Positions 1-64,000 of a DNA stretch of 64,000 nt are shown in pieces (within the stretch, counting starts at the first letter, position 1; every line of letters begins with the position of its first letter). The DNA lies in contig ML996689.1 of the NCBI GenBank assembly GCA_010356995.1, positions 762,691-826,690 on the forward strand, in the 5' to 3' direction. The stretch comes from Trichodelitschia bisporula. Its lineage: Eukaryota. The notes under the pieces are model-generated. The model was given only the letters and a program-made list of their open reading frames with translations, was not told the DNA's origin and did not search any database. The translations under genes were made by a program, and so were the position numbers.

Positions 1-3000
1 GTCGGGGAAGACATCCCGCGCGTCTGGAAGAGAAACAGCTTCTGTTGCATTTTAGCGTCCACTTCCGGGTTTCCGGTAAGCCAGCCCCACAAGTGAGCCC
101 AGTGCCGTGGTGCGAACAACCCAGTTCCTTCAAACCACCCCCGCCCCCTTTTGCTTTTGCGATGCGCGCGGCAGTTAATCGGCGAGGCTGAATGAGTTAT
201 CGGCCGTGGATGACATTGCTACGCGATTTTACACTAGGTTTCGCCGAACGTCAGATAGTGTCCACCTTACGCGCGGACACGCCCGCGTTGACGCGGCGGT
301 TGCCAGGGCATCTCGCAATCACGTGCTCAAAATTAGGTGTACCCCACGTCTGTCAGGACTCCTACTTTCACCACTCCCACCAGCGCCATCTGCTATCCGC
401 AATCCGAAACTAATGGTGCGCATTTTACTCTGCTCTGCGAATTTCCGAAGACGGTTTGTTTGGTGAATGCTTTCGGCGTTCCCAGGTGCATGTAACACAG
501 AGGAAGCAACGCCTTCCTGCGATTACCCTTGTCGTGATGACGTTCGGCCTCCATAATTTAGAGGGAAGGGCCGATGACCATCGCAACTCAGCTCCATCTC
601 CGAACGATCAACCCTGTGCCTCTTGTCAAACAAACAACCATCCGAGAAAAGGATTGCGGCTATTCGATGAGGTATTGTACTACCGCCTCCCATCGCACAG
701 CCTGCGCTGGTCCTATTCTTGTTCCTAGGCGATAAGTTCCGCGCCTGCGCTCCTGCGCGTCGATAGGCGTCGTGCGTGGGAGCCCTGTCCTCTCCTGCAT
801 GATGCAGCCTTACAGTAACTGTTAAACGCAGCGAACACTTTCTGAGCAGGCTCCCAAACGCGCAGCCGCACCGAACACTAGCTAATCGAAGCCCGATCCG
901 ATTCTACGTATCGCACATAGCACAAGCGCCTACGGATGCAGCCACCGAAGTACGGTAAACGCGGAGGCAGCATCGGGTCAGAAATCAGGTGCTTGTATCA
1001 TGAGCTCTTCCCTCGGCTCGCAGTTGCGGTACGCTAAACCGTTGCCTGGGAGAACAAGCTGGAGTCGTTTGAGCTAAGATGAGGGCAGCAAAGCTGAACA
1101 AGGGGGTGGCCAGTAACAGCAAGCGCGGAAAGGAGCCGAGGGCCCGAGGCGCCGCCCTTGTGCAGCGCTAACAACCCGCGGCTTCTGGAAGCGCACTAGA
1201 AGAATATGGAGAATGCTGGCCCAAACTCCCCAAAAAAGCGAAATCCGCGCTCATCCTGTTTGATCGTCCCATCCTAGCCGCGTTTGGCTTTATCCGCTCG
1301 GGTTGCACCTTTCTGCCGCGTCGCAAGTACTCCGAAACGATTTAATATACAGGCTTGCGATCACAGGACCGCTTCACAGCAGAAAAGAAGTCCCGGCCGG
1401 AAGGCGACGGACTGACGCGTGTACGAGTTCTTGCAAACAGCTTCCCGGGCTCCTCACAGCGCAGCCGTGGTGACATTCGGAAACGCTCGCCTCTCTAATT
1501 TGCAGCGTTCGCCGCCAGCTGACGAGGCGCCTCGTACCACTATTGGCCTCGGACGGGCTGCATAGGATCGCCGTACTGGCCCACTCAAGTTCGGGCAGCC
1601 TTTCCGAGTGCAATTACGGGGCCCGCCTCCCAACGGGCGCCGTGCAGGGATACATACGCCTTGGCAAGCCAGGACTCGAGAGCATGTCGTCGTTGAGGCC
1701 GTTGCTCACAGCGTCTCTTCGATCGTGAAGATGGCGAAAACATCACAGTCATGGGCAGCGGCAATCGGGATGGCCGACAAACAGGCAGCGCACGCAGCCA
1801 CGATCCTATCCGTGCTTGCACACGGTACCGTACTCAATGGCCTCCAAACAAGGTGCGAGGCCACTGATGTTGATGCGCGCCTTGCTTTAATGACTCGCCA
1901 AGAGGCGTCTCTTCACGCGCGCTCCCCCAGTCAAATAGGCTTTCCGCGATGGCGATCCGCGCGGCCGTCTGGAGCAGGCGACAAACGGTCGCAATGATGC
2001 CTGAATCGCCAGTGGACAGTGGCGCAGCTACGATACGGGGAAGAGAGGCGAGCCACTCGTAGGGCGTCAGCTGCCCACTCTTATGCAAGTAGAGTGGTTA
2101 CAAAGATGTCTCTACTTTGCCTCGCATCTTTTGAGCAACTGTCACTCGGGGCGACGTCGTCAGCCGCCTCGGCTGAAAGCGAAGGAGTCATAGCAGACCT
2201 CGAGATGAAGCTGCAACGTCGCGTGGTAATGCTTGCGTCGCTCAATATGGGGGATTCTCCCGTGCTCGATGACACGAGAATGCAGGATGCCTAGGTTGCC
2301 CCATGTTCCTCGAACCGCACGATGTAATTCGTGGATGGTGTTGGCGAATAATATGCGTGGGAATTGACGGAGGTCGTCCGATGGAGCACGCTGCCAGCCT
2401 GCGGCGTAGCGTCGACGCGTTCGCGGAGAATATTCCTTTCGCTGGGGATTTAGGGCAAATGCTTGGAGGCATGCAGCCCAGCAACGATCCTGATTCCCTT
2501 CCACTATGGATGGGTCATGACCGAATGCTGCTGGGATGAGGGTTGTTGGAGAAAGAAGGATTGCCTTGCCGGACCGTGTTCTGGAAGGACACAATGCTAG
2601 CACGGCATCAAGAGCGGACGGTGTCCCGGAAGCACATCCCGTCGACTCGCGGGAGGCTGTGGCTCTGGGGGCGTGCCATTGTCGGGCCGGAATTGGGGCC
2701 TGAGCGATGAAACACGGTGGCCACGTGTTTCAATGGCTTCTGAGCTCCTTCGAGAAACGCGAATCCTCCGTACTGTGTCACCCGGCCCGTGCAAGCTTCG
2801 CCTCCTTCGCGCCGTCGCGATGGCTTGCGGCCCAGCTGCGGGCGACAGCCGGCGGGCCTTTCCATGCCGCGGGCTTGTTGGGGGAGGGCTTGAAGCTTGG
2901 ACAGGGAGTTTGGCGAGGAGGCGCTTCGACAAACGACCGGTGGATATCACGTTTCGTGGGGCTCCAAGTTGACATCGCCCATCGACATGCCGCCCTTGAC

Positions 3001-6000
3001 TCGGCGCGATCGATGATTGAGGCTCGGGTCGGGGGGAGCGCAGACCCGGAAGCACGACCGAGTTCACTCGCACCTTGCAACACGAGGCTTTTTCGGACTC
3101 TGCCCCAGCAGCTTCCCGGGGCCCGCGGAAGCATTTGACTGGCCCCGAACGTGCGCTCACCCGCTTCCGGTTCCTGGTCCGAGGCACCGGACCCAACGGG
3201 CCAGGATCGCGGCCGATTGGCGATGTGTTTGATTTCCCTGCCACTGGGATGCTGCGTGAACTGCGACTCCAACCACCTCCAAAGATGACCGGTTCCGCTT
3301 TGCTGCAGCGGTTCAATAATTGGCCCCGGATGCTGACCCGACGGCGGAGCTTGCCCCACGTGGAAACTGCAGCGGTTCAACCGAGTCGTTGTGCGCCCGC
3401 GCATACGAGCTTCCAGCCTTCCACTGTTTATTTGTCCTCCCCTGTTGTGGGAATTCCTTTTCGACGTTGGGATGCACTGCATCAATGCTTCGTGCTAGTT
3501 CACACACGAATACAACGTGCTTTTCATCCTCGAGAGCTGGTGCTGCAATGGTTGGATCTCCGCCGTCGGTATGTCATGGCATTCGTATCCATTTGCCGCA
3601 ACGTATTATTTTAGATCGGCCCTAGCGCTTCGTCACACCTTTCAGCCTCGTCGACTGGTTTGCCCCTACAAAAAGCATCTGCCGTGGACTACTCCGTACC
3701 CTTTACTGCATGTTTGCTATTACACTCTCATCAATAGGTTACCGAATCCGTGAAGCTCTCCGTCCCTGGGAAGCCACCGACCCGATCGTCCTTCACTTTA
3801 GCGCGCCGGGGCCACACATCGCGATACTTTTTCTTCCCCCGACCATCCCCCCTTCACCGTTGCAGCCTCACGTCTCGCTCGACCATTTTGCCCGATAGCT
3901 CCCCGACACAATGGACCTCCCTCCCGCCGGCACACGCGCAATGTCTAAGGCGAAGGCGCAGCATCCGACGTCCCGACAATGCAACCACGACGCAGGAGCA
4001 TTCCGCATGGACCGCGATGAAGCCCAAGGAAAAACAAGCGAGGGGCCACTATCAATCCCAACGCCATGGACAGCGGTGCCAAGAATCCCCTGCAGATATT
4101 CTGCAACCGCCTGAAGAATGATGCCATGCAATCACACGGAGAAGACGCCTCGTCGCAGCAGATCCAATGGCCATTACCACATCAATTCCTCGCCCCTATC
4201 AGCGTCAGCCGAGAACCTACTCCCAGCAATCTCGCCAAACCGATCGATTGCCGTCGTCCCATATCCATGGTAGCCAGACCCCCACCCGTCATCCCAATCC
4301 CACGGCCGCGTCGCCAGTTCTGAGGACTAAAACTACCCAAACCCTCATCAACTTTTCTAGCCACTCCCCTTCATATCTCCCCAACTCGCCGCCCTCTCGC
4401 ACCCTCCGTCGGCCGGCCCGACTCTCCCTTCCCGAGACCCTGTGTCCCCCGTTCTTGTCCCGAACCCCTGGCTCCGGGTCATGGAGTAACTGACCGAGCA
4501 GTCACGGGATCTCGAAGGGGACGGAGCAGCTGCCTCCAGAAGATGCGTGCAACACCGGGCCATGTAGCGAGCAATTGATAGCGTGTACGGGACGCAGATC
4601 GGCTCACTGGCATCAGGCGTCGGAGAACTCGATCGGTTCCACGATGGCTTCATCTTGATCCGGTCACGATGTCTGCGCTCGGCGATGAGGCCAGTTCATA
4701 GTCCGATTCCTGCATACTTCATATCGGACAAGGAAACGACACGGTTTGTGCGAGAGTGCTTGCCGCACGGATGGGCACTCAGTGCGCACCGTCGCGGAGT
4801 GGAAATTGCCACATACGGCTGTGATCTGTCCGATATACCACGGCGGAAGAAGCGCTCGGAGCTGTCACCTCTCTAGGCTGAGTGTACGGGCCCGTTTTGG
4901 ACAGACGACGTTACTGCGGCTCTTCAGGCGCGGGGATAAAGACGGGGTACGGCAACGGCTATCGTTTTGTACGCCGGCCCGGCGGCGTGGGTCGTCCTCG
5001 GGCTAGTTACGGGATGGCAGTACTGTGGCACACTATGCTTCTCGAAGGCAGGTGACGGGCGGCTCTGTGCTCTGGCTAACCCATAATCATAGGTTAAGTC
5101 GTGAGTTAAGTCCCAGGACTGTCTTTCAAAGGTGACTCGAGCTAGTTCAACTGTTTGGGCTATAACATCTGACAGCTGGGCTCGTGTCGCACCATTGCGA
5201 AGGGCGACACAATTGTACAAGGCATTTGGACCGAAGAACGCGCAAGGCTCAACGAGGCTGACCCAGTCCTTCTACGGTAGAGCCAGAAATAACGCCTCAC
5301 TGTCTCCGTCTTTGAGCCTCCCCGCAGGGCCAGCCACGTCGTTGACGGCCGTGCACTATTGCGGGGTATACGTCGCTGTCCGCGCGGCGTAAGGCGGGGA
5401 TATGCGGGGGAGCGATTTGGCCTCGTCGGCTTCCCCCGTCACAGAACCACGATCACAAGCCGAAATGACCGGCCAAAAATACTCCACCCCTACATCGCCC
5501 GCTGCAATGCAAGGCAAATCACCGCCCATGTCCTCCGCTTCAAGCCGAGACCTTCTCCAACTAACCCTGGCCCTCCCCGCGACGTCTCGCAATAAGACAC
5601 CACTCTACCCCGATCAACCACCTTTCCTACCCCCTGCCGTCTGAAAGCGAAATTACCCCAGCTACTTACCGCACCCCGCTCCCCCGCATCACACCCCCAG
5701 CTGCATGTACCCCAGACTCCGGACATCGCCGCTGACGCAGGTACCCGGCTTTCTCGCCTAGCCCTGTTGCCAGGCGACCCTGGGCTTAGGACGGCGGGCA
5801 CCGGCATATGATCGATGGTGCATGAACACTGTGGTTTAGGCCTAGGCTGCTGCGGAGAGCGCTGGGGGCTGGGTTGGGTGCGGACGGATAGGGTAGTTTA
5901 TGGAGCGAGAGTTCAGTTGATACTAGTTTGGTATGAGTTCAGCCTCGTTCGATCCTCGTACGCAGTTGGGGAACAAAGGCGGAATGCACTCCGTGCGGCT

Positions 6001-6530
6001 GGTTCCAATGGTGTTGTACACGGCATTGCTAGTAGGATATTGACAATTTCAGGTGGGAAGTCTTGAGGAGGGAATAGTGGCACGGTATGAGCACTCGGAG
6101 TCAGATTTGGGAAGTAGCTTCGTGGATCGTGAAGCTGGCTAACGCAATGCGCTCATGACATGTTTAACCGCGCCTGTTTTCGCTATCCAGGCGTACCAGT
6201 ATCAAGGAAGCGGGCATCGCGGCTGCCGTCAGCGAACTCAGTGACATTAGACCCGCCTCTCCGCGCCGTATGATGTGGACATGATGCAGGAGCATTGTTA
6301 TGTCAGGAAGGAGCATACTTATCTGAGGAATGAGCATGATGGGAGGAAGGAGCATAGAAAGATACTTCGCATTATCGTGTATTTAGTCTTGTAAGTCTCT
6401 GACTCTCTCTCTTCTCTTTGTCTTCATCTCAGTCTTCACTGTACACAGTCGCATGTTGCACATGTCAAGTCTTGCTTCCATTACCGTAACCCCGATGTTC
6501 AGAACCCGCCCGCATTAGCACCATCCTCAC

Positions 6531-8927
6531 TCACAACTCATCCTCAGTCTCCTCTCCCTCAGCCTCCTCCCCATCAGCCTCCTTCTCCCCAGTCTCTACT
6601 CCCTCCTCTAACTCCCCCAACCGATTAACCTTAAGCAAATACACCATCTCCCGTCTATCCCCGCCCAAGTCCCCTCCAGCCAGCTTCTTATTGAATCCAG
6701 TGATCCACGTATTCCAAATCCCCGGCTCCTCGAACTCCTCCACCTTCTCCCTCATCACCCTCAGCGCCTCAATGGCACGGGCATACCCACTATCACCCGT
6801 ACTATCCCTTACATACCCCTCAGCCACCTCCCCAAACTGGCGGACTACATCCCGCACTCCGTCTAGGTCTTCCGTCCGCTCGAGCAGCTGCTTGAACTCT
6901 GGGATCGCGTTCGAGGCACTGATCCCCCGGCGAGGTTCGGCTGAGCCAGACCGCAGTAGGGCGTCGACGTCGAGGCCTGAGAGGGGCTTTTCAGGGGGCG
7001 CGCGGTTGCGGCCGCCGCGGAGCTTGGCTTTGGGGGGTACTACACAGGTAGGTTAGCCGAATTCATGGAGGATGAGTGGGAGGGGAGACAAGCCCTTCTT
7101 CACATTCGCGGCCTGGATCACCCGCTCCAGCACGCCCTTATTCTTCGCAAGCAACTCCTCCGGCGGATGCGCGAACCTCGTAAGCACAGGCAAGGGCGGC
7201 GGGAGCGGAGCCTGCGGATCAGCCACGCGCGTGCGGATGGCGTGGCTCAGTCGATGCGCCTTCATGCTGAACGTCTCGTACACCGTCGCATACTCGCCCG
7301 GTCGCCCATCCGGCCCCGTCCCAAACTCCGATAAATCCATCCCGTCGATGTAAGCCCCCATCGCCTTCATAAGCATCACGTCGGGGAGATTGCGGTGCTG
7401 CGCTAGCGTCTCGCCCTTGACGGTCACCACGCGGTCGAGCGGTGGGAACGTGTAACTGCGTACATCCTCTGCGAACGGCAGCTCGACGTCTACGAGCCCT
7501 TCGAAGCCCTGCTCGAAGAACGGCGCCAGCAGGACCATGCGCGGATCCGCCCCCGCGCGCTTCACGAACCGTGCTACGGCGTACAATTTCAGCTCGTCGA
7601 GCGCGCGGATGAGGGAGGAGAGTGCGAGAGCCGCTTTGTCGTTACCCCGCTGCGGGATCAGCAGGTTGCTGTTAGTCATGTTGAGGTAGCGCGGGTGCTT
7701 CTCCGCCGCGATGAACCCGACGAGGTCGTACACGGGCATCGTGTCGAGCTTAACCACATTCTCATCGCTCCCCTCGATCGGCACCGCGGTCCGCCCGTAC
7801 GTATACCCCTTCGCCAAATCATCCCTCTCCACATCGCGCTTCCCCCCCGGCGCATCCGGATCCTGGATCGTGTACGTCCGCGCATTCGTCACGGCGCTCA
7901 CCCCCGCACTCTCCACCGTCGCCGAGCTCGCGAGGCTGCCGCCCTGCGTCCCCTTCCCCTTAACCACAACACTACTCGCCGTCGGCGCCGGCGCAGCGGT
8001 CGTGCGCAGATATCGCTCAATCTCAATCATCAGCGCATCGTCGTAGACATCGCTGTTCCCCAGCCGTAACACGCCGCGGAAGTTTACGGCTGCGCCTTTG
8101 GCTTTTGGGATGGGGTTTGCGAGGTTGGCGATGGCGGAGGCGAGGGTGCGGAAGGAGCCTTTTTCGACGGATTGGGCGAGTTGCCGGAGGGAGGCTTCGT
8201 TTTGTGCCTACGAGGTTAGGTAGGGTATGCTGAAAAAGGGGGGTAATGTACCTTTTGCGCGGGTTTCGATTCCTCTTTATACCCGAAGTCGGGATCATCG
8301 AAGTCGACGCCGCTGCGAGAGTTAGATCATGAGTCTTCCCAGCAGACACCAAACTCACATGATATTCAACCGAATCCCCTCCTTATTAATTTTCTTCGCT
8401 AGACTCGCCATATCATCGTCATCCATCTCCCCCCTCCCATTCGTAATCAGCGTCACGACTTTCTCGCCGTACTTCCTCTTCCCGCAGTGCTTCGTTATCA
8501 TCGACACCGCCACTACAAGCGCTGAGAAAACTACCCTCATCAGCATCCGCCCCGGCTGGTCAGATACGCCACTTACTATCCCCGTTCTGTGTACTGCTAG
8601 GCCAGATCGTCTCCCGAATATGCGCCAGCCCCTCCATAAGCACCCTGTCCCATTAGCCCCCACATCAACGTACTGCTTAACAGGATGCACCTCCACAATC
8701 CCCTCATACCCCTCCATCTCCCCCAGCATATGCTGCGTCTCATCGGCTTTCACAGCCAAAACGCCTATCTCCAGCGTTTTCCGCTCAGTTTCGACTACGG
8801 CTGTTATTCTTTCCCACACGTAGCTCATGGCCCAGGTTAGGTCGGTCTCCGACCGGCCGTGGTGCGTTGAGCCCATGGAGGGGGAGATGTCGAGGACGAA
8901 GACTGTTGCTTCTTTTGGGGTTGCCAT
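6531..8927 (-). CDS. KU80: Ku80 subunit of the Ku70/80 DNA end-binding heterodimer, 6 exons
   Basis: vWA N-terminus (KEATVFVLDISPSM), Ku core (LAKGYTYGRTAVPI, ELPFAEDVRSYTFPPLD) and C-terminal domain (KPLSGLDVDALL, NAIPEFKQ, LGGDRREM). Introns 8673-8645, 8576-8531, 8358-8313, 8251-8208 and 7093-7040 give one continuous frame. Confidence 0.95.
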
Positions 8928-9803
8928 GTTTGCGGGGTTTTGGCTCTGGGCCTAGGTTGCAGATTCAGTGCTCAATAGATAAGAATTGGGAAAAGGAATT
9001 GGAAGTGAGGGAAGAATGGTGCGTGGAAGGCTGCCGCGGCGTTGTCAGTTTATGTGGTTAGGACCTCGCGCTCCAAACGCGCCGTTCGACGTGGTGGGTG
9101 CCTGGCCGCAGGTGCGTGGTCACGTGGACGGCTATGCTGGGAAGGCGCCAGGCTGGAGATGAGTTAGGCAAACACCCTAGGAATGGTAAAGGGAGAGATG
9201 GAGTGGTCTTTCTGATTTGAGCCAAGAAAAGCTGTCACGGTTTAAGTGTCCGCTCAGTTCCAATCTCAATATAGGACATGGAAAGCGGAGCATCGGACTG
9301 GAACGATGGAATTGACTGACGAGCACAGTCTGGGGTTGGGAAGCGGCAGGTTGATGGTCATGACATGCTTGAGCTGGAGAGCCAGAGCAAGATATTTACG
9401 AGCATAGGTATCCCCAACCGAGACAACGAGTGATTGATTCCAGTCCCAGGCCCATCACCATCCGACCTCATCGAAAGCAACAAAAAAGGCGTAGATAGCC
9501 CGATACGCTACCATATACCAACCCTTAGCCCATCACACAAGTATACCCACAAGATAGAGAAAGAAGCCGGCTAAACCTCAAAACCCAACGCCACGCCCCA
9601 AACCCGCAATGCATGATAAAGCAGTCATCGAACCCTCAAGAAAAAAAAAGCACCCTAAGATCCAATCCACAGTATAAAATCGCCCAAACCCAAGGAACAA
9701 AAAAAAAAGGATAAGGATACGTCCATCGTCGTAGCCAACAACCGTTCTCCACCATCAACTCAGACCCCTAGGATCATCTCCATCGTTCAAGAAGGGAAGT
9801 TAG

Positions 9804-12170
9804 TTACTTAAATCCCCAACTCGGAAACGCCCCCCCCCCCTTCCTCTCCAACCTCAAATGCTGATACGGACTACTCTGCGGATCACAATACAACCCCTCA
9901 ACAACCCCATCCCTCCTCCTCAAACACACATAATAAAACCCACTGATCGTCAATCCACACCCATCCGCCAGAATCTCATCCTCCCCATTCCCACTACTCC
10001 ACACCGGCCCCGTCCCACCCCCCCACCTCTCCCCAGGCGCCTTGACAAAACACCTCTCCTTCCACCGCATAAGCACATACTCCTCCCCCAGCTTCCTCAG
10101 ATACTCTGCAGACAGCAGCCGCCTCAGCAACTCCTTGTCACTCATGTCCTTGAACGGCTCTAGCTTCCGCCAGTACGTCGCGTCGTTCGCGGGACTGCTT
10201 TTGAAGCTCTCGGTCAGCAGGGTATGGGTTCGGAAATCGATGAGCTCGCCCTCGAGATACGTCGTGATGCTCTTCTTCTCCCGCGCGTCCTCGCCCACCG
10301 GCCCACCGATCGAAGAACAGGTCGGCTGTGGATGTGTTGGGACCTCGTACGCCTTCATCGTGGCTGCCAGCGTCATTCGCTCGTAGTCCACTGAGTGGAT
10401 AGTAACCGTCACGGGCCATTGCTCAGCCGGATACTTCTCCGGCGCACCAGTGGCAGAACCGGTGCCCGCATGTGGTGGCACGGTCGTATGTGGGGAGCGG
10501 TATGCATGTAGCGAGGAGCCAGGGTACGTGTTCGTAGTCCAGCGACTGGGGATGTCGTGAATAGCAGGGTGGGGAAGTGTACCGATGCGCGGCGACTCCC
10601 AGCGCCAATCAAGCTCCCACCTCCTCTGGTAATTCGAGCTGCTGCCCCCGGGAGGAGCAGTGTGGGACGGTAAATCAGGGTTTGCGCGCTGTTGGCCCGA
10701 GAAGACGGTGCCGGGCGCGAGGAGGGAGGTTTCGCACAGCGGGGGAAGGTCAAAGATGTTGACGATGGCGGGGCAGTACAGAGTATTGATCCACCTCTCG
10801 ATACCAGCGTCTGCGCCATACGCTATGCTGTCTTGCAAGCTGAGGCTGCTGCGGATGTCGGCCAGATACTTTATTGTGCTGGAGAGGTATGGCGCTGGGG
10901 GGGGGTGGCCATTGGCGAACGGGTCGGTGATGACGGTACGGCGCATGCGGGGCCTTGGGTCGGTATTGTCCGTGGGCTCTGGACGGGGTTGTGCCTGCGT
11001 TGGGGTGGTGTACTCTTCGGGTTCGGTGGTATAGCGTTCCCGGTCCATTGTGTACTGCAATGTGTAATCGGGGGCGGGAGCGGGAGCGGGAGAGCGAGCT
11101 GAGGCTCGAGAGTGTTGTCGCACCGCGCGCAGGATGGCGGCTGAGTATAGCGACGACGGGGGATTCTGCGAAGTCGATCCGGCCTGCAGTTGTGATGCGT
11201 GCGACCGCGTCCTCCGCTCGCGCTCCACCTCCAGCTGCGTCTGTCCCAGCACGCGGAGTGATTCTGGAGTCGCATTTGGTTGTTGCGAGCGCAGCTCGCG
11301 CAGGATGGCCTGCAGTTCCATCTCTTCATCCTCGCCCTCGCTTGCCGGTGACCAGTCGTACAGCGAATTGTGAGTTGGTATGCGATCGCCGTACGTAGTA
11401 CCGTGAAGGCGATGAAGCCGGGCGAGGACACGATGCAATCGTTCGCGGCGGGCGCGGTCGTCGTTCGCAGCGGAGCGGTCCTGCGCCATTCTGTTCGGGT
11501 TGTTGGTGGATGTGCTCGTGTGCATGCGCAGCCTGTATTGTGCGAAAGACTCAGCGTTCTGCGCACGCCATTCGCCTTGCGGATCAACGGGTGTACGGAA
11601 GGTTAGGTGTGCGTCGTTGGCAGCATCCTCGGCTGGATTTGTCAAGGTGGCCGCGAGATCCGGCACAGGGATCCCATCAATTTGCTGCAGCGCATGCAGA
11701 TATGGCGAGTACACGGACGTTGACGAGGCGGACGAGGCCTGCGGTTGCAGCGGCGGTTGCTGCTGGTGTGGTTGCTATGTGTGGGGGAGTCAGGTTAGCG
11801 GGTGATGCTGGCGGCTTTCTGGGCAGATGGTGCCTTTTGGCATCCGTTGGTGCGGCACTTGTCATTCGCTCGAAGGAGGGGGCGGGCCTTTGTGCTTGTG
11901 TGTGGGGGTGGGGAGATGAGGGGAAAGGAGTGGCTGGGGGGCACCCAACGACACCTTTACAATGGACTCTTTGTATTGAAAAGGAGTATATATATTTGCG
12001 AGAGAAGTACGTACCGGGTCAGAGTTGGAACGAGATTGAATGCGCGACTGGGAAGTGTTTACTAGAAGATTCACGCTGAATGAGCCTTCGTGGTCATGGT
12101 TGTGGGGGGAAGTCGATAAGCGCAGCGCGATGTGGGGAGACACCGCGAGCAGTTACTTACAAGGCGGCAT
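9804..12170 (-). CDS. Vacuolar import and degradation (Vid24/Gid4-like) domain protein
   Basis: C-terminal motifs FSGQQ, WPVTVTIHSVD, ITTYLEGELIDF, YVLMRWKERCF, GLTISGFYYV, GLYCDPQSSPYQHL. Inferred 5' exons 12170-12161 and 12061-12015 (GTAAGT and GTACGT donors) join in frame to the exon starting at 11774. Confidence 0.85.
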
Positions 12171-12478
12171 CGCATTGAGACCTTTGCAAGGCCAGTTGAA
12201 GGGATGAAAGAGTACAAACAATGGATCGGTGGCGAGAAGCTCATCGACTATCTAGCGGTTCGGGCCAGAATAGCGCCCCGACCTTTGATGACAGGTTCGA
12301 GAAGCTCGAGCTGTTGCACCTGACACGGAGAACGAGAGAGCTGGGAGCTTGGAAGAAGGATGCAAATGTGGCGCAAGGAGATACGGTAAGAGGTTCGAGA
12401 GGATATCGTGAGGAGGGTGAGTGGTTGCAAAGGAAGAGTAAGAGGGAGAGTAGGGAAGAGAGAGCGAGAGTGCCGAGC

Positions 12479-12481
<3 letters not shown>

Positions 12482-12516
<35 letters not shown>
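12482..12516. repeat. (AG)n microsatellite
   Basis: Perfect AG run of about 17 units. Confidence 0.95.
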
Positions 12517-12520
<4 letters not shown>

Positions 12521-14494
12521 GCAGAAGGTCGTTCCGCTAGACGCCTTCGCGCTACTCTGTGACTGTGTGGTGAACCTGACACAGCCGTGTATGTTCCGAT
12601 GGGCAAGATGCTGACTGATTCCTTTACCCACGAGAAAAACGTTGCGACAGTACCTTCCGAGGCGTGCGAGGGTCTCTAGAACTAGTCCTCCCCTACAGCA
12701 TGCGCAACGTGCCTGAAATTTGAAATGGTTGACCATGCGATTGGCTCTAGAGTTGACGAGCTGCCCCTCCTCGTACCTGTCTGGAGCCGTTGAATCACCA
12801 GTAAAACAAGCTGAAGTCAGCCGTTTCTTCAGCAGCAGTTCAGCAGCTCCCACACTCCTACCCCACTCATCAAGGCCCGCGGTCCCGAAATATTCAATAC
12901 AAATGATGCAACGCAACCCACGCCGCCGAGTAATCGGACGGAACAGCGGAAAGGGCGGTGCGTGGCGCTTGTGGTTGCGATCGGGGCACTTGAGGAGCTT
13001 GCAAACACGCCGCACATCGAACTTCTCTCGCCTTGTGTCTGATGTCTCTTTGTCGCAGGTTGTGAGTTGCGTATGCTTTACGACTTACACTTCAAATTCT
13101 AGAGACTAGCAACCATCAATTACTATGCGACAGCCGCTCGTTTACCCGTCTATGCCGCCTCCGCCACCTTCGTCGCCTCCTACGTATGCTCGGATTACTC
13201 CGTAGTAGTTCTAGTAGGCCAGCCTACCGAGGCGAACACATCTTGTGCTCGTAACCATACACCTCACTTCTAGAGAACTATCCTCCCCTACCCCGCTCTA
13301 TCACGAGCATCATCACCATCACAGATCAAGACGTGGTCATCTCGCATTGGCATAATTCGTATGCATTGTTTTTGCCGAATATTACAGTTACTTCGAGTTA
13401 CAACTCTTGAGAGCACAGCTCCCAACATCGATGAGGGTTCCAGGTCCTGCCGTCCCCCCCAATCCTTTGTCCCCAGAAAGCACAGCTTCCGGTCCAGCAC
13501 CGTTTGTAGGCGGTGACCCTGTATTTCGTTCCCCCCACCGCCATTAAAACCCAACGAAATCCCGTTTATCCCATTACGAACTTCGGTTCCCAAGACAATC
13601 CAACACCTCTCTCTTTCCCAGCCGAGGCTCGGTTTCCGCAAGCAGAAGGTCCTTCCTCGTATGCTGGTTTTTCCCGTTCCACAATCCATGCGCCACGGGC
13701 GACATGTAGTTTCCCGGGTTCGAGTTCGTTGTCGTCCCGTTCCCCCAAAGGCGTATCTGGTACAAAGAGAGTCCGATGTGTCTCAATTGTCGGCGAGTGA
13801 AAAGAAAAAAGAGGAAACACTACAGTCGCATAACCGGATGCGAAGCAATGTCCCATCGTCGTTGTCGCCCAATAACCAGAGAGGGGTAGACGGGTGTTGA
13901 AAATGAAGGCGGGGACCGGAAGAGCCGTCAATCATGCCCGAGCTCCGTCGTAATCCAAATCCCGCAGACCCTTCCACCGCGAACGACATTAAGTATGAGA
14001 AGGGAAGATGCAAAGGTTCCACCTTCATAGCCGCGAGGCTGCCCATGTAGATCTCTAACTGAAACGACGAGAAGCCTCCCAGAGATGCATGCAAAAAGAT
14101 AAGACCAAGTCGAAGTGAAGAGATGGCCCCGGCCATTGTATGCAACAGACCAAAAAAAAAGTGACAACGCTCGCTCAAACAACATGACAGACAAAGGGAA
14201 TAAAAGGGAATCCAAGGAAAAATGAGGTATCACTCCGGAGTGTCGAATTGGCCTCCGCTCGCATCGATCAAAACGCCGTCCCAGATGCACTTGGTATGGA
14301 TGTCTCGACATCAAATCGTACAGCATCGCATTCCTCGTCTCGTGAAAATATGCCGCAAATCTAAACGCGTTTTTCTGCCGCGGTTTGAAGAGTGTGGTCG
14401 AAGAAGTGAATACGAACTCGGCGAATCACGAGGTTCTCCGTGGCCCGCCGTCGAGCTTGTTGTTGGGACTTCTCGCATGCCCATACTCACCCGC

Positions 14495-15574
14495 TTACAT
14501 CGTTGCCGCGTAAGCGGGCGGCATGTCGCTGTAGCTCCAGAACGGCGCGAAGCTTGACATGCTGACGCTGGGCATGCATTGCGGCATCAACATGCTGGGC
14601 AACGGCAGGCTGGCATACGACGCGCTCGTCACGGCGAGGGATGCTGTCGTCTGCGGCGGCGAGTAGTAGTCGCCAGACGAGCAGTACGGGGTGCTGAAGG
14701 ACGGCGTAGGCGACGGGAGCTGCACCTGATCCATGGCCATGGTCGCCCAGAAGCTCGGCTGGGAATCCGTAGTGCAGGCGGCCACCGTCGGGCTCGGCGT
14801 CGAGGGCAGGACTCGCCACGAATCGACGGGTGTGGGCTGCGGTTGGGGCAGCGACTGCGTCGGCGCCCACCAGCTCCCGTTCTGCACTCCGGAGGAGCTG
14901 GGGAGCAGAGGCGCCGGGCGCACCACGTCGACGATCCGCGGGGGCGGCGGCAGCAGCGGCAGGAAGAGCTGCGTGATGGCGTTCTTGACGTCCTCGCTGC
15001 GGCCGTCGAGCAGTTCACCGGCACCATCCTCCTCGAGGCCCTCGAGGGCGCGGACACCCGTGCGAAAGACGAACCGATTCACGGCCTGGACGAATTCCTC
15101 CTGGAGCTTCTTCAGCTGCACCTCCTTCTCGGGCCAGCTCCAGGTGTTGGCGGACACGTCGACGGAGTAGATGTCCTTGTGGTACTTGACCAGGTCGTCG
15201 ATGGTCTCCGGGGTCAACTTGAATGCAACCTCATGCTGTGACACCATGTCGACGTGCACGACGTAGGCCTCGATGTGCACCAGCTGGTAGTTGAACATGG
15301 CCTCGACGAGCGGGTTGCTGGAATCCTTGACCAGTTCGGAATCGGGCTTCTTGGGCAGCATTATGGAGCACAGGGTCCATATCGCCAGCGTTGAAGAGAG
15401 CGTTTCCGTCAGGCATCGATAGTGCTGTGGCACGCTGTTGAGTGGACGCTTGATCTTGTTTATGCGCTTGAGCGTTTGCGTTAACCATGGCTCGACCTTG
15501 GAACCGAGGACGATTGTCGGTGCGGAGCGAGGAGCGAAGGCTGCGGCCGAGGCCGGCAGAAGGTTTATAGGCAT
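14495..15574 (-). CDS. Conserved fungal hypothetical protein, 359 aa, intronless
   Basis: Strong GC3 codon bias. The N-terminus (LLPASAAAFAPRS..KVEPWLTQTLKRIN..HIEAYVVHVDMV) resembles a Pezizomycotina-wide uncharacterised family; P/S-rich tail. Confidence 0.8.
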   Translation of the reverse strand: MPINLLPASAAAFAPRSAPTIVLGSKVEPWLTQTLKRINKIKRPLNSVPQHYRCLTETLSSTLAIWTLCSIMLPKKPDSELVKDSSNPLVEAMFNYQLVHIEAYVVHVDMVSQHEVAFKLTPETIDDLVKYHKDIYSVDVSANTWSWPEKEVQLKKLQEEFVQAVNRFVFRTGVRALEGLEEDGAGELLDGRSEDVKNAITQLFLPLLPPPPRIVDVVRPAPLLPSSSGVQNGSWWAPTQSLPQPQPTPVDSWRVLPSTPSPTVAACTTDSQPSFWATMAMDQVQLPSPTPSFSTPYCSSGDYYSPPQTTASLAVTSASYASLPLPSMLMPQCMPSVSMSSFAPFWSYSDMPPAYAATM

Positions 15575-18500
15575 TGCGACGACAGCACAGCAACGAGGAA
15601 GAAGGAAAAGGTAGGATTAACGAAAGAGAATGCCGGATTACTATTCCAGAATGGCAGTCGGTGTGCAAAACGGAGGTGACGAAGTGAAAGACTGAGACAA
15701 GAAAGGAAAGATCCCCAGAGAATTAGAGGCGGAGGAGTGTGCACGCCTGAAAGTTCGTGATATTCGTGTGTGGAGGTGGGGGATTGTGAAAGAGGGGGGG
15801 GTTGAAAGGTGGGGAGGGGAGGGGGAGAGTGAAGAAATAAGAGGAAGGACGAATGAGAGGCGGAGGATGGAGAGAGAGGATGGGGAGGGTGGGTAAGGAA
15901 AAAGAGGGCTAGCTAAGGTGGGAGGGTGAGCCTTCTTTTGTATGTAGAAGAAAAGAGGCTATGGAGCCTTGCGGAGGGCTACTACTGGTGAAGGTCCTGG
16001 GCGGGGGAGGGTGTGGAATGATGGGGGGGTGGGGAGGGGTGGGAGGGGTATGATGGTGGTGGTGGTGGGTATGCAAGGCCCTTGCGGAGGCCATGCAGGC
16101 CTTGCCGAGCAGCAGCAGCATGCAGGAAGCGGACCGGACAGTATGCAAGTCCCATAGTAGTGAGAGACGGAGTAGGGTGAGAGAGTAGAGGGAACATGGG
16201 TGGTTGTGTGGAGTGGTGGGAATATGGATAGACTTGCCGATGGGATGGACGTCTTCCTGCACCCAGCCCCAACATGCAAGCCGGTGCAAGCCTTGCAAAG
16301 CGCGACGGCCGACGTGCATCGGCGCCCTGACCCGACTGCTGCGCATCAGACTTGTCGCCGCCTCCGTCCGCCGGAGTCACCCCCAAGCGTGCATATTTTT
16401 TGCGCTTGCGCAATACTTTCTTGCTCTCTACCTGATGTTAACCGATAGTTACCTAGCACGCAACTGCGCAGTCACCGCGATCACCGTGCGTAGATCGCGC
16501 GTACACACAACCACCCACGATGCAGCAAAAATTGGCTCGGCAACATCATGAAAGCTGAAGCCTGGCCCCAAACAGCCAGACGCCTCCATCGCCAAAGTCG
16601 CAAAGCGCGTCTTCTGCTATCCTAAACGGCCGCTGTGGCCGCGCCAGCCCACTCGTTGAAAGTCTCGCCCTGGAGATGAATTACCGCATAAAGCTGAGCG
16701 CCCAGCCAGAATGCATTGCATGCACGGAGATGAACGTCCCCCCAAAAGCAATGCTCACTGGATGATGGAGATGGCATCAGCCACCGTGTGCAGACTGTGG
16801 AGAGTACCTAAGCGGGGATGTTGCTGCACGTTTAGGACATAATAGCTGAGAGAGCAGCTAGTTCGGCATAGTGTCGGTCTACTCGGTCGACGGCCGCTGC
16901 GGAACTTAGGAGAGCGGCATGTAGGCTACGGAGTCCGCGATGAGAGACTAAAGGCGAGAGTCCGCAAGGCGAGCCCTACAGCATCATCGATGTTCTGCAA
17001 CTCAATACTGCATTGCAGATACGTCGCAGACGGGATGGCGGAGGGTACGCGAATGCGCGATGCGGCCATGCAGGTTTCCCCATCACGGCGAAATTGCCCG
17101 TTCCGGACATGTGGAGAGAGGAGCAACGTCGAGCCCTCTTTTCCCAACTCTCGATTTGGGACTTGGATGGAGGGATTAGCCACCTCAAGGCGAAAAGAGC
17201 ATCTTGACATGGTGATAGGTTGTTGAAGAAGTTCAACTATTTTGGGGCAGCAAACGTCCCGACCAATAGGTCCGCCAAGACGCCCTGAGCTGACGCCACA
17301 GGAAGACCCATGTGGCCAGTGAGAGGCGGCGGGGATCCATGTGATCTCTTGATCTCACCCTCCGATACCCTGGAGCCTTGCGAGAGGCAGGACTGGGGGG
17401 GCTGGAGAGATGGAGATTACTATGATCTTGCTACGCGCGATATGAAAGATTGTTGCATAAGAGAATGGTGTCCTTCAACGAGAGCGAAGAGCATGAAAGC
17501 GCAAGTTACAACTGTTCCGTCCGTGTGTCTCTACAGTTTTCTGCATCGGTCTCGTCCGCTGCACGCGACAAGGCAGATAGATTTTTTGCCATTGACATGA
17601 TGTCAGGGCCTCGTTCTGCTCGCCTTCCCCGAGCCACATCGGGCTGGATGGGAGGCTGTGCGGGTGGCGTTGCCCCTCCAAGCCACCCGGCCGGTCCGAA
17701 ACACCCCGCGTCTCCTCCTTCCAACTCCCCACGCCATCCCCCAACATGTCCCAAGTCCAACTCTTCTCATCCGTCGCTCGCCTTAGTGATCCCGTCACCC
17801 TAAACTGTACGGAGTACTGCATCTATCTCTCCAACTAAACCCCCCTGTTAAAGCCCACTCCCCTCCCCGGAAATGCACAGTCGCCATGTTTTGCACATCA
17901 GAGAAACAGCGTCAAGTTATCCGGCCAGTGACCTTTCCGGTCGACTCGGAGCGCTCCGCCCTAAGAGAGAAAATCCTCCGTAGTCGCAATTTGTACCCAA
18001 CAGTCCACGGGACACACAGCATTGGGCGTCTCCGGGAGTGGGTGCGGTTAACGCCCGACGTTAGGGTACGGCACGGTACGAAGGCACGGAAGGCTCGCCT
18101 GTTTTCTTGGGACCTTGGAGTTCCCTCGAGAAAATATAGTCAGGTGTCACTCGTTCCCGCGCAAAGGCTGAATAGGGACTTCGGTCCTTTGGTCCTGTGG
18201 TCGATTGTTACTTCCCCCCAGCTCGCGGCATTTTCGCGCCGCGCACAATCTGGCTTCGGGTTTCACGGGCGCGAAGTCTTCGCTTCCTGGGTCGCGCCGA
18301 GTGGTGGTGAGTCCCGGGCTGTATCTCAACTCAAAACCGCGTCGTGTACCGCAAGTTGGCTCCTGCTAACCGTCGTTGACTGTTCGCGTGGGGTAACCTT
18401 CATACCAAAAGAGTGTTCCGAAGACCGGAGGCGCGGGTTAATCGATACACCAAGCCCTGCCGCCTGGGATCTGGGATGATTTGGGCCAGCCTTCAAGCCT

Positions 18501-21092
18501 GCAAAAGGTATCCTAACCGTGGGGCGGGAAACGGGCTGCGCCTCAGGGCTTGCGCGGTCAGTGTCGATTGTCGGGGCGAAAAAGCGCTTGGATCTCCTTG
18601 CATGTTTTCCCTCCTGCGGGACGGTGCAGAGTGCAGATGTCCAAACTGAACCTCAGCTGGACAGGGGTCAGTCGAAGTGTGGCTATGTCCCACAGTGCCC
18701 GCCAACCGGCTTCCGCGTGCCGAGAGAATGCGGCCGTTTGGAAAACCTGCTCCCCCACACACACGACGACGACAGATGCGATGGCAACATCATTTGCCCG
18801 CCTCTACCTCATACGTCCCATAACACGGGATCTACGCCTATTGCAGGCCGGCTAATGCTCCAACTTATTGATGAACAGCGATAGACCGCTCCGCATTTCG
18901 CGTTTCGGACACACGTTCGGCCTGCACGTTGGAGTCATCGCTGCAGGCGAGCGACATGAAGCCGTCGGTCCTCCCACAGGTGCAGCTGCTTGGCCGTTGA
19001 CGATGCAAGGCGGCGGGGGGGCGTGTCGGTGACTCACCTGTTTCGTCGCGTCCCTTTTGACCCGCGACTAAAACGGCATCGCAGCTTTTCGAGAACCTTG
19101 ACGCGTGCTTCTTTCGCGTTCTTCTGCTCAGCTTGCCCAGTCTTCTCCGTCAGCTGCCATTGTTGCACCACGCTTGCTGACCGCCTGCCTTTTGCGCGTC
19201 TGTTTCGTCATCTGCGGCCTGCCGGTCTCACGACGCGCCGTACACGCATTCATCCATCCACCTTTGCTAACCCAGTCGCGAGCGCGTATTTTCCGGGCCG
19301 CCGTCGTTCTGTCGTGAGGCCGTGGGCCCGGGGGCCTTGAACCTGAGTGCGGTTATTCACGGCTTCGACGAACCACCTCCCCCTCCCCGGCACCTTCCAC
19401 TATTTTTGCCCGGTCTCACCAGGATGCAGTGTCGCCATTTATCCTCTATCGATATTGTCTTCTTCAGGATATGCCCGCAGCGCCCACCCTTGATATTGCA
19501 GATATGCAGAACAAAGTCCGGGTAAGTTGCGTGGAAATCGTCGGACCAAGTCCGCATTCGTGCTCGTGCTCCTCCAACATCCCTTTACCCATTTCCTGAA
19601 ACAGCGCCCGCCCCTGCCCACCCCGGCCTTTGAGACCCGTCAAAAGGCGCCCCGGTCGATCCTCATTGCTGGGGTTTGAGCTTCTCGGACATGCGTCCAT
19701 ATCGTTGGCCACGTCCGGGGTCCGGCTGCAGTTGTCGTCGTTCGGTTCGTCTCGACGCCTGATCTAGGTCCCCTCCCTTGGTTGCCGTCTTCCGCACCTC
19801 TGCCTTGCCTTGCATGCCTGGGGTCTTGCGGGCGAGGCGCGCGAAACGCAGGACATGGCCTAGGCAATCTTGAGGAGGCTTGCGCGGAATCGGGTGCGCT
19901 TCTGCTTGGTCGACGAGGACAAGCCCCCCGCTGTCCGCCTGTGCGTGATATCCGCACCCTGGCGGCATAGCGCGATGGGCGGATAGCAGAGCTGGTGCAG
20001 GTAGATCAGTCGAGGTTGAGATTGTCGACTGGGGGGGGAGATCGAGATGTGCCGGATGAGGAATTGGAATGTGCGTAATGCGCTCCTGGATGCGTCGTGG
20101 GGGCGTGAAGAGCCGAGATGCCGCCGGGGCGGGCTTGCGTCACTGCGAGGGGTTGCTGTATGGGATAGGACGACTTTTGTTGGGGATATTTCGACGGTGG
20201 AGGGAGGGATAGGATCCCATTGCTAGGTATGCGGCCGGAGCGGTGGCTGCGGTGTTTTGCGGCGGATTCGGGTACTCTCGGTGATGCGTTGATTTAGACA
20301 CTGGACAGCCTCGCGGTTACCGGTAGGATGGAGACACGGACAAGGAGACGTTATGCCATCCCAACAGTCTCGCCTCGTTCCGGGGCAAGACGGTGAAGGG
20401 TAAATCGGCATCCTGATCCAGGCTACGCCGTGATGGCATGTCTCGAGGACATTAGTGCCATGCGGTAGACGCTTTTCGCGAATGTGATGAAAAGCTGGGG
20501 TATGAGACATTGACGAGTGCACTGTCCTCGCCGCTCCGCAGCTCCGCATCGTGGCGGTCTTTGAGAGCGGGGGAGGCTGGAAAGCGATTACCGGTTTGGG
20601 AAGGGTGATGATGTGGGATGTTCGGTCACGTGGATATATGGTTTTGGGGTGACGATGGAGACAGGACTCGGACCGAAGAGGCGCTGAAGCTGTTTCTGTG
20701 GTACCGTGTTTGAATGTAATCGGACTGTTTGGTTTGTTCGAGTTGTGAGGTCAGCACAATTGATGATGAAACGGAACATGCCGGCAGGGTCGAGGTCTGC
20801 CCTATTCACGACACCGAAAACCTTGAGTCACGGGCTCAACGTCGACACCGCGACAGTCAACGACAACACAACTGTTCACGGCCCTCTTCAAATATATCAC
20901 TAACTTTTTTCTCTCCCACTAAAATTGCCATTCCGTGAAGCTCCGCAGACCTCCTACGTCCTGTAAAGTAAAATTCTCACAACGCTTCCCTCTAAGCGCA
21001 GCGTGACCCAGCTCCGCAACCCCCCCGAACGCCTTGCAAGGCCTCTATCAAAATCCCAACTCCTCCAACCCCTCCACCAAACCCTCACCACC

Positions 21093-22145
21093 ATGGCACG
21101 CGGAGGTCGTGGAGGACGCGGCGGCCGCGGCGGCGGCTCCGGAGGGCAGTCGCGCGAGATCACGGTCTCCAAGAAAGTAAGCTGGCTGCTGCGTCACGGG
21201 GCGGAGAAGGAAGGCTTGACGCTGGGACCGGGTGGGTATGTCAATGTTCAGGACGTGGTGCGTATACACCTTTCTTCCCAGCCCAACTCCTAAATCCACA
21301 TCCGAACATCAACGCGGCGCTCATCTGCCTCCCGCATGGCAATGGTCATATATCATGGGATTTGCGCTGACGCGCTCTAGCTGAATACCCGCACCCTCCG
21401 CTCCCTGAAGGTAACCTTCGACGAACTCCGCGCCCTCGTCGCAACGAACGACAAGCAACGCTTCAGCCTGATTCCTGCGTCCGCCGCCCCCCCCTCCACC
21501 TCCACCACCTCCACTACCTCCGCCCCCCCACCAGCCAACGACTCCTCAACCACCGCCACCAACCCCGCAACCACAGACCTAGCCCCTATCCCCCCAAACC
21601 CGAACCTCGCAAACCCCGATCTCCGCCCGGCTAGTCCTGCGGATCCCAGTACATTCCTCATCCGCGCAAACCAAGGGCACAGCATCGCCGTCGCAGAAGA
21701 GGGATTACTGGAACCGTTGACGCTGGACGGCCCCCTCCCACGCATCGTAGTCCACGGTACCACCCACGCCGCCTGGCCTAAGATCCTAGCTTCAGGCGGT
21801 ATGAAACGGATGACGCGCAACCACGTGCACTTTGCCATGGGCCTGCCCGCGGGGTTACAGCCACTCGAGGGCGAGGGGGAACGAGCGGAGGAGGGGGGAG
21901 GTGAAATCGCGCATGTGAAGAGCGGGATTAGGGCTAGTAGTTCTGTGTTGATTTATTTGGATTTGGAGAAGGCGATGAGGGCGGGGTTGAGGTTTTGGAG
22001 GAGTGAGAATGGGGTTGTGCTTTGTGAGGGGGATGGGGAGGGGGTGATTGGCGTTGAGTTTTTTGCGAGGGTAGAGGAGAGGAGGAAAGGTCTGGGGGTG
22101 CTGATGAGGGATGGGGTTTTGGTTAAGGATTTGGAGGGGGTTTGA
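21093..22145 (+). CDS. TPT1: tRNA 2'-phosphotransferase (KptA/Tpt1)
   Basis: SKKVSWLLRHGA, NDKQRF, IRANQGHSI, HGT, RNHVHFA, SENGVVL motifs; intron 21258-21380 (GTGCGT..GCTGAC..TAG); N-terminal RGG repeats. Confidence 0.95.
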
Positions 22146-22477
22146 GGGGGTGCATTGGGGGAGGGAATGAGGGTGTTGGGGATGAGGTGCAGGTATGCCG
22201 GCTGCTGTCACTGGCCTCGGGTCGTGCCCATGAAGGCTACATATCACTGGTAGTAATATGAACCCGCACATCCATTTCGCACGCTTCGGATCCGTTGATG
22301 TTCCAACGAAGCCGAAGAAATGGCCAGTGGATGAGTCTTCGAAGATACTACCAGCCTATCCAAGCCGAAGCTTCAAGGTCTTTCTCAATTGCAATCATAG
22401 AACACTGCTAGCACCCAACCCTCAAGCCGCATCCTGATCCGCCTGTCCCCCTCTACGGTCCAAATCCTAGGTGGATT

Positions 22478-22870
22478 GCATACCTTTTCTGTGTAACTGC
22501 TAGGGACTACATACTTTTCTATGTAACTGCTAGTGAGTACATGCATTCTCTATGCAACTGATAGTGAGTACATACTTGTTCTATGTAAATGCTAGCGAGT
22601 ACATGCTCATTCTATGTAAATGCTAGCGAGTACGGATGTACACACTTTACTATGTAACCTCTAGCGAATACGCACTTTGCTATGTAACTACTAGCGAATA
22701 CGCACTTTGCTATGTAACTACTAGCAAATACGCACTTTGCTATGTAACTGCTAGGGAATACATACACATTCTATGTAACTGCTAGGGAATACACACTTTG
22801 CCATGCAACTACCGGCAAATACACACTTTGCTATGTAACTGCTAGGGACTACATACTCTTTCTATGTAAT
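22478..22870. repeat. Minisatellite, ~13 units of ~30-31 bp (consensus approx. CTATGTAACTGCTAGGGAATACACACTTTG)
   Basis: The CTATGTAAC..CTAG core recurs about every 30 bp. Confidence 0.92.
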
Positions 22871-25500
22871 CCGAAACGACGTATATACTTTCGCTCTCCT
22901 TCCCTTCCCAACGGGGTGGGCTCGGGCCTACGTCTCTACGTGCTGCGCCTGCGGCAACTCACTGTCCGGTATGGGTTGCCATGAGATGATGGCGGAGATC
23001 CGCTCCCACGTTGCTCGCTAAGTGTACTTGAGTATGTGGGCATCAGGTCCGACATACCTTCGGGAGCGCGCTGACGGCTGAGGACCTACAGGCGGCGTAC
23101 CGTACTTCCGAGCGTGACCGAGGTGTAGAAGGTACGCTTTCATCTCCAGCTAGTTGGGTAAACAGCAATTGGGTGGTGATGAGTATGCGGTGTTGAGTCT
23201 ACCGGTAAGCTTGTCGCTGTGAAATTCATTGTTTTGAGCATGCTCTTCTTCAACGTCGGGTAAGGCTGAGGGCTTGCCGATGGATAGACGAAGTGGTTCA
23301 AATGGTGGTTGAGCTAGCTGAGAGTTTAAGTTCTTCGTGGGAGTAGTGTGTGGCTGATTGCGAGGAGGACGGAGCGATATGACACGTTGGTATGTAAACC
23401 GCTGTGTCTTTAGTATATCGAGGTCGATGACACTGAAGGGGATGTCAGCCCATGCGAGGATCATAACCGGCTTCATGACACGAACTTCGAGTTTAGAGAC
23501 ATTAGAGATGTAAACAACTACTCTCGTCAATCATAGCAACAACAGTAAACATCAACCTCATTCATCATGTCCCGCCGTTCACTGTGAGAATCATTTTGTC
23601 AGCATCACTTCTTCCCCGTATCCACCCCGCCCACAAAAGAAGCTCACCAAGCTCCCGCCCTACCAACCCACCTTCCCCATCCAGCCAAGCCACACACGCA
23701 CGGCAGCTACGCCACCAAGCCGCCTTCCCCGCACTTTGCTGCCCCGCCCTTGCATGTTGCGCATGTTTATAAGCTCGGGAACATGGGTTCGGCGCGATGC
23801 TACGCTACTGTGCGAGGTTTCGAGTACGCGAATACGTGAGGTTGGGCGATCGGGCGGGGCAATGCGGCGACGTCGGAGCGGTGAGTGAGGTTGTGAGTGG
23901 AGATGAAGGAATGAGATGAAAGGATGCGGAGGCAGAAGGGTCTTGTTTATCACGGTTTGGTATCGGCGGGCGTTGACGGGGTGACTGTTCCAGGCCGGAC
24001 GAGGTGCGGCGTACGACTGAGATCGCAATATGGGGAGATTTGGTACTCTCGGTAGGGCTTGGGCGCGCCGTTTTTTGTGTACTTAAGGTTCGATTGCGGT
24101 GAGGAGGAGAGATGCTTCGGGCTGTTTGCTATTTCGATGACGACGAGTCGCAGTTGGGCGTCGTTCGGGGGAATGGATGCACCGTTGACGGGGTGCTGCA
24201 GCGGGGCCTGTGGGGTAGGGCGGCGGCATGCGGGGTTGGAGATGCATATACGGATGGAATGCTGACGGGGGAAGTGTCATCTCTTCGTGATCGGTGGCGA
24301 TCCGCGGATGAGGCCTTTACGCAACGTGCTCGGCCCGCGTGGTATAGTAGAGCCGCTCAGCGCAGCATCTCGGGAGAGCATCGCAGGTGAGCATCTCTTA
24401 TTAGCCGAAGCTTAACTTCAGCCCCACCGGCGGCATTCCCGTCTCCACACACGCTAAAGAAGCGTAACGCCAATTGTTGACCGTTGAAGACGACAATGGG
24501 ATGGCGTCCGCCTTCATGCCCAGTTCTCTTCATCCCCGCAACACTCCCTTGCGAATGCAACAACGCCGTGTGACATCTCTCCGCACTTCCTGCACTACGC
24601 CGGTCTCATGCGGCTCCCTTACCACGAAATTGCTGTTGATGATGGAGGAGGACTTCGGGCCTAGCGGCGATCTTCGCCATTCCGGGCGCAAAGCCGTCAT
24701 CTCGTGATTGATGGGGTCAGCGAAGTTGACAAGACATCGTCCAGGTTCAATGCCTGACTGGCAGTTCTCCCGTCGCCCATGAGGGCATGTCGCTCGCCAT
24801 GATGCGTTTGCGGAGAGCTGTCCGCCTGATCTCGCATGCCCTTTGCCGTACTCGGTGCCGTCCTCCGATGCTCCGGACCCGCATGCAAGCTTCCCCGCCA
24901 CGCGAACAACGGGCCAGAAGCTGGAGTTGGGATGACGACGATCGAGCGGAACTGCCGATGGCCGACGGAACGGTGCTCTATTCCTCTGGCTGGGTTGTAC
25001 CTTGACCTGGGTCTGTGGAGCAACGCTTTCAAGGATCTCTGGATTAGCAGAATACAAAAGATGCGCGGGTGTCCCGGTGTTCGGCTTCTATTTGTTTATT
25101 GCGGCTCTCGGTCTCTCATCTGCTGCTTAATTGACGGCTTCGACCTTTTCTGCTGTTTAAGACAACTGACGTATACTCCGTGTGTTCCTTCTTGCGATCC
25201 CGTCGACATTGCCTCCCCCTCACTCCCTCCATTTAGCCAGTGCAGGTCGCACCGTCAGCACAAAAGCACACAGAACCATTACCAACCTCTCGCGCCGTCG
25301 ATCGCGCACTCATCATCTTCATCCAGCCTCATACACTCATCCGCTATTCATTCCCAGCAACAGAAAACATCTTATCTTCAACCTCACACACTCCACCGTC
25401 GTCGCGAAACGAACCACCCACCCCCCGCCTCTCCACGCGTTAAAAACGCCTCTCCCGCTCCCTTGCAGCCCCTCGGCGCCTCCCCTCGGCTCCCCCCGCC

Positions 25501-28500
25501 ATGCCGTGGCTGCGCCATTTGGCCCTGCTCTTGGCTGCAGGATGCGCCTTCGGGTCGCCCACGGCGCATGCAGGCGTGCTCAGCGCGCGCGCCGACGACG
25601 TGAGTTGCCCATTCCATTACTCTATGGTTGTCGATTCTTCGTGTCGCGCCCCGAAGCGGGCTTCACCACGCTCTTTCTGCGCGGCATAGCACGCTGCGGC
25701 AGCTATGATACTCAAGTGCATCGTCGCCGTGACGTTCGCGACGCTGGTCGCGGTCTTCACGTACCTACCGCGCGGCGTGCGCGAGCCGGATCCCATTGCG
25801 AATATTGTGGCCGTGTGAGCTGTGCTGATGTTCTCGCGCGTAGACCGAGTCTAATTCCGATGCCAGCGAGCCCGTCGGGACGCACGCTACGAGTCCGCCG
25901 TTTTACCCCTCGCCATGGATGGATGGGTCCGGGGCGTGGGGCGAGGCGTATGAAAAGGCGCAGGATTTTGTGCGGCAGTTGACGTTGTTGGAGAAGGTGA
26001 ATTTGACGACGGGAGTCGGGTACGTGGTTTTGTCCCCTGTGGCTTGGGACGTTTGCTGATGTGTGTAGCTGGGAGGGTGAGGGGTGTGTCGGGAATGTGG
26101 GGACGATTCCGCGCTTGGGGTTCAAGTCGCTGTGTATGCAGGACTCGCCGCTGGGCGTGCGGCTCGGTGGGTTTTCTGACTATTCGTCATTACGCATGGC
26201 TAATGTAAGCAGCGGATTATGTTTCTGCCTTCCCTGCTGGCGGCACCGTGGCTGCGTCGTGGGATCGCGATCTCTGGTACCGGCGCGGTTTTGCCATGGG
26301 CATGGAGCACCGGCTCAAAGGTGTCGACGTTCAACTCGGTCCGGTAGTAGGGCCATTGGGTCGCGCGCCAGAGGGTGGACGCAATTGGGAGGGATTCAGT
26401 CCTGATCCGGTCCTTTCGGGCATTGCGGTTGCGGCGACGGTGAAGGGAATTCAGGATGCGGGGGTTATCGCGTGTAAGAGAAGTTTGACGCTGGATTGGT
26501 CGTGGCTAATGCGAGACAGGTACGAAGCATTACATCCTTAATGAGCAGGAACACTTCCGGCAGGCGCCTGAAGCGATCGGGTATGGGTATAATATCACGG
26601 AGAGCGTAAGTTCTAATGTGGATGATGTCACACTTCACGAGCTGTATCTCTGGTATGTATCGACCCGCCTCCATCGGATACTCTCTGACAGCGAAGGCCC
26701 TTCGCGGATGCCATCCGCGCCGGCACCGGCTCAATAATGTGCTCCTACAACCAAGTCAACAACAGCTACAGCTGCCAAAACTCGCATCTCCTCAACGGCA
26801 TTCTCAAGGGCGAACTCGGCTTCCAAGGCTTCGTCATGAGCGACTGGCAAGCCCAACACTCAGGCGTCTCCAGCGCCCTCGCCGGTCTCGACATGACCAT
26901 GCCCGGCGACACGCTCTTCCTCACCGGCCGCTCCTTCTGGGGCGCGAATCTGACGCTCGCGGTGCTCAACGGCACGGTGCCCGAATGGCGTCTAGACGAC
27001 ATGGCCACGCGCATCATGGCGGCCTACTTCTTCGTCGGTCGCGACAAAATTGATGTGCCTGTTAACTTCAACTCCTGGACCCAGGACACCTTTGGGTACG
27101 AGCATGCGGCTGCCAGCGAGGACTACACGCAGGTCAACTGGCACGTGGATGTGCGGGCGGGTCATGGCCACGCCATCCGCGAAATGGCAGCGGACTCGAT
27201 TGTCCTGCTCAAGAACTCGAACGGTGCGCTCCCGCTCACCGGCGAGGAGCAGCTCACCGCCGTCTTCGGCGCCGACGCCGATGCGAACCCCTATGGCCCG
27301 AACGGATGTCCGAACCGCGGGTGCGACAACGGCACGCTGGCTATGGGCTGGGGGTCGGGCACGGCCAATTTCCCGTACCTCGTCACGCCGCTGACGGCGA
27401 TCCAAAACGTCGTCCTGCGCAACTATGCCAGCGTCGAGTCTGTGACGGATAACTGGGCGACCTCGCAAATTGCCACGCTGGCGCGCCGCGCGTCCGTTGC
27501 ACTTGTGTTCGTTGATGCGGACTCGGGCGAGGGGTTCATCAGCATTGACGGCAACGAGGGGGATCGGAATAACCTGACGATCTGGCGGGGTGGCGAGCAG
27601 CTGGTGCAAAACGTGAGCGCGCTGTGCAATAACACCATCGTCGTGATTCACTCCGTCGGCCCCGTACTCCTATCCTCATTCTACGACTCGCCCAACGTCA
27701 CCGCTATCCTCTGGGCCGGTCTTCCGGGCGAACAATCCGGTAATTCGCTCGTCGACGTGCTCTACGGCGCCGTGAACCCAAGCGGCAAGCTCCCGTTCAC
27801 CTTCGGCATCAATCGCGAGGACTACGGCGCGGATCTGCTGTACACGCCGAATAATGGCAACGCGGCGCCGCAGCAGGATTTCACGGAGGGCACGCTGATT
27901 GATTATCGTTACTTTGAGGCGAAGAATATCACGCCTGTTTATCCCTTCGGTCACGGGCTGAGCTACACGACGTTCGAGTACAGCGATCTGGACATCACTG
28001 TCACCGGCGCCGGAGCCTATGTACCTACCTCGGGCCTGACGGCTCCGGCTCCGACCCTGGGCAACGCGAGCAACAGTTCGTTCGAGGACTATGTCTTCCC
28101 GACGGATTTCCACCAGGTCCCGCTGTACATCTACCCCTGGCTCAACGGCTCCGACGCCGCAGATGCGTCCGACGATCCTTCCTACGGCGCTGATGCAAGC
28201 ACTTACCTTCCGCCTAACGCACAAAACGGCTCGGCCCAGGCCCGCGTGCGTGGTTCTGGCGCGCCGGGCGGACATCCCGCATTGTGGGACGTGCTGGCTG
28301 AAGTCCGTTTTACGGTCACGAATACGGGCGATAGGGGCGGGGCGGAGGTGGCGCAGGTGTATCTCGCTGGTCCCTCCGGGGAAGTCAGGGTGTTGAGGGG
28401 ATTTGAGAAGGTGTCTTTGGGGCCGGGGGGGAATACGGAGGTTGTGGTTCCGTTGACGAGACGGGATTTGAGTCGGTGGGATGGTGGGGTGGGGGATTGG

Positions 28501-28593
28501 GTGCTTGTGAGCGGGAGTAGGGGGGTTTGGGTTGGGGGCGGATTGGGGGATTTGCGGCTTAGTGGGGGGGTGGATGTTGGTGGTGGTTCATAG
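25501..28593 (+). CDS. Secreted GH3 beta-glucosidase (BglA/Bgl1 type), 6 exons
   Basis: Signal peptide, [44 protein letters not shown] nucleophile motif, DSGEG acid/base, FnIII-like tail. Introns ~25600-25843, 26020-26068, 26167-26212, 26474-26519, 26653-26696. Confidence 0.96.
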
Positions 28594-29334
28594 GGTGTGG
28601 GTTTGTGGCTAATGGGGGTTTGAACTATTAATGGAGCGAATTTTTGAATTCAGGTGCTGAACTACATGCAGGCGAGAGAGATACTACGTACATCCATCCA
28701 CTTCTCCGACCGGGGTATTGCCTAGGGCAGTACCGCCACCCGGAGGATCATGGTCTAGGGCAGCGATCCGACCCGCGGCGGGAGCAGAGGGCTCGCGTGG
28801 AGACGTCTGCGGTACCGTACTCACCTTGCCCAGTGGCACACTCTCAAATGCTAATGTAAAGAACGATCACTTGAACAGTCGTAGGAGCAAAACAAAGCGG
28901 AGTTGAAAGACGGCGAACCATGAGAGGGTCGCGGGGCCGGTAGGCATAACTACGAACAGTAACCCAATACCTCCCTTCCAATGCCCCTGATGTTACTTCC
29001 CTGTGGTTGGCATAAACAAACCCGTATCACCTAGAACTACCTAAGGTGACATAGCCAATCTATATACCGAGCATTGGGATGTAGCGCTACACACAGGGTG
29101 GTAGACAACTCTCGGTCCAAGACCACTGTGCTACTGACGCAGTGCAATACCACCTCAGCGAGATGAGGGAAACAAGGAGGGACTCTTTCCAAGTAGTCAT
29201 AGTTACGTATGAGGTGAGGAAGAGTGTCAATAATCCACGGTCATACCTGAGATACCTGCCGTCTGATCTAACGCTTGCCGATTCCCTGTCTTTGGAGTGT
29301 TTTAACCGCGGACTGGGAGGGCGATGTTGCGTAT

Positions 29335-30970
29335 CTCCCAATGGCAGGAAAAGGTCTTATTTAGCGGCGTTTACCGAGTTTTCCCACTGGATGGTGTGCC
29401 CTGTGGCCGGTGCTGGCGGTGCTAACTAGTTCGAGGACCAGGCCTACGTCTGCCATGGAGTTGTAATGCCCACGATGCCCACTGCCCCTATGGCAGGAGG
29501 AGGTTCTTCGTAGAGGCAGTGCCATTTTCCCGCAGGGTGGGCCTGGGGTGATGATAGCGTCCGTAACCAAAACAACCTCTGCCATAGAGGTATAATGCCC
29601 ATATGCCCACTGCCCCTATGGCGGGAGTAAGTCGTGCTAGCGGCACTACCGTGGTTCCGCAGGGTGGGCCTGGGGTGATAGTAACGTCGCTAACAAGACC
29701 TACTTCCGCCATAGGGATAATGCCCATAGGGATATAACGCTCAAAAGCCCACATGCCCATATGCCCACATGTAGCGCTGCGAAAGCCCGGCCGACGACAT
29801 AGAAGAATAGTGAGAAGGCCGCTGCCAGCATTGCGCGCATGGTCAATGACCCCCCCAAATGGAAGTCTTAACCAGCATCTTTTGTTCTAGCGTCTAACCG
29901 ACCCGTCACGCGGTATAGGAACGACGGCGGACGGTGAAGGTTATTGCGCCTTTGCGGAGCTATGGCTGGAGGGAGGCTTGCTAGGAGCGCTGCTACCATG
30001 CTCCCTTTCGGGGCGATGGGAGAGCTGCTAGCTGGCCTTACCCTCTGCACGTAGTCTGCTGGAGATCTATAGCAGGAGGAAGGCTTGCTAGGAGCGCGGC
30101 TACCATGCTCCCTTGCCTTCCCAAAGGGTGGGCCTGGGGCGATGGTAGGGTCACCAACAGACCTTACCCTCTGCCGTAGTCTGCCATAGGGGTCTTATGC
30201 CCAAATTGCCCACTGACCCACTGCCCCTATGGCTGGAATCCTCCTCTGCCATAGGGATGATGCCCTCGTACCCACATGTAGCGCTGTGGAGCCCAGCCGA
30301 CGACATAGAAGAATAGTGAGAAGGCCGCTGCCCGCATTGCGCGATGGTCAGGGACCCCCAATGGGAAGTTTGTAACCACCACTTGTGTTCTGGCGTCTAG
30401 CCGACCTGTGCACGCGGTATGGGGATGACGGCGGACAGTGAAGGTTATTGCGCTTTGCAGAGACTGGGGCCTCTGTCGTAGGGCCATGGGGGCGCTAATG
30501 CCCACATGCCCACTACCCTATGGCGGGGGTGAGGTATGCTAGAGGAGCTACCATGTTCCCACAGGGTGTGCCTGGGGGTGGTGCAACGTCCCTAACAAAC
30601 TCCACCGCTGGGGTAAGGTATGCTAGGGGAGCTACCATGCTCCCACAGGGTGTGCCTGGGGTGACAGTAACGCCCCCTAACAGACCTTACCTCCGCCATA
30701 GTGGTTATATAATGCCCACAGTGCCCACAAGCCCACAGTGCCCACAAGCCCACAAGCCCACAAGCCCATATGCCCACATGTATGTAGCGCTGCGGAGCCC
30801 AGCCAACGACATAGAAGAATAGTGAGAGGGCCGCTGCCCGCATTGCGCGATGGTCAGGGACTCCAGATGGAAGTTTGTAACCACCACTTATGTTCTAGCG
30901 TCTGAACCGACCTGTGTTGCACGCGGTATAGGGATGACAGCGGACAGTGAAGGTTATTGCGCTTTGCAGA
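29335..30970. repeat. Composite tandem array: three ~190-bp blocks at a 506-507 bp period, interleaved with ~8 related fold-back units (CCTATGGC...GCCATAGG)
   Basis: GTAGCGCTG anchor at 29771, 30278 and 30784. Inverted-repeat units at ~29335-29460, 29487-29590, 29614-29716, 29960-30054, 30067-30190, 30225-30256, 30516-30609, 30610-30701. Confidence 0.9.
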
Positions 30971-31182
30971 GGCGGGGGCGTCTGCTGGGCTCGGACCCAT
31001 TGTTTGTTGTCGAGAGATGGGATCGGAGGTGGAGGAGGATGTTGGTAAAGAGAGACAAGAGTGTTCGGAGGATGGGGAGGTGGTGGAAAGAGAAGAGGAG
31101 TGTGAGAGTGGGTTGTAAAAGTTTCGTTGGAAGAGGAGTCCTCCACTGGTATTTATACCCCCTCAGCCTCGCCAAGCCCTCT

Positions 31183-31345
31183 TGTTGATGTGATGCGTCG
31201 AACGATGCTGGCGAGCAAATGAGGAAGGAGCAACCCAGATCATTCTCATGTTGATTTGAAGTATTAGCGTTGAACGATGCTGGCGAGCGAATGAGGAAGG
31301 AGCAGCCCGGATCATTCTGCCGGATCATTCAACCGGATCATTCAG
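31183..31345. repeat. Two ~65-70 bp direct repeats ending in four GATCATTC units
   Basis: GAACGATGCTGGCGAGC(A/G)AATGAGGAAGGAGCA twice, then CCGGATCATTC reiterated. Confidence 0.85.
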
Positions 31346-31933
31346 CAGAAGGGGGACGCCTTGCAGAAGAGGAAGGCACGACCGCCAGCGCCTGCTAACA
31401 CCGCGGAAGTTTCCCAGAGGTAAGTCCATGCCATTCTGCGGGTCTGTGCTTTGGCTGTTCCCGGGCAAACTCCGAGAAGATTGATCCGGGGACGCAATAA
31501 CATGAGTCTGGATGGTTGAGACGAGATGCAAAAGAGCTCGCCTTGGGCATCGAGCACCGAGGGGGCCTCAACCATGGGAGCACAATGAGAAGTGTGCCAT
31601 CTCAAGGCTAGGGAGATTATGGCAAGCCCACACTCTCACTGAATATCCAATACACCGGACTAGAAAGCACTTCATGGAAGGATGTTTGGCAAGGCACACG
31701 GCAAGTTGAACTAGGCCTCACAAACATTGTAACGTCAAAGCTGCATATGATGAGGCTGCTAATCCATTCAATTCATTGATCTAGAAACTCAAGTCCCTCT
31801 GGAACATTAACCGGGAGACCGTATCATTAGATGTCAAGCAAGACGCTTCATATAATGTCATTCTGAACAGTTCAGGGGTTACCCACACATCTGGAAGAAG
31901 CGCAACGGAGTGGGATTGAAGTCCCCACTTGAT

Positions 31934-32557
31934 TCAAGGTGACGGCGCAAGCTCGTCAGGCATGATACCGCGACATTCCTTGCGCTCCTTGCGCTTGTCC
32001 ATCTCATTGACGAATATGTCAACCATCAACTGAAGCCCCCATTCGGTTTCCCAGACAATTTGCTCCCAGTAAGCGGCAAATCCCTTGTAGTACAACGCCG
32101 TTGCGGCAATGAAGTCACGCACAATGCTGCGGGCGTAGTCGCAGTCGGACCGTTTGCCCCTGCGTTCAAACGTGATCCAGTCGAGGGCCCATTCCTCGTA
32201 GTTCTCGGGTTCGACCTTTCTCCGATGCGTGTAGTACTCCGCCTCCAGCCGTAACTTCCTCAGCAGAAGCTGTGGTGGTGATACCTTATGGATTGTGTTA
32301 TACGCCTTGTTAGGAGTGTCGCAATTGGCAATCAAACGTTGTAGCTGCTTGCACACTGTGCTGTTGATGACCGCGAGCACCCCGATAGCCTTAGGGTCCA
32401 TTGGATCAGTTGATGCTTTCTCATTGACGTCAGCGGCATTGAAGTCGACCGGATGTTCAACGGAGAGACTCCGGACGTATTCCACCAATTTTGCCCGCCA
32501 TGCAAGCCATTGCCTCATCTGGCAAAGCACTATCCGCCCGTCCGCAGCCATCTGCAT
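31934..32557 (-). mobile_element. Solitary Ty1/copia-type Gag (capsid)-like ORF, 207 aa, no pol or LTR seen
   Basis: The pattern QWLAW..INSTV..CDTPNKAY..LEAEY..YEEWALDW..DFIAA..FAAYW resembles fungal copia gag N-terminal regions (from memory, not searched). Uninterrupted ORF, with TATA-like TTATAAA at ~32797-32791 and a CT-rich leader. Confidence 0.6.
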
Positions 32558-32969
32558 TGGAGCTTCGAGACTTGTTGGCCTTGGCCGTGTGGTGAAGTGA
32601 GGAAGTAGCGAGTCCGGGGAGATCCGGGTGAAGAGAGGGAGGGAGGGATTTGAAGGGTTGCTGGGTAACTTGCGGTGTTGTGCAGCGATGACGCTTTTGA
32701 TCCTTCTTTGGACCCGCTCATGAGACGCAGATACTCTCGCTAGCGGAAGTGATCGAAAGAAACAACGTCAATAGTGTGTCGCAAGCGGGGTTTATAACTG
32801 TCACCAGAGATGCGCCGGCAAGTATGTCAGGAAGTTGGTCGACATGTGTTGGAGCAAACTGCAGCTATCTAATGTCTTATGCGACTAGATGCCAAGAGTT
32901 GACGTTGAGGAAAGTACTACCCACCGGCGAACCTCCTTCTAGGGTATGCGCCACACCCCTCATGAGACA

Positions 32970-33863
32970 TTGAATCTAATCCGCAAGTGGTGAAGTCGAG
33001 GTACATCGAAAGGTAGTAGAACTCTCTGTGCGGGCATAAGGATATAAATTAAATCCTTCTAAACGACTAGTTCTAAATGTCCCTTCTGCTCCTCCCTTCT
33101 CGCCGGTCGTGAGGATCGGCTACAAGGGTTATGGCGCGGAGTCAGGCGTGCTCCAGCATTTATGAGTATGATTGCCGCACGCTGAGGGAGCGGAGACCTC
33201 ATCCGGTTGAAAATAGCCCGAACTTTTCAAGGTCCCCCCTAACTTGATCTAGCCCGCAAGTGGTGAGTCGAACTACCTGGAGAGGTAGTAGACCTGCCAG
33301 TACGGGCATGGAGATATAAATCACAATCCTTCTAAACCACTTAACTGCCCCTTCTGCCCATCCCTTCTCACCGGCTGTGAGGACCGGCTACAAGAGTGCA
33401 CGTCGCAGAGTCATGCGTGTTCCGGCAATGCAATCGGCGCACTGATACATTGCCACACGCCGAGGGAGCGGAGACCTCGCCCGGGACCTTCGCCCGGAAC
33501 CTGTAAGGCCCGCTTGATTTAATCTATCCCGCGGGCAAGGGTCGGACTACATAGAGAGGTAGTTGACCTGTAAGCGCGGGCGTGGAGATATAAATTAAAA
33601 TCCTTCTGAACAACTTAACTGTCCCTTCTGCTCCTCCCTTCTCACCAATCGTGAGACCGGCTACAAGGATATGGTCGCGGAGTCATGCGTGCTCCGGCAT
33701 TTATGAGTATGATTGCCGCACGCTGAGGGAGCGGAGACCTCATTCCGTTACAATATCCAGAACTTTCAAAGTCCCCGCTTGACTTGATCTAGCCCGCGGG
33801 CAAGGGTCAGACTACATGAAAGGTAGTTGACCTGTTAGCGTGGGCGTCGAGATAGAACTTTTT
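32970..33863 (+). repeat. Tandem array of ~270-bp structured units (3 full plus 1 partial)
   Basis: GATA(T/G)A anchor at 33041, 33313, 33587 and 33851 (spacing 272, 274, 264); conserved hairpins with compensatory changes. Confidence 0.9.
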
Positions 33864-34122
33864 AACGGGAGTTGATAGTGTCTGCGGAGAGAGCGTGCGG
33901 ACAAGGCTGCCAAGCCGTCTAGCGGAGATGCGAGACTGGAGTTGAAGGGTGGAGGGTTTTACGCATCGGAACAATATATCGCCATGTCGATTGAACTATG
34001 AGTTGGATCGTGCATTTGAGGACAGATTCGGCGTTATGGAGAGTGTCCAATGACTAGCTTGGCAAACAATGAATGTTAGCTCAGTTCCGCGATGCTGATG
34101 TTCAAAGGTCGCTAATGTTGAA

Positions 34123-34203
34123 GGGTACAGAATCTCGTTTTTTCTCAAGTCGTGACACAGCTTGCAATCTCGGGTCAACCTTTCGTATAGATCATCATTG
34201 CCC
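34123..34203 (-). pseudogene. Duplicate of the intron-6 snoRNA with box D changed to CTGT (intron 7)
   Basis: Direct repeat 34072-34280 vs 34319-34530; ATGATGA intact at 34198-34192, CTGT at 34130-34127. Confidence 0.55.
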
Positions 34204-34369
34204 AACAGGTGCACTGAGAGATCTCATAAGAAACGTCCAACAGAGAACTTGGGCACAGGTGCCGTCGGTGACTTACAGAAGGGGATACTTTGGACATTCT
34301 AAACAGAGCCAAACCTGTAATGTTAGCTTAGTTTCGCAATCCTGATGTTCAAAGGTCGTTGATGTTAAA

Positions 34370-34455
34370 GGGCTCAGACTCTCGTTGTTCTCATGTCATG
34401 ACGCAGCTTGCAATCTCGGGTCAACTTCTTTCGTACTTATCGGTCATCATTACCC
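34370..34455 (-). ncRNA. Intronic box C/D snoRNA candidate (intron 6), no target assigned
   Basis: ATGATGA 34450-34444, CTGA 34377-34374, terminal stem GGGT/GCCC. Confidence 0.7.
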
Positions 34456-34625
34456 AGTTAGAGGATTGATCGATTCCATAAGAAAGGCCCAAAGAGCTTG
34501 GGCACAGGTGCCGTCCGTGACTTACAAAAGAAGACGCCGTGAACGCTCTGAACCAGATGAAATCTGCGAAACCATCAGCCTTGACCTGAGGAAGTCAAGT
34601 ATCGACCATTTGCGACCATTTCGAG

Positions 34626-34703
34626 GCGGTCAGGTCACGTAAGAATTCATCATCGAGGGGAAACCCCACGGTCGGTCTACTCTCTTGTTTTTCATCATGC
34701 CAC
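34626..34703 (-). ncRNA. Intronic box C/D snoRNA (intron 5), no target assigned
   Basis: C ATGATGA 34698-34692, D' CCGA 34675-34672, hairpin GGGG-TTT-CCCC, C' ATGATGA 34653-34647, D CTGA 34633-34630, terminal stem GTGG/CCGC. Confidence 0.82.
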
Positions 34704-34837
34704 AATGTTGAAAGATTAGCTGACAGCGACTTACAAGCAGGGATAAAGGCGACGGAGCATGAGGTGAGAACCGAGACCGGGCACAAAACTGTTAGGCCCT
34801 CTTTCCTAAAACCCAGAGTGTAGTCGAGAAGGGAAGG

Positions 34838-34925
34838 CCGTTCGGTTGAATAGGTGTTTCCATCTCAAGGGCCAGGTTCGTGTAAGATCGAAAGATTTAG
34901 CACTCAATAAGCATCATCAAAACAA
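34838..34925 (-). ncRNA. Degenerate box C/D snoRNA candidate (intron 4)
   Basis: TTGATGA 34920-34914 and D-like CCGA 34845-34842, at the same relative intron position as its neighbours. Confidence 0.4.
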
Positions 34926-35053
34926 GATGCGGAAGAGTGTGGCTGGCTCTTACAGCAGTGGGGAATGGCCTCAGCCGATTCGGGGTTTCCTAGATCGTAC
35001 GCAATGTCAGCTAGCTTCCAACCATTCCCACAGTCGTCGAGCGTTTCAAGAAG

Positions 35054-35137
35054 CGGTAGTCAGATATGTTTTTATCTCCATGTCAAGGTTTCAACCTTGG
35101 TGAGACTTCTTTCCTCTAAGTCATCATGAAAGTACCG
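35054..35137 (-). ncRNA. Intronic box C/D snoRNA candidate (intron 3), no target assigned
   Basis: ATGATGA 35127-35121, CTGA 35063-35060, terminal stem CGGTA/TACCG, internal hairpin CAAGGTT/AACCTTG. Confidence 0.7.
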
Positions 35138-35849
35138 AATATTGTATGATAGACAGATGTTTGTCACATCAGTGCGCAAAAGGGCTTACCGATTCAATAG
35201 AGATAGCATGCTACAGCAAGTCGGCGGTGACTGGACGGAAGCGGCGTTCGCAAGTTCGGAGGCGTATGGTGATTAAGAATCGTTCTGTGCACGTATGCTT
35301 AGAGCAACCAGAGTCTTCTATGCTGGAGTTAGTATCCTGCGACAATATTTGACCCTCCATGGGTATATGCAGGAAGGTGCCGTTTCATCGGATGCATGCA
35401 TCACGAGAGAGCTAGGTGGGAGTGTCGCTTAAACATTGCACACCGGTGGGCATATGTGCTTCAGAATGGATATTTGGAAGTCACTGAGTACGGAAGATGG
35501 CATGTCTTGAGCTGGCACAATAGCAGATAGGCTTAGAAGTTGACTTCATGAGTGCTCAGAGCAGCTTGTTTGCTGACAACAAAGACTACGGAATGACGCA
35601 TGACAAGACGCATACCAGATGCTGATACCAGCAGTTCGCTTCCTGAAGACCGAGCTAACAGGCTGAGGTTTTGCGCAAACCAGCATAGGCATTATGTGAT
35701 ACCAGATACATGTTATCAACCGAAGTGCAAAGGACACAAACACCCAGTGAGCCAGCACCCAGAAGCCAGTCAGAAGTGGAGTACCTGGCGTGTCGGAAAA
35801 GCGTTAGCATGTGTTGTTACTGTAAGCGGAAACAATGTAGAGAATTGCT

Positions 35850-35980
35850 GTGGTCAGAGAGAAGATTGGTTCACCAGTGGACGATGAAGCACAAAAACCA
35901 GAGCCGGAAGGACCGATCGGCTTCTGTACAGCACCGAACTTTGTAAGGCTAAGGATGATACGAATGATTCATCATAGGAG
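35850..35980 (-). ncRNA. Box C/D snoRNA, predicted U6 2'-O-methylation guide (mgU6-47/SNORD7 type)
   Basis: Box C ATGATGA 35975-35969, box D CTGA 35857-35854. The guide AATCTTCTCT next to D is complementary to U6 AGAGAAGAUU, and D+5 falls on the last A of ACAGAGA. Confidence 0.8.
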
Positions 35981-36487
35981 CGGCGCAGAGTTGAGAATGT
36001 CAAGTGATCACTTACCATGCTGTCAAATAAAGGACCATTGCAATGATCACTTATTGAAACGCAAATATGGTTGAAGCCAGCGAAATGTTGCCAGAGGCGC
36101 TGTAGTCATTGGAAGAGGCAGTGATGAGGGAATGAAGAGGGTGAGTTGGAGTGGGTTGGAGAGTAGAGGGTGCAGAATGTCGCCTTTTATAGGAAGATGC
36201 AGGTGGCCTGTGCTCGTCCTGCTTCAGTTAATCTGCGGCGGTAGCAGGAGCGATGAAGCAGTGGCAGAAGTGATCAAGCAATGGCAGGAGCGATCGAGGT
36301 TGCCTTCGCTTGCAGTGCAGCCAAGGGGCCACCGGAAAAACGTGGCCTCAGCGTAAGTTGGCCGTTCACGGCAGTGACGGTTGCTAGCCAGCAGGTTTGG
36401 CGTCGAAGGTGCATGAGATGACTCCTCATGGAAGCTGTCCGACCGCAGTATGGCACGTGTCTGAGATATCTGAAGCGTTGAAGGATC

Positions 36488-36995
36488 TCAATCCATCACA
36501 CCGCCGGTACTTTCAACCACACGAACGACGTCGTCTTTGATCTCCGGCACCGCTGAGATGAGTTCTTTGGCGAGGACGTCCCGGAACTGTGCAAAGGCCT
36601 CCGTCTTGCCCTTGAGCTTCTGGTTCTGCTTCATGACAAGTTCCACAAACTCGCGCGTATAGATATCAGGGTTTCTACCCTCTTGGACGTATTCGATGAC
36701 TTCCGGCGGAATTGTAAATTGGAGATTCGGTACGGTTTCTTCGAGCGCCGCGAGATTGTTCGCAAGGTCGGTGCTGAGGCATGTCAGCAACGGTTGAAGC
36801 TACGCCTCCGGCGAGAGCAACATTTCGCGTTTCATGGCAGCTTCTGTCGGAGCCCCCTGGTGCTCAAGAGCCTGCACAATGAGATTGTACAGATTTTGAG
36901 TGACACTCTTCATCTGGTCTGTCGGACGTCAGTGCGATGCAAGAGTGGAGGATAGAGATCCTACCGTCAACCTGGGCGAGCGTTGCCTGAGCCAT
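36488..36995 (-). CDS. MED10: Mediator subunit Med10/Nut2, 3 exons
   Basis: IPPEVIEYVQEGRNPDIYTREFVE..NQKLKGK motif. Upstream exons MAQATLAQVD and QMKSVTQNLYNLIVQ are joined by two short introns. Confidence 0.93.
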
Positions 36996-37166
36996 TGCGG
37001 AAGATTTTCAACCGTAGGAGCGATTTGTGCTAGAAGGGAAGTCTGAAGAACACGAAGTACAAGTTAGGCAGTTCAAGAGGAAACCAGGTTATTCGTTCAA
37101 AGATTTTGGTTGATGTGGTTTACGAAGACGTGAAGTCAACGCACAAACGCGTGCGGCTCTCGGCGC

Positions 37167-40100
37167 ATGACGCCCGGACCATCGAATATTATGCCGCTGC
37201 TGACCGCCCTACGTCAAGATCACAACTTCAACTCCTCGAGACACGGGACCCGCGCGACGTATCTACACGTTTGCGGTTGCCTGCCTCCACCACAATATGC
37301 CAAACTCCTGGCGATGATGTCCCCTCCAACGCGGACAAGTACTCCCGTTTCGTCAGAAGACCGCGCGACTACACCCGCCCCTCCCGCCGCAGGCAAAGCG
37401 GCCGATGGCTCGCGCCTCGCACCCTCAGTATCGCGACCGGTCGAAGCTGTGAATAAGCCAGTCATAGATGCGCTTTCCGATAAGGCTACAGCTGCCTTCA
37501 TCCGAAGGACACTATGCTCTCACCACGCGCTCTCTGCATCAGGGGAGAAGGGCAGGAGCACACCGCGCCCGATCGACGAACTGCTGCCACCCTTGACCAG
37601 CTCCAACGAGGTCGACTTGCAGCTCTATGCCATCCTCGCAGTCATAATAAAGGAGTTTGTGCTCGCGTGGTACGCGAAGATCACATCGGACCATGTGTTC
37701 GTTGATGAGGTCATCCATACCATTGCACACTGCACACGGGCACTGGAACAACGTCTGAGGAATGTGGATCTAGAGGCGCTCATATTGGATGAGGTTCCGC
37801 AACTTGTCGATGCTCATTTGAATGGTGGAGTATTCCCCTGATTCTTCTCAGCCGCAATCGTTTCCGCGACTAATTTGTGTAACCGTAGGCTTCCGCATTG
37901 CGCACCAGCCATATCCACATCCCCTCGCTAGCACCCCGCGACAAATATACCACTCGCTGAACACGCACCCCGCATTGTCGCCCGTGCCACTAGAGTCAGA
38001 CCCATGGACAGTGGCGGAGCAGCAGCGAAATGAAGAGGCGTGGCGACAGCTCCTCGTGCAGACCGTGCTCGCGGTCTTGCTGCCCACCGAGGACCTCGAA
38101 AACGCCTGCCTTCGGACCCTGGTGACGGAAATACTTTCCGAGATGATCGTCGGAAACGCGCTCAGTGGTAAAGTGTGCGAAGGCTGGATGTTGTGGGACG
38201 GCATAACGCAGCTAGTGCTCGCTTTGCAGCCTGGCAATCCTAAGGACAGCCCTCTCGCGTCGGCAGCAAGCCAGCAGGCCAAATCTGCAAGTCGACTGGA
38301 ACAATTCGGCCTAGTGTCGACGGATGCAAATGACGACGAAGCGCAGCGCACGCAACAGGGTCCCAGGAAGTGGGGACTACGGATGGTGTCAGCAATCTTC
38401 TGGACGAGCATGCAATACCTTTGGTGGACGTGCACGGCGTTATGGATAGCGGTCAGGGCGCTCGCAGCATCGCCATCACTACCTCCGCGATCCAGGGCGT
38501 GGCTTGCAGGTGCATCGGACCCCACAGTAGTGGGGCGTGAAATGCAGAACACGGACATCCCGTCCGCCGCCTCCTCATACCCCGCCAGCACGGACGTCAA
38601 AACGACTCCGGCAGACGTAGTATCCGCGTCGGGATATCGGCAACGTCCCATCCTCACCATGGGTCTGTGGAACATGATGGGACATTTGATGGAGGTTGAC
38701 AGACGCATGCCTTGGCTGTCGGGTCTCGCAGCTCTGATGCAGTGGGGAGCTGTCAACGGACCTGGACGGGTCGGTGATACAAATGGCGCTTTCGACAGGT
38801 GAGTGTTTTGCATTCGACTCCCATCCAATCACGTTGCGAAATTGGCCGAGCATTTTGTGGTTGGTCAATCTTCGACATGGGTCCTGGAGAGATGCCGAGA
38901 CGGAGCTAAAGAAACGGGCCGGGGCTTGTTGACTGGGGGGTGGAAGGGTAAGGATGACAGGGGTCTAAAAGGCCTGTCAAAGGGATACAGGGATCAAGGA
39001 CTGAGATGGCTCGGGGCCTTGGGTCTTTGCGGCTAGCGTTCTGTTGCTTTGGCGTCTGGCCCCCGCATGAGCTTTCAGTCACTTGACTCGACCCCCTGCC
39101 CCTCTTCCCCTCTTTCCCCTCCTTCCACCAACCTCATCATCCTCTCCCCTAACCTATCTCCTTCTCATCTTCTCTTCTCCTTACCTTTCAATTCGTATTG
39201 TTCTTCAGGTTGGCTGCCGAGCACGGCGAATAGCGCACTGCAACACTTTGCGACACTCAAGCTTGCAATCGACTTGCAGTCGACTTGCAGACAAGCTTGC
39301 AGGGCAGTGCAGGAAGCCATTGCGAGCCTTCGCAAGCCATTGGCGATAACGGAGCATGCAACTTGCAATGCCATGCAACTGCTGCAAAGACCGTGGCCGA
39401 GGCCCGTGGCGTTAAGCCCGCGCATGCCAGTGTCGTCACGTTTTCTCCTACCCCTCTTCTCACTCGTCCATCTTTGCTCTCACCCCTCTATCAGACTCTA
39501 TCAGGCCCTCCCACCACTCGTCCTTCTATCCACTCAACTCTCTTCTTTCTCCCCCCTGTCACCACCACCATCAGCAGCAAGCTCGCTCCACTCTCTTCCC
39601 GCCCGTGCCGCTCCCTTCTGCCCCCACTTCCTTCATCGCTCGCCTTTCTTTCCCTTCCTCCCTCCCTCCCTCCCGAGTTCCCTCCCGAGTTCCCTCCCGC
39701 TGCGCACCGCACCGCAGCGCCACGGTTCGCGCCTCCCCGGCAGCTGCGGTGCAGAAAGCGGAAGCGTGCTTGACGCAGGTCTCACCCGCCTCGTCTGTCG
39801 TTCCGGGACGGCAAGCCCCACTCGCCTCATCTTGTCGAGCGTCCGAGCATCCTCGTTTCGCCTTGACTTCTTTTCGCGCCTATTCATCGCGCGAGCTGCG
39901 GATGCATTGGGCAGATGAAGAGCAAAGCCAGACGTTGGAAGTGACCGGGGGGTACAAGGGAACGGACCAAGCGGGCGATCCGTCTACGCGCCCGGGTGAT
40001 CCCCTCCCCGCAATGCCGGGACAGGCCGCGTCCGCGTGCTCCCCCGCCCGGCTACGCTAACCAAGGCGCAACGAGAAAAACCACCCCCTCTTTTGCTTCC

Positions 40101-41997
40101 GTGAAGTCAAAGTCAGTCAGTCATTGTTGTCGCATGTCCCCTCTCCGCTCTCCGCTCTGCCGAATGACAGAGTGAGACATGGGTTGGGAGAAGAACAATG
40201 GCATTGAGACAATGGCTCGTGGCCTCCGGCGGCATGGGATGTACAATGGGGCCTCCCATTGTACTCGATGGCACGGAGCGTAACGGTGACCTGACGCTAG
40301 GCTCGTGTTTCTGCTTTCTGAGCGCGCAGCGCTAGTCAATTGACATGTGCGGCGGGTGTCAGTCGCAACACAAACGGGGCGTACGATGGGGCCGCTGCAG
40401 GCGTTCCCCTTCCTTTCCTTTCCTTGCCTTCACGTTGCAAGCGAGCGATTTCTACTGCGCGTGGCGCGACGCGTTGGAGATGGTTTGAGGTTTGAGGCAA
40501 GGCCCGGCCATAATCAGTGCCATTCTCCCATGGCGGATGTCATCCGCGATCCGTACCACCAGGTCACTCTTTGCAGGTCTTAGTGTCGCGAGGCAGCCCT
40601 GTCGCTTTTTCCCTTTTCCCTGCGTATTGTATCTACCGTACGGTATCCTCATGCACTCATACGGAGATGCCTGGGAGGGAAAAGAGGTCAAAGATGGGAG
40701 GATCGTGAGGCGCCATGGGGGCCTGAGCGCGATTGCAATTGCGAACGCCCAGCGGGCGTACAATTTGTCCAACAGCATACCCCGATCTCGCACACATCCA
40801 CGCACTAGCCCCGCCCCCCACCCCTCCCCTCCCCTCCTCCACTACTCTCCTATCCCCCTCCGCACAACCCAAGATGGCTCAACCTGGCAACGACGTAATT
40901 CGCGAATCTTGCCTGGCCCATGGCCACCAAAACAAAACTCTCCTACCTCCTGCTGCTTCCAAGCCTCCCGCGAAGCAACTTGCAGCACTGGACAATGTCT
41001 CGCATGCTCTCGCTGCAGGTAGACTAGCCCGAGCACCTGGATCCAGCGCTTCCTTCTTCCACCCCAGACTCCGCGCGGACCAATGTCCACGCCAGGCAGC
41101 GCGTGCTCGTGTCTCGCGTCCTCCGAGCATGGAGGTTGGCCACGGGCGTTCGAGTACCGCGTGGAGTCGGACGAGGCTGGGGAGAAGTGTGGAGTGTGGA
41201 GTGTGGAGTGTGGGACGATACTGCACGAGGCAGGGATTCCCAATGCGGCAAAATTTGGGGCTGAATTCCCCCCTCCTTGTAGTCGCGCCGGCGAAATAGG
41301 GACAAAAATGTCTCAGATGGTTGAAAAATTCTGCGCTTTCCCGCCGAGAGCGCGGCGAAATTCACCTCTGCCGCGCATCTCACGATGTCACTACATCCTT
41401 CCCCCAGCTTGCTCGGGCTCCCGGGTTCCCGCAAGAGCAAGCCATATTTTCTTCAGCAACGCTCCCGGTCAGCCCCAAGCCCCTCCTCGCCTATGCCCCG
41501 CTCGGCCATGAAATAGGCAATCGCTGCAATTCGCTATTCCTACCACTTACTATGCTGCAATGGGTCTCAGCACACGCACGGCTAATTGACTACTTTGCAG
41601 GTTCCTCGCGCAGACGCTAACCGCCCCGCTGCGCTCCCCGCACCTTGTTCCCCGCGCGCTGCGCATTGCCCGCGGCGCGCTCTTCCCGGGGAATGCGCCC
41701 GGCCCGCCGCGCAAGGTGCCTACCCCCGAGGAGCAGGCTGCTATCCTGCGACGCTGTGCGGAGGTGTGTGCGGCTGCGATGCCGGCGCCGGCTCGGGCAG
41801 TGTATTTCGGCGGCCGTGATGCGGTGGCTGAGATTGAGGGCATGCTGGGCGTGTTCGGGGACGGGTATCTGAACCGGCATCTCGTGTTTGGCATTCTAGA
41901 ACGGATCGTCGTGCGCCTTGCACCGGAGGTCGCGGAGCAGGGCGTTGGGGGACTAATGGCCGAGAGGGTCGGGGGGCAGTGGGGTGAGGCACTTTAG
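37167..41997 (+). CDS. PXA-domain protein with C-terminal Nexin_C/PXC region (Nvj3-like architecture), 3 exons
   Basis: LLPPLTSSNEVDLQLYAILAVIIKEFVLAWYAKIT, HPAL, LLPTEDLENACLRTLV. Introns 37825-37888 and 38799-41600; last exon has ALFPGN..FGDGYLNRHLVFGILERIVVRLAPE. The true start may be ATG 37314. Confidence 0.88.
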
Positions 41998-43392
41998 GGC
42001 CCTCGATGGGGAGGAGATATTCACGAAGCCCAACTGGGGCCTTTGATAAGCGAGTGCTTTGCACTGAATGGGATATTGCGGACGTCAGAGCTAGGCCCTG
42101 ATCTAGCCTTGCCAAGCACCTGCCAAGCGCGAAGCCGGATACGTGCGTGGGCGGGTCGGGCTGCGGGGGGCGGGTAAGCGGGTGATGTTGGGCGCGGATC
42201 GGCGCGGCTAGGGGGCATCGTGGGCTATTCTACGGCTAGGCTGTGGCAAATTTTCGAGGCGTCAAGTGAGAGTTAATGTTTGAGGGGTGATCCAAAAATT
42301 TGATGCTCGATTTGTGAAGGACCGACCTGTGCCTGCTAGACTAGGAAACCGGAGAGATCTTCAGCCTAGTCGCTTTTGAGCTACCGCTTGCTGCCGCTTG
42401 CTCATTGTGCGGGTTTCTCTGCTCTGGCTTTTTTTCCTCCACGCTTCGTCGAGCGTATGCCCCATACACGTACCCCTGAGGACTGATCAAGGAGATTTTG
42501 GAAGGGAAGAAAAAAGGGACGATAGCTAACTCCAAAATGTGAAAATACCCCGCTCGCGCGAGGAGTTTGACCCCTTTATGTTGTTGTATGACGGACAGTG
42601 CTCCAGAACGCAGGGACGAATAACGCGGAAACGACGCAATTGCGGCGGGACGTGTGGGGGAGGTGCATCTGTAGTTTCTCCCCCTTATCAGTCTCCCTTG
42701 CCGCTGGTGGTTGAAGTGTACGAAGGGAAGCGCAATGATGGAAACAACACGATGCTGGCCAAGGAAAGCGCGATGTCAAATCTCCCGTGCTGCCTGATGG
42801 AAACCGTTCTTTCCCCTTTCCCGTCCGTGAGCCCTGTCCGATCCAACCGTGCCCGCCGTGCTTTCCCTGCCGATATCCCATTTCCCAGCGCTTCCGAGTG
42901 ATATAAGGAAACGCGAAAAAGTTGAGAGCGAGCGTGCGGAAGAACCTAATCGAGTCGACTAAAGGCAATATGAGGAGGCTCAAAAGGACGAAAGGGGGAA
43001 GCAAAAGCCGGCGCAAGTAAAGAAAACGAAGGAAGACGAGCATAACTCGCAATGAAGCAATGAACGAAGCAAAAAGGACAAGATCCGCCATCGCCGTTCC
43101 CCCACCCTCCGTTCCCTTTCCCGTCCCTCCGTACCAGCCCATGAATGCCAAAGATGCCCCAAATCTTCCTCCCAAAACCTCGCCATAGTAGGCTCTCCAA
43201 TCTGAAAATGCAATGCAGGCCCGGGTCGGCATGCAATCCGCTCTCCCACTCTCCCGCAAAACGGCCCAACGGCCTCCTCATCTCCTCCTCTTCACCCCCA
43301 AATCTGGTTCACGATCTCATCGCCCCCATCCTCCCCCCAGCAAAACTGCCAGAGAAGAGAAAGGGGCATACATCGCGACCAGCCCAACGCAC

Positions 43393-45427
43393 TCACTGCC
43401 CATCCCCCCTCGCCCCAAACCCCCCCTGCTCAATCCGATGCATCCCACCCGGCATCTCCCCCCCACCCCTTGAATGCAACTCCAACTTCTGCATCAATTT
43501 CCCCACAACAAGATACTCCTGCGGCTCGAGCTGAAAAAAGCTCATAACAACCTCCAGTGCCCGCCTCGTATCCTCCACACTCGGCGTCCCCCCCGCAGCC
43601 CCCGTGGGACTCCCTCTCGGACTCCCCTTCACATCCGGCGTCGCAGGCGTCTCGACCGACCCTGCATCCCGGCGCGTCAGCATAGATTCCCGGCCTCCCC
43701 CCCCGCCAGACGAAGTCGCCATGCCCATATCCAGCCCCACGACCCCTAGCCCCGTCATCTCGCCCTCGTACTTCCCCAGCGGACTCCCGCGCCCACTCCC
43801 GCCCATTCCCCCTTCCCCTCCCCCGTGTCCCCCCCCAGGCCCCGACTCTCCGCTCCCCCCGCCTCCGCTCCCAGTGAATCCCGCGTCTAGGCTCCCGATT
43901 ACAGGGAATGTCTGGCTGCGGGGCCTAGGGTGGAAAGCGCTGCTCCCGAGGGGCCCGGTCGCGCTGCCGCGTTGAGGTTGTGCTTGGGATTGAGCTTGTT
44001 GTTGCTGGGCGGCGGAGGCGGGCGAGTATGGCGCGTGCAGGCCCGGGCTGAAGAAGGCCTCGGGGCTGGTGGGCGTGTAGCCCGAGGCCGGCTCTGAGTC
44101 GGCGAAGGCGCTGGCGAGCGAGGAGGCGCTGAGACTGTGGTAGGGCTTGTGGTGGGGGAAATCGGGGAAGGGCGCGTGCTTGGTCGGCGGCGAGGTAGGG
44201 GTTTGGTGTTGTGTTTGGTGGGGGGTCAAGGAGGCGGGGCCGCTGACGGAGCTGGAGCGCTGGGAGAGGTGCGGGTGTGGTGAGGAGGGGGAGAGGTTGG
44301 TGGAGGGGGAGTGGGCGCCGGAGGCGGGGTTTGAGACGGGGGTGGAGGCCGGTTGCTGGAGCGAAGAGTCCGGAGCTGAGCTTCCTGCGCCATTCTCGTC
44401 GGCTGCTGCTACGCTGTTTTTGCGCGATTTGGCGCCGGCGCCGAGAAGGTTGTTCTTCTGCTTGAACTTCTCGAGCCAGGACGCGTTGTTCGCCTTCTGG
44501 TGCGAGTCTGGCGAGCCGACGGTGGTGGCGAAGAAGCGCAGCTTCTCGCGGATCAGCGCGTCGGACATGGGCAGGCCTTGCTTCTGGTGGTTCTTCGCCC
44601 AGTTGGAGAGGGCGCGCTCGATGTCGGGGAACTTGCCTTTGGATTTGCGCACGGGCGAGCGGCTGCCGTCGTCGTGCAGGTACTTTTCCTTGTTGCGGAG
44701 GACTTTGGACACGGTGCTGCGAAGATAGCGAAGTTAGGACATGATGCATGTTACTTCAATGGCCTGCTTTGCAGGCCCAAATGGTTAAAGTTCGCCCGTA
44801 CCTTCGTTCCACCCCAAACATCGCTGTTCCATCGTCAGTCTTGTGCTCTCATTCGATTCTCAGCATTCCAAAGTAAATCAACTCACCTCCAATCTCCGTC
44901 TGCTTTACGGTCGGATGCTCCTCAGCATATTGACACATCCTCTTCCGATCTGCATCCGTCAGCGTCTTCCGCGGCGTCGGCGCGCCATGCCTCTGCGGCA
45001 CCGCCAACGGCACCCCAAGCGGATGCCCCTGCAACGGCGACGCATAGCTAGACTGGCTCGTCAACATAGAGGGCCACTGGGGTTGGGCCTGGGGCGTGAT
45101 AAGCGGTTGAAGCTGGTGGTAGGGAGGGCGCTGGTGGTGCTGCTGGGGAGGCGGCATGGAGCTCGACATGGAGGGTGGCATGGCGGAGGTCTGGAAAAGC
45201 GGCTCCATCGGCAGCGCGTTCCACGGCGGATAGCTGGACGGATACTCGTGCGGAGTGTGGAAGGCGGTGTTCGGGCTCTCGAGCGGCCATGACGCGCCGC
45301 CTGATCCGCCGGCTGAGTGCGCGCCGCCTCCCGCGCTGCTCGGCGTGCTGGCGTCGTGGTAGGGGAGGCCGTGATGCGCATCCTGATGGTGATGGTCCGG
45401 CTCCATGCTAATGACTATCATGCTCAT
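43393..45427 (-). CDS. CENP-B/ARS-binding type DNA-binding protein (two HTH domains, no DDE domain)
   Basis: PRKTLTDADRKRMC..KQTEIGAMFGVERSTVSKVLR (via a 22-nt exon 44823-44802) and GKFPDIERALSNW..WLEKFKQKN. A possible extra terminal intron 43396-43347 would move the stop to ~43310. Confidence 0.88.
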
Positions 45428-48400
45428 TCGGGCGGTGGGGCGCGGGGCTGCGCTAATCGGTTTCGACACAGGGCGGGGGCGCCGGTATCAAAGATCCTTC
45501 AACGACGGGGAGTCCTGGATGGGATGGATCCGGGCCGAAGAAGATGTCGTCCAGATATTGAATTCGTCAGCTCAGCCGAGTAACCTGGATTTACCGGTAC
45601 GGACGGCGTGTGTCCGCGCTGAGATTGATCTCCTCGGGTAGCGTTCATGCATAAAACGAACCGATCCCGGTGGCAACTGACGATACGATGCTGAATATGG
45701 GCGTGTGACGGATGACCCAAGATACCTGAGGACGTGGGGGATGCAGAGAGGGGTGAGGTTGTGTGCGTTGGAGGGGTGTGGGTATGATGGGGGGGTGATG
45801 GTCCAAATATGCACAAGGCGCAAAAGGCTGCAGGAAAGAAGACAATTGCGGACGAGGCCCCGCTTGAACACGTATTCTCACATGCGGAGTAAACGGAAAA
45901 GTAAAAATCAAGGCGCGATATGCAGAAGGCAATTGTTATGCAGAAGGTCGAGGTGAATCTGAAGAAGAGAAGAGGAGGGGGGAGTGGATAGTTAACAGGG
46001 ACGTTTGGTGGAGGAAAGGCCGCAGCGGGAAAGGCACCAAAAAGGCAGCAAAGAAGAGAGGGCCCAAAGCCAAATCGCACCGTATAGACCCCCAAGTAGC
46101 AATGGACTAGTAATAACAAGCCTTTTGTATCTACAGATACATGGTATTGTACTAAAGTTACATCGGGGAGGTCCAGAAGGGATCGAGGGGACCGGCACGA
46201 GGAGGTGTTTAACTGAATGGAGGGGGTCCCTGCTCGGTGCCTCGTGGGTATGGACCTTTCTTACTGGACTGGCGCATTTTTGCTCAGTAGAAGGCGGGGA
46301 GGGGAGAGGAGGAGGGGGTAGAAGGGGTGGGAGAGGGAAGACAAGGTGCAAGGCTCGTTCCGGGGGCCCAATGCTAGGCCCAATTTTCCCATCAAGCTCT
46401 TCGAGTTTCGGAATGGAAGACGAAGTAGACGGGTTACAGATTCTTGCTGTCAGTAAGCGGTAACTGGCCGTTTATGGGGTTGAGAGGGAGAATTGAGGGG
46501 GGGGGGATGTACCTGATGATCTCCGACTACCGAATGGAGAGAAGTTGAGCCGATAATTGGAGTAGGATAGCAGGCGCAAAGTGGTCATGCTCTCTGTCAG
46601 ATGGGACGTCCGCTTTGCCTAGCACCGACTTTCCGACTATCGTGATTTCATGCCTCAAGGCTGGGCATGGAATAGCCCGAAGCCTAACCTCGCGGGTGTC
46701 AGCCTCTGAGAGAAGCCGTACGGGAAGTAAAGAGAGAAGCAAGTGAGAGAGAACTTGGAAGAAGAGAAAGAAAAGAGAGCAAAGTCTCAGCGACGGCATT
46801 GGCGCGGCCACAAGAAAGCCTGTCCAGGCGTCGGGCTGTCAGCAAATGGGAATCGTAGCCTGAGCCATGGCCCTGCTCCCACTTGGCCTTTCTATGGTTG
46901 ATATATCCCTCCCAGCGGCGTTTATCGACAAGCATAACCCCCTCTTCCCCTAGTCGGAGTAGCTCTCACCAGCTTTGTACGGCGTAAAACAGCCACCTAA
47001 GCCTCCAGGAAAGGAAAGAAAAATAAGAACAGAAGCGAAAGCTCTTGGTGGAATGCGAGTGGAAGACGGAGAGGCAAGGCAAGCCTATCCTGATCGTACC
47101 GTACATGGCGGCGGATATGGCATCCTCAGGCCTTGGACTGTTCGACATCTTTTCCCCCTCAAGTCGTCTTCCTCCCCCACTCCGCCCAGTCCTCTCCGAT
47201 CCAATCCCTGCTACTCCTTGCACCCAATTGCTCCACTTCTTTCAAAGTCTCCACTCGGGATCTTGAACCTCGTCACCAAGACAATCGATATATTAATATC
47301 ACCTCCACACCCAGGTTTCCAGTCCTCCAGTCCTCCCCAATGTCCTATCCGGCTTGCGAAACGGCTTCCCGACGAAGGCTCCTGGCCGCAGCAACTCCCG
47401 ACAATTCGGCCCCAGGTTGCCAGGTACGAGATAGGACCTTGGGATTGACTGATATTGATTTGCCGACACTGCCTCAGGGCCGCCGCGCCCTAAAAGCAAA
47501 GCAAACGGTGCCCTCGCATTACCAACGGCGGTGGTGAAGATAGGACTACTCAATCGACCCACGGGATCCCGAAGCTGAGGAACTGTCAGGCTGGGGTCTC
47601 CATGCGTCTTTTCGTCCGCCGGGCTGATACCAGGGCCCGGCGCGTCATGTCATAGGGGAGAGGAGAGAGAAGAAACGGAAGACCGGATATCTACGGTAGC
47701 GAGGCGACAACAAGCTGGGGTTGCATTTCGTCATTTCATGCTCCAGGGAAACTGATCCTCAGGGTGGAAGACCGCCCCATCTCAGATCTGACGATTTGAC
47801 GATTATCAGCACCCAAGCATTGAAGCCCGGGCAGCGAGGGGCAAGCGAAACGCAACCGCAGCGCAGTAAACTCCGTTGCCAGCCTCGCGCCAACAGAGAG
47901 CGCGCGCTCGACGCCCAGGGGCTGACGTCCTCGCCACTCAACTGCATTGCAGTCGTCAGTGCGGTCAATGCTTCTCCATTCCGCGGATGCTGCTCCTCTC
48001 ATTCTCGTACGAGCAACGGGAGAGGCTTTGAGCTTCTGCAGACAACCCGCTTAGGCCCTTCTTAGCTCTTAGATCTTCCATCGGCTAATCGTTTACTCAA
48101 ATTCACGATGCGGCGCAGCCGCCGACGTCGGGAAGGATGGTGGCCTACTCGTCGCGAGAAGCGAGATCACTACAAACCGGGCAACTACGCGGGGCGCGTG
48201 TGGGAGGGGTTAGCTGGTGAGCCGAAGCATGATCAATGACAAAGCAAGCTTTGGTGTGGGAGAAAAACGGTCGGTAAAAAGCTAAAAGATCCGCCTTTTT
48301 TTTCCCTTTCCGCTTCCTTCGCCCCGTCGACGACTATGGCGGAAGAGCTGCATCTCGGGGCGGCTCGAGAGCGACGGCCAGAGGCGGGCGCGCTGCAGCT

Positions 48401-49126
48401 TGGCGGGGCCGAGGAGTTGGGTTTGCGAGTTGGGCTGCGGTGGCTTTTTAACTCGGACCATGGCTGATCTGGGGGGTCCGCTTGATCTCGGCTATAGAGT
48501 ACCTCGTAGTAAAGAGAGTTGACACCTTCAAGCGTGGTCGTCAAGTGTCGCACAAGCTCGAGATGAGGCGACACGAGGCGAGATGAGATGGACGAAGATG
48601 ATGGAGATGATGGAGGTGGAGGTGATGGTGGAGGTGATGGCGTTGAGTGTTGAGTGCACAAGCAGCTTCCTTCGGCTGGACCCTAGATTACGTAGCCGTG
48701 ACGATATCGCCAAAGGATCAAGGGCAACTACCACCCGCACATCATCCATCCCGCTCCTTCCATGGGTTGTTGTTGCTGCTCGCTTCACGCACATAACGAA
48801 CATCCGAGTCTAACCGCTGCTTACCACCTCATACCAGCTCACCAGCAACCATGGAACAATTGACATCTAATATACCCCTCCTAACCCTCCGGCATATATA
48901 CGAACCATGCCGACCATCCATCCCAACGTCCCAACAGCCCGTAAACCCTTCATCTATCCCTCCAAACCCTCCTCCGCGTCACCGTGAACCCAACCCCATC
49001 TCCCGCGTCGTCCCAGGTCCTTCCCCGCCTGCAGCAAGCATACAGGACAATCGCATCACCTGGCGCCAGTCGCAGCCAGCCCAGGACGCCCCTCCAACAC
49101 CACGCAGATTACAGGGCAAAGAACCT

Positions 49127-49127
<1 letters not shown>

Positions 49128-49161
<34 letters not shown>
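49128..49161. repeat. Poly-C/G homopolymer of ~34 nt
   Basis: Directly visible. Confidence 0.9.
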
Positions 49162-49163
<2 letters not shown>

Positions 49164-51469
49164 CTGCAATCAAGCCGATCGGGTTCAATGTCAGCGAGCA
49201 ACGGCCAGCACAAGGCTAGTTAGTTAAGCAGACGGCTGCCCGCGTTACGAGCTCAAGGCCCTTGCAATAACTGTCCCAAGCCCTTGCTCAACGACGAAAC
49301 CCACCCACAGCGCCAACTACAATTGCAAAATTCCGAACAACGTGATGGAAGCTTCACAACCGACTCTGCCACGTCCCCTCCTCCAGCCTCTTCCATCCCC
49401 TCCCCCCACCATCTTCACCCGCAGCTTTCCACGCCTCTCCCCCTGGCCCAAGCGCTCTCGGGCTGAAGCTCAGGCCGACGCACTGCGCTGCACTGCGGAG
49501 AGAGTCGAGGTTAGTCCCGGGTCATGCCGGCCGGCGGAGCATGAGGGGAAAAGAGCCATCATTGCAATCGCCCAATATCAGGCTGCGCGATCGACCTTTG
49601 ACGGTCGTACCAGAGAGAGAGCGCAGAAGCAGACGGACCTAGAACGTTGAAATGTGCTACCCGTAAGGACGTAGCATCCCGAGCCCTGCTCTCCCTCTTC
49701 AATCCACTCGCACCTACCTCTCCAGTATTCTATAGCCTCACCATCCTCAAATCGCGTCGCAAGGCCCCAACCCGCAAAACCGTGCCTATATCGTACCCTC
49801 CCTTCCCGATACCAGCCCCCCAGCCGCAACCCCAGCACCCGCCTGGGATCCCCCCGCTCCTCCCACCGTCCAATTCGCTCCCCAATTTTCTCATTGGCCA
49901 GGACCACAAATTCACTCCTCCAATCGCGAGTCCCCCACACCCAAAACTCTCAAAGACCGCAACAAGGGCCTCCCGGACCCTCTGCCCCGCCCACGCTAAC
50001 CCCATCGTAGAAGCCCCCCCCCTCAAAAACCCTCCCCCCATCTCGCTCGTGCCAAAACACCAACCACATGTGCAACACGGCCTCTTGCACGATGACAGGT
50101 CCCACCTCCCCACACTCCGCAGTACCAGTGACGTTCGGCAGAGCACCGTTCGCCTCCATCAACAAAGCTAACAATATCTACATCCCTACGTATAAAAATC
50201 TATCTCGGGAAACAACATCGTGCAACACCATCCCATCGCCCGTAGCTGACATTAAACTAACCGTACCCAAAAACGCCCCCAACGGGCACCGCCACCCCAC
50301 GGCCCGCAAAGGAGATAAGCACGCCTTCGCTCCCTCCTCCGGCGGCGGCGGCGGGTGTCCGTCACACTGCGATCAGCAGTCCGTGTCGAAGACTGCGCAG
50401 CAACCTTACCCCTCAAAACAGAAGCCTCCATAATATCCCCTGTCCAACCTCCGATCCGCCGCACGAGATGCGCACTCGTCGGTCCAAAAACACCGAGATG
50501 CGCGCCATAGCTTCACTTCCCCCCCAAACCCCGGCCCGCCGCCCGCCTCACTGCCGTGTGCCAGATCCTTCCTACTAGAAAACCTAGACTAGCAACCAGC
50601 TCGTCTCCTGCGGCCTTTTGCCCTGCCCAGTCGGAGGCTTCGGGCGGCCCATGACCGGAAGTGCTAGCTTGCCAAAACGCTCGTCGACATCCCGTCTTGC
50701 CGCGAGGCCTGAGAGAGTCGCGATTCTAACGCAACGGTAGAGGAGGCGAGGTTGAAGGGCCTTGAGAAGTGAAGCACTATTCGCCTACCACTATAGTCCT
50801 CCCGTACACCAATGTACAGTATTGTACGGTATTGCGAAAAGTCTAGATGCTCCCGAAGATTATCCTACCGGAGAAACATACGCTCAGGCCTCTTTTCCCC
50901 CACGCGAAAATAGATCTCCATCAGCAAATGAACGCTCGCACGCTGGTGTTTGGACATTCGACAACGCTCATTGGGACGATGATGGAAGAACGCGATGACA
51001 GAAAGCGAGGTACCTACAGCCGTTCCCGTCTTCTCCACTTCATCCTCTCCAATCTCTATCCTGCGAAGTGATCCTGCCCACCCCTGCTCATCATGGCGGA
51101 CACGAAGCCTTCCCACGAGACAATCTCATGTACCCCAACCCCACGATGCACCACACACCAAGGTCGATCCCCCAATTGGCCCTTCAAAGAGTAGAAGCGG
51201 CACCATCCGTTTCCCTCCTCCTCATGCGACTCGCTCCCTCGCCGCCTCCGCATTGCCTCCACAGTTGCGCAGCTTCTTCAGGTCGGAACCGAAAAGTCTC
51301 GCCTAGCCCTTCCCCTCGGAACTATGATTAGTATTGTTGCAATGCCCCTCTGTCTTACACGCCATTCGACGGGTCTCGAGTTACAATAGCATCCACACTA
51401 AAGCCGCACCCTCGTGATCAGCGGCCACCGGACGAGTCCCCACCGTTGGGCCGCATCGCTGCCCAATGA

Positions 51470-52990
51470 TCAGCGCTTGATGATGGTTACTATTGAAGAT
51501 TCAATATTAGCCTTGCTGCTCTCCCGATTCGCTTTCCGCATCCCCCACGAGTGAACTTACTGATATCTTCATCCGCCAGCTCATGAGAGAGCCCGACACG
51601 CTGGGGCTGATGCTTCACAGACTTGCCATACACAATGGCATGTTTAAACTGCTCCACAATCGTTTTGTGTATCGCGTTACACTAGTACAGTAAGTGCGCC
51701 GTCCCATCCATCTTCTCGTTGGCAATTGGCCACTTACGAAGTCTTCCACAGTGCACGCCGTGGACCGTAGAACCACAGGAGCCGAGTAGTCCGGCATCTT
51801 GCCCTTGGGCTTCGTATAGACACGCACCAGATTCAGGCGTTCCCACATCTGCTCGAGCAGCTCATCGACGTTCCATCCATGCTCAGAGCTGATTGGACAG
51901 GCATGGGGGATGCGATATAGGAGGTCCAGCTCTTCGATGGTGATGGCGTCGATCTTGTTGAGAGCGTAAATGACCGGGATGTAGGCTCGAGCCTTTGCCT
52001 CCAGCACGTCGATAAGGTCGTCTATCGTGGCGTCGCAGCGGATGGCGATGTCGGCCGAAGAGATGCGGTACTCGTGCATGACGGCCTTGATTTCCTGCAA
52101 GGGTCAGCTCTGGCGCCCTCAGTGGAAGGCCTGGTGCTCACTTCATGGTCAATATGCGTCAGGGGTACGGTGCTGGTGATGTTGAGGCCTCCCTTGTCCT
52201 TTTTGCGGAACACAATGTTAGGCGGACTCTTGTTGATACGGATCCCAAACCCTTCCAACTCTTGCTCGATGACACGCTTGTCTGTCAGGGGCTTGTTGAC
52301 ATCCAGGACGATGAAGATCAGATGGCACGTCTTGGCCACGGCAATGACCTGTCGACCGCGACCCTTGCCGTCCTTTGCTCCTTGGATGATACCAGGCAGA
52401 TCAAGCATCTGAATCTTTGCGCCATTGTACATAACCTGACCGGGGACGGTGGTGAGGGTGGTAAACTCGTACGCCGCTGCTTCCGAGTGCTGACCCGTCA
52501 GTCGACTCATGAGAGTACTCTTGCCGACGGAAGGAAAACCGATGAAGCCAACGCTGGCAACACCCGTTCTTGCGACATCGAACCCAACTATACGAGCATA
52601 AGCCCTTCATGCCCTTGTGTGGTATAGTATCTTACGTACCGCCGGCACCGCCGCCGCCAGATGATGGTGTCAAAAGCTCGCGCTTGAGTTTGGCTAGCTT
52701 CGCTTTGAGTTGACCTAGGAAGTATGAGCCGCTGTCTCCTGTCTTCTGATCCGACATGTCGTATCACCGGAACGCACCTAGATGGAATGACGTGGCCTTG
52801 TTCTTTTGCGTGCGGGCCATCTGTCAACCGTTAGTCTGTCCTCTTGCTGCACGTGAGGGGCGCCGGCCGCATGGCAGTTGGTAACGTACTTCCGTCTCGA
52901 TTTCCTTGATCTGTACACCCACGGAGCTGTCAGTGATGAGCGGGGTGCGCACAAGGGACGGATACTCGCCTTGTCTACGGTGGTCGACAT
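51470..52990 (-). CDS. RBG1: DRG-family ribosome-binding GTPase Rbg1, multi-exon
   Basis: [55 protein letters not shown] domain ending DEDIITIIKR. The first intron has a GC donor. Confidence 0.96.
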
Positions 52991-54748
52991 TTTGGCTCAA
53001 ACGATAAAGACAGTGTCTAAGTGTATGAGAGTGTTGATGTGTGAGTGTTGGTGGTTGCGATGATGTCGTAGTGCTTGCCACAAAGAAGCGGGGTGGTTTT
53101 GGGGTTTTGGTGCGAAGTGGCGCAAAATTGCTGTGCTTGCAGAGAGACTTTCTCGAACACCCCTGTCCCCGCTGACCATACCCCACCCTTGAACCCGCTT
53201 GTGGCGATGGTTCCCTCCCAAAGCTTCTTGGGGTAACAGTAATCTTGAGTCGGAAGATTAATGGACGTGTGTCCTCTGTGTCCCGGCTCCCACCTTATCC
53301 CGCACTTGGTGTCACTTGCACTGCCGAGCAGGCTCGCCATAAGAGGCGAGAGCCGTTTTGGTAGTGCTTTACCGACCGTGTACTGTGGTAAGAGAATCAA
53401 GGAACAGGGAGGTCCCTCAAATCATGTGAGGGTCAGAACAATTCATTCCTCTTCGAACTGGAAGAGTCTATCCGGTAGCAGTTTCGCCTCAGACTGCGAC
53501 TGTTCATGTCCCAATGCCAAAGCTCGTTTCGCTTCCAACAAATGACGTCCCCCAGCTCGATGACATCTCGGAAGATCGTTCGTGCGGGCTTGAGGGCTGA
53601 CCCCCAACCCACAAGCAGCTCGCTAGGGAGGCAGAGCGGGGCAACCCCAATATCAGTTGCTCTTCCCAGACAGTCTCTTCTTCTAAAGGCTCAATGCTCA
53701 GTGCTCAACGCTCTCTCGGTGGAGGGGCGGTAAGAAGAGCTTCTGCCGCTCTGTACAGCGCACTCCGCATTCTTGTAGCATTTGTGCCACCTGTCAGCGA
53801 AATTTCCGATTCGTCAGACTCTCTCAAAAGCGCTCCAACACCTTCAGTTTGTGCCACGTCCCTTATCGGATGCAGGTATCCAGATGTCGGAAGCACCCCT
53901 CTCTCATGCAAGCTGCACTTTGGTCTACTGCTTCTCGGGCTGGCATTGGGACGGACGAAGAACAGGATGGTTGCAGTAGATTGAATCCTGAGTTGGCTTT
54001 CTTGGTCCTAGTTCTAGATTTAATTTCATCATATCAGTAAAAAAGAGATATAAGGCCCGGTGGAAGCCCCGGGAAGCAATACATCACGCGTAGCTAGGGG
54101 GAAGATGATCATGATAGCTCCTGAGTCAGGGAAACGGATTCTGAAGGATGGACATTGGGGGATGTACGGGTATGCGGGGCGCAAGGCGGGTGTATGCAGG
54201 GCGGCTCTCCTCGGCCAGTGGCGGGAAGCCGATGCGCCGCATCGACAGGGCGGTCAGACGCTACTTCAACAGAGCAAGCGTGGTGAAGCTTAATGTCTAT
54301 CGTACTGTAAAGTCGAACGAGATGAATCGTCCAGTGGTTCGATCTCTTACTTGGCCTGCGCCGCGTGCTCCACGGCTTCCATCGTGGACGAAGCGTTTAG
54401 GTAACAACTTCAATCGTCTTCGCTACTTTCGACGTGTCTTCCCGATGCACCTGCAGTGCTAGTATGTAGGCTTCCTTAAGTCAAAGTATCCACAACCCTT
54501 ACTCCGTATCTGTGCTGGCCTTGCATTACTTTCTGCAGATAACGGCTGCCGACTGCAATTGGCACTGAAGTAAGTGAAGCTCTGGACCTGCTTGTAATTC
54601 AGGGACGCACGTGCTAAGGCCCACTTCTCGCAGGACAAAGGCGCGCATTTGAGCATATTCTCCCTCAAAATCATTCCTCTGGGCTTTTTTTTTCTCGTAC
54701 AACTTCTTTCTTCAATATCCCATCCATTGACCAGGCAAAATCCCTACA

Positions 54749-55541
54749 ATGTCTGCGAAAGCTTCTGAACATGCCGCGCCGGCCGTGACTGATAACTTCC
54801 AACGCTTAGTGTCAGATCTGTCTCGCGTTCTTGGACCCTCATCCGGAATTGACTCGGAGGATGTGGATCCGGAGGACCTTGAGTCTTTGATGAGAGCGTA
54901 TGCCAGCAATGAGGAAGAGTGGAAGAGATATGCCCTCGAGGACCGGAGCCGCAACTACACTCGCAACCTCGTGGACAAGGGCAATGGCAAAAGCAACTTG
55001 GTAGGCAATAGCACAAGGCGCTGAATTGCCTTCCCACCCGTTAGATCCCGTCAATTGACTTCCCAGCTCATCTTGGTATGGAGTCCTGGCCGCGGCAGCC
55101 TCGTCCATGACCACAGCGGCGCCCATTGTGTGATGAAAGTCCTCAAGGGCAACCTCAAGGAGACCCTTTACGATTTCCCCGACCAGAAGCTGGTTCAGAA
55201 AGGCACCCCTTCACCACCTGTGGTGAAGAAGGAGACGATATTCGACGAAAACGAGGTCACCTACATCTCAGGTACTTCCCCAGACGTACGTGATCTAGGC
55301 CATGGCTCACGTCGTCTCAGACACAATCGGACTGCACCGGATATCAAACCCCGATCCGAACGAGGTTGCAGTGTCCCTTCACCGTATGTCGTCCCTCATC
55401 CCACGATGCAAAAGGTTGCGCTAAGTTTCAATAGTGTATACACCTCCCATTCCAACCTGTCACAGCTTTGACGAGCGTACTGGCAAGGCGAGCAGCGTGC
55501 AGCAATGTGTGTACTTCTCGTACTTGGGGAATAGATTGTAA
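54749..55541 (+). CDS. CDO1: Cysteine dioxygenase, 4 exons
   Basis: [48 protein letters not shown]; introns 55001-55066, 55272-55320, 55384-55434. Confidence 0.95.
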
Positions 55542-56164
55542 GCTGTGCGTGGGTGCATTGCGATGATTGGTGTTTGGAGTGCCGGGTTATCCTTTCTCAT
55601 TCAGGTCAAGAACTGGCGTTATGGGGATCACCACTGTACGTACCGCTGTATGCAGCATCGTAGACTGTAGTCAATTCATTTCAATTCGTGTGAGCGTTTA
55701 GGAACTACTTTCTTACAGTTCGCATGTCGTCACAGTAAGCCCCAGATCTCATGTCTTGTTTGATCGACCCGTTCTTGACCGGGCTTGGCACTCCGCCGTT
55801 GCTCATCACACCTGATTGTCTATGAGACGGTGAGTATTCAACTTGCGCGTCAGTACTTCCTCCTTCTCATCCTGACTTCTCTCCCCCTCCCAAGCATCTA
55901 CATTCTTGAGGCAACTCGACTTTGTGAGGAAAGTTGAGCTTTGCCGCCGTTGACTTGGTCTAGGCCACTAAGAATAGATGGCATCCTCAATACCAAGACC
56001 GGCCCACCCATCATTGCGCACCTCCGCAAAAGGGGAGGCCACGCCAACGCGGCAAGCAAGCAAACCTCCAGGTTCCCGGTTATTCACCAACATGCGTGCA
56101 ACTTTGCACACACTCCGAATTCATCAACTGAGATGAGCATACCTTATCAACACCCACAAATCCG

Positions 56165-59100
56165 ATGCGACCATCTTTCTCCGTGGTTGCGCAGCATGTC
56201 TCCCGCTCGGCGCCCACCCTCCTCCCCATAGGTCTCCTCGCCGTCTCCACATTTTCGGCCGCCGCGATACCGATACGCCACTCTCTCTTCGCGAACGCAG
56301 TCGCATGGTCGCTTGTATGGATATACTATGGTGTGAGGGTGGGGTTTTGGCAGACGGGCCCGAGCAGGAGGAGACGGCGATTGAGCTGGGTGGCTGGGGC
56401 GCTATTCGCGCTTGCACAAATATGTGAGCGGGCAGCGTGGGAGAAGGAGGGCTCATGGTGGGCTAAGGTGCGTCATGCGGGTTATAACCGGCGACTTTGT
56501 TGACGATGCATAGTCCCTACTTCCTATCGCCGTCTACGTTATCCTGCGGAGCTTCTTCGAACGCGACCAGTCATCAACACCGCCCATAGACTACCAACCT
56601 GGACACGTTGATGGGCTGCGTGCTAGAGGACTTGGGAGGCTTCTGCTTACCATCACGGTTGTCGCAGCCTTTGCGCTGAAAACTGCTGCCCTTACATCAC
56701 CGAATGCCGCGCTGGGCTTGTGTGGGGCGTTGCTCACATCTTGCGCTCTGGTGCTTCTGGACTACAACCTGGGCTTGGGTGCAGACGACAAGAAAGATTC
56801 AGCAAACCCGATGAGTCCCATTGGCGGCTTTGCGCATGGAGGACCTGGAGCTTCCGCCATGAATAATGAGATGGCTCGCCTTATACTGCGGGACGTGGCC
56901 GTTGTGGTAGCTGCATCGTGCGCCTTGGGATCCTTCCGCATGGAAAGTTTCCGCGGTGATTATTTGACATATCAGTACAGCTTTGGTGGTGTCTTCAACA
57001 CCTCGGGCAACACGTGGAAGGAACGACAACATAACTGGAACATGTGGGGGGATGTCTTGAGCGCGGTGGTCGAAATGATAAGAGCGGCATTACTGCTGTC
57101 CATGGTGAGTTTTTTTTCTTCCTTCGGCAGTTGTGCCAACATTCCGGCGCATCATTTTTCGTGATGGCACCGTCAACGCGATATCCAATGTTTGGGCACA
57201 GACATGCGCCATCATCCCCTTTATGGAGCGTCGCAAGCTTGGCTCTCATATTAAAAGGCGGCTTGCCGCAGCCACCGCGACCCGCGGTGTTCGCATATCT
57301 GCCCACGACATTTAATATGCCGTCTTAACATTCAACTGACTTGCTTTGCGACTCTAGACACGATATCGAGGTGCTCTTCAGGTTGCACTCATCTTAAGTG
57401 CGTCGGTCATTCTCGCACGCCTGACTGCAGGGTGCACGCTTTGGGAGGTGTGGTTCGCCATACTCTACAGTGTCGCAGGCCTGGTCGCCCTCGATGAATT
57501 GGAAGCGACGTCCATCCTCGCAACGTCCCGGAAGAGAATGAGGGCACGGCAAATCACCACCGCTGTTGCAATCGCATCTCTGGTGGCTCTGGGCTTATTC
57601 ACGCTTAGCAACTCGCGCTTTGCAAACCGGGGCGCCGACTTCGCCTTCCCATTCCCAGCGGAACCGCCGACGGAGACTCTGAGCCCGTTACGGGTTGGTA
57701 GCACACGTTCTCATCCCATCGACTTCTTGGTTCGGTCTGCGGAGAAAGAGTTCAGCGAAAAGCTGGACAAACAGTCGAAAAGCTTAGACGAAGCCGTTGC
57801 AGAGTACCGCCGCCGTTACCGCGTTCCGCCGCCGCCCCATTTTGATGTTTGGTATCAGTTTGCCAAGAACAAAGACGTCCAGCTCGTCGACGAGTTCGAT
57901 TCCATTTACCATTCGTTACTGCCTTTCTGGGGACTGGACCCATCCGTCATCCGGGCAAGAACCAAGGAAGCTCTTGGCGGCAACAATGTCCTCGTGGGCA
58001 TCAGCATCCGCGATGGCCAGACTGTCAGAGCAGAAGGTGGCCAGGAATGGTTTCAGAAAGCGCTTCTGGGAATGATGAAGAATTTTATGCACAATCTCCC
58101 GGACATGGATCTGGCCTTCAATACACACGACGAGCCGCGCGTTATAGTACCCCATGACCATCTCACTCAACTCCTTGAACTGGCGCAGAATAGACAGATG
58201 GTTGCCGCCGTATACCCTAATGGCCATCGCAATCAGTTTTCGTCACGCCCCAAGGACATGGGTGCCGGGACATCGATTCCCGAGGTGAAGACCACGCGCT
58301 TCAATCGTTTCGCCCACCAACCCGTCTGGACGCATTCGCGCATTTCGTGTCCTGCAAACTCGCCCGCCCGCAACTTTGAAGAAGTCTCCACCGACAACGT
58401 CACGTCATACGCCTATAGCGACCTGGGCTTCGTATACAACCAAACAGCATTCTCCGACATCTGCATGTCACCGTCCCTGCGGGAGACATATGGCTTCTTC
58501 GACCGGCCCAACGCCTTTGACGTCACGCACGACTTGTTCCCAATCTTCTCTCAAAGCAAAATTTCGTCATTCCAGGACATCCTATATCCGAGCCCCTGGT
58601 ACTGGGACGGTAAGGTGGCGTACGACGAGACGAAGGACATGGAGTGGGACGCCAAGGAGGCCAGATTGTACTGGCGCGGCTCGACGACCGGCGGTTTCAG
58701 CCGCGACGGCGGCTGGCGCCGGCAGCACCGGCAACGCGCCGTCCGCATCGTCAACGCCAACGATGAGGCGCAGATTCTGCGCAACCGCGGCCCCGCCGCC
58801 GACTCGGACACGCAGACCAACGAGCCAGATTGGCAACCCGACACTGTCAAGCGCGCAGACTACGCCTCAATCTTCGACGTCAAATTCTCCCACGTCGGGC
58901 AGTGCGACAAGCACGACTGCGACGCTCAGCGCGAGTACTTCGATGTCGCGGAGCGGGCGGACCAGCAGGATGCGTGGGGGTACAAGTACCTGCTCGACAT
59001 GGACGGCAACGCGTTCAGCGGGCGTTTTTACGCTTTCTTGAAGAGCAATAGTCTTGTGTATAAGATGAGCGTGTTTCGCGAGTGGCATGCGGACTGGCTG

Positions 59101-59396
59101 GCGCCGTGGGTGCATTACATACCGCTGTCCCTGAAGGGCGGGGATTGGCTGGAGGTGGTGAGGTATTTTGCGGGGGAGGAGGAGGGGAAGGTGCAGGGTC
59201 CGCGGCTGGCGTGGCAGGGGAGGGAGTGGGCAGGGAAGGCGCTACGGAATGAGGACTTTGAGGTTTGGTTTTTTAGGCTGTTGCTTGAGTGAGTACCCCC
59301 CCGAGCACACTAGTATAAGAACACGGGCTAACGAGGCGCAGATATGGCCGGTTGATTGACGACAATAGAGAGACAATCGGATACCCCGGGCCTTGA
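56165..59396 (+). CDS. GT90/CAP10-family glycosyltransferase (Cxt1-like) with multi-TM N-terminus, 4 exons
   Basis: HPIDFL, YRRRYRVPPPPHFDVWY, LPDMDLAFNTHDEPRV, LYWRGSTTGG, YKYLLDMDGNAFSGRFY, PWVHYIP, RLLLEYGR. Introns ~56468-56512, 57105-57357, 59289-59341. Confidence 0.92.
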
Positions 59397-60476
59397 TATT
59401 CGGCGTTGCATTTAACGTGTATTTATGGGGGCAGGGGGGCTACATCGGTCGGATGGTTGCTTAGGGCGCGGAAGTTCTCGAATCTTTGACGCATAGCTTG
59501 GGGCTGTCTTCTCGTTCGTTCGGCGCTGGTGTGCTGGGCTGGCAGTATCTATGGGTTGATAGTGAATGCTGTACATGAATGATTCTTCCCAAATCTTATG
59601 CTGTGACGGCGGTTGGAGCGGTAAACAGAACTGCTATCCGCGATGTCGTGCATCTGCGCCTTGCAGTATCTGAAAGGCGCCACTGCACCGCCCAATCCCC
59701 GTCCATTACCCAGCCTGAATCCCATCGGCTTCTCCACCGGTCCCCCGCTCTCGTATTTTCCATCCCAGCCATCTCAATGGAAGCAACGGCGACCGCACTT
59801 GGATCTTAAGAAGCAATGTCGGCATTCAGCCTAACACGCCACAGACGGCCGCAGCGCAGATCAGGTCCAGAATCATGAACTTCGCCGCCCGATCCTGGAA
59901 GCCCAATTGATTGTATCTTACCTACCGTACATCCGTACACCCCATCTACAGTACCATCCAGCATCTCCATACCCAGCTCCACGAGGTCCATATCCACCCC
60001 ACACACCGTGTGCTGCACGAGCACGGTCGCGCCTTCCATGCCCGATCCTTGGTCCCTTGCTCTCGATACTTAGCCCGACAGCTAACCAGCGCCCCCGGAT
60101 CGCGGCCCGGAAGCCGCTTGCCAAATCGGGCTTTCTCGTTGCTTTTTTTTTCTCGAGGAACGTGCCAGATAGGCAAGGGCGGGGCCGAGGGTGGCTGGAT
60201 GGGGAAGGGGCCAGTGGGCGGAAGGCGGGATGATGGGACTCGACGCATCGGGGAAGTACCTAGCACGGGCTCGGATATCACGGTATCACGACATACCAGT
60301 AACTCCGTACGCTGCAGGATCCGGCATGGGTATACCACGGCATCACAGCGGAATCAGGCATGGGCATGTAACTGGACAATAAAAAGAGTTATGTCGTGAT
60401 TCCTCCACTGGTATCGCTGGCAGATGAAATGGAAGGGTATCTCAATCTGCGAGAAGCGCGCCTATCGCGGCTTCAA

Positions 60477-63400
60477 CTACCCCTTCAGAACAACGTCCTT
60501 GCTGTCCTCGACCTTCGCCTCGAGAGCGTCACCGGCAGCATTGTTGACCACATCCTCCGCGGACTTGACCTTGTCAGCATCCGCTGCCTGAACCGTATCC
60601 TTCATCTCGACATCCGGCTTGACGTCCTTGGTAACGTCAGCAGACACATCGCGAGTAGTCGTAGCAGCCAGACCCGCACCACCCGCTGAAGTCTCCGTCT
60701 CAGTCGCCAGAACCTTCATCTCCACCACAGGATCACGCTCGTCCTTCGCACCGTCACCGCCGAGAGCGTTTGCAAAGACGTCGTCGAGGCTCTTGGGTAT
60801 ATGACTCTCGGACGTGACGATCTTAACGTTAACCGTCTGGAGTTCCTGTTGAATCTTTCCGACCTCGCAGACGCGCGTGAATTCGTTCCGGAAGTCCTCC
60901 AGCCGGACCCAGTAGAGCGGTTCCATAGCCAAGATCTGGTCCTGCGTACGTTTGTTCGCGGCGACGGCCGCAGCCCAGCTATACTCCTTTTCGAAGGGGT
61001 TTGGCATGTCCTGGCCCCAGGTGAGATAACTCACGTCGTACAGCTTGAGGAAGGCTTTGCGCTCAGTAAGGGTGGCAACCCGCTTCTCCCAGGCAGGGAA
61101 GCGGTTCAGCGTCAGATCGGGGAGATTTAGCAGGCCAACAACGAAGAATGAGAGGATCCACTTTTCCTTAGCGCGGGCCGGGTCGCACTTCGGGTCGATA
61201 TTCCAGAGTTCAACGGTGAAGAGGGGAAGGAAGTTGATCGCCAAGGAGATGTCGATGTTGTCGCGGTTGCGGGCGCCGTATTCGACAGAGCGAGCAAGGA
61301 TCGGAGGAAGGCCATCTAACAACTGCTTCAGTAACTGTTCCTCGCGCTCGCGTTTCTCGCGTTCTTCGCGCTCTTTTCTCTCACACTCTTGACGGATCTT
61401 CTCCAGCCGCTCCTGCTCAATACGCTCCTCCTCAACACGTTCCCGCTCCAGACGCTCGGCCTCAAGTCGCTGGGCCTCTTCTTCAGCTTTGCGACGCCGC
61501 TCCTCTTCTGCGGCCACACGTTCCTGTTCTTCGTGAGCTTTGCGCTTCTCCTCGGCCGCTTTGTGCTGCTCTTCCTCGCGAGCCTTGCGTTCTGCTTCTT
61601 CACGCTTGCGGCGCTCCTCCTCACGAATCTTGCGGGCGGCCGCCTTCCGTGTGGATTCGGCGGAGCGTGCGTCATCGGCCTTGCGATCCGCTTCGGCCGC
61701 CCTATCTCTCCTGACCTTCAGCTCCTGCAGAGGATTCGGATGATGGTCAGTTTTCCTCCGTTTTTTTGAAACGGAGTCCGACGTCTCGCGAGCCGGTTTG
61801 GACGCCTTGCCGGCGGATTCGCGAGACACCGGGCCGTCAGGAGAGGTTTTGAGAGGACTCGGGGGTTCGACACTGGCTCCAGCTACGGAGGAGGATTTCT
61901 TAACGCTGGACATGCGGCGGACCTTGGTTGGTGCCTGCCCTTCCTTCGAATTTACGGAAGAGCGTCTACGAGCTGACTTCTTTGGACGTACCATATCTTC
62001 TTCGCTGTCGGAAGACTCCAAGACCGGACGGTTCTTGCGGCGGCTCGGATCTACGTTGGATGATGAGTTCTTCGACGTCAAATTCTTGCGAGGCTTCGGT
62101 GACTGAGCACGATCGGACGGGCGTTCGGTCAACTTGTGCGCGGGAGCTGCAACTGCTTGCGAACCTTCTGACGAACGCTTGCGCTTTGTCTTCGGTTTGC
62201 GGTTTGTGTAGGCGTCGTAGTGCTTCCTGAGGAGCTCACGCTCGACTTGCCACTTCGGCCCACGGATCTGCTCAGAAAGCTCGAAGTAGGTCTTGCCATC
62301 ACGAGTCTTGCGTGTCGGGTTGAAGTTGTCCTGTTCCAGAAGAAGCTTGATGACCTTGATATGTCCACGGCCGATGGCGGCAAGGAGAGGCGTTTCTTCG
62401 TGTTGCATCGGGTCCGGGTCCTTTTCGAGGCTAGTGCCGGAAGCAAGCAAAAGGTTGAGAACATCGATATGTCCGCCACGCGCTGCAACAACTGCACACT
62501 CGTTGTTCGGCGGAATACTGGACAGGAAGTGAGCAACTGCAACGGTGTCCCCTTTACGCGAGTAGTTTACGAGATTCTCGATTGACGGCTCGAGGTATAA
62601 GAGGTCAGGCCGAGTCTTGTCCTCTGGAGAGACTGTCTGCGGATTATTCTCTGCAGGCTCGTCGTCGTCCTCGGTATCCACGTAATCGCGCATCGCCTTT
62701 TGGAGCATAGCCTCAATCTCTTCTGCACCAGGTTTCTCGAAGTCAATCGCATCTATGGCACGCTTGCCGTTCTTGTTTTGATGATGGGGGTTCACTCCAC
62801 TGTTGAGCAAGGCCTTGACTACCTCAACGTGGCGGTTCTCAACAGCATCGATGAGCGGGGTGTCACCCTCGTCCTTGGACTGACAGTCTTTCCGGCAGCC
62901 TTTGCTGAGCAAAAACTCAACAATGTTAAGGTAGCCTTCGAGCGCAGCTTTCTGCAGGGGCGTAAAGCCGCCGTTGTCGGCTTGATCGAGTTCCTCCGGC
63001 ACCTGCTCGTAAGCCTTCTGTACTGCAGCCATGTCACCCTTTTCGCAGGCTCTGGCTAGCGGAGTCGACCCATATCTGTCAGCGCGTCTTGAAGGCATGG
63101 TTGATCGTGCTGGTGAAGCTATTGAAGCGCGATGTGAAGAGCGGGTCGGTTGGAGGCTGAGGAGCTGTGGGTATCGGGGTGATGAGGATTCCGAGGACGA
63201 GTCCGTCGGCCAGCTTGGTCGTTGGTCGTTGGCAGAAATCGTAGGGGTTTCCCTTCTCTTTTTGTGACTTGCACTATTTGGTGGTGGGAGGAGGTTTGAT
63301 TGCGCGGATGCAGAGCGCTTATGCGAGCGAACTGCGGGGGTCACGGGCGAAGAAGGTGATCGAATACGCTCCTTGCCGTGAGCACTGGATGCGCTCTTGG

Positions 63401-64000
63401 GTGTTGGATCCATTCGAGGCCGTTGCCGGGGAGGCTCGAGGTTTGACGGGCGGCGCGATTCGTCACGTTTGCGTTTGCGGTGTTCAGAGTTTGGCCGCTG
63501 CTTGTGGTCTGAGCCTGCACGCGCCGTTGAGCTCGAGATATCAACGGAGTCTCGGCGGGGTTGCGACGCAAGTCCGCTCTGCGTTGAGTGACTCTTCACC
63601 CGACCATTTCCATTTCCGTTTTTCAGAGAGTGTCCGTTGTCCCGTCTCTCCGCGCCGTTGCTCTTCCGTTCCTTTCGCTCAGCCGCATCTCCGTTGATGC
63701 TTGAGGTTCGACTGGGAGCGTTGCTCCGAGAGGGCTCCGACTTTGTACGCACTGATGGACTTGACGCCGGACCACCGCGGTCGATGCGCTCATGCCTCAT
63801 GATGCGCTTCTTCTCTGTCGTCTTGGGAGGCGCATGGTCGGAAAGGATGTCGGTCTCCGCATCCGACTCCTGGCCATGAGTACTAGCGGCGTCGCCATTC
63901 GCGCCATGTGCAGAAGAGAGAATCGACTCCTTCGCTTCACTTGGCGACGGAGACTTTGATGTCGAGTGGGTATCGGAGCGTCGCTCTGAAGGGCTTCGAG
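60477..64000 (-). CDS. Large ankyrin-repeat and coiled-coil protein, Hos4-like (Set3 HDAC complex); 5' end lies outside the window
   Basis: Ankyrin repeats (GSTPLARAC, GFTPLQKAALEG, GDTPLIDAVEN, ETPLLAAIGRGH) and an E/R-rich coil. The frame stays open to the window edge. Confidence 0.8.
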   Translation of the reverse strand, partial: RSPSERRSDTHSTSKSPSPSEAKESILSSAHGANGDAASTHGQESDAETDILSDHAPPKTTEKKRIMRHERIDRGGPASSPSVRTKSEPSRSNAPSRTSSINGDAAERKERKSNGAERRDNGHSLKNGNGNGRVKSHSTQSGLASQPRRDSVDISSSTARAGSDHKQRPNSEHRKRKRDESRRPSNLEPPRQRPRMDPTPKSASSAHGKERIRSPSSPVTPAVRSHKRSASAQSNLLPPPNSASHKKRRETPTISANDQRPSWPTDSSSESSSPRYPQLLSLQPTRSSHRASIASPARSTMPSRRADRYGSTPLARACEKGDMAAVQKAYEQVPEELDQADNGGFTPLQKAALEGYLNIVEFLLSKGCRKDCQSKDEGDTPLIDAVENRHVEVVKALLNSGVNPHHQNKNGKRAIDAIDFEKPGAEEIEAMLQKAMRDYVDTEDDDEPAENNPQTVSPEDKTRPDLLYLEPSIENLVNYSRKGDTVAVAHFLSSIPPNNECAVVAARGGHIDVLNLLLASGTSLEKDPDPMQHEETPLLAAIGRGHIKVIKLLLEQDNFNPTRKTRDGKTYFELSEQIRGPKWQVERELLRKHYDAYTNRKPKTKRKRSSEGSQAVAAPAHKLTERPSDRAQSPKPRKNLTSKNSSSNVDPSRRKNRPVLESSDSEEDMVRPKKSARRRSSVNSKEGQAPTKVRRMSSVKKSSSVAGASVEPPSPLKTSPDGPVSRESAGKASKPARETSDSVSKKRRKTDHHPNPLQELKVRRDRAAEADRKADDARSAESTRKAAARKIREEERRKREEAERKAREEEQHKAAEEKRKAHEEQERVAAEEERRRKAEEEAQRLEAERLERERVEEERIEQERLEKIRQECERKEREEREKREREEQLLKQLLDGLPPILARSVEYGARNRDNIDISLAINFLPLFTVELWNIDPKCDPARAKEKWILSFFVVGLLNLPDLTLNRFPAWEKRVATLTERKAFLKLYDVSYLTWGQDMPNPFEKEYSWAAAVAANKRTQDQILAMEPLYWVRLEDFRNEFTRVCEVGKIQQELQTVNVKIVTSESHIPKSLDDVFANALGGDGAKDERDPVVEMKVLATETETSAGGAGLAATTTRDVSADVTKDVKPDVEMKDTVQAADADKVKSAEDVVNNAAGDALEAKVEDSKDVVLKG

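Follow-up and report, generated by a model that had tools for sequence, protein, structure and literature searches.

A lone gene of probable copia-type gag origin amid unrelated tandem repeats in an intergenic island of Trichodelitschia bisporula

The analysed stretch of DNA, 64,000 nucleotides of the Trichodelitschia bisporula contig ML996689.1 (the window), contains a 6.9-kb intergenic island with a GH3 beta-glucosidase gene on one side and Med10 on the other, which is filled by one open reading frame (ORF) and a set of tandem arrays. The neighbours being housekeeping genes, the term accessory interval, which an earlier sequence-only reading of this DNA had used for the place, is not apt. 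The ORF of 207 aa (31934..32557, minus strand, counted from its ATG in the ORF list) probably derives from the capsid region of a Ty1/copia-type Gag; an N-terminal helix and a helical core are proposed for it over the same interval (minus strand), while a Cys/His (CCHC) knuckle is absent from the 207 residues, just as the sequence-only reading had stated for the zinc knuckle. The stop-free frame around the ORF comes to 277 codons, and 300 mononucleotide shuffles of the interval 28600-35500 gave a frame of that length in 2 cases; the GC1/2/3 of the ORF is 0.56/0.39/0.66, the last value being inside the GC3 range of 0.62-0.80 in nine neighbouring coding stretches. The protein ends in a basic tail, KRKERKECR, and the public gene model of the ORF covers residues 53-207 only. 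The upstream region, as read from the letters (32558..32869, minus strand), comprises a TATA-like TTATAAA 5' of the ATG at about 32797-32791 and a CT-rich leader between this box and the ATG at about 32660-32600, both on the minus strand, so that the description of an intact 207-aa ORF with its own TATA box and CT leader was borne out. On the same strand, the ORF list contains an out-of-frame upstream ATG at 32721 opening a 63-codon upstream ORF, which may lower the translation of the main one.

Unjointed RNA-like contigs cover the ORF (31842..32869, strand not given; X3 at 31842-32869 and X4 at 31968-32841), X3 and X4 being of one sample from one study, with an RNA nature that was guessed by a tool and is backed by two traits: their cover is patchy, reaching 15 and 11 of 30 bins, and they have at 35781/36013 a CT..AC joint that is missing from the DNA runs. 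No sequence differences were found among the four sequencing runs compared. The RNA-like depth over the ORF, 24 and 10, is close to that at the GH3 gene's 3' end, 27 and 12. The ORF sits in a transcribed stretch, the contigs not giving which strand. A spliced RNA-like contig on the plus strand (32869..33238; X3 only, depth 3) leads from the upstream region of the ORF into the first unit of the right-hand array, and its two introns, 44 and 58 nt long, have GT..AG splice dinucleotides that were verified in the sequence. Both arrays are faintly transcribed at their edges, where low-depth RNA-like contigs reach the array ends (30650-31110 and 32869-33238), and most of either array is, unlike the ORF, without RNA-contig cover.

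The other parts of a retroelement are missing around the ORF, and the claim that protease, integrase, RT and LTRs are lacking was upheld. Among 95 stop-to-stop frames of at least 50 aa in 28600-37100 (96 were listed, the first of which, inside the GH3 gene, was left out of the domain scan), no match to a protease, RT, integrase, RNase H or gag family was obtained at E <= 0.1. An LTR-like direct repeat pair bracketing the ORF was absent from the self-BLAST of the window (word 11, E <= 1e-6), in which all 16 non-self hits were local direct repeats, and the tblastn search with the C-terminal part of P0002, a relative of the ORF considered below, gave no remnant in the window. No second ORF copy was seen within the window, and the only protein at high identity to the ORF in the protein collections was its own record. 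Judged by the window and the protein collections, the locus is single-copy, unannotated genomic copies being possible.

To the left of the ORF lies the 507-bp array (29446..30984, strand not given; TRF and self-BLAST), in which three cores of ~200 bp (29753-29959, 30260-30475 and 30782-30984) alternate with variable blocks (29446-29728, 29957-30184 and 30523-30661) of palindrome-rich 84-129-bp sub-repeats, and such a two-tier array is a less common build. The start-to-start spacing of the cores is 506/506 and 504/509, and their mean column identity is 85%. To the right of the ORF lies the 274-bp array, for which the self-BLAST extent (32974..33860) implies about 3.2 copies and TRF (33041-33854, 74% matches) 3.0, and whose units, with a mean column identity of 84%, carry on the plus strand GATATAAAT and then a CT-rich run, directed away from the ORF. 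Two different repeat arrays (~507 bp at 29446-30984 and ~274 bp at 32974-33860) do flank the ORF, as had been reported. When the window was searched by BLAST with the 507 and 274 units, neither matched the other or had copies beyond its own array. Small duplications also lie on the 3' side of the ORF (72 bp x2, 13 bp x2.9; 31195..31344), and another local one, again unrelated, lies at 34063..34553 (247 bp x2); 12 of the 16 self-BLAST repeat hits, in 29446-34530, represent seven separate tandem duplications, and the island as a whole has at least seven such local duplications, mutually unrelated, of which the arrays are two. The depth of the DNA run X1 is 359-457 for the array contigs versus 426-484 for the flanks, with no sign of additional near-identical array copies elsewhere, and the array cores were not found in the metagenome collection searched. 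Both arrays are old, local and non-coding.

The folding of the arrays bears out in part their former description as structured or hairpin arrays. Two of the three sub-blocks of the 507-bp array fold better than their shuffles (z -2.68 and -3.67); the third (z -0.99) and the whole units (z -0.91 for 507 nt and -1.12 for 274 nt) fold no better than shuffles. For the 274-bp units, RNAalifold gave a covariation term of +0.9, with compensatory changes at 6 of 67 pairs in only 3 copies, and the single hit to Rfam was below threshold (24.9 bits versus a gathering score of 76). The conserved structure in the arrays is thus not convincing.

The relatives of the ORF are few. The phmmer search against 1.84 billion representatives gave, besides its own record, P0002 (E 8.2e-9) and P0003 (E 4.1e-4), both of which are proteins of Trichodelitschia bisporula and the only relatives of the ORF across two very large protein collections. 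At 25-30% identity to the ORF, they constitute with it a known family of three members, each a singleton cluster, and neither a high-identity orthologue from other species nor a close Gag relative was present in the protein collections searched. By BLASTP, residues 5-186 of the ORF align to residues 11-227 of P0002 with 25% identity; the alignment begins at residue 5 of the former and at residue 11 of the latter, and the N-terminus of the ORF is, therefore, complete. The ORF is shorter C-terminally (207 aa versus 382 aa in P0002) and is without a knuckle, while P0002 has the motif C-x-C-x3-H-x4-C downstream of the ORF-homologous region, at the place expected of a Gag knuckle, which was not scored as zf-CCHC in the Pfam profile search. 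In the hmmscan of Pfam-A, where Ty1/copia Gag is represented by Retrotran_gag_2 (PF14223), Retrotran_gag_3 and DUF4219, the ORF matched 0 families at E <= 10 and its relatives P0002 and P0003 matched 0 at E <= 1, and the PDB sequence search with the ORF gave no solved structure at E <= 10. The AlphaFold models of the ORF are of low quality, with a pLDDT of 40.9 when built on one sequence and of 48.4 when built on three, and fold searches with them recovered generic helical proteins only; the Drosophila copia capsid (8vvw_A), at rank 44 of the best 50 with Z 5.4 and rmsd 4.8 over 92 residues, is inside the noise of helical models, and Foldseek of these low-pLDDT models against PDB and BFVD gave no hit at E <= 0.001.

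More indicative of the origin is a language-model and structure atlas of protein clusters (Atlas), which provides feature neighbours and structure rows. The feature neighbours of P0002 score 0.96, 0.95 and 0.94, with 178-189 shared features, which is the range (0.94-0.96) that Atlas gives for same-family hits, and the third of them (0.94) is an ascomycete 'Gag protein' cluster of 100 members with 178 features in common. The ORF itself has unnamed clusters as its feature neighbours (0.90-0.92), and of 100 shuffled proteins, 4 to 10 reach 0.9. Clusters of PF14223 (Retrotran_gag_2) make up 7 of 10 structure rows of P0002 (TM 0.27-0.46), with one more being the ascomycete 'Gag protein' cluster, and 4 of 10 of the ORF (TM 0.28-0.43), all rows having TM < 0.5, 'under the bar', and both fractions are to be weighed against the very large number of PF14223 clusters, which may raise their base rate among the neighbours of helical proteins. 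The derivation of the ORF from a copia-type gag is likely on this indirect evidence. Accordingly, of the label copia-gag-like, the origin is retained as likely by virtue of the Cys/His motif of P0002 and the Atlas Gag and PF14223 neighbours, and a direct sequence match is not (0 Pfam families at E <= 10).

What lies at the locus is a lone gene of probable gag derivation, either host-retained or relic, and no capsid-plus-array system is seen. The explanation put forward here, tentatively and as something just short of probable, is an exapted lone gag gene amid unrelated repeats. The ORF would be the last piece of a Ty1/copia-type gag, of which the N-terminal helix and the helical capsid core would have been kept, while the nucleocapsid knuckle, pol and LTRs of the source element would have been lost; it would now be an exapted gag-derived host gene and no component of any element, a reading suggested because the locus is single-copy, has a promoter-like upstream region, sits in a transcribed stretch and is host-like in codon composition. 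We infer that the ORF could quite possibly have been kept by selection and not be a young relic. The arrays would be two of the duplications accumulated in the island and not partners of the gene, and that they have no functional relation to the ORF is highly probable. As its likeliest mode of action, the protein would self-associate via capsid-type helical interfaces and would co-assemble with the Gag of related copia elements, and this co-assembly would poison particle assembly as in Ty1 p22/p18 and yeast DRT2; a DRT2-like mechanism of restriction specifically, which is drawn by analogy, seems rather doubtful. No target Gag for lattice poisoning is visible among the proteins searched.

The same gene may be viewed, with somewhat less than an equal claim to belief and on the unlikely side, as a functionless relic, i.e., the best-preserved scrap of a decayed copia insertion, not under selection, with its transcription coming from an adjoining chance or bidirectional promoter and with the repeats as further junk of that island in decay. 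Elements are usually lost by LTR-LTR recombination, and what remains is then a solo LTR and not a solo gag, which speaks against this, as do the host-like GC3 of the ORF, the RNA-like contig depth near that of the neighbouring gene and the 277-codon frame that is still open, with an N-terminus aligning with its relatives, yet with all other element parts undetectable. A relic would agree with the C-terminal truncation (207 aa as against 382 aa in P0002, the knuckle missing), the out-of-frame ATG upstream, the non-coding repeat debris that makes up the rest of the island, the orthologues not detected in other taxa in the protein collections and, in the excerpted report on fungal gag genes, the dN/dS of 0.996 of Crtg12, a published candidate (PMC8321522). 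An origin other than gag is improbable: the ORF would be a lineage-restricted, fast-evolving helical protein and its likeness in Atlas that of any helical bundle, for which the Pfam, PDB sequence and fold searches without a gag match, the TM values all under the bar of 0.5 and the unnamed feature neighbours at 0.90-0.92, near the 0.9 that 4 to 10 of 100 shuffled proteins reach, may be adduced. However, the homology of the ORF to P0002 is significant, and P0002 combines feature scores of the same-family range (0.94-0.96, 178-189 shared), the 'Gag protein' cluster included, with a knuckle-like motif at the place of the Gag knuckle, PF14223 appearing in the structure rows of both (4 of 10 and 7 of 10).

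Far below these in probability stands the system proposed from the sequence, namely, an Arc/PEG10-like capsid that packages or binds the array RNAs, or the 29.3-33.9-kb interval as one gag-only non-autonomous element. If a capsid-derived host protein did assemble and bind or package RNAs from the hairpin-rich 507-bp and promoter-like 274-bp arrays, which is hardly credible, it would represent a fungal counterpart of the Arc/PEG10-like capsids, with a cargo locus dedicated and linked to it. Neither array is a terminal repeat or related to the other, both are counted among seven independent duplications of the island, their RNA cover is scant next to that of the ORF, their whole units fold like shuffles with neither covariation support nor an Rfam family, and their cores were not met in the metagenome collection searched; the ORF, for its part, has no knuckle, the usual source of RNA binding in Gag, and occupies a single-copy locus with no hint of mobility. 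These points outweigh the proximity of the ORF to both arrays, the two of three 507 sub-blocks that outfold shuffles, the low-depth RNA-like contigs at both array ends (30650-31110 and 32869-33238), the basic tail KRKERKECR, which could bind nucleic acid, and the precedent of gag-only non-autonomous elements in plants, TR-GAG, in the part of their description available (PMC13570524). Thus, of the domesticated capsid or unusual element, the part that survives as the likeliest origin, on indirect grounds, is a solitary ORF of gag descent that has its own promoter, and the packaging of array RNAs and an array-bounded element are not supported; the linkage as coincidental accumulation, which the sequence-only reading had allowed for, is the better reading in an island of seven unrelated duplications.

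In comparison with known systems, the two arrays are similar to the intergenic minisatellite-like arrays of fungi in being old (84-85% column identity), local and non-coding, and the 507-bp array differs from them by its two tiers of cores and palindrome-rich sub-repeat blocks. In the reading preferred here, the ORF would resemble Arc/dArc1 and PEG10 of animals in being a retrotransposon capsid gene turned into a host gene. Capsid formation and RNA transfer have been demonstrated for Arc/dArc1 and PEG10, whereas the ORF is known from sequence and no link of it to the arrays was found. Moreover, these animal genes derive, according to the excerpted text of PMC8321522, from the gag of another superfamily, Ty3/gypsy, and the ORF would be copia-type. 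The TR-GAG elements of plants, as far as the available part of their report goes (PMC13570524), have terminal repeats and form families of copies, in contrast to the single copy without terminal repeats in the island.

The closest known cases are the fungal Crtg genes and yeast DRT2. Crtg12 and Crtg13 were described by Wang and Han (2021) as co-opted Ty1/Copia gag genes of Dothideomycetes, and in the excerpt of that report they are, like the gene considered here, single-copy, expressed and without pol or LTRs; for Crtg13, as for the ORF, a closely related retrotransposon was not found (PMC8321522). The Crtg genes are defined in the same excerpt by shared synteny or host-like phylogeny in at least two families together with evidence of selection (PMC8321522), while the ORF is likened to them by its gag origin and lone state, synonymous sites being saturated at its 25-30% identity to relatives. 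Crtg13 is widely distributed, with 63 sequences in the excerpted account (PMC8321522); the detectable relatives of the ORF are just two, both of one species, and it is, therefore, not a detectable orthologue of Crtg13, which sets it apart from the Crtg proteins by the distribution of relatives and not by direct sequence comparison. DRT2 of Saccharomyces cerevisiae, in the portion of its report available (PMC13709905), is a ~1-kb Ty1' GAG remnant at a fixed locus, of which the ORF was kept and the element decayed, and acts as a restriction factor 91.5% identical to its target Gag, whereas the ORF here has no known close Gag relative. By the same portion, DRT2 retains the C-terminal capsid half, and the ORF the N-terminal end and core with the C-terminal part lost; the locus of DRT2 is full of Ty fragments and solo LTRs, and the island has only anonymous tandem repeats; purifying selection and restriction were shown for DRT2, and the ORF is known from its sequence and RNA-like contigs. 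Nevertheless, the gene has in common with DRT2 and Ty1 p22/p18, as far as the excerpted sources describe them (PMC13709905, PMC4599808, PMC8458377), the state of a promoter-bearing lone ORF from a partial Ty1/copia-type gag in a fixed place, and with DRT2 also the decay of the rest of the element around an expressed ORF, expression being here the cover by RNA-like contigs (PMC13709905).

The window DNA is fungal nuclear, and among its recognisable genes are those for Ku70/80, a Vid24-type vacuolar import/degradation protein, Tpt1, a PXA-domain protein, a DRG-type GTPase and a GT90 glycosyltransferase. The island with the candidate gag-like ORF lies between a GH3 beta-glucosidase gene, ending at 28593, and the transcript of Med10 (36491-36799, minus strand), whose RNA-like contigs begin at about 35532. 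The ORF (31934..32557, minus strand; 207 aa counted from the first ATG) is the sole long open frame of this island of about 6.9 kb, and the length of its enclosing stop-free frame, 277 codons, was matched in 2 of 300 shuffles of 28600-35500. Its codon composition follows the order GC3 > GC1 > GC2, the same as in nine neighbouring coding stretches, with a GC3 of 0.66 against 0.62-0.80 in the latter. On the coding strand, a TTATAAA is found about 235 nt 5' of the ORF ATG, followed by a CT-rich run, while an ATG at 32721, out of frame with the ORF, starts an upstream ORF of 63 codons. The scan for bacterial-type promoters and terminators, a type not applicable to a fungus, returned nothing, and the RIP-type dinucleotide indices across the island were mixed and non-diagnostic. 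Elsewhere in the window, a stop-free frame of 446 codons (43393-44733, minus strand) encodes the Tc5 transposase DNA-binding HTH (PF03221, E 1.1e-13) with no match to a transposase catalytic domain, and may be a pogo/CENP-B-like domesticated gene; 34 consecutive C occupy 49128-49161.

Within the visible sequence the ORF stands alone, as the sequence-only reading had held in describing it as devoid of protease, integrase, RT and LTRs. Thus, among the 95 stop-to-stop frames of at least 50 aa in 28600-37100, a scan that left out one listed frame inside the GH3 gene, no protease, RT, integrase, RNase H or gag was found at E <= 0.1, and in the self-comparison of the window no repeat pair brackets the ORF in the LTR manner. 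The tblastn search of the window with the C-terminal part of P0002, a relative of the ORF, found no trace of it.

The family to which the ORF belongs is small. Against 5.8 billion clusters, a word-indexed search with the single sequence returned its own public record, P0001, alone, and phmmer, run exhaustively on 1.84 billion representatives (E <= 0.001), gave three proteins, namely P0001, P0002 (382 aa, E 8.2e-9) and P0003 (202 aa, E 4.1e-4), the last two recorded from Trichodelitschia bisporula as hypothetical proteins. Each of the three is a singleton cluster, on contigs of 1.88, 1.58 and 2.04 Mb, respectively. By BLASTP, residues 5-186 of the ORF align with residues 11-227 of P0002 at 25% identity (pairwise E 8e-17), and therefore the ORF N-terminus is complete; the public gene model P0001, of 155 aa and beginning at Met53, looks truncated at its 5' end, since ORF residues 5-52 align with the P0002 N-terminus. 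Past the homologous region P0002 has 155 more residues, including a C-x-C-x3-H-x4-C motif that Pfam does not call as a zinc knuckle. The profile of the three sequences recovered only its own members among 7,999 scored candidates of the word-indexed search; no match to the family was found at E <= 0.1 among proteins of 670-2000 aa, so that a fused form is weakly argued against; and the metagenome scan with the profile gave 113 pattern matches, none of which was confirmed by tblastn.

The ORF is likely gag-derived, by a chain made of one solid homology and two soft concordant leads. Neither Pfam nor the PDB sequence search, the latter with both the single sequence and the profile, gave a match at E <= 10. 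The homology to P0002 leads to the protein atlas, where the three feature neighbours of P0002 have scores of 0.96, 0.95 and 0.94 (189, 185 and 178 shared features), the third being an ascomycete cluster named 'Gag protein'. Of the ten structure rows of P0002, seven are clusters of PF14223 (Retrotran_gag_2) and one is an ascomycete 'Gag protein' cluster, and 4 of the 10 rows of the ORF itself involve PF14223 (TM 0.28-0.43), all rows pointing to Gag falling under the bar of the atlas for family naming. The AlphaFold2 models of the ORF were poor, with pLDDT of 40.9 from one sequence and 48.4 from three, and the searches with the latter (Foldseek PDB, VIA wide PDB, BFVD) found generic helical matches only, the Drosophila copia capsid 8vvw_A standing at rank 44 with Z 5.4; because of the quality of this model, these results are neutral on the fold. 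The earlier designation "copia-gag-like" has indirect support, from the P0002 homology and the Gag and PF14223 neighbours, and finds no backing in the Pfam and PDB sequence tests.

As to transcription, the runs X3 and X4, from one sample of one study, were taken as RNA by their behaviour, no listed run being on record as such: only 15 and 11 of the 30 bins, respectively, are covered, in a patchy manner, and they carry in the Med10 transcript a CT..AC joint that is absent from the DNA runs. This joint corresponds to a 231-nt intron in the 3' portion of that transcript (35782-36012, minus strand; CT..AC on the plus strand), backed by contigs of both runs at depths of 97.5 and 59. Across the ORF run unspliced contigs, 31842-32869 and 31968-32841, which do not give the strand of transcription; their depths are 24 and 10, and the 3' end of the GH3 gene has 27 and 12. 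The repeat arrays on both sides of the ORF are nearly bare in X3 and X4, with one contig of depth 5 (30650-31110) and one spliced contig of depth 3, and gaps in the contig cover of the island are no evidence of silence. The plus-strand contig 32869-33238, of depth 3 and found in X3 only, leads from the upstream region of the ORF to within unit 1 of the 274-bp array. It has introns of 44 and 58 nt, both GT..AG, and may represent divergent non-coding transcription driven by a bidirectional promoter.

Both repeat arrays described in the sequence-only reading are real and different. The left one (29446-30984) has three cores of about 200 bp, at spacings of 506/506 and 504/509 and with mean column identity of 85%, which alternate with variable blocks made of sub-repeats of 84-129 bp, while the right one (32974-33860) consists of about three 274-bp units (matches 74%, mean column identity 84%). 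Every 274-bp unit carries GATATAAAT and a CT-rich run on the plus strand and is thus oriented away from the ORF. The 507-bp and 274-bp units have no likeness to each other or to other sequence of the window, and an exact scan of the metagenome collection with a 22-nt invariant core taken from the 507-bp array gave 0 matches. The word depth in the DNA run X1 was 359-457 for contigs within the arrays against 426-484 for the flanks, which weakly suggests that there are no extra near-identical genomic copies of the units; diverged copies would escape this measure. All 16 repeat hits of the 64-kb self-comparison are direct and local, four at 22473-22869 and 12 in 29446-34530, the latter making up seven distinct tandem duplications, whose periods are about 129, 507, 107, 84, 72, 273 and 247 bp. 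The whole island is duplication-prone, and the two arrays are therefore no special pair. At 34063-34553 a 247-bp unit, which shares no relationship with any other repeat in the island, is duplicated once with 80% identity; the only other sizeable tandem array of the window, at 22473-22869, is non-coding and intergenic, its periods of 30, 62 and 91 bp being nested in one another.

The designation of the left array as a hairpin array proved half right: it fits the sub-blocks, as DNA, while a conserved RNA structure did not emerge from the folding and covariation analyses. The variable sub-blocks hold inverted repeats, one pair having 51-nt arms that are 75% complementary. Folding exceeded that of shuffles in two sub-blocks of the three (z -2.68 and -3.67; the other -0.99), and the whole units of 507 and 274 nt did not surpass their dinucleotide shuffles (z -0.91 and -1.12, respectively). 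Among the three 274-bp copies the covariation term was +0.9, with 6 of 67 pairs compensatory, a comparison of three sequences that has no power. Rfam at E <= 1 gave for 28500-36500 one mir-3156 match far below the gathering score, taken as chance.

The ORF is best read as all that survives of a copia-type gag, and it would be either a well-preserved relic or a gene that the host has kept; the arrays beside it are best read as unrelated local duplications. Speaking for retention by the host are the intact N-terminus and the open frame of 277 codons that persist where the rest of the element has vanished, the ORF's own promoter-like region and host-like codon composition, and RNA-like contig depth close to that of the neighbouring gene. 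However, orthologues are not detectable, the C-terminal part has been lost, and the upstream ATG at 32721 counts on the side of the relic. The observation behind the sequence-only reading is largely confirmed, while its system of a capsid plus arrays is not: the capsid packaging the array RNAs is without support, the arrays being unrelated local duplications, and the alternative of a non-autonomous, TR-GAG-like element, by the definition in PMC13570524, fails on terminal repeats and, as far as the window and the protein searches reach, on copy number. That the 274-bp array serves as 5' LTR to the gag was also considered and rejected, since its TATA and CT-run point away from the ORF and the other side has no second copy.

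The finding in its present state is modest and of the annotation level. Should selection prove to act on the ORF, it would count as one more copia-gag capture, restricted to its lineage, and this in a filamentous fungus; the wider question is how frequently fungi that lack obvious defences against transposons turn capsid genes on their own elements. Lone gag genes kept by their hosts include Arc, PEG10 and Fv1 in animals, DRT2 in yeast and, in a few fungal lineages, Crtg12-14 from one survey. The ORF is probably a new, lineage-restricted member of the known class of lone genes derived from gag. Crtg12 and Crtg13 have been presented as co-opted copia gag genes of fungi, in Dothideomycetes, with 63 sequences for Crtg13 (PMC8321522); the ORF, with two relatives in one species, was rejected as a Crtg13 orthologue. 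A dominant-negative role like that of DRT2 would be the most likely function of the product, if it has any, yet a doubtful one; one consideration against it is that a close target Gag is not visible. The closest worked-out precedent is DRT2, which PMC13709905 describes as a Ty1' GAG remnant of about 1 kb that occupies a fixed locus, its element having decayed, and whose homotypic binding poisons capsid assembly.

Follow-up and report, generated by a model that had tools for sequence, protein, structure and literature searches.

Does a tandem array of about 270-bp units in a fungal intergenic spacer encode a structured RNA, or do its paired arms descend from a DNA repeat that multiplied and decayed? 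The question is raised by a locus on contig ML996689.1 of Trichodelitschia bisporula (assembly GCA_010356995.1), which lies within a stretch of 64,000 nucleotides that was analysed as a whole and is referred to here as the window. A preliminary description of this DNA, made from its letters, had read the units as a covarying, unclassified structured RNA on the plus strand. Here, we describe an analysis of the array, of its hairpins and of the transcripts that reach it.

The genes of the window carry introns and have a fungal look, and include a GH3 glycosidase gene and an intron-split gene encoding a PXA domain. The array lies in a 2.7-kb spacer, with an orphan gene's 5' end on one side and the Med10 transcript's 3' end on the other (Table 1). 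The open reading frame of the orphan gene stays open for 207 aa (31934-32557, minus strand), and its GC content at third codon positions, 0.69 versus 0.39 at second positions, is a coding-like pattern. The predicted protein matched only itself among the 113-363-residue proteins of a 5.8-billion-protein index, and it has no Pfam match. Tandem duplication has struck this neighborhood elsewhere, both within the same spacer and in other intergenic parts of the window, and these further arrays were available as controls.

Table 1. Features of the array and of its surroundings, with positions in the window.
Feature	Positions	Strand	Remarks
Tandem array, ~3.3 units of 264-274 bp	32970-33860		Non-coding; Tandem Repeats Finder and in-register copies
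Unit 1	32970-33237		Alignments
Unit 2	33238-33511		Most diverged; apical loop replaced; alignments
Unit 3	33512-33776		3' half close to that of unit 1
Unit 4, partial	33777-33860		5' domain only; TATAAA degenerate; alignments
Two-hairpin module, unit 1	33146-33201		6 bp, TCC bulge, 4-bp stem, then TGAGG..CCTCA hairpin
Two-hairpin module, unit 2	33415-33479		Two compensatory pairs and a replaced loop
Two-hairpin module, unit 3	33687-33742		
AGGTAGT-hairpin sites, units 1-4	33008-33019, 33280-33291, 33554-33565, 33818-33829		
Only RNA-type contig on the array (run X3, depth 3)	32869-33238	+	Spliced twice; GT..AG joints
44-nt GT..AG intron	32944-32987	+	GTATGC ... CTAAT ... CAAG; removes the 5' arms of unit 1's 5' domain
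58-nt GT..AG intron	33013-33070	+	GTAGTA ... CTAG; excises the first TATAAA and the 3' arms of that domain
Orphan gene, 155 aa	31934-32401	-	Array in its 5' flank; coding-like GC, RNA-type cover
Med10	36491-36799	-	Pfam
Second, unrelated tandem duplication in the array's spacer	34063-34556		2 units of ~247 bp, 78% identical
Further decayed tandem arrays, intergenic	22479-22869, 29449-29728		Periods 30/91 and 127; Tandem Repeats Finder

The repeat itself is confirmed. Tandem Repeats Finder reports a period of 274 over 33041-33854 (3.0 copies, 74% matches, score 721), and a repeat search of the window recovers four in-register, head-to-tail copies spaced by 272, 274 and 264, so that the tandem ~270-bp units of the preliminary description are borne out. 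Its statement that every full unit carries a TATAAA followed by a CT tract also holds, in units 1 to 3; these elements are degenerate in unit 4. The motif AGGTAGT, a good match to a 5' splice site, is kept in all four units, where it lies in the 3' arm of a short ACTAC..GTAGT hairpin. Within unit 2, moreover, a 13-nt segment is tandemly duplicated at 33473-33502. Units 1 and 2 are 75.6% identical (63 differences in 258 aligned columns), units 1 and 3 are 81.4% identical (48 in 258), and units 2 and 3 are 74.7% identical (65 in 257). Transitions and transversions stand at 37:26, 27:21 and 37:28 in the same three comparisons, and from the alignments the decay between units looks neutral.

Two repeats recur at a two-unit spacing, one of 95 nt at a spacing of 541 (89% identical; repeat D5) and one of 46 nt at a spacing of 540 (80% identical; repeat D13). 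The copies of each are more alike than neighboring units are on average, and in alignment columns 201-240 units 1 and 3 are identical at 31 of 31 positions. The two-unit spacings therefore indicate that one expansion step would have duplicated two units together. Across all six frames of 32870-33900 the longest open stretch is 76 codons, with 13 to 22 stops per frame. A protein-coding reading was rejected for the spliced form of the RNA described below as well, since no frame remains open. The array is a real, non-coding tandem repeat whose units share 75-81% identity.

Neither a known RNA family nor a second copy of the unit was found in the searches that we ran. None of the 4227 families of Rfam 15 matches the window at its gathering score, in agreement with the earlier failure to fit a hammerhead, twister or HDV consensus by eye, and ARAGORN predicts no tRNA gene or tRNA-like cloverleaf in the window, as the preliminary description had also judged. 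A permissive Rfam search of 32600-34600 returned five matches at E values of 1.3 to 7, with 11.7 to 20.4 bits against thresholds of 37 to 55; they include weak look-alikes of the snoRNAs SNORA44 (minus strand, E 2) and sR7 (E 6.4). H/ACA and box C/D assignments, examined by eye, were rejected on either strand, given these E values and boxes that are not kept across units. A Pol III-type gene with a TATA element and a T-run terminator was likewise rejected, a TTTT run being present in unit 1 only.

With blastn, the best match to the array outside its own bounds in the 64-kb window is 17 nt long (E 0.16). A covariance model built from the hairpin module (R1), run over the window with filters off, returned its three training copies (82-96 bits), followed by a match of 12.4 bits (E 0.14). 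Word depth in the DNA runs (X1 and X2, both from one sample, possibly the source of the window) is 405-445 for contigs of the array and 427-484 for its flanks, and only the 47-mer that units 1 and 3 have in common is doubled in depth (956). This single-copy depth indicates that the sequenced genome holds no further near-identical copies. A scan of metagenomes with an invariant 17-mer of the array gave 65 loci, roughly the number expected by chance on a crude estimate, and none of them is unit-like beyond 19-29 nt around the seed.

These searches bear on the view that the array derives from a mobile element, for example from tandemised solo LTRs, from a SINE or from subterminal repeats in a DNA transposon. 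A ~270-bp unit that contains a TATA box and inverted repeats would suit an LTR or a subterminal repeat, and the RIP-type indices of the array differ from those of its flanks: TpA/ApT is 0.98 and (CpA+TpG)/(ApC+GpT) is 1.02 in the array, compared with 0.51 and 1.39 in the flanks. The array values are borderline, however, and inflated by the repeated TATAAA, which raises TpA. RIP was rejected as the cause of the divergence since the changes between units contain no excess of C>T or G>A (changes private to a unit comprise 15 G>A and 6 C>T, compared with 13 each of A>G and T>C). The unit also lacks a tRNA-like part and has no second copy in 64 kb, and its single-copy word depth argues against a young family. 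We regard an origin from a mobile element as very unlikely.

The case for a structured RNA was founded on a module of two hairpins in the 3' half of each full unit and on changes that appear to compensate one another between copies. The first stem reads GCGTGC/GCACGC in unit 1 (33146-51/33177-82) and GCGTGT/ACACGC in unit 2 (33415-20/33455-60), and the second hairpin reads TGAGG/CCTCA (33183-87/33197-201) and CGAGG/CCTCG (33461-65/33475-79) in the same two units; both pairs of helices are present as they had been cited. The third cited pair, CCGCA/TGCGG against CCCGCG/CGCGGG, is present too, but the stem of unit 2 contains a C.A mismatch. As had been described, unit 2 carries a different distal loop on the GGCA..TGCC stem, of 24 nt instead of 15 nt, and a stem lengthened to GGCAATG/CATTGCC. 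No donor for the replaced loop was found in the window, where the longest match is 10 nt. The 9-nt loop GAGCGGAGA, which holds a GGA, and the TCC bulge are invariant across units; the preliminary description had proposed a putative pseudoknot between the two, on which invariant bases carry no covariation.

The stems of this module (H9-H11) are nearly all Watson-Crick, with no G.U pair on the plus strand. Between units 3 and 2, four of the six differences in the H9-H11 module make up two compensatory pairs and none breaks pairing; permutation gives P = 0.008 and 0.003 for this comparison, for a structure that was chosen post hoc. The comparison amounts to two to three sequences from effectively two lineages and has no outgroup, the lineages being reduced to two by the identity of units 1 and 3 in columns 201-240.

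Folding energy does not single out the units. Against 100 dinucleotide shuffles each, the whole-unit z values are -0.31, -1.25 and -1.82 on the plus strand and -1.45, -1.49 and -1.24 on the minus strand. For the hairpin module, 200 shuffles give -0.40, -1.59 and -1.67 (plus) and 0.02, -1.08 and -0.92 (minus). Neither units nor modules thus have folding energy in excess of shuffled sequence on either strand, and when units 1 and 2 are folded to minimum energy, competing pairs displace the second hairpin. An RNAalifold consensus on the plus strand recovers the helices of the preliminary description (62 pairs, -53.43 kcal/mol, covariation term +0.9), and the consensus on the minus strand comprises 76 pairs at -65.95 kcal/mol with a covariation term of -0.42. 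The argument that G-U pairs favor the plus strand fails on these alignments. The plus consensus contains 12 G.U cells and 13 unpaired cells, and 10 of the 13 are C.A or A.C, which become G.U on the minus strand; the claimed plus-strand preference is therefore absent, and the minus consensus is the more stable of the two. One-sided changes favor the plus strand in the 5' domain and the minus strand elsewhere. A structured-RNA fold of the whole unit on the plus strand is not supported by these predictions.

Whether the pairing is kept better than chance was examined against several nulls. In a pair-count control, 93.0% of cells are paired on the plus strand versus 91.0 (5/500) and 93.4 versus 91.8 on the minus strand (13/500), on a tool with which 5-25% of unconstrained alignments reach 5/500 or less on the cells-paired and covariation-score measures. 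Pairs changed on both sides number 5 against 2.6 expected over the whole unit on the plus strand (29/500) and 6 against 3.1 on the minus strand (13/500); for the 5' domain, in which four copies can be compared, there are 3 against 1.8 (102/500). By these counts, whole-unit covariation among three copies is marginal. A simulation on a fixed structure (13 broken cells against 30.5 expected) was set aside as biased because the structure had been chosen from the same data.

A second null starts from the majority consensus, places the observed number of substitutions in each unit and predicts the consensus fold anew each time. It was run in three variants, in which substitutions fall anywhere, fall within 5-15 columns, or keep the base change of each substitution. 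For the whole unit, z on the plus strand ranges from -0.27 to -1.38 (9/120, 27/100, 34/100, 34/110, 10/110 and 12/100), and on the minus strand from -2.88 to -3.88 (0 of 100-120 in every run). The signal divides by domain. The 5' domain gives z -1.24 on the plus strand (22/200) and -1.84 on the minus strand (8/200); the middle gives 0.09 (111/200) and 0.03 (108/200); and the 3' domain (columns 176-280, corresponding to 33146-33237 in unit 1) gives -3.05 (2/200) and -3.43 (0/200). When the replaced loop of unit 2 is fixed as a single event, the 3' domain still gives -2.81 on the plus strand (1/300) and -3.25 on the minus strand (0/300). In a pairwise version of the null, this array scores from -0.44 to -1.90 on the plus strand and from -1.85 to -2.81 on the minus strand, compared with -0.19 to -1.44 for three other arrays of the window; the control duplication at 34063-34556 has no pairing-preservation signal, with z -0.5 on both strands.

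Under these models the ~100-nt 3' domain keeps its pairing better than a random placement of its substitutions does, on both strands, and some constraint on the 3' hairpins, at the level of RNA or of DNA, is possible. The proposal of a covarying structured RNA is thereby narrowed. What stands is that hairpins within about 100 nt keep their pairing (z near -3 on both strands) and belong to no known family; what does not stand is the unit as a whole, which has no excess folding energy and only marginal covariation (29/500), and the strand, as the signal is symmetric or stronger on the minus strand.

Transcription across the locus was followed through contigs of sequencing runs. Two runs, X3 and X4, are treated as RNA-type from their behavior, although their run records do not list RNA: they are RNA-like because a 231-nt CT..AC intron (35782-36012), retained in the DNA runs, is missing from their contigs, and because the spacer has no cover in them. 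RNA-type contigs cover the region of the orphan gene (31842-32869 at depth 24 and 31968-32841 at depth 10). Such contigs show neither RNA ends nor strand, save through GT..AG joints, and the one that enters the array has two of these joints, which place it on the plus strand. The AGGTAGT of unit 1 is the donor of its 58-nt intron. After splicing, 25 nt of the proposed 5' domain remain (32988-33012), and 33071-33238 is exonic. The two introns excise most of the 5' domain, and the whole-unit fold is therefore impossible in that mature RNA. The X3 and X4 contigs give no cover of 33239-35531, and gaps between contigs are no proof of silence. Unit 1, then, is at least weakly transcribed. The spliced plus-strand RNA would be a low-level by-product, for example a divergent transcript from the orphan-gene promoter or read-through. 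A spliced-leader-like reading of the invariant AG|GTAGT in its hairpin was considered and rejected, as the site in unit 1 serves ordinary cis-splicing.

The same transcript touches on the suggestion that the array is multiplied cis-regulatory DNA that serves the orphan gene, or else a core promoter present in several copies, with the palindromes serving as protein-binding sites. A TATAAA with a CT-rich tract resembles the core promoters of filamentous fungi, and the recurrence of the TATAAA and then the CT-rich tract in units 1 to 3 is what such an origin would leave. The array begins about 100 bp past the end of the orphan-gene RNA-type contigs (32970 versus 32869), in the 5' flank of the gene, and a strand-symmetric pairing signal is what DNA palindromes would give. 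The sole RNA seen, however, has the first TATAAA downstream of its start and within a spliced-out intron, and this element is therefore not the promoter of that RNA. Among the contigs, no start follows the TATAAA of unit 2 or of unit 3. Not every unit keeps the CGG/CCG-type half-sites of the palindromes, and compensatory changes would not be the usual product of selection on a dimer binding site. On balance a regulatory origin of the array appears improbable.

We consider it reasonably probable that the array is an old, decaying, locus-specific tandem duplication of the minisatellite type, with palindromes inherited from its founder. The founder unit would already have contained several short inverted repeats, and unequal exchange or replication slippage may then have multiplied it, one step copying two units together; the copies would later have drifted to their present 75-81% identity. 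The hairpins would accordingly be DNA palindromes handed down from the founder. The few paired changes that keep them intact, concentrated in the 3' ~100 nt, probably arose where replication template switching corrected one arm against the other, or else through weak selection acting on the hairpin, as DNA or as RNA. A plus-strand RNA fold is the less likely cause of these changes. The DNA-palindrome reading fits since the pairing signal is strand-symmetric and the stems are almost purely Watson-Crick.

The array resembles promoter-proximal and intergenic minisatellites in being head-to-tail, non-coding, situated in the 5' flank of a gene and, as far as the 64-kb window and the depth of the DNA runs show, confined to one locus, and in its moderate identity between units and its two-unit duplication. 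It differs from them in that one part of its unit keeps hairpins better than chance, and its ~270-bp unit is longer than those of classic minisatellites. According to Monttinen and Loytynoja (PNAS 2022, PMC8794818), template switching during replication can give hairpins compensatory changes of several bases at once. The arms described here share with such hairpins near-perfect Watson-Crick pairing, changes on both arms with no visible G.U intermediates, and, in unit 2, an apical segment that was replaced along with a lengthened, perfect stem. They differ from the published cases in that no donor or switch points could be reconstructed here and the events, drawn from three copies with no outgroup, are unordered.

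Set against this minisatellite-type origin is the view that the ~65-100-nt part with two or three hairpins is a functional RNA element, equally credible on the minus and on the plus strand, and carried three times by a non-coding RNA transcribed upstream of the orphan gene. It draws on the preservation of the 3' fold beyond the permutation nulls on both strands, on whole-unit minus-strand z values of -2.9 to -3.9 where control arrays are flat, and on two clean compensatory pairs beside an invariant loop and bulge; the spliced plus-strand RNA, moreover, spans the module of unit 1. The same part nonetheless folds no better than its shuffles, loses its second hairpin to competing pairs in two of the minimum-energy folds (units 1 and 2), and has no match in Rfam. 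The strands also disagree by domain, one-sided changes pointing to plus in the 5' domain and to minus elsewhere, and RNA-type cover amounts to one depth-3 contig on unit 1 with none over units 2-4, a gap that does not prove silence.

Repeat-derived long non-coding RNAs offer a parallel in that a spliced, non-coding plus-strand RNA enters this array, but here it reaches unit 1 only, in a single run from a single study (depth 3), with the unit partly spliced out. Rfam ribozymes, snoRNAs and tRNA-derived elements are hairpin-rich as these units are, yet no family reaches its gathering score. A functional RNA element in this part is, in our judgment, unlikely. The more specific form of the idea, in which the 3' ~65-100 nt (the long bulged hairpin, the 5-bp hairpin with the GAGCGGAGA loop and a third stem) would be a lineage-specific RNA element, possibly of the minus strand, that acts on the orphan gene or is processed from a transcript, is quite unlikely; if it were true, the pairing-preserving substitutions would reflect selection on RNA.

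As it stands, the array is one more decayed tandem duplication in a genome where such arrays seem common, and it matters little in itself. It does carry a caution, in that a few compensatory pairs among three paralogous copies are not enough to prove an RNA fold. What deserves to be retained is that pairing in the 3' hairpin module is preserved better than in three control arrays of the same window. If the orthologous spacers of related fungi were to covary in these helices, the module would become a small new RNA element or else a clear example of palindromes maintained by template switching.

Two further observations concern the remainder of the spacer. RNA-type contigs run about 950 nt past the Med10 stop codon (~36488), down to 35532, and the 231-nt intron at 35782-36012, which lies on the minus strand, falls within this cover. 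This cover represents a long spliced 3' UTR or, alternatively, a separate non-coding transcript farther downstream. In DNA run X2, two minor contigs leave the sequence of the window at 34523 and re-enter it at 35134, at depths of 57.6 and 11.1 compared with about 210-270 for the colinear form. The intervening 610 bp hold no convincing gene (open reading frames of at most 58 aa) and have no RNA-type cover. The loose ends of the minor contigs resemble what we take to be a recombinase target site of the lox type, which suggests an engineered junction that uses the array's spacer, beside the array.

Follow-up and report, generated by a model that had tools for sequence, protein, structure and literature searches.

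A probable non-coding host gene for intronic box C/D snoRNAs in Trichodelitschia bisporula, with a candidate double guide for U6

Intronic snoRNA host genes are known in filamentous fungi (Liu 2009, PMC2780460; Luo 2013, PMC3596301), as an earlier, sequence-only reading of a minus-strand locus of Trichodelitschia bisporula had noted when it described the locus as a seven-intron host of box C/D snoRNAs. The locus lies within the 64,000 nucleotides analysed here (the window), and it raises the question of whether it is such a gene and, if so, which RNAs its guides could address. We consider it probable that a non-coding, UHG/SNHG-type snoRNA host gene lies here, in which one RNA, sno1, is a double U6 guide and the other cassettes are guide RNAs or decayed copies. 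On that reading, a fungal genome gains a snoRNA host gene that had not been annotated.

Layout and splicing of the probable host gene

The gene model, together with its upstream neighbour, is as follows.

36488..36995, minus strand: Med10 (Mediator subunit) gene, upstream neighbour, three exons read by hand (Pfam PF09748, E 2.6e-30)
36191-36184, minus strand: TATA box TATAAAAG, putative host-gene promoter, read from sequence
36016..36160, minus strand: exon 1, covered by RNA-type contigs of runs X3 and X4 that join it to exon 2; 5' end assumed
36015-35785, minus strand: intron 1, 231 nt, GTAAGT..CTAAC..CAG, splicing confirmed by RNA-type contigs
35616..35784, minus strand: exon 2, 169 nt, covered by RNA-type contigs
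35615-35323, minus strand: predicted intron 2, 293 nt, GTATGC..TACTAAC..CAG, without a C/D cassette, read from sequence
35189-34990, minus strand: predicted intron 3, 200 nt, read from sequence
34953-34789, minus strand: predicted intron 4, 165 nt, branch A only 3 nt before the AG, so that its 3' splice site is doubtful
34734-34564, minus strand: predicted intron 5, 171 nt, read from sequence
34525-34315, minus strand: predicted intron 6, 211 nt, read from sequence
34276-34054, minus strand: predicted intron 7, 223 nt, a duplicate of intron 6 by blastn and column identity

The sequence features first described for this locus, seven long introns (165–293 nt) separated by short non-coding exons behind a minus-strand TATA box, were confirmed. 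Six of the seven donors read GTAAG and that of intron 2 reads GTATGC, while a branch site (CTAAC, CTGAC or CTGAT) and a terminal YAG occur in all seven introns. In the model, exons 2 to 7 measure 169, 133, 36, 54, 38 and 38 nt. The statement that ordinary introns are short here also held for the nearby Med10 gene, whose two introns, read by hand and consistent with the reading frame, are 46 and 48 nt long; the host-gene introns are 3–6 times that length. The longest ATG-initiated open reading frame of the spliced model encodes 78 amino acids, and none of the 11 open reading frames of at least 60 amino acids in the locus reached the Pfam cut-off, indicating that the locus lacks conserved protein-coding capacity.

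Evidence of splicing came from contigs of two runs, X3 and X4, which are guessed to be RNA and derive from one sample (RNA-type contigs). One contig in each run links 35784 directly to 36016, removing intron 1 with GT..AG ends. The joint as aligned lies at 35781|36013, and moving the cut by +3 gives CT..AC ends on the plus strand. Beyond exon 2, the RNA-type contigs continue unspliced past the predicted donor of intron 2 and stop at 35540 and 35532. From 33744 to 35531 the X3 and X4 contigs give no cover, and they carry no evidence on the expression of introns 2–7. Thus, of the junctions predicted by the sequence-only reading, that of intron 1 gained support from RNA-type contigs and those of introns 2–7 stand as predictions. 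Contigs do not reveal where a transcript ends.

One RNA contig extends without a break from Med10 over the TATA box and on into exons 1 and 2. Because of this continuity, the assignment of the host-gene start and promoter stays putative, and read-through from Med10 into the host gene is possible. The accessible portion of PMC4138321 defines no promoter motif common to snoRNA and ribosomal-protein genes for filamentous fungi.

Box C/D cassettes and the candidate U6 guides of sno1

Each of six introns contains one candidate cassette, and intron 2 contains none.

35850..35980, minus strand: sno1; box C 35975-35969, D' CUUA 35947-35944, C' UGGUGA 35876-35871, box D 35857-35854
35055..35136, minus strand: sno3; box C 35127-35121, D' CUCA 35104-35101, C' AUGGAGA, box D 35063-35060
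34812..34920, minus strand: sno4, a weak cassette; TTGATGA 34920-34914, D-like CCGA 34845-34842 or CUGG 34816-34813
34625..34703, minus strand: sno5; box C 34698-34692, D' CCGA 34675-34672, C' AUGAUGA 34653-34647, box D 34633-34630
34370..34455, minus strand: sno6; box C 34450-34444, D' UUGA 34424-34421, box D 34377-34374, terminal stem GGGU/GCCC
34123..34203, minus strand: sno7, a copy of sno6; box D CUGU 34130-34127, D' guide with a 6-nt deletion

The earlier count of six cassette-bearing introns was correct, although canonical C and D boxes occur in only four of the six. Box C is ATGATGA in sno1, sno3, sno5 (where it occurs twice), sno6 and sno7, and TTGATGA in sno4. The canonical box D, CUGA, is found in sno1, sno3, sno5 and sno6; sno7 has CUGU, and sno4 has CUGG or CCGA. 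On both strands of the window (128 kb of strand) we counted 28 RTGATGA motifs, compared with 15.7 (sd 3.9) in shuffled sequence. Six of the 28, all ATGATGA, fall on the minus strand within 1.8 kb (34192-35975). A separate RTGATGA cluster on the plus strand (20484-20769) was not snoRNA-like.

The cassettes are also regularly placed. The end of box D lies 59–73 nt from the 3' splice site in sno1, sno3, sno5, sno6 and sno7, and 50–55 nt, counted by hand, from the branch A. This matches the branch-point spacing that Hirose and Steitz in 2001 reportedly found optimal for intronic C/D snoRNAs. Terminal stems read by hand comprise 4 bp in sno3 and sno6 and 3 bp in sno5 and sno7, and none is obvious in sno1 or sno4. 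The predicted minimum free energy fold of sno3 combines its terminal stem (GGUA/UACC) with an internal hairpin, and sno5 has a GGGG/CCCC hairpin together with perfect C, C' and D boxes. No Rfam family matched anywhere in the window at its gathering score, and in E-value mode there were just two matches, both at chance level; the better one, a weak match of sno3 to snoZ161_228, scored 18.1 bits, where the gathering score is 45. Intron 2 was considered as an H/ACA or other structured RNA and rejected, as its fold is no better than that of shuffled sequence (z 0.19); exon 2 joined to the RNA-covered part of intron 2 gave a fold z of -0.03. Taken together, the layout supports the initial description of a non-coding, multi-intron host with one box C/D cassette per cassette-bearing intron.

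In the host gene that we favour, Pol II would transcribe from just downstream of Med10, and each cassette-bearing long intron would yield one box C/D RNA through splicing, debranching and exonucleolytic trimming. The released RNA would assemble with Snu13, Nop56, Nop58 and the methyltransferase Nop1/fibrillarin, and its guide would direct 2'-O-methylation of whichever target nucleotide pairs with guide position five, counted upstream from box D or D' (D+5 or D'+5).

An array with one U6 guide had been proposed, and this claim was borne out in that both guides of sno1 fit U6. The D guide, AAUCUUCUCU, directly abuts the CUGA box and forms 10 perfect base pairs with U6 AGAGAAGAUU, a stretch that is invariant in 15 of 15 distinct Rfam-confirmed, non-fungal U6 sequences. 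D+5 falls on A47 of a human-length U6 (locus L131), the A within U6 ACAGAGAAGAUU in the ACAGAGA-A region. The D' guide, UCAUCCUUA, pairs with U6 UAAGGAUGA; in this register D'+5 is the second A within AAGG, which is A70 in human U6. This duplex has 9 bp, one mismatch and 3 bp more with the U6 of locus L128, and 8 bp with the other variants, all of them non-fungal. A 10-bp version is based on CUAAGGAUGA, which we take to be the fission-yeast type of U6. For each of the two guides, shuffled guides equalled the observed U6 score in 2 of 200 trials. The RNA itself contains an internal hairpin (fold z -2.16), and no Rfam model matches it at E values up to 10, including that of SNORD7 (mgU6-47), presumably the human counterpart guide for the A47 site.

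In S. pombe, experiments show that U6 A41 is methylated through snoZ30/mgU6-47 and A64 through sno530, which are two separate snoRNAs, according to the accessible part of PMC10484740, which also cites Zhou et al. 2002; sno530, the atypical one, was found only in 2023 (Porat et al. 2023). The target sites of snoZ30 and sno530 (A41/A47 and A64/A70) and their D+5 register are the same as those of the sno1 guides. The pairing of sno1 fits a double U6 guide acting on the sites that correspond to A47 and A70 of human U6 (A41 and A64 in S. pombe), the candidate D' site being the second A of AAGGAUGA in the U6 internal stem-loop. While S. pombe uses two RNAs, of which sno530 has a near-consensus C box and a non-canonical fold as described in the same part of PMC10484740, sno1 is one canonical RNA of 122 nt. 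It could thus alone account for the A41- and A64-equivalent 2'-O-methylations for which fission yeast needs two RNAs. A search for U6 in viral contigs returned 21 loci with a 15-nt motif, none of the 20 scanned being U6, and no locus with a 19-nt motif.

The duplicate pair and the remaining guides

Judged by their sequences, introns 6 and 7 arose by a recent duplication, the only one among the units. They share 80% identity over 211 columns by blastn (87% mean column identity), compared with 43% mean column identity across the six units. No further copy of the intron 6/7 unit was found in the window by blastn, the other introns do not align, and sno3, sno5 and sno6 are mutually unalignable. 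Within the pair, the D' guides are 42% identical and the adjoining segments 85–90%. With a guide that outpaces its surroundings in divergence and one copy losing box D, sno6 and sno7 may offer a snapshot of snoRNA birth and death. Most likely, sno7, with its CUGU box, and sno4, which has no canonical D box, are decaying or inactive copies.

The target RNAs searched were heterologous: a fungal rDNA from a metagenome (locus L017), 106 rDNA loci totalling 308,219 bases, and U1, U2, U4, U5 and U6 of other eukaryotes, taken from eukaryotic contigs inside bacterial MAGs. Against these, no guide other than those of sno1 scored above shuffled controls, and none of sno3–sno7 formed a duplex of at least 10 bp above chance level at D+5 or D'+5 with the rRNAs or snRNAs. 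The 15 guide definitions gave no recurrent match at any conserved position across the 106 rDNA loci. In the 18S, 5.8S and 26S of L017, no guide outside sno1 beat its shuffles, although two guides from N. crassa that served as positive controls were found in the same rDNA. The failure of the sequence-only reading to place the non-U6 guides on rRNA or snRNA was thus repeated here with RNAs from other organisms. The sno6 D' guide has a match to the 5' ETS on L021 and L028, a pair of related contigs from metagenomes. The window contains no tRNA genes that could serve as targets.

Several individual pairings were tried and rejected. For sno4, ACUACACU before CUGG forms 8 bp with U2 AGUGUAGU, which 17 of 100 shuffles equalled, and its proposed kinship with N. 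crassa CD29 came down to one shared 8-mer. The sno5 D guide forms 11 bp with U6, including three G-U pairs, in one U6 variant only (equalled by 3 of 200 shuffles). The 5' portion of intron 5, outside sno5, also has a complement to U6, of 9 nt and at chance level. Between the sno5 D' guide and exon 1, a match of 9 nt, read by hand, compares with about 0.5 such matches expected.

In the host gene that we favour, sno3, sno5 and sno6 would be well-formed guides with targets beyond both the conserved core of rRNA and the conserved portions of U1, U2, U4, U5 and U6. Because their guides are purine-rich, the targets should be CU-rich. The sites would be species-specific and could lie in pre-rRNA spacers, expansion segments or other RNAs. 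The locus would thereby provide three well-formed guide RNAs to be classed as ordinary or orphan.

Relation to known snoRNA systems and competing explanations

In N. crassa, six intronic clusters sit in UHG-like hosts, each intron holding a single snoRNA (PMC2780460), and snoRNA clusters I–III are described across Euascomycetes (Luo et al. 2013, PMC3596301). The present locus shares with the UHG-like clusters of filamentous ascomycetes a non-coding multi-exon host, one C/D snoRNA per intron, canonical splice signals and only short open reading frames, and it belongs to this known type of intronic cluster. It is not cluster I (snR72-78), II (snR57-55-61) or III (snR41-70-51), since none of its guides pairs at the rRNA sites that these families address. 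By a reading of the printed sequences and duplexes, none of the 55 N. crassa guides in PMC2780460 is matched by the present guides.

Also similar to sno1 in character is the Nc_CD_54 family, which the accessible part of Canzler et al. 2018 (PMC5824354) describes as Pezizomycotina-wide with a D' guide to N. crassa U6-55, and which resembles sno1 as a C/D RNA that is long (~125 nt), contains a GC-rich internal hairpin and targets U6. N. crassa CD54 also has CCAACAAUCUUCUC near its 3' end, resembling the ACCAAUCUUCUCU of sno1. However, the D' guide of sno1 addresses another U6 site and lacks the GGGGCCAU element, and in N. crassa CD54 the AAUCUUCUC element is out of register with box D.

The proposed analogy to SNORD115 and SNORD116 in SNHG14 does not hold. 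Both systems have a non-coding host, one C/D RNA per intron and guides without a known canonical target. However, the mammalian arrays consist of 29–48 near-identical tandem copies and are imprinted and tissue-specific, whereas the present locus has six unlike units, a single duplicated pair (introns 6 and 7) and one clear canonical target, U6, with no long tandem array of near-identical units.

The first competing explanations concern the guides outside sno1. A substantial possibility, somewhat short of an even chance, is that the locus is an ordinary cluster in which sno3, sno5, sno6 and perhaps sno4 and sno7 guide poorly conserved sites in the species' own rRNA, its tRNAs or fungal-specific parts of snRNAs. 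The rRNA sites would be in expansion segments, the 5' ETS or the ITS, and the orphan look would come from the heterologous targets, which were the only ones searched. Several rRNA and tRNA targets in N. crassa are specific to the species or lineage (Table 1, PMC2780460), seven of nine A. fumigatus 'orphans' were later placed in families with known targets (PMC5824354, accessible part), and the 5' ETS match of the sno6 D' guide points the same way. Against this stand the lack of any recurrent conserved-position match in the 106 rDNA loci and the failure of every guide to beat shuffles in the L017 rRNAs, where the N. crassa controls were found. Alternatively, sno3, sno5, sno6 and sno7 may be true lineage-specific orphans, young, born by intron duplication and without an rRNA or snRNA target, acting on other RNAs or on none, in the manner of snoRNA pseudogenes or neutral passengers. 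We regard this as unlikely, though with a real chance. It is favoured by the absence of a target in every test run, the lack of an Rfam relative or N. crassa match, the divergent D' guides and lost box D of the recent intron 6/7 pair, and a purine content of 74–88% in four guides compared with 46% for the strand. Yet target absence in heterologous RNAs is weak evidence, and a common recent origin is limited to sno6 and sno7, as sno3, sno5 and sno6 cannot be aligned with one another. Distinctly unlikely is the stronger form, in which these four are genuine lineage-specific orphans, born by intron duplication, whose purine-rich guides address CU-rich non-canonical sequences; candidate targets would be polypyrimidine tracts of pre-mRNAs or pre-rRNA spacers. 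If true, the locus would be a fungal equivalent, on a small scale, of the orphan arrays of mammals, beside a canonical U6 double guide on the same transcript.

The remaining explanations question the gene itself. Only the sno1 unit might work, the transcript being Med10 read-through or a short two-exon RNA that ends inside 'intron 2', with the downstream cassettes either silent relics or part of a separate, unseen transcription unit. The continuity of the contig from Med10 through to exons 1 and 2, TATA box included, and the crossing of the predicted intron 2 donor without a junction, agree with this, but contigs cannot show transcript ends. Moreover, introns 3–7 keep consensus donors, branch sites and acceptors, with C/D boxes whose distance to the branch site is constant; as relics would not be expected to retain splice signals and C/D boxes, the silent-relic reading is disfavoured, and we judge this explanation improbable. 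Finally, the cassettes might resemble snoRNAs by chance, which would agree with the lack of a match at any Rfam gathering score in the window. This is scarcely credible given the sixfold clustering of ATGATGA on one strand, the single, regularly spaced cassette per intron and a pair of U6 guides whose register coincides with two sites known to be methylated.

Host gene structure and transcripts

The minus-strand locus at 34054-36191 is a real snoRNA host gene, unannotated until now; genes of this type have been reported before from filamentous fungi. Of its seven introns, one holds a clear double guide for U6, three hold well-formed guides for which no target was found, two hold defective units and one is empty. 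Its box C/D cassettes, sno1 and sno3 to sno7, are numbered by intron.

Features of the snoRNA host gene
36191-36184, minus: TATAAAAG box, 297 nt downstream of the Med10 stop codon
36015-35785, minus: intron 1 (GT..AG), 231 nt
35975-35969 and 35857-35854, minus: box C and box D of sno1 (intron 1)
35615-35323, minus: intron 2 (predicted, GT..AG), 293 nt
35189-34990, minus: intron 3 (predicted, GT..AG), 200 nt
34953-34789, minus: intron 4 (predicted, GT..AG), 165 nt
34734-34564, minus: intron 5 (predicted, GT..AG), 171 nt
34525-34315, minus: intron 6 (predicted, GT..AG), 211 nt
34276-34054, minus: intron 7 (predicted, GT..AG), 223 nt
sno3, minus: 82 nt; GGUA/UACC terminal stem, C, 16-nt guide, D' CUCA, 6-bp hairpin, C', D; textbook form
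sno4, minus: TTGATGA; box D candidates only CUGG or CCGA
sno5, minus: perfect C, C' and D boxes; GGGG/CCCC hairpin
sno6, minus: C, D and GGGU/GCCC stem
sno7, minus: duplicate of sno6, CUGU replacing CUGA

The predicted introns and the C/D cassettes described in a sequence-only reading were borne out as sequence features. Donor sites are GTAAG in six of the seven introns and GTATGC in the other, and each has a CTAAC, CTGAC or CTGAT branch site and a terminal YAG; the intron 4 acceptor is doubtful because its branch A lies just 3 nt from the AG. Exons between the introns measure 169, 133, 36, 54, 38 and 38 nt. As that reading also held, host introns are long (165-293 nt) compared with ordinary ones: the neighboring Med10 gene (Mediator subunit 10, 36488-36995, minus; Pfam PF09748, E 2.6e-30), with three exons read by hand, has introns of 46 and 48 nt. 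The host is indeed non-coding, since the longest ATG ORF in the spliced model is 78 aa and none of the 11 locus ORFs of at least 60 aa reached the Pfam cut-off.

To assess splicing, we used contigs from two runs of one sample, assumed to be of RNA type. In each run one contig connects 35784 directly with 36016; the skipped stretch, which reads CT..AC at its plus-strand ends, is exactly the predicted intron 1. The unspliced form is found in one contig at low depth. The contigs carrying this junction cross the predicted intron 2 donor without a junction. Thus, of the splice pattern proposed earlier, intron 1 is confirmed, the intron 2 donor is passed unspliced and introns 2-7 stand as predictions. 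Farther downstream these runs give no contig cover, which speaks neither for nor against the model. Additionally, one contig (run X4) runs unbroken from Med10 through the TATA box into exon 1, so the host-gene start site is putative and transcripts may read through from Med10.

Cassettes and duplication

The window, both strands counted, contains RTGATGA 28 times; shuffled sequence gives 15.7 (sd 3.9). On the minus strand, six of the 28, all ATGATGA, fall at 34192-35975, where about 0.2 are expected. Three others lie within less than 300 nt on the plus strand (20484-20769); this group is probably not a snoRNA, as on reading it has no box D or terminal-stem arrangement.

sno1 runs from box C through a 21-nt guide, D' CUUA, a 67-nt insert forming a strong hairpin (z -2.16), C' UGGUGA and a 13-nt guide to box D. 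The minimum-energy fold of sno3 reproduces its terminal stem and hairpin. Intron 2 has no cassette, and its folding is no better than that of shuffles (z 0.19). Box D of the five best units ends 59-73 nt short of the 3' splice site. Counted by hand from the branch A, the distance is 50-55 nt, at which, as Hirose and Steitz reportedly found in 2001, intronic C/D snoRNPs assemble best in coupling with splicing. No Rfam family reached its gathering score anywhere in the window; in E-value mode the best locus match was snoZ161_228 on sno3 (18.1 bits; gathering score 45).

Introns 6 and 7 are copies of one another from end to end, with 80% identity by blastn and 87% mean column identity in an alignment. 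Segment by segment, their identity is 85% in the 5' part, 100% in box C, 90% in the D'-to-C' middle and 82% in the D guide; the D' guide shows 42% and a 6-nt deletion, and box D is mutated in the intron 7 copy. The remaining units are mutually unalignable (43% mean column identity), and the window holds no further copies. The proposed analogy to SNORD115/116 therefore fails on its defining feature, tandem repetition. The sno3 D', sno5 D', sno6 D' and sno6 D guides are 74-88% purine compared with 46% for the strand, so their targets would be CU-rich.

Targets of the guides

For U6 targets, a motif scan of genome contigs yielded 20 loci, on eukaryotic contigs inside bacterial MAGs; Rfam identified all 20 as U6, with 15 distinct sequences. 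U1, U2, U4 and U5 were located in two of the U6-bearing assemblies. G001 (L129, L130, L134, L144) and G002 (L135, L146, L147), with L148-L165, carry repeated gene clusters of U1, U2, U4, U5 and U6; their contigs are evidently eukaryotic DNA binned with bacteria, although the assemblies are labelled bacterial MAGs.

The sno1 D guide, AAUCUUCUCU, abuts CUGA and forms 10 perfect bp with U6 AGAGAAGAUU, a stretch identical in all 15 distinct, non-host U6 sequences; its fifth position is A47 of human-length U6. For the D' guide, UCAUCCUUA(G), the partner in one U6 variant is UAAGGAUGA, with 9 bp followed, after a mismatch, by 3 more; the fifth position upstream of CUUA is the second A of AAGG, human A70. 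Presumably, a fission-yeast-type U6, CUAAGGAUGA, would make this duplex 10 bp. For each guide, 2 of 200 shuffles equalled the observed score. According to Porat et al. 2023 (PMC10484740), S. pombe U6 is 2'-O-methylated at exactly both positions, A41 via snoZ30 (mgU6-47) and A64 via sno530. Because both guides are in register with sites methylated in S. pombe, the best reading of sno1 is as a double guide for U6, uniting two functions split over two RNAs in fission yeast. The U6 guide suspected earlier is thus supported, and both of its arms fit U6.

No guide other than those of sno1 scored above shuffles against heterologous U1, U2, U4, U5 and U6, and an unanchored scan of the snRNAs gave 28 hits (20 shuffles, 16-33). 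Within intron 5, towards its 5' side, GCUAAUCUU (34712-34720, minus) can pair without mismatch over 9 nt with U6 AAGAUUAGC; it lies upstream of the sno5 box C, outside the cassette, and the scan counts are at chance level. At 34813-34824 (minus), in sno4, ACUACACU is followed at once by CUGG and can pair with the branch-site-recognition region of U2, AGUGUAGU; in N. crassa, the U2-Am31 guide of CD29 contains the same 8-mer. This complementarity was equalled by 17 of 100 shuffles, and it could reflect either a decayed relative or a chance likeness.

rRNA targets were fungal-type rDNA, not the host fungus's own, recovered from metagenome contigs via the ITS1-F primer. In one such locus, L017, we placed 18S, 5.8S and 26S with Rfam. 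As positive controls we took two N. crassa guides published by Liu et al. 2009, one of snR39b type, which had an exact match in the 26S, and one of snR56 type, which matched in the 18S with a single mismatch. Anchored at D or D', the locus guides gave best scores of 6.0-8.5 (8.0 for the sno1 D guide) against L017 rRNA, compared with shuffled-guide means of 8.0-8.8. When the whole locus was scanned for antisense matches without anchoring, 11 segments scored at least 10.5 (ten shuffles, 5-16), none of them anchored at a cassette D box. Across 106 rDNA loci (308,219 bases), 15 guide definitions, anchored and allowing WC and GU pairs, recurred at no conserved position; hits were scattered, low-complexity or confined to one lineage. 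Since no hit was recurrent or above shuffles, we consider the conserved rRNA core, as judged from heterologous rDNA, excluded as a target. The view that most guides lack a target stood insofar as nothing beyond sno1 matched heterologous rRNA or snRNA; judged on those RNAs, the other guides may or may not be orphans.

Published fungal sets and a possible engineered allele

In Liu et al. 2009 (PMC2780460), N. crassa has 55 C/D snoRNAs, two of them orphans, and six clusters in UHG-like non-coding hosts, each intron holding one snoRNA. By reading, no locus guide equals any guide of that set. The 3' end region of N. crassa CD54 contains CCAACAAUCUUCUC, which resembles the sno1 D guide. Canzler et al. 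2018 (PMC5824354) reassign the CD54 family, in all Pezizomycotina, to a U6 site through its D' guide; the sno1 D' guide differs from it, so sno1 may or may not be kin to CD54. The same authors count 68 fungal C/D families, six still orphan, and place seven of nine A. fumigatus orphans in families with known targets, a caution against orphan calls from single-sequence searches. The locus is none of the clusters I-III that Luo et al. 2013 (PMC3596301) place in introns in Euascomycetes.

In a DNA run (X2), minor contigs end at 34523 and 35134 and then run into letters that we take to be a loxP site. The same run also has a wild-type contig that spans the region with the greater depth. In some molecules of this sample, an engineered cassette junction thus appears to flank 34524-35133. 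This block includes sno4, sno5 and sno3 from the third base of the latter onward, and a deletion strain covering part of the locus may already exist.
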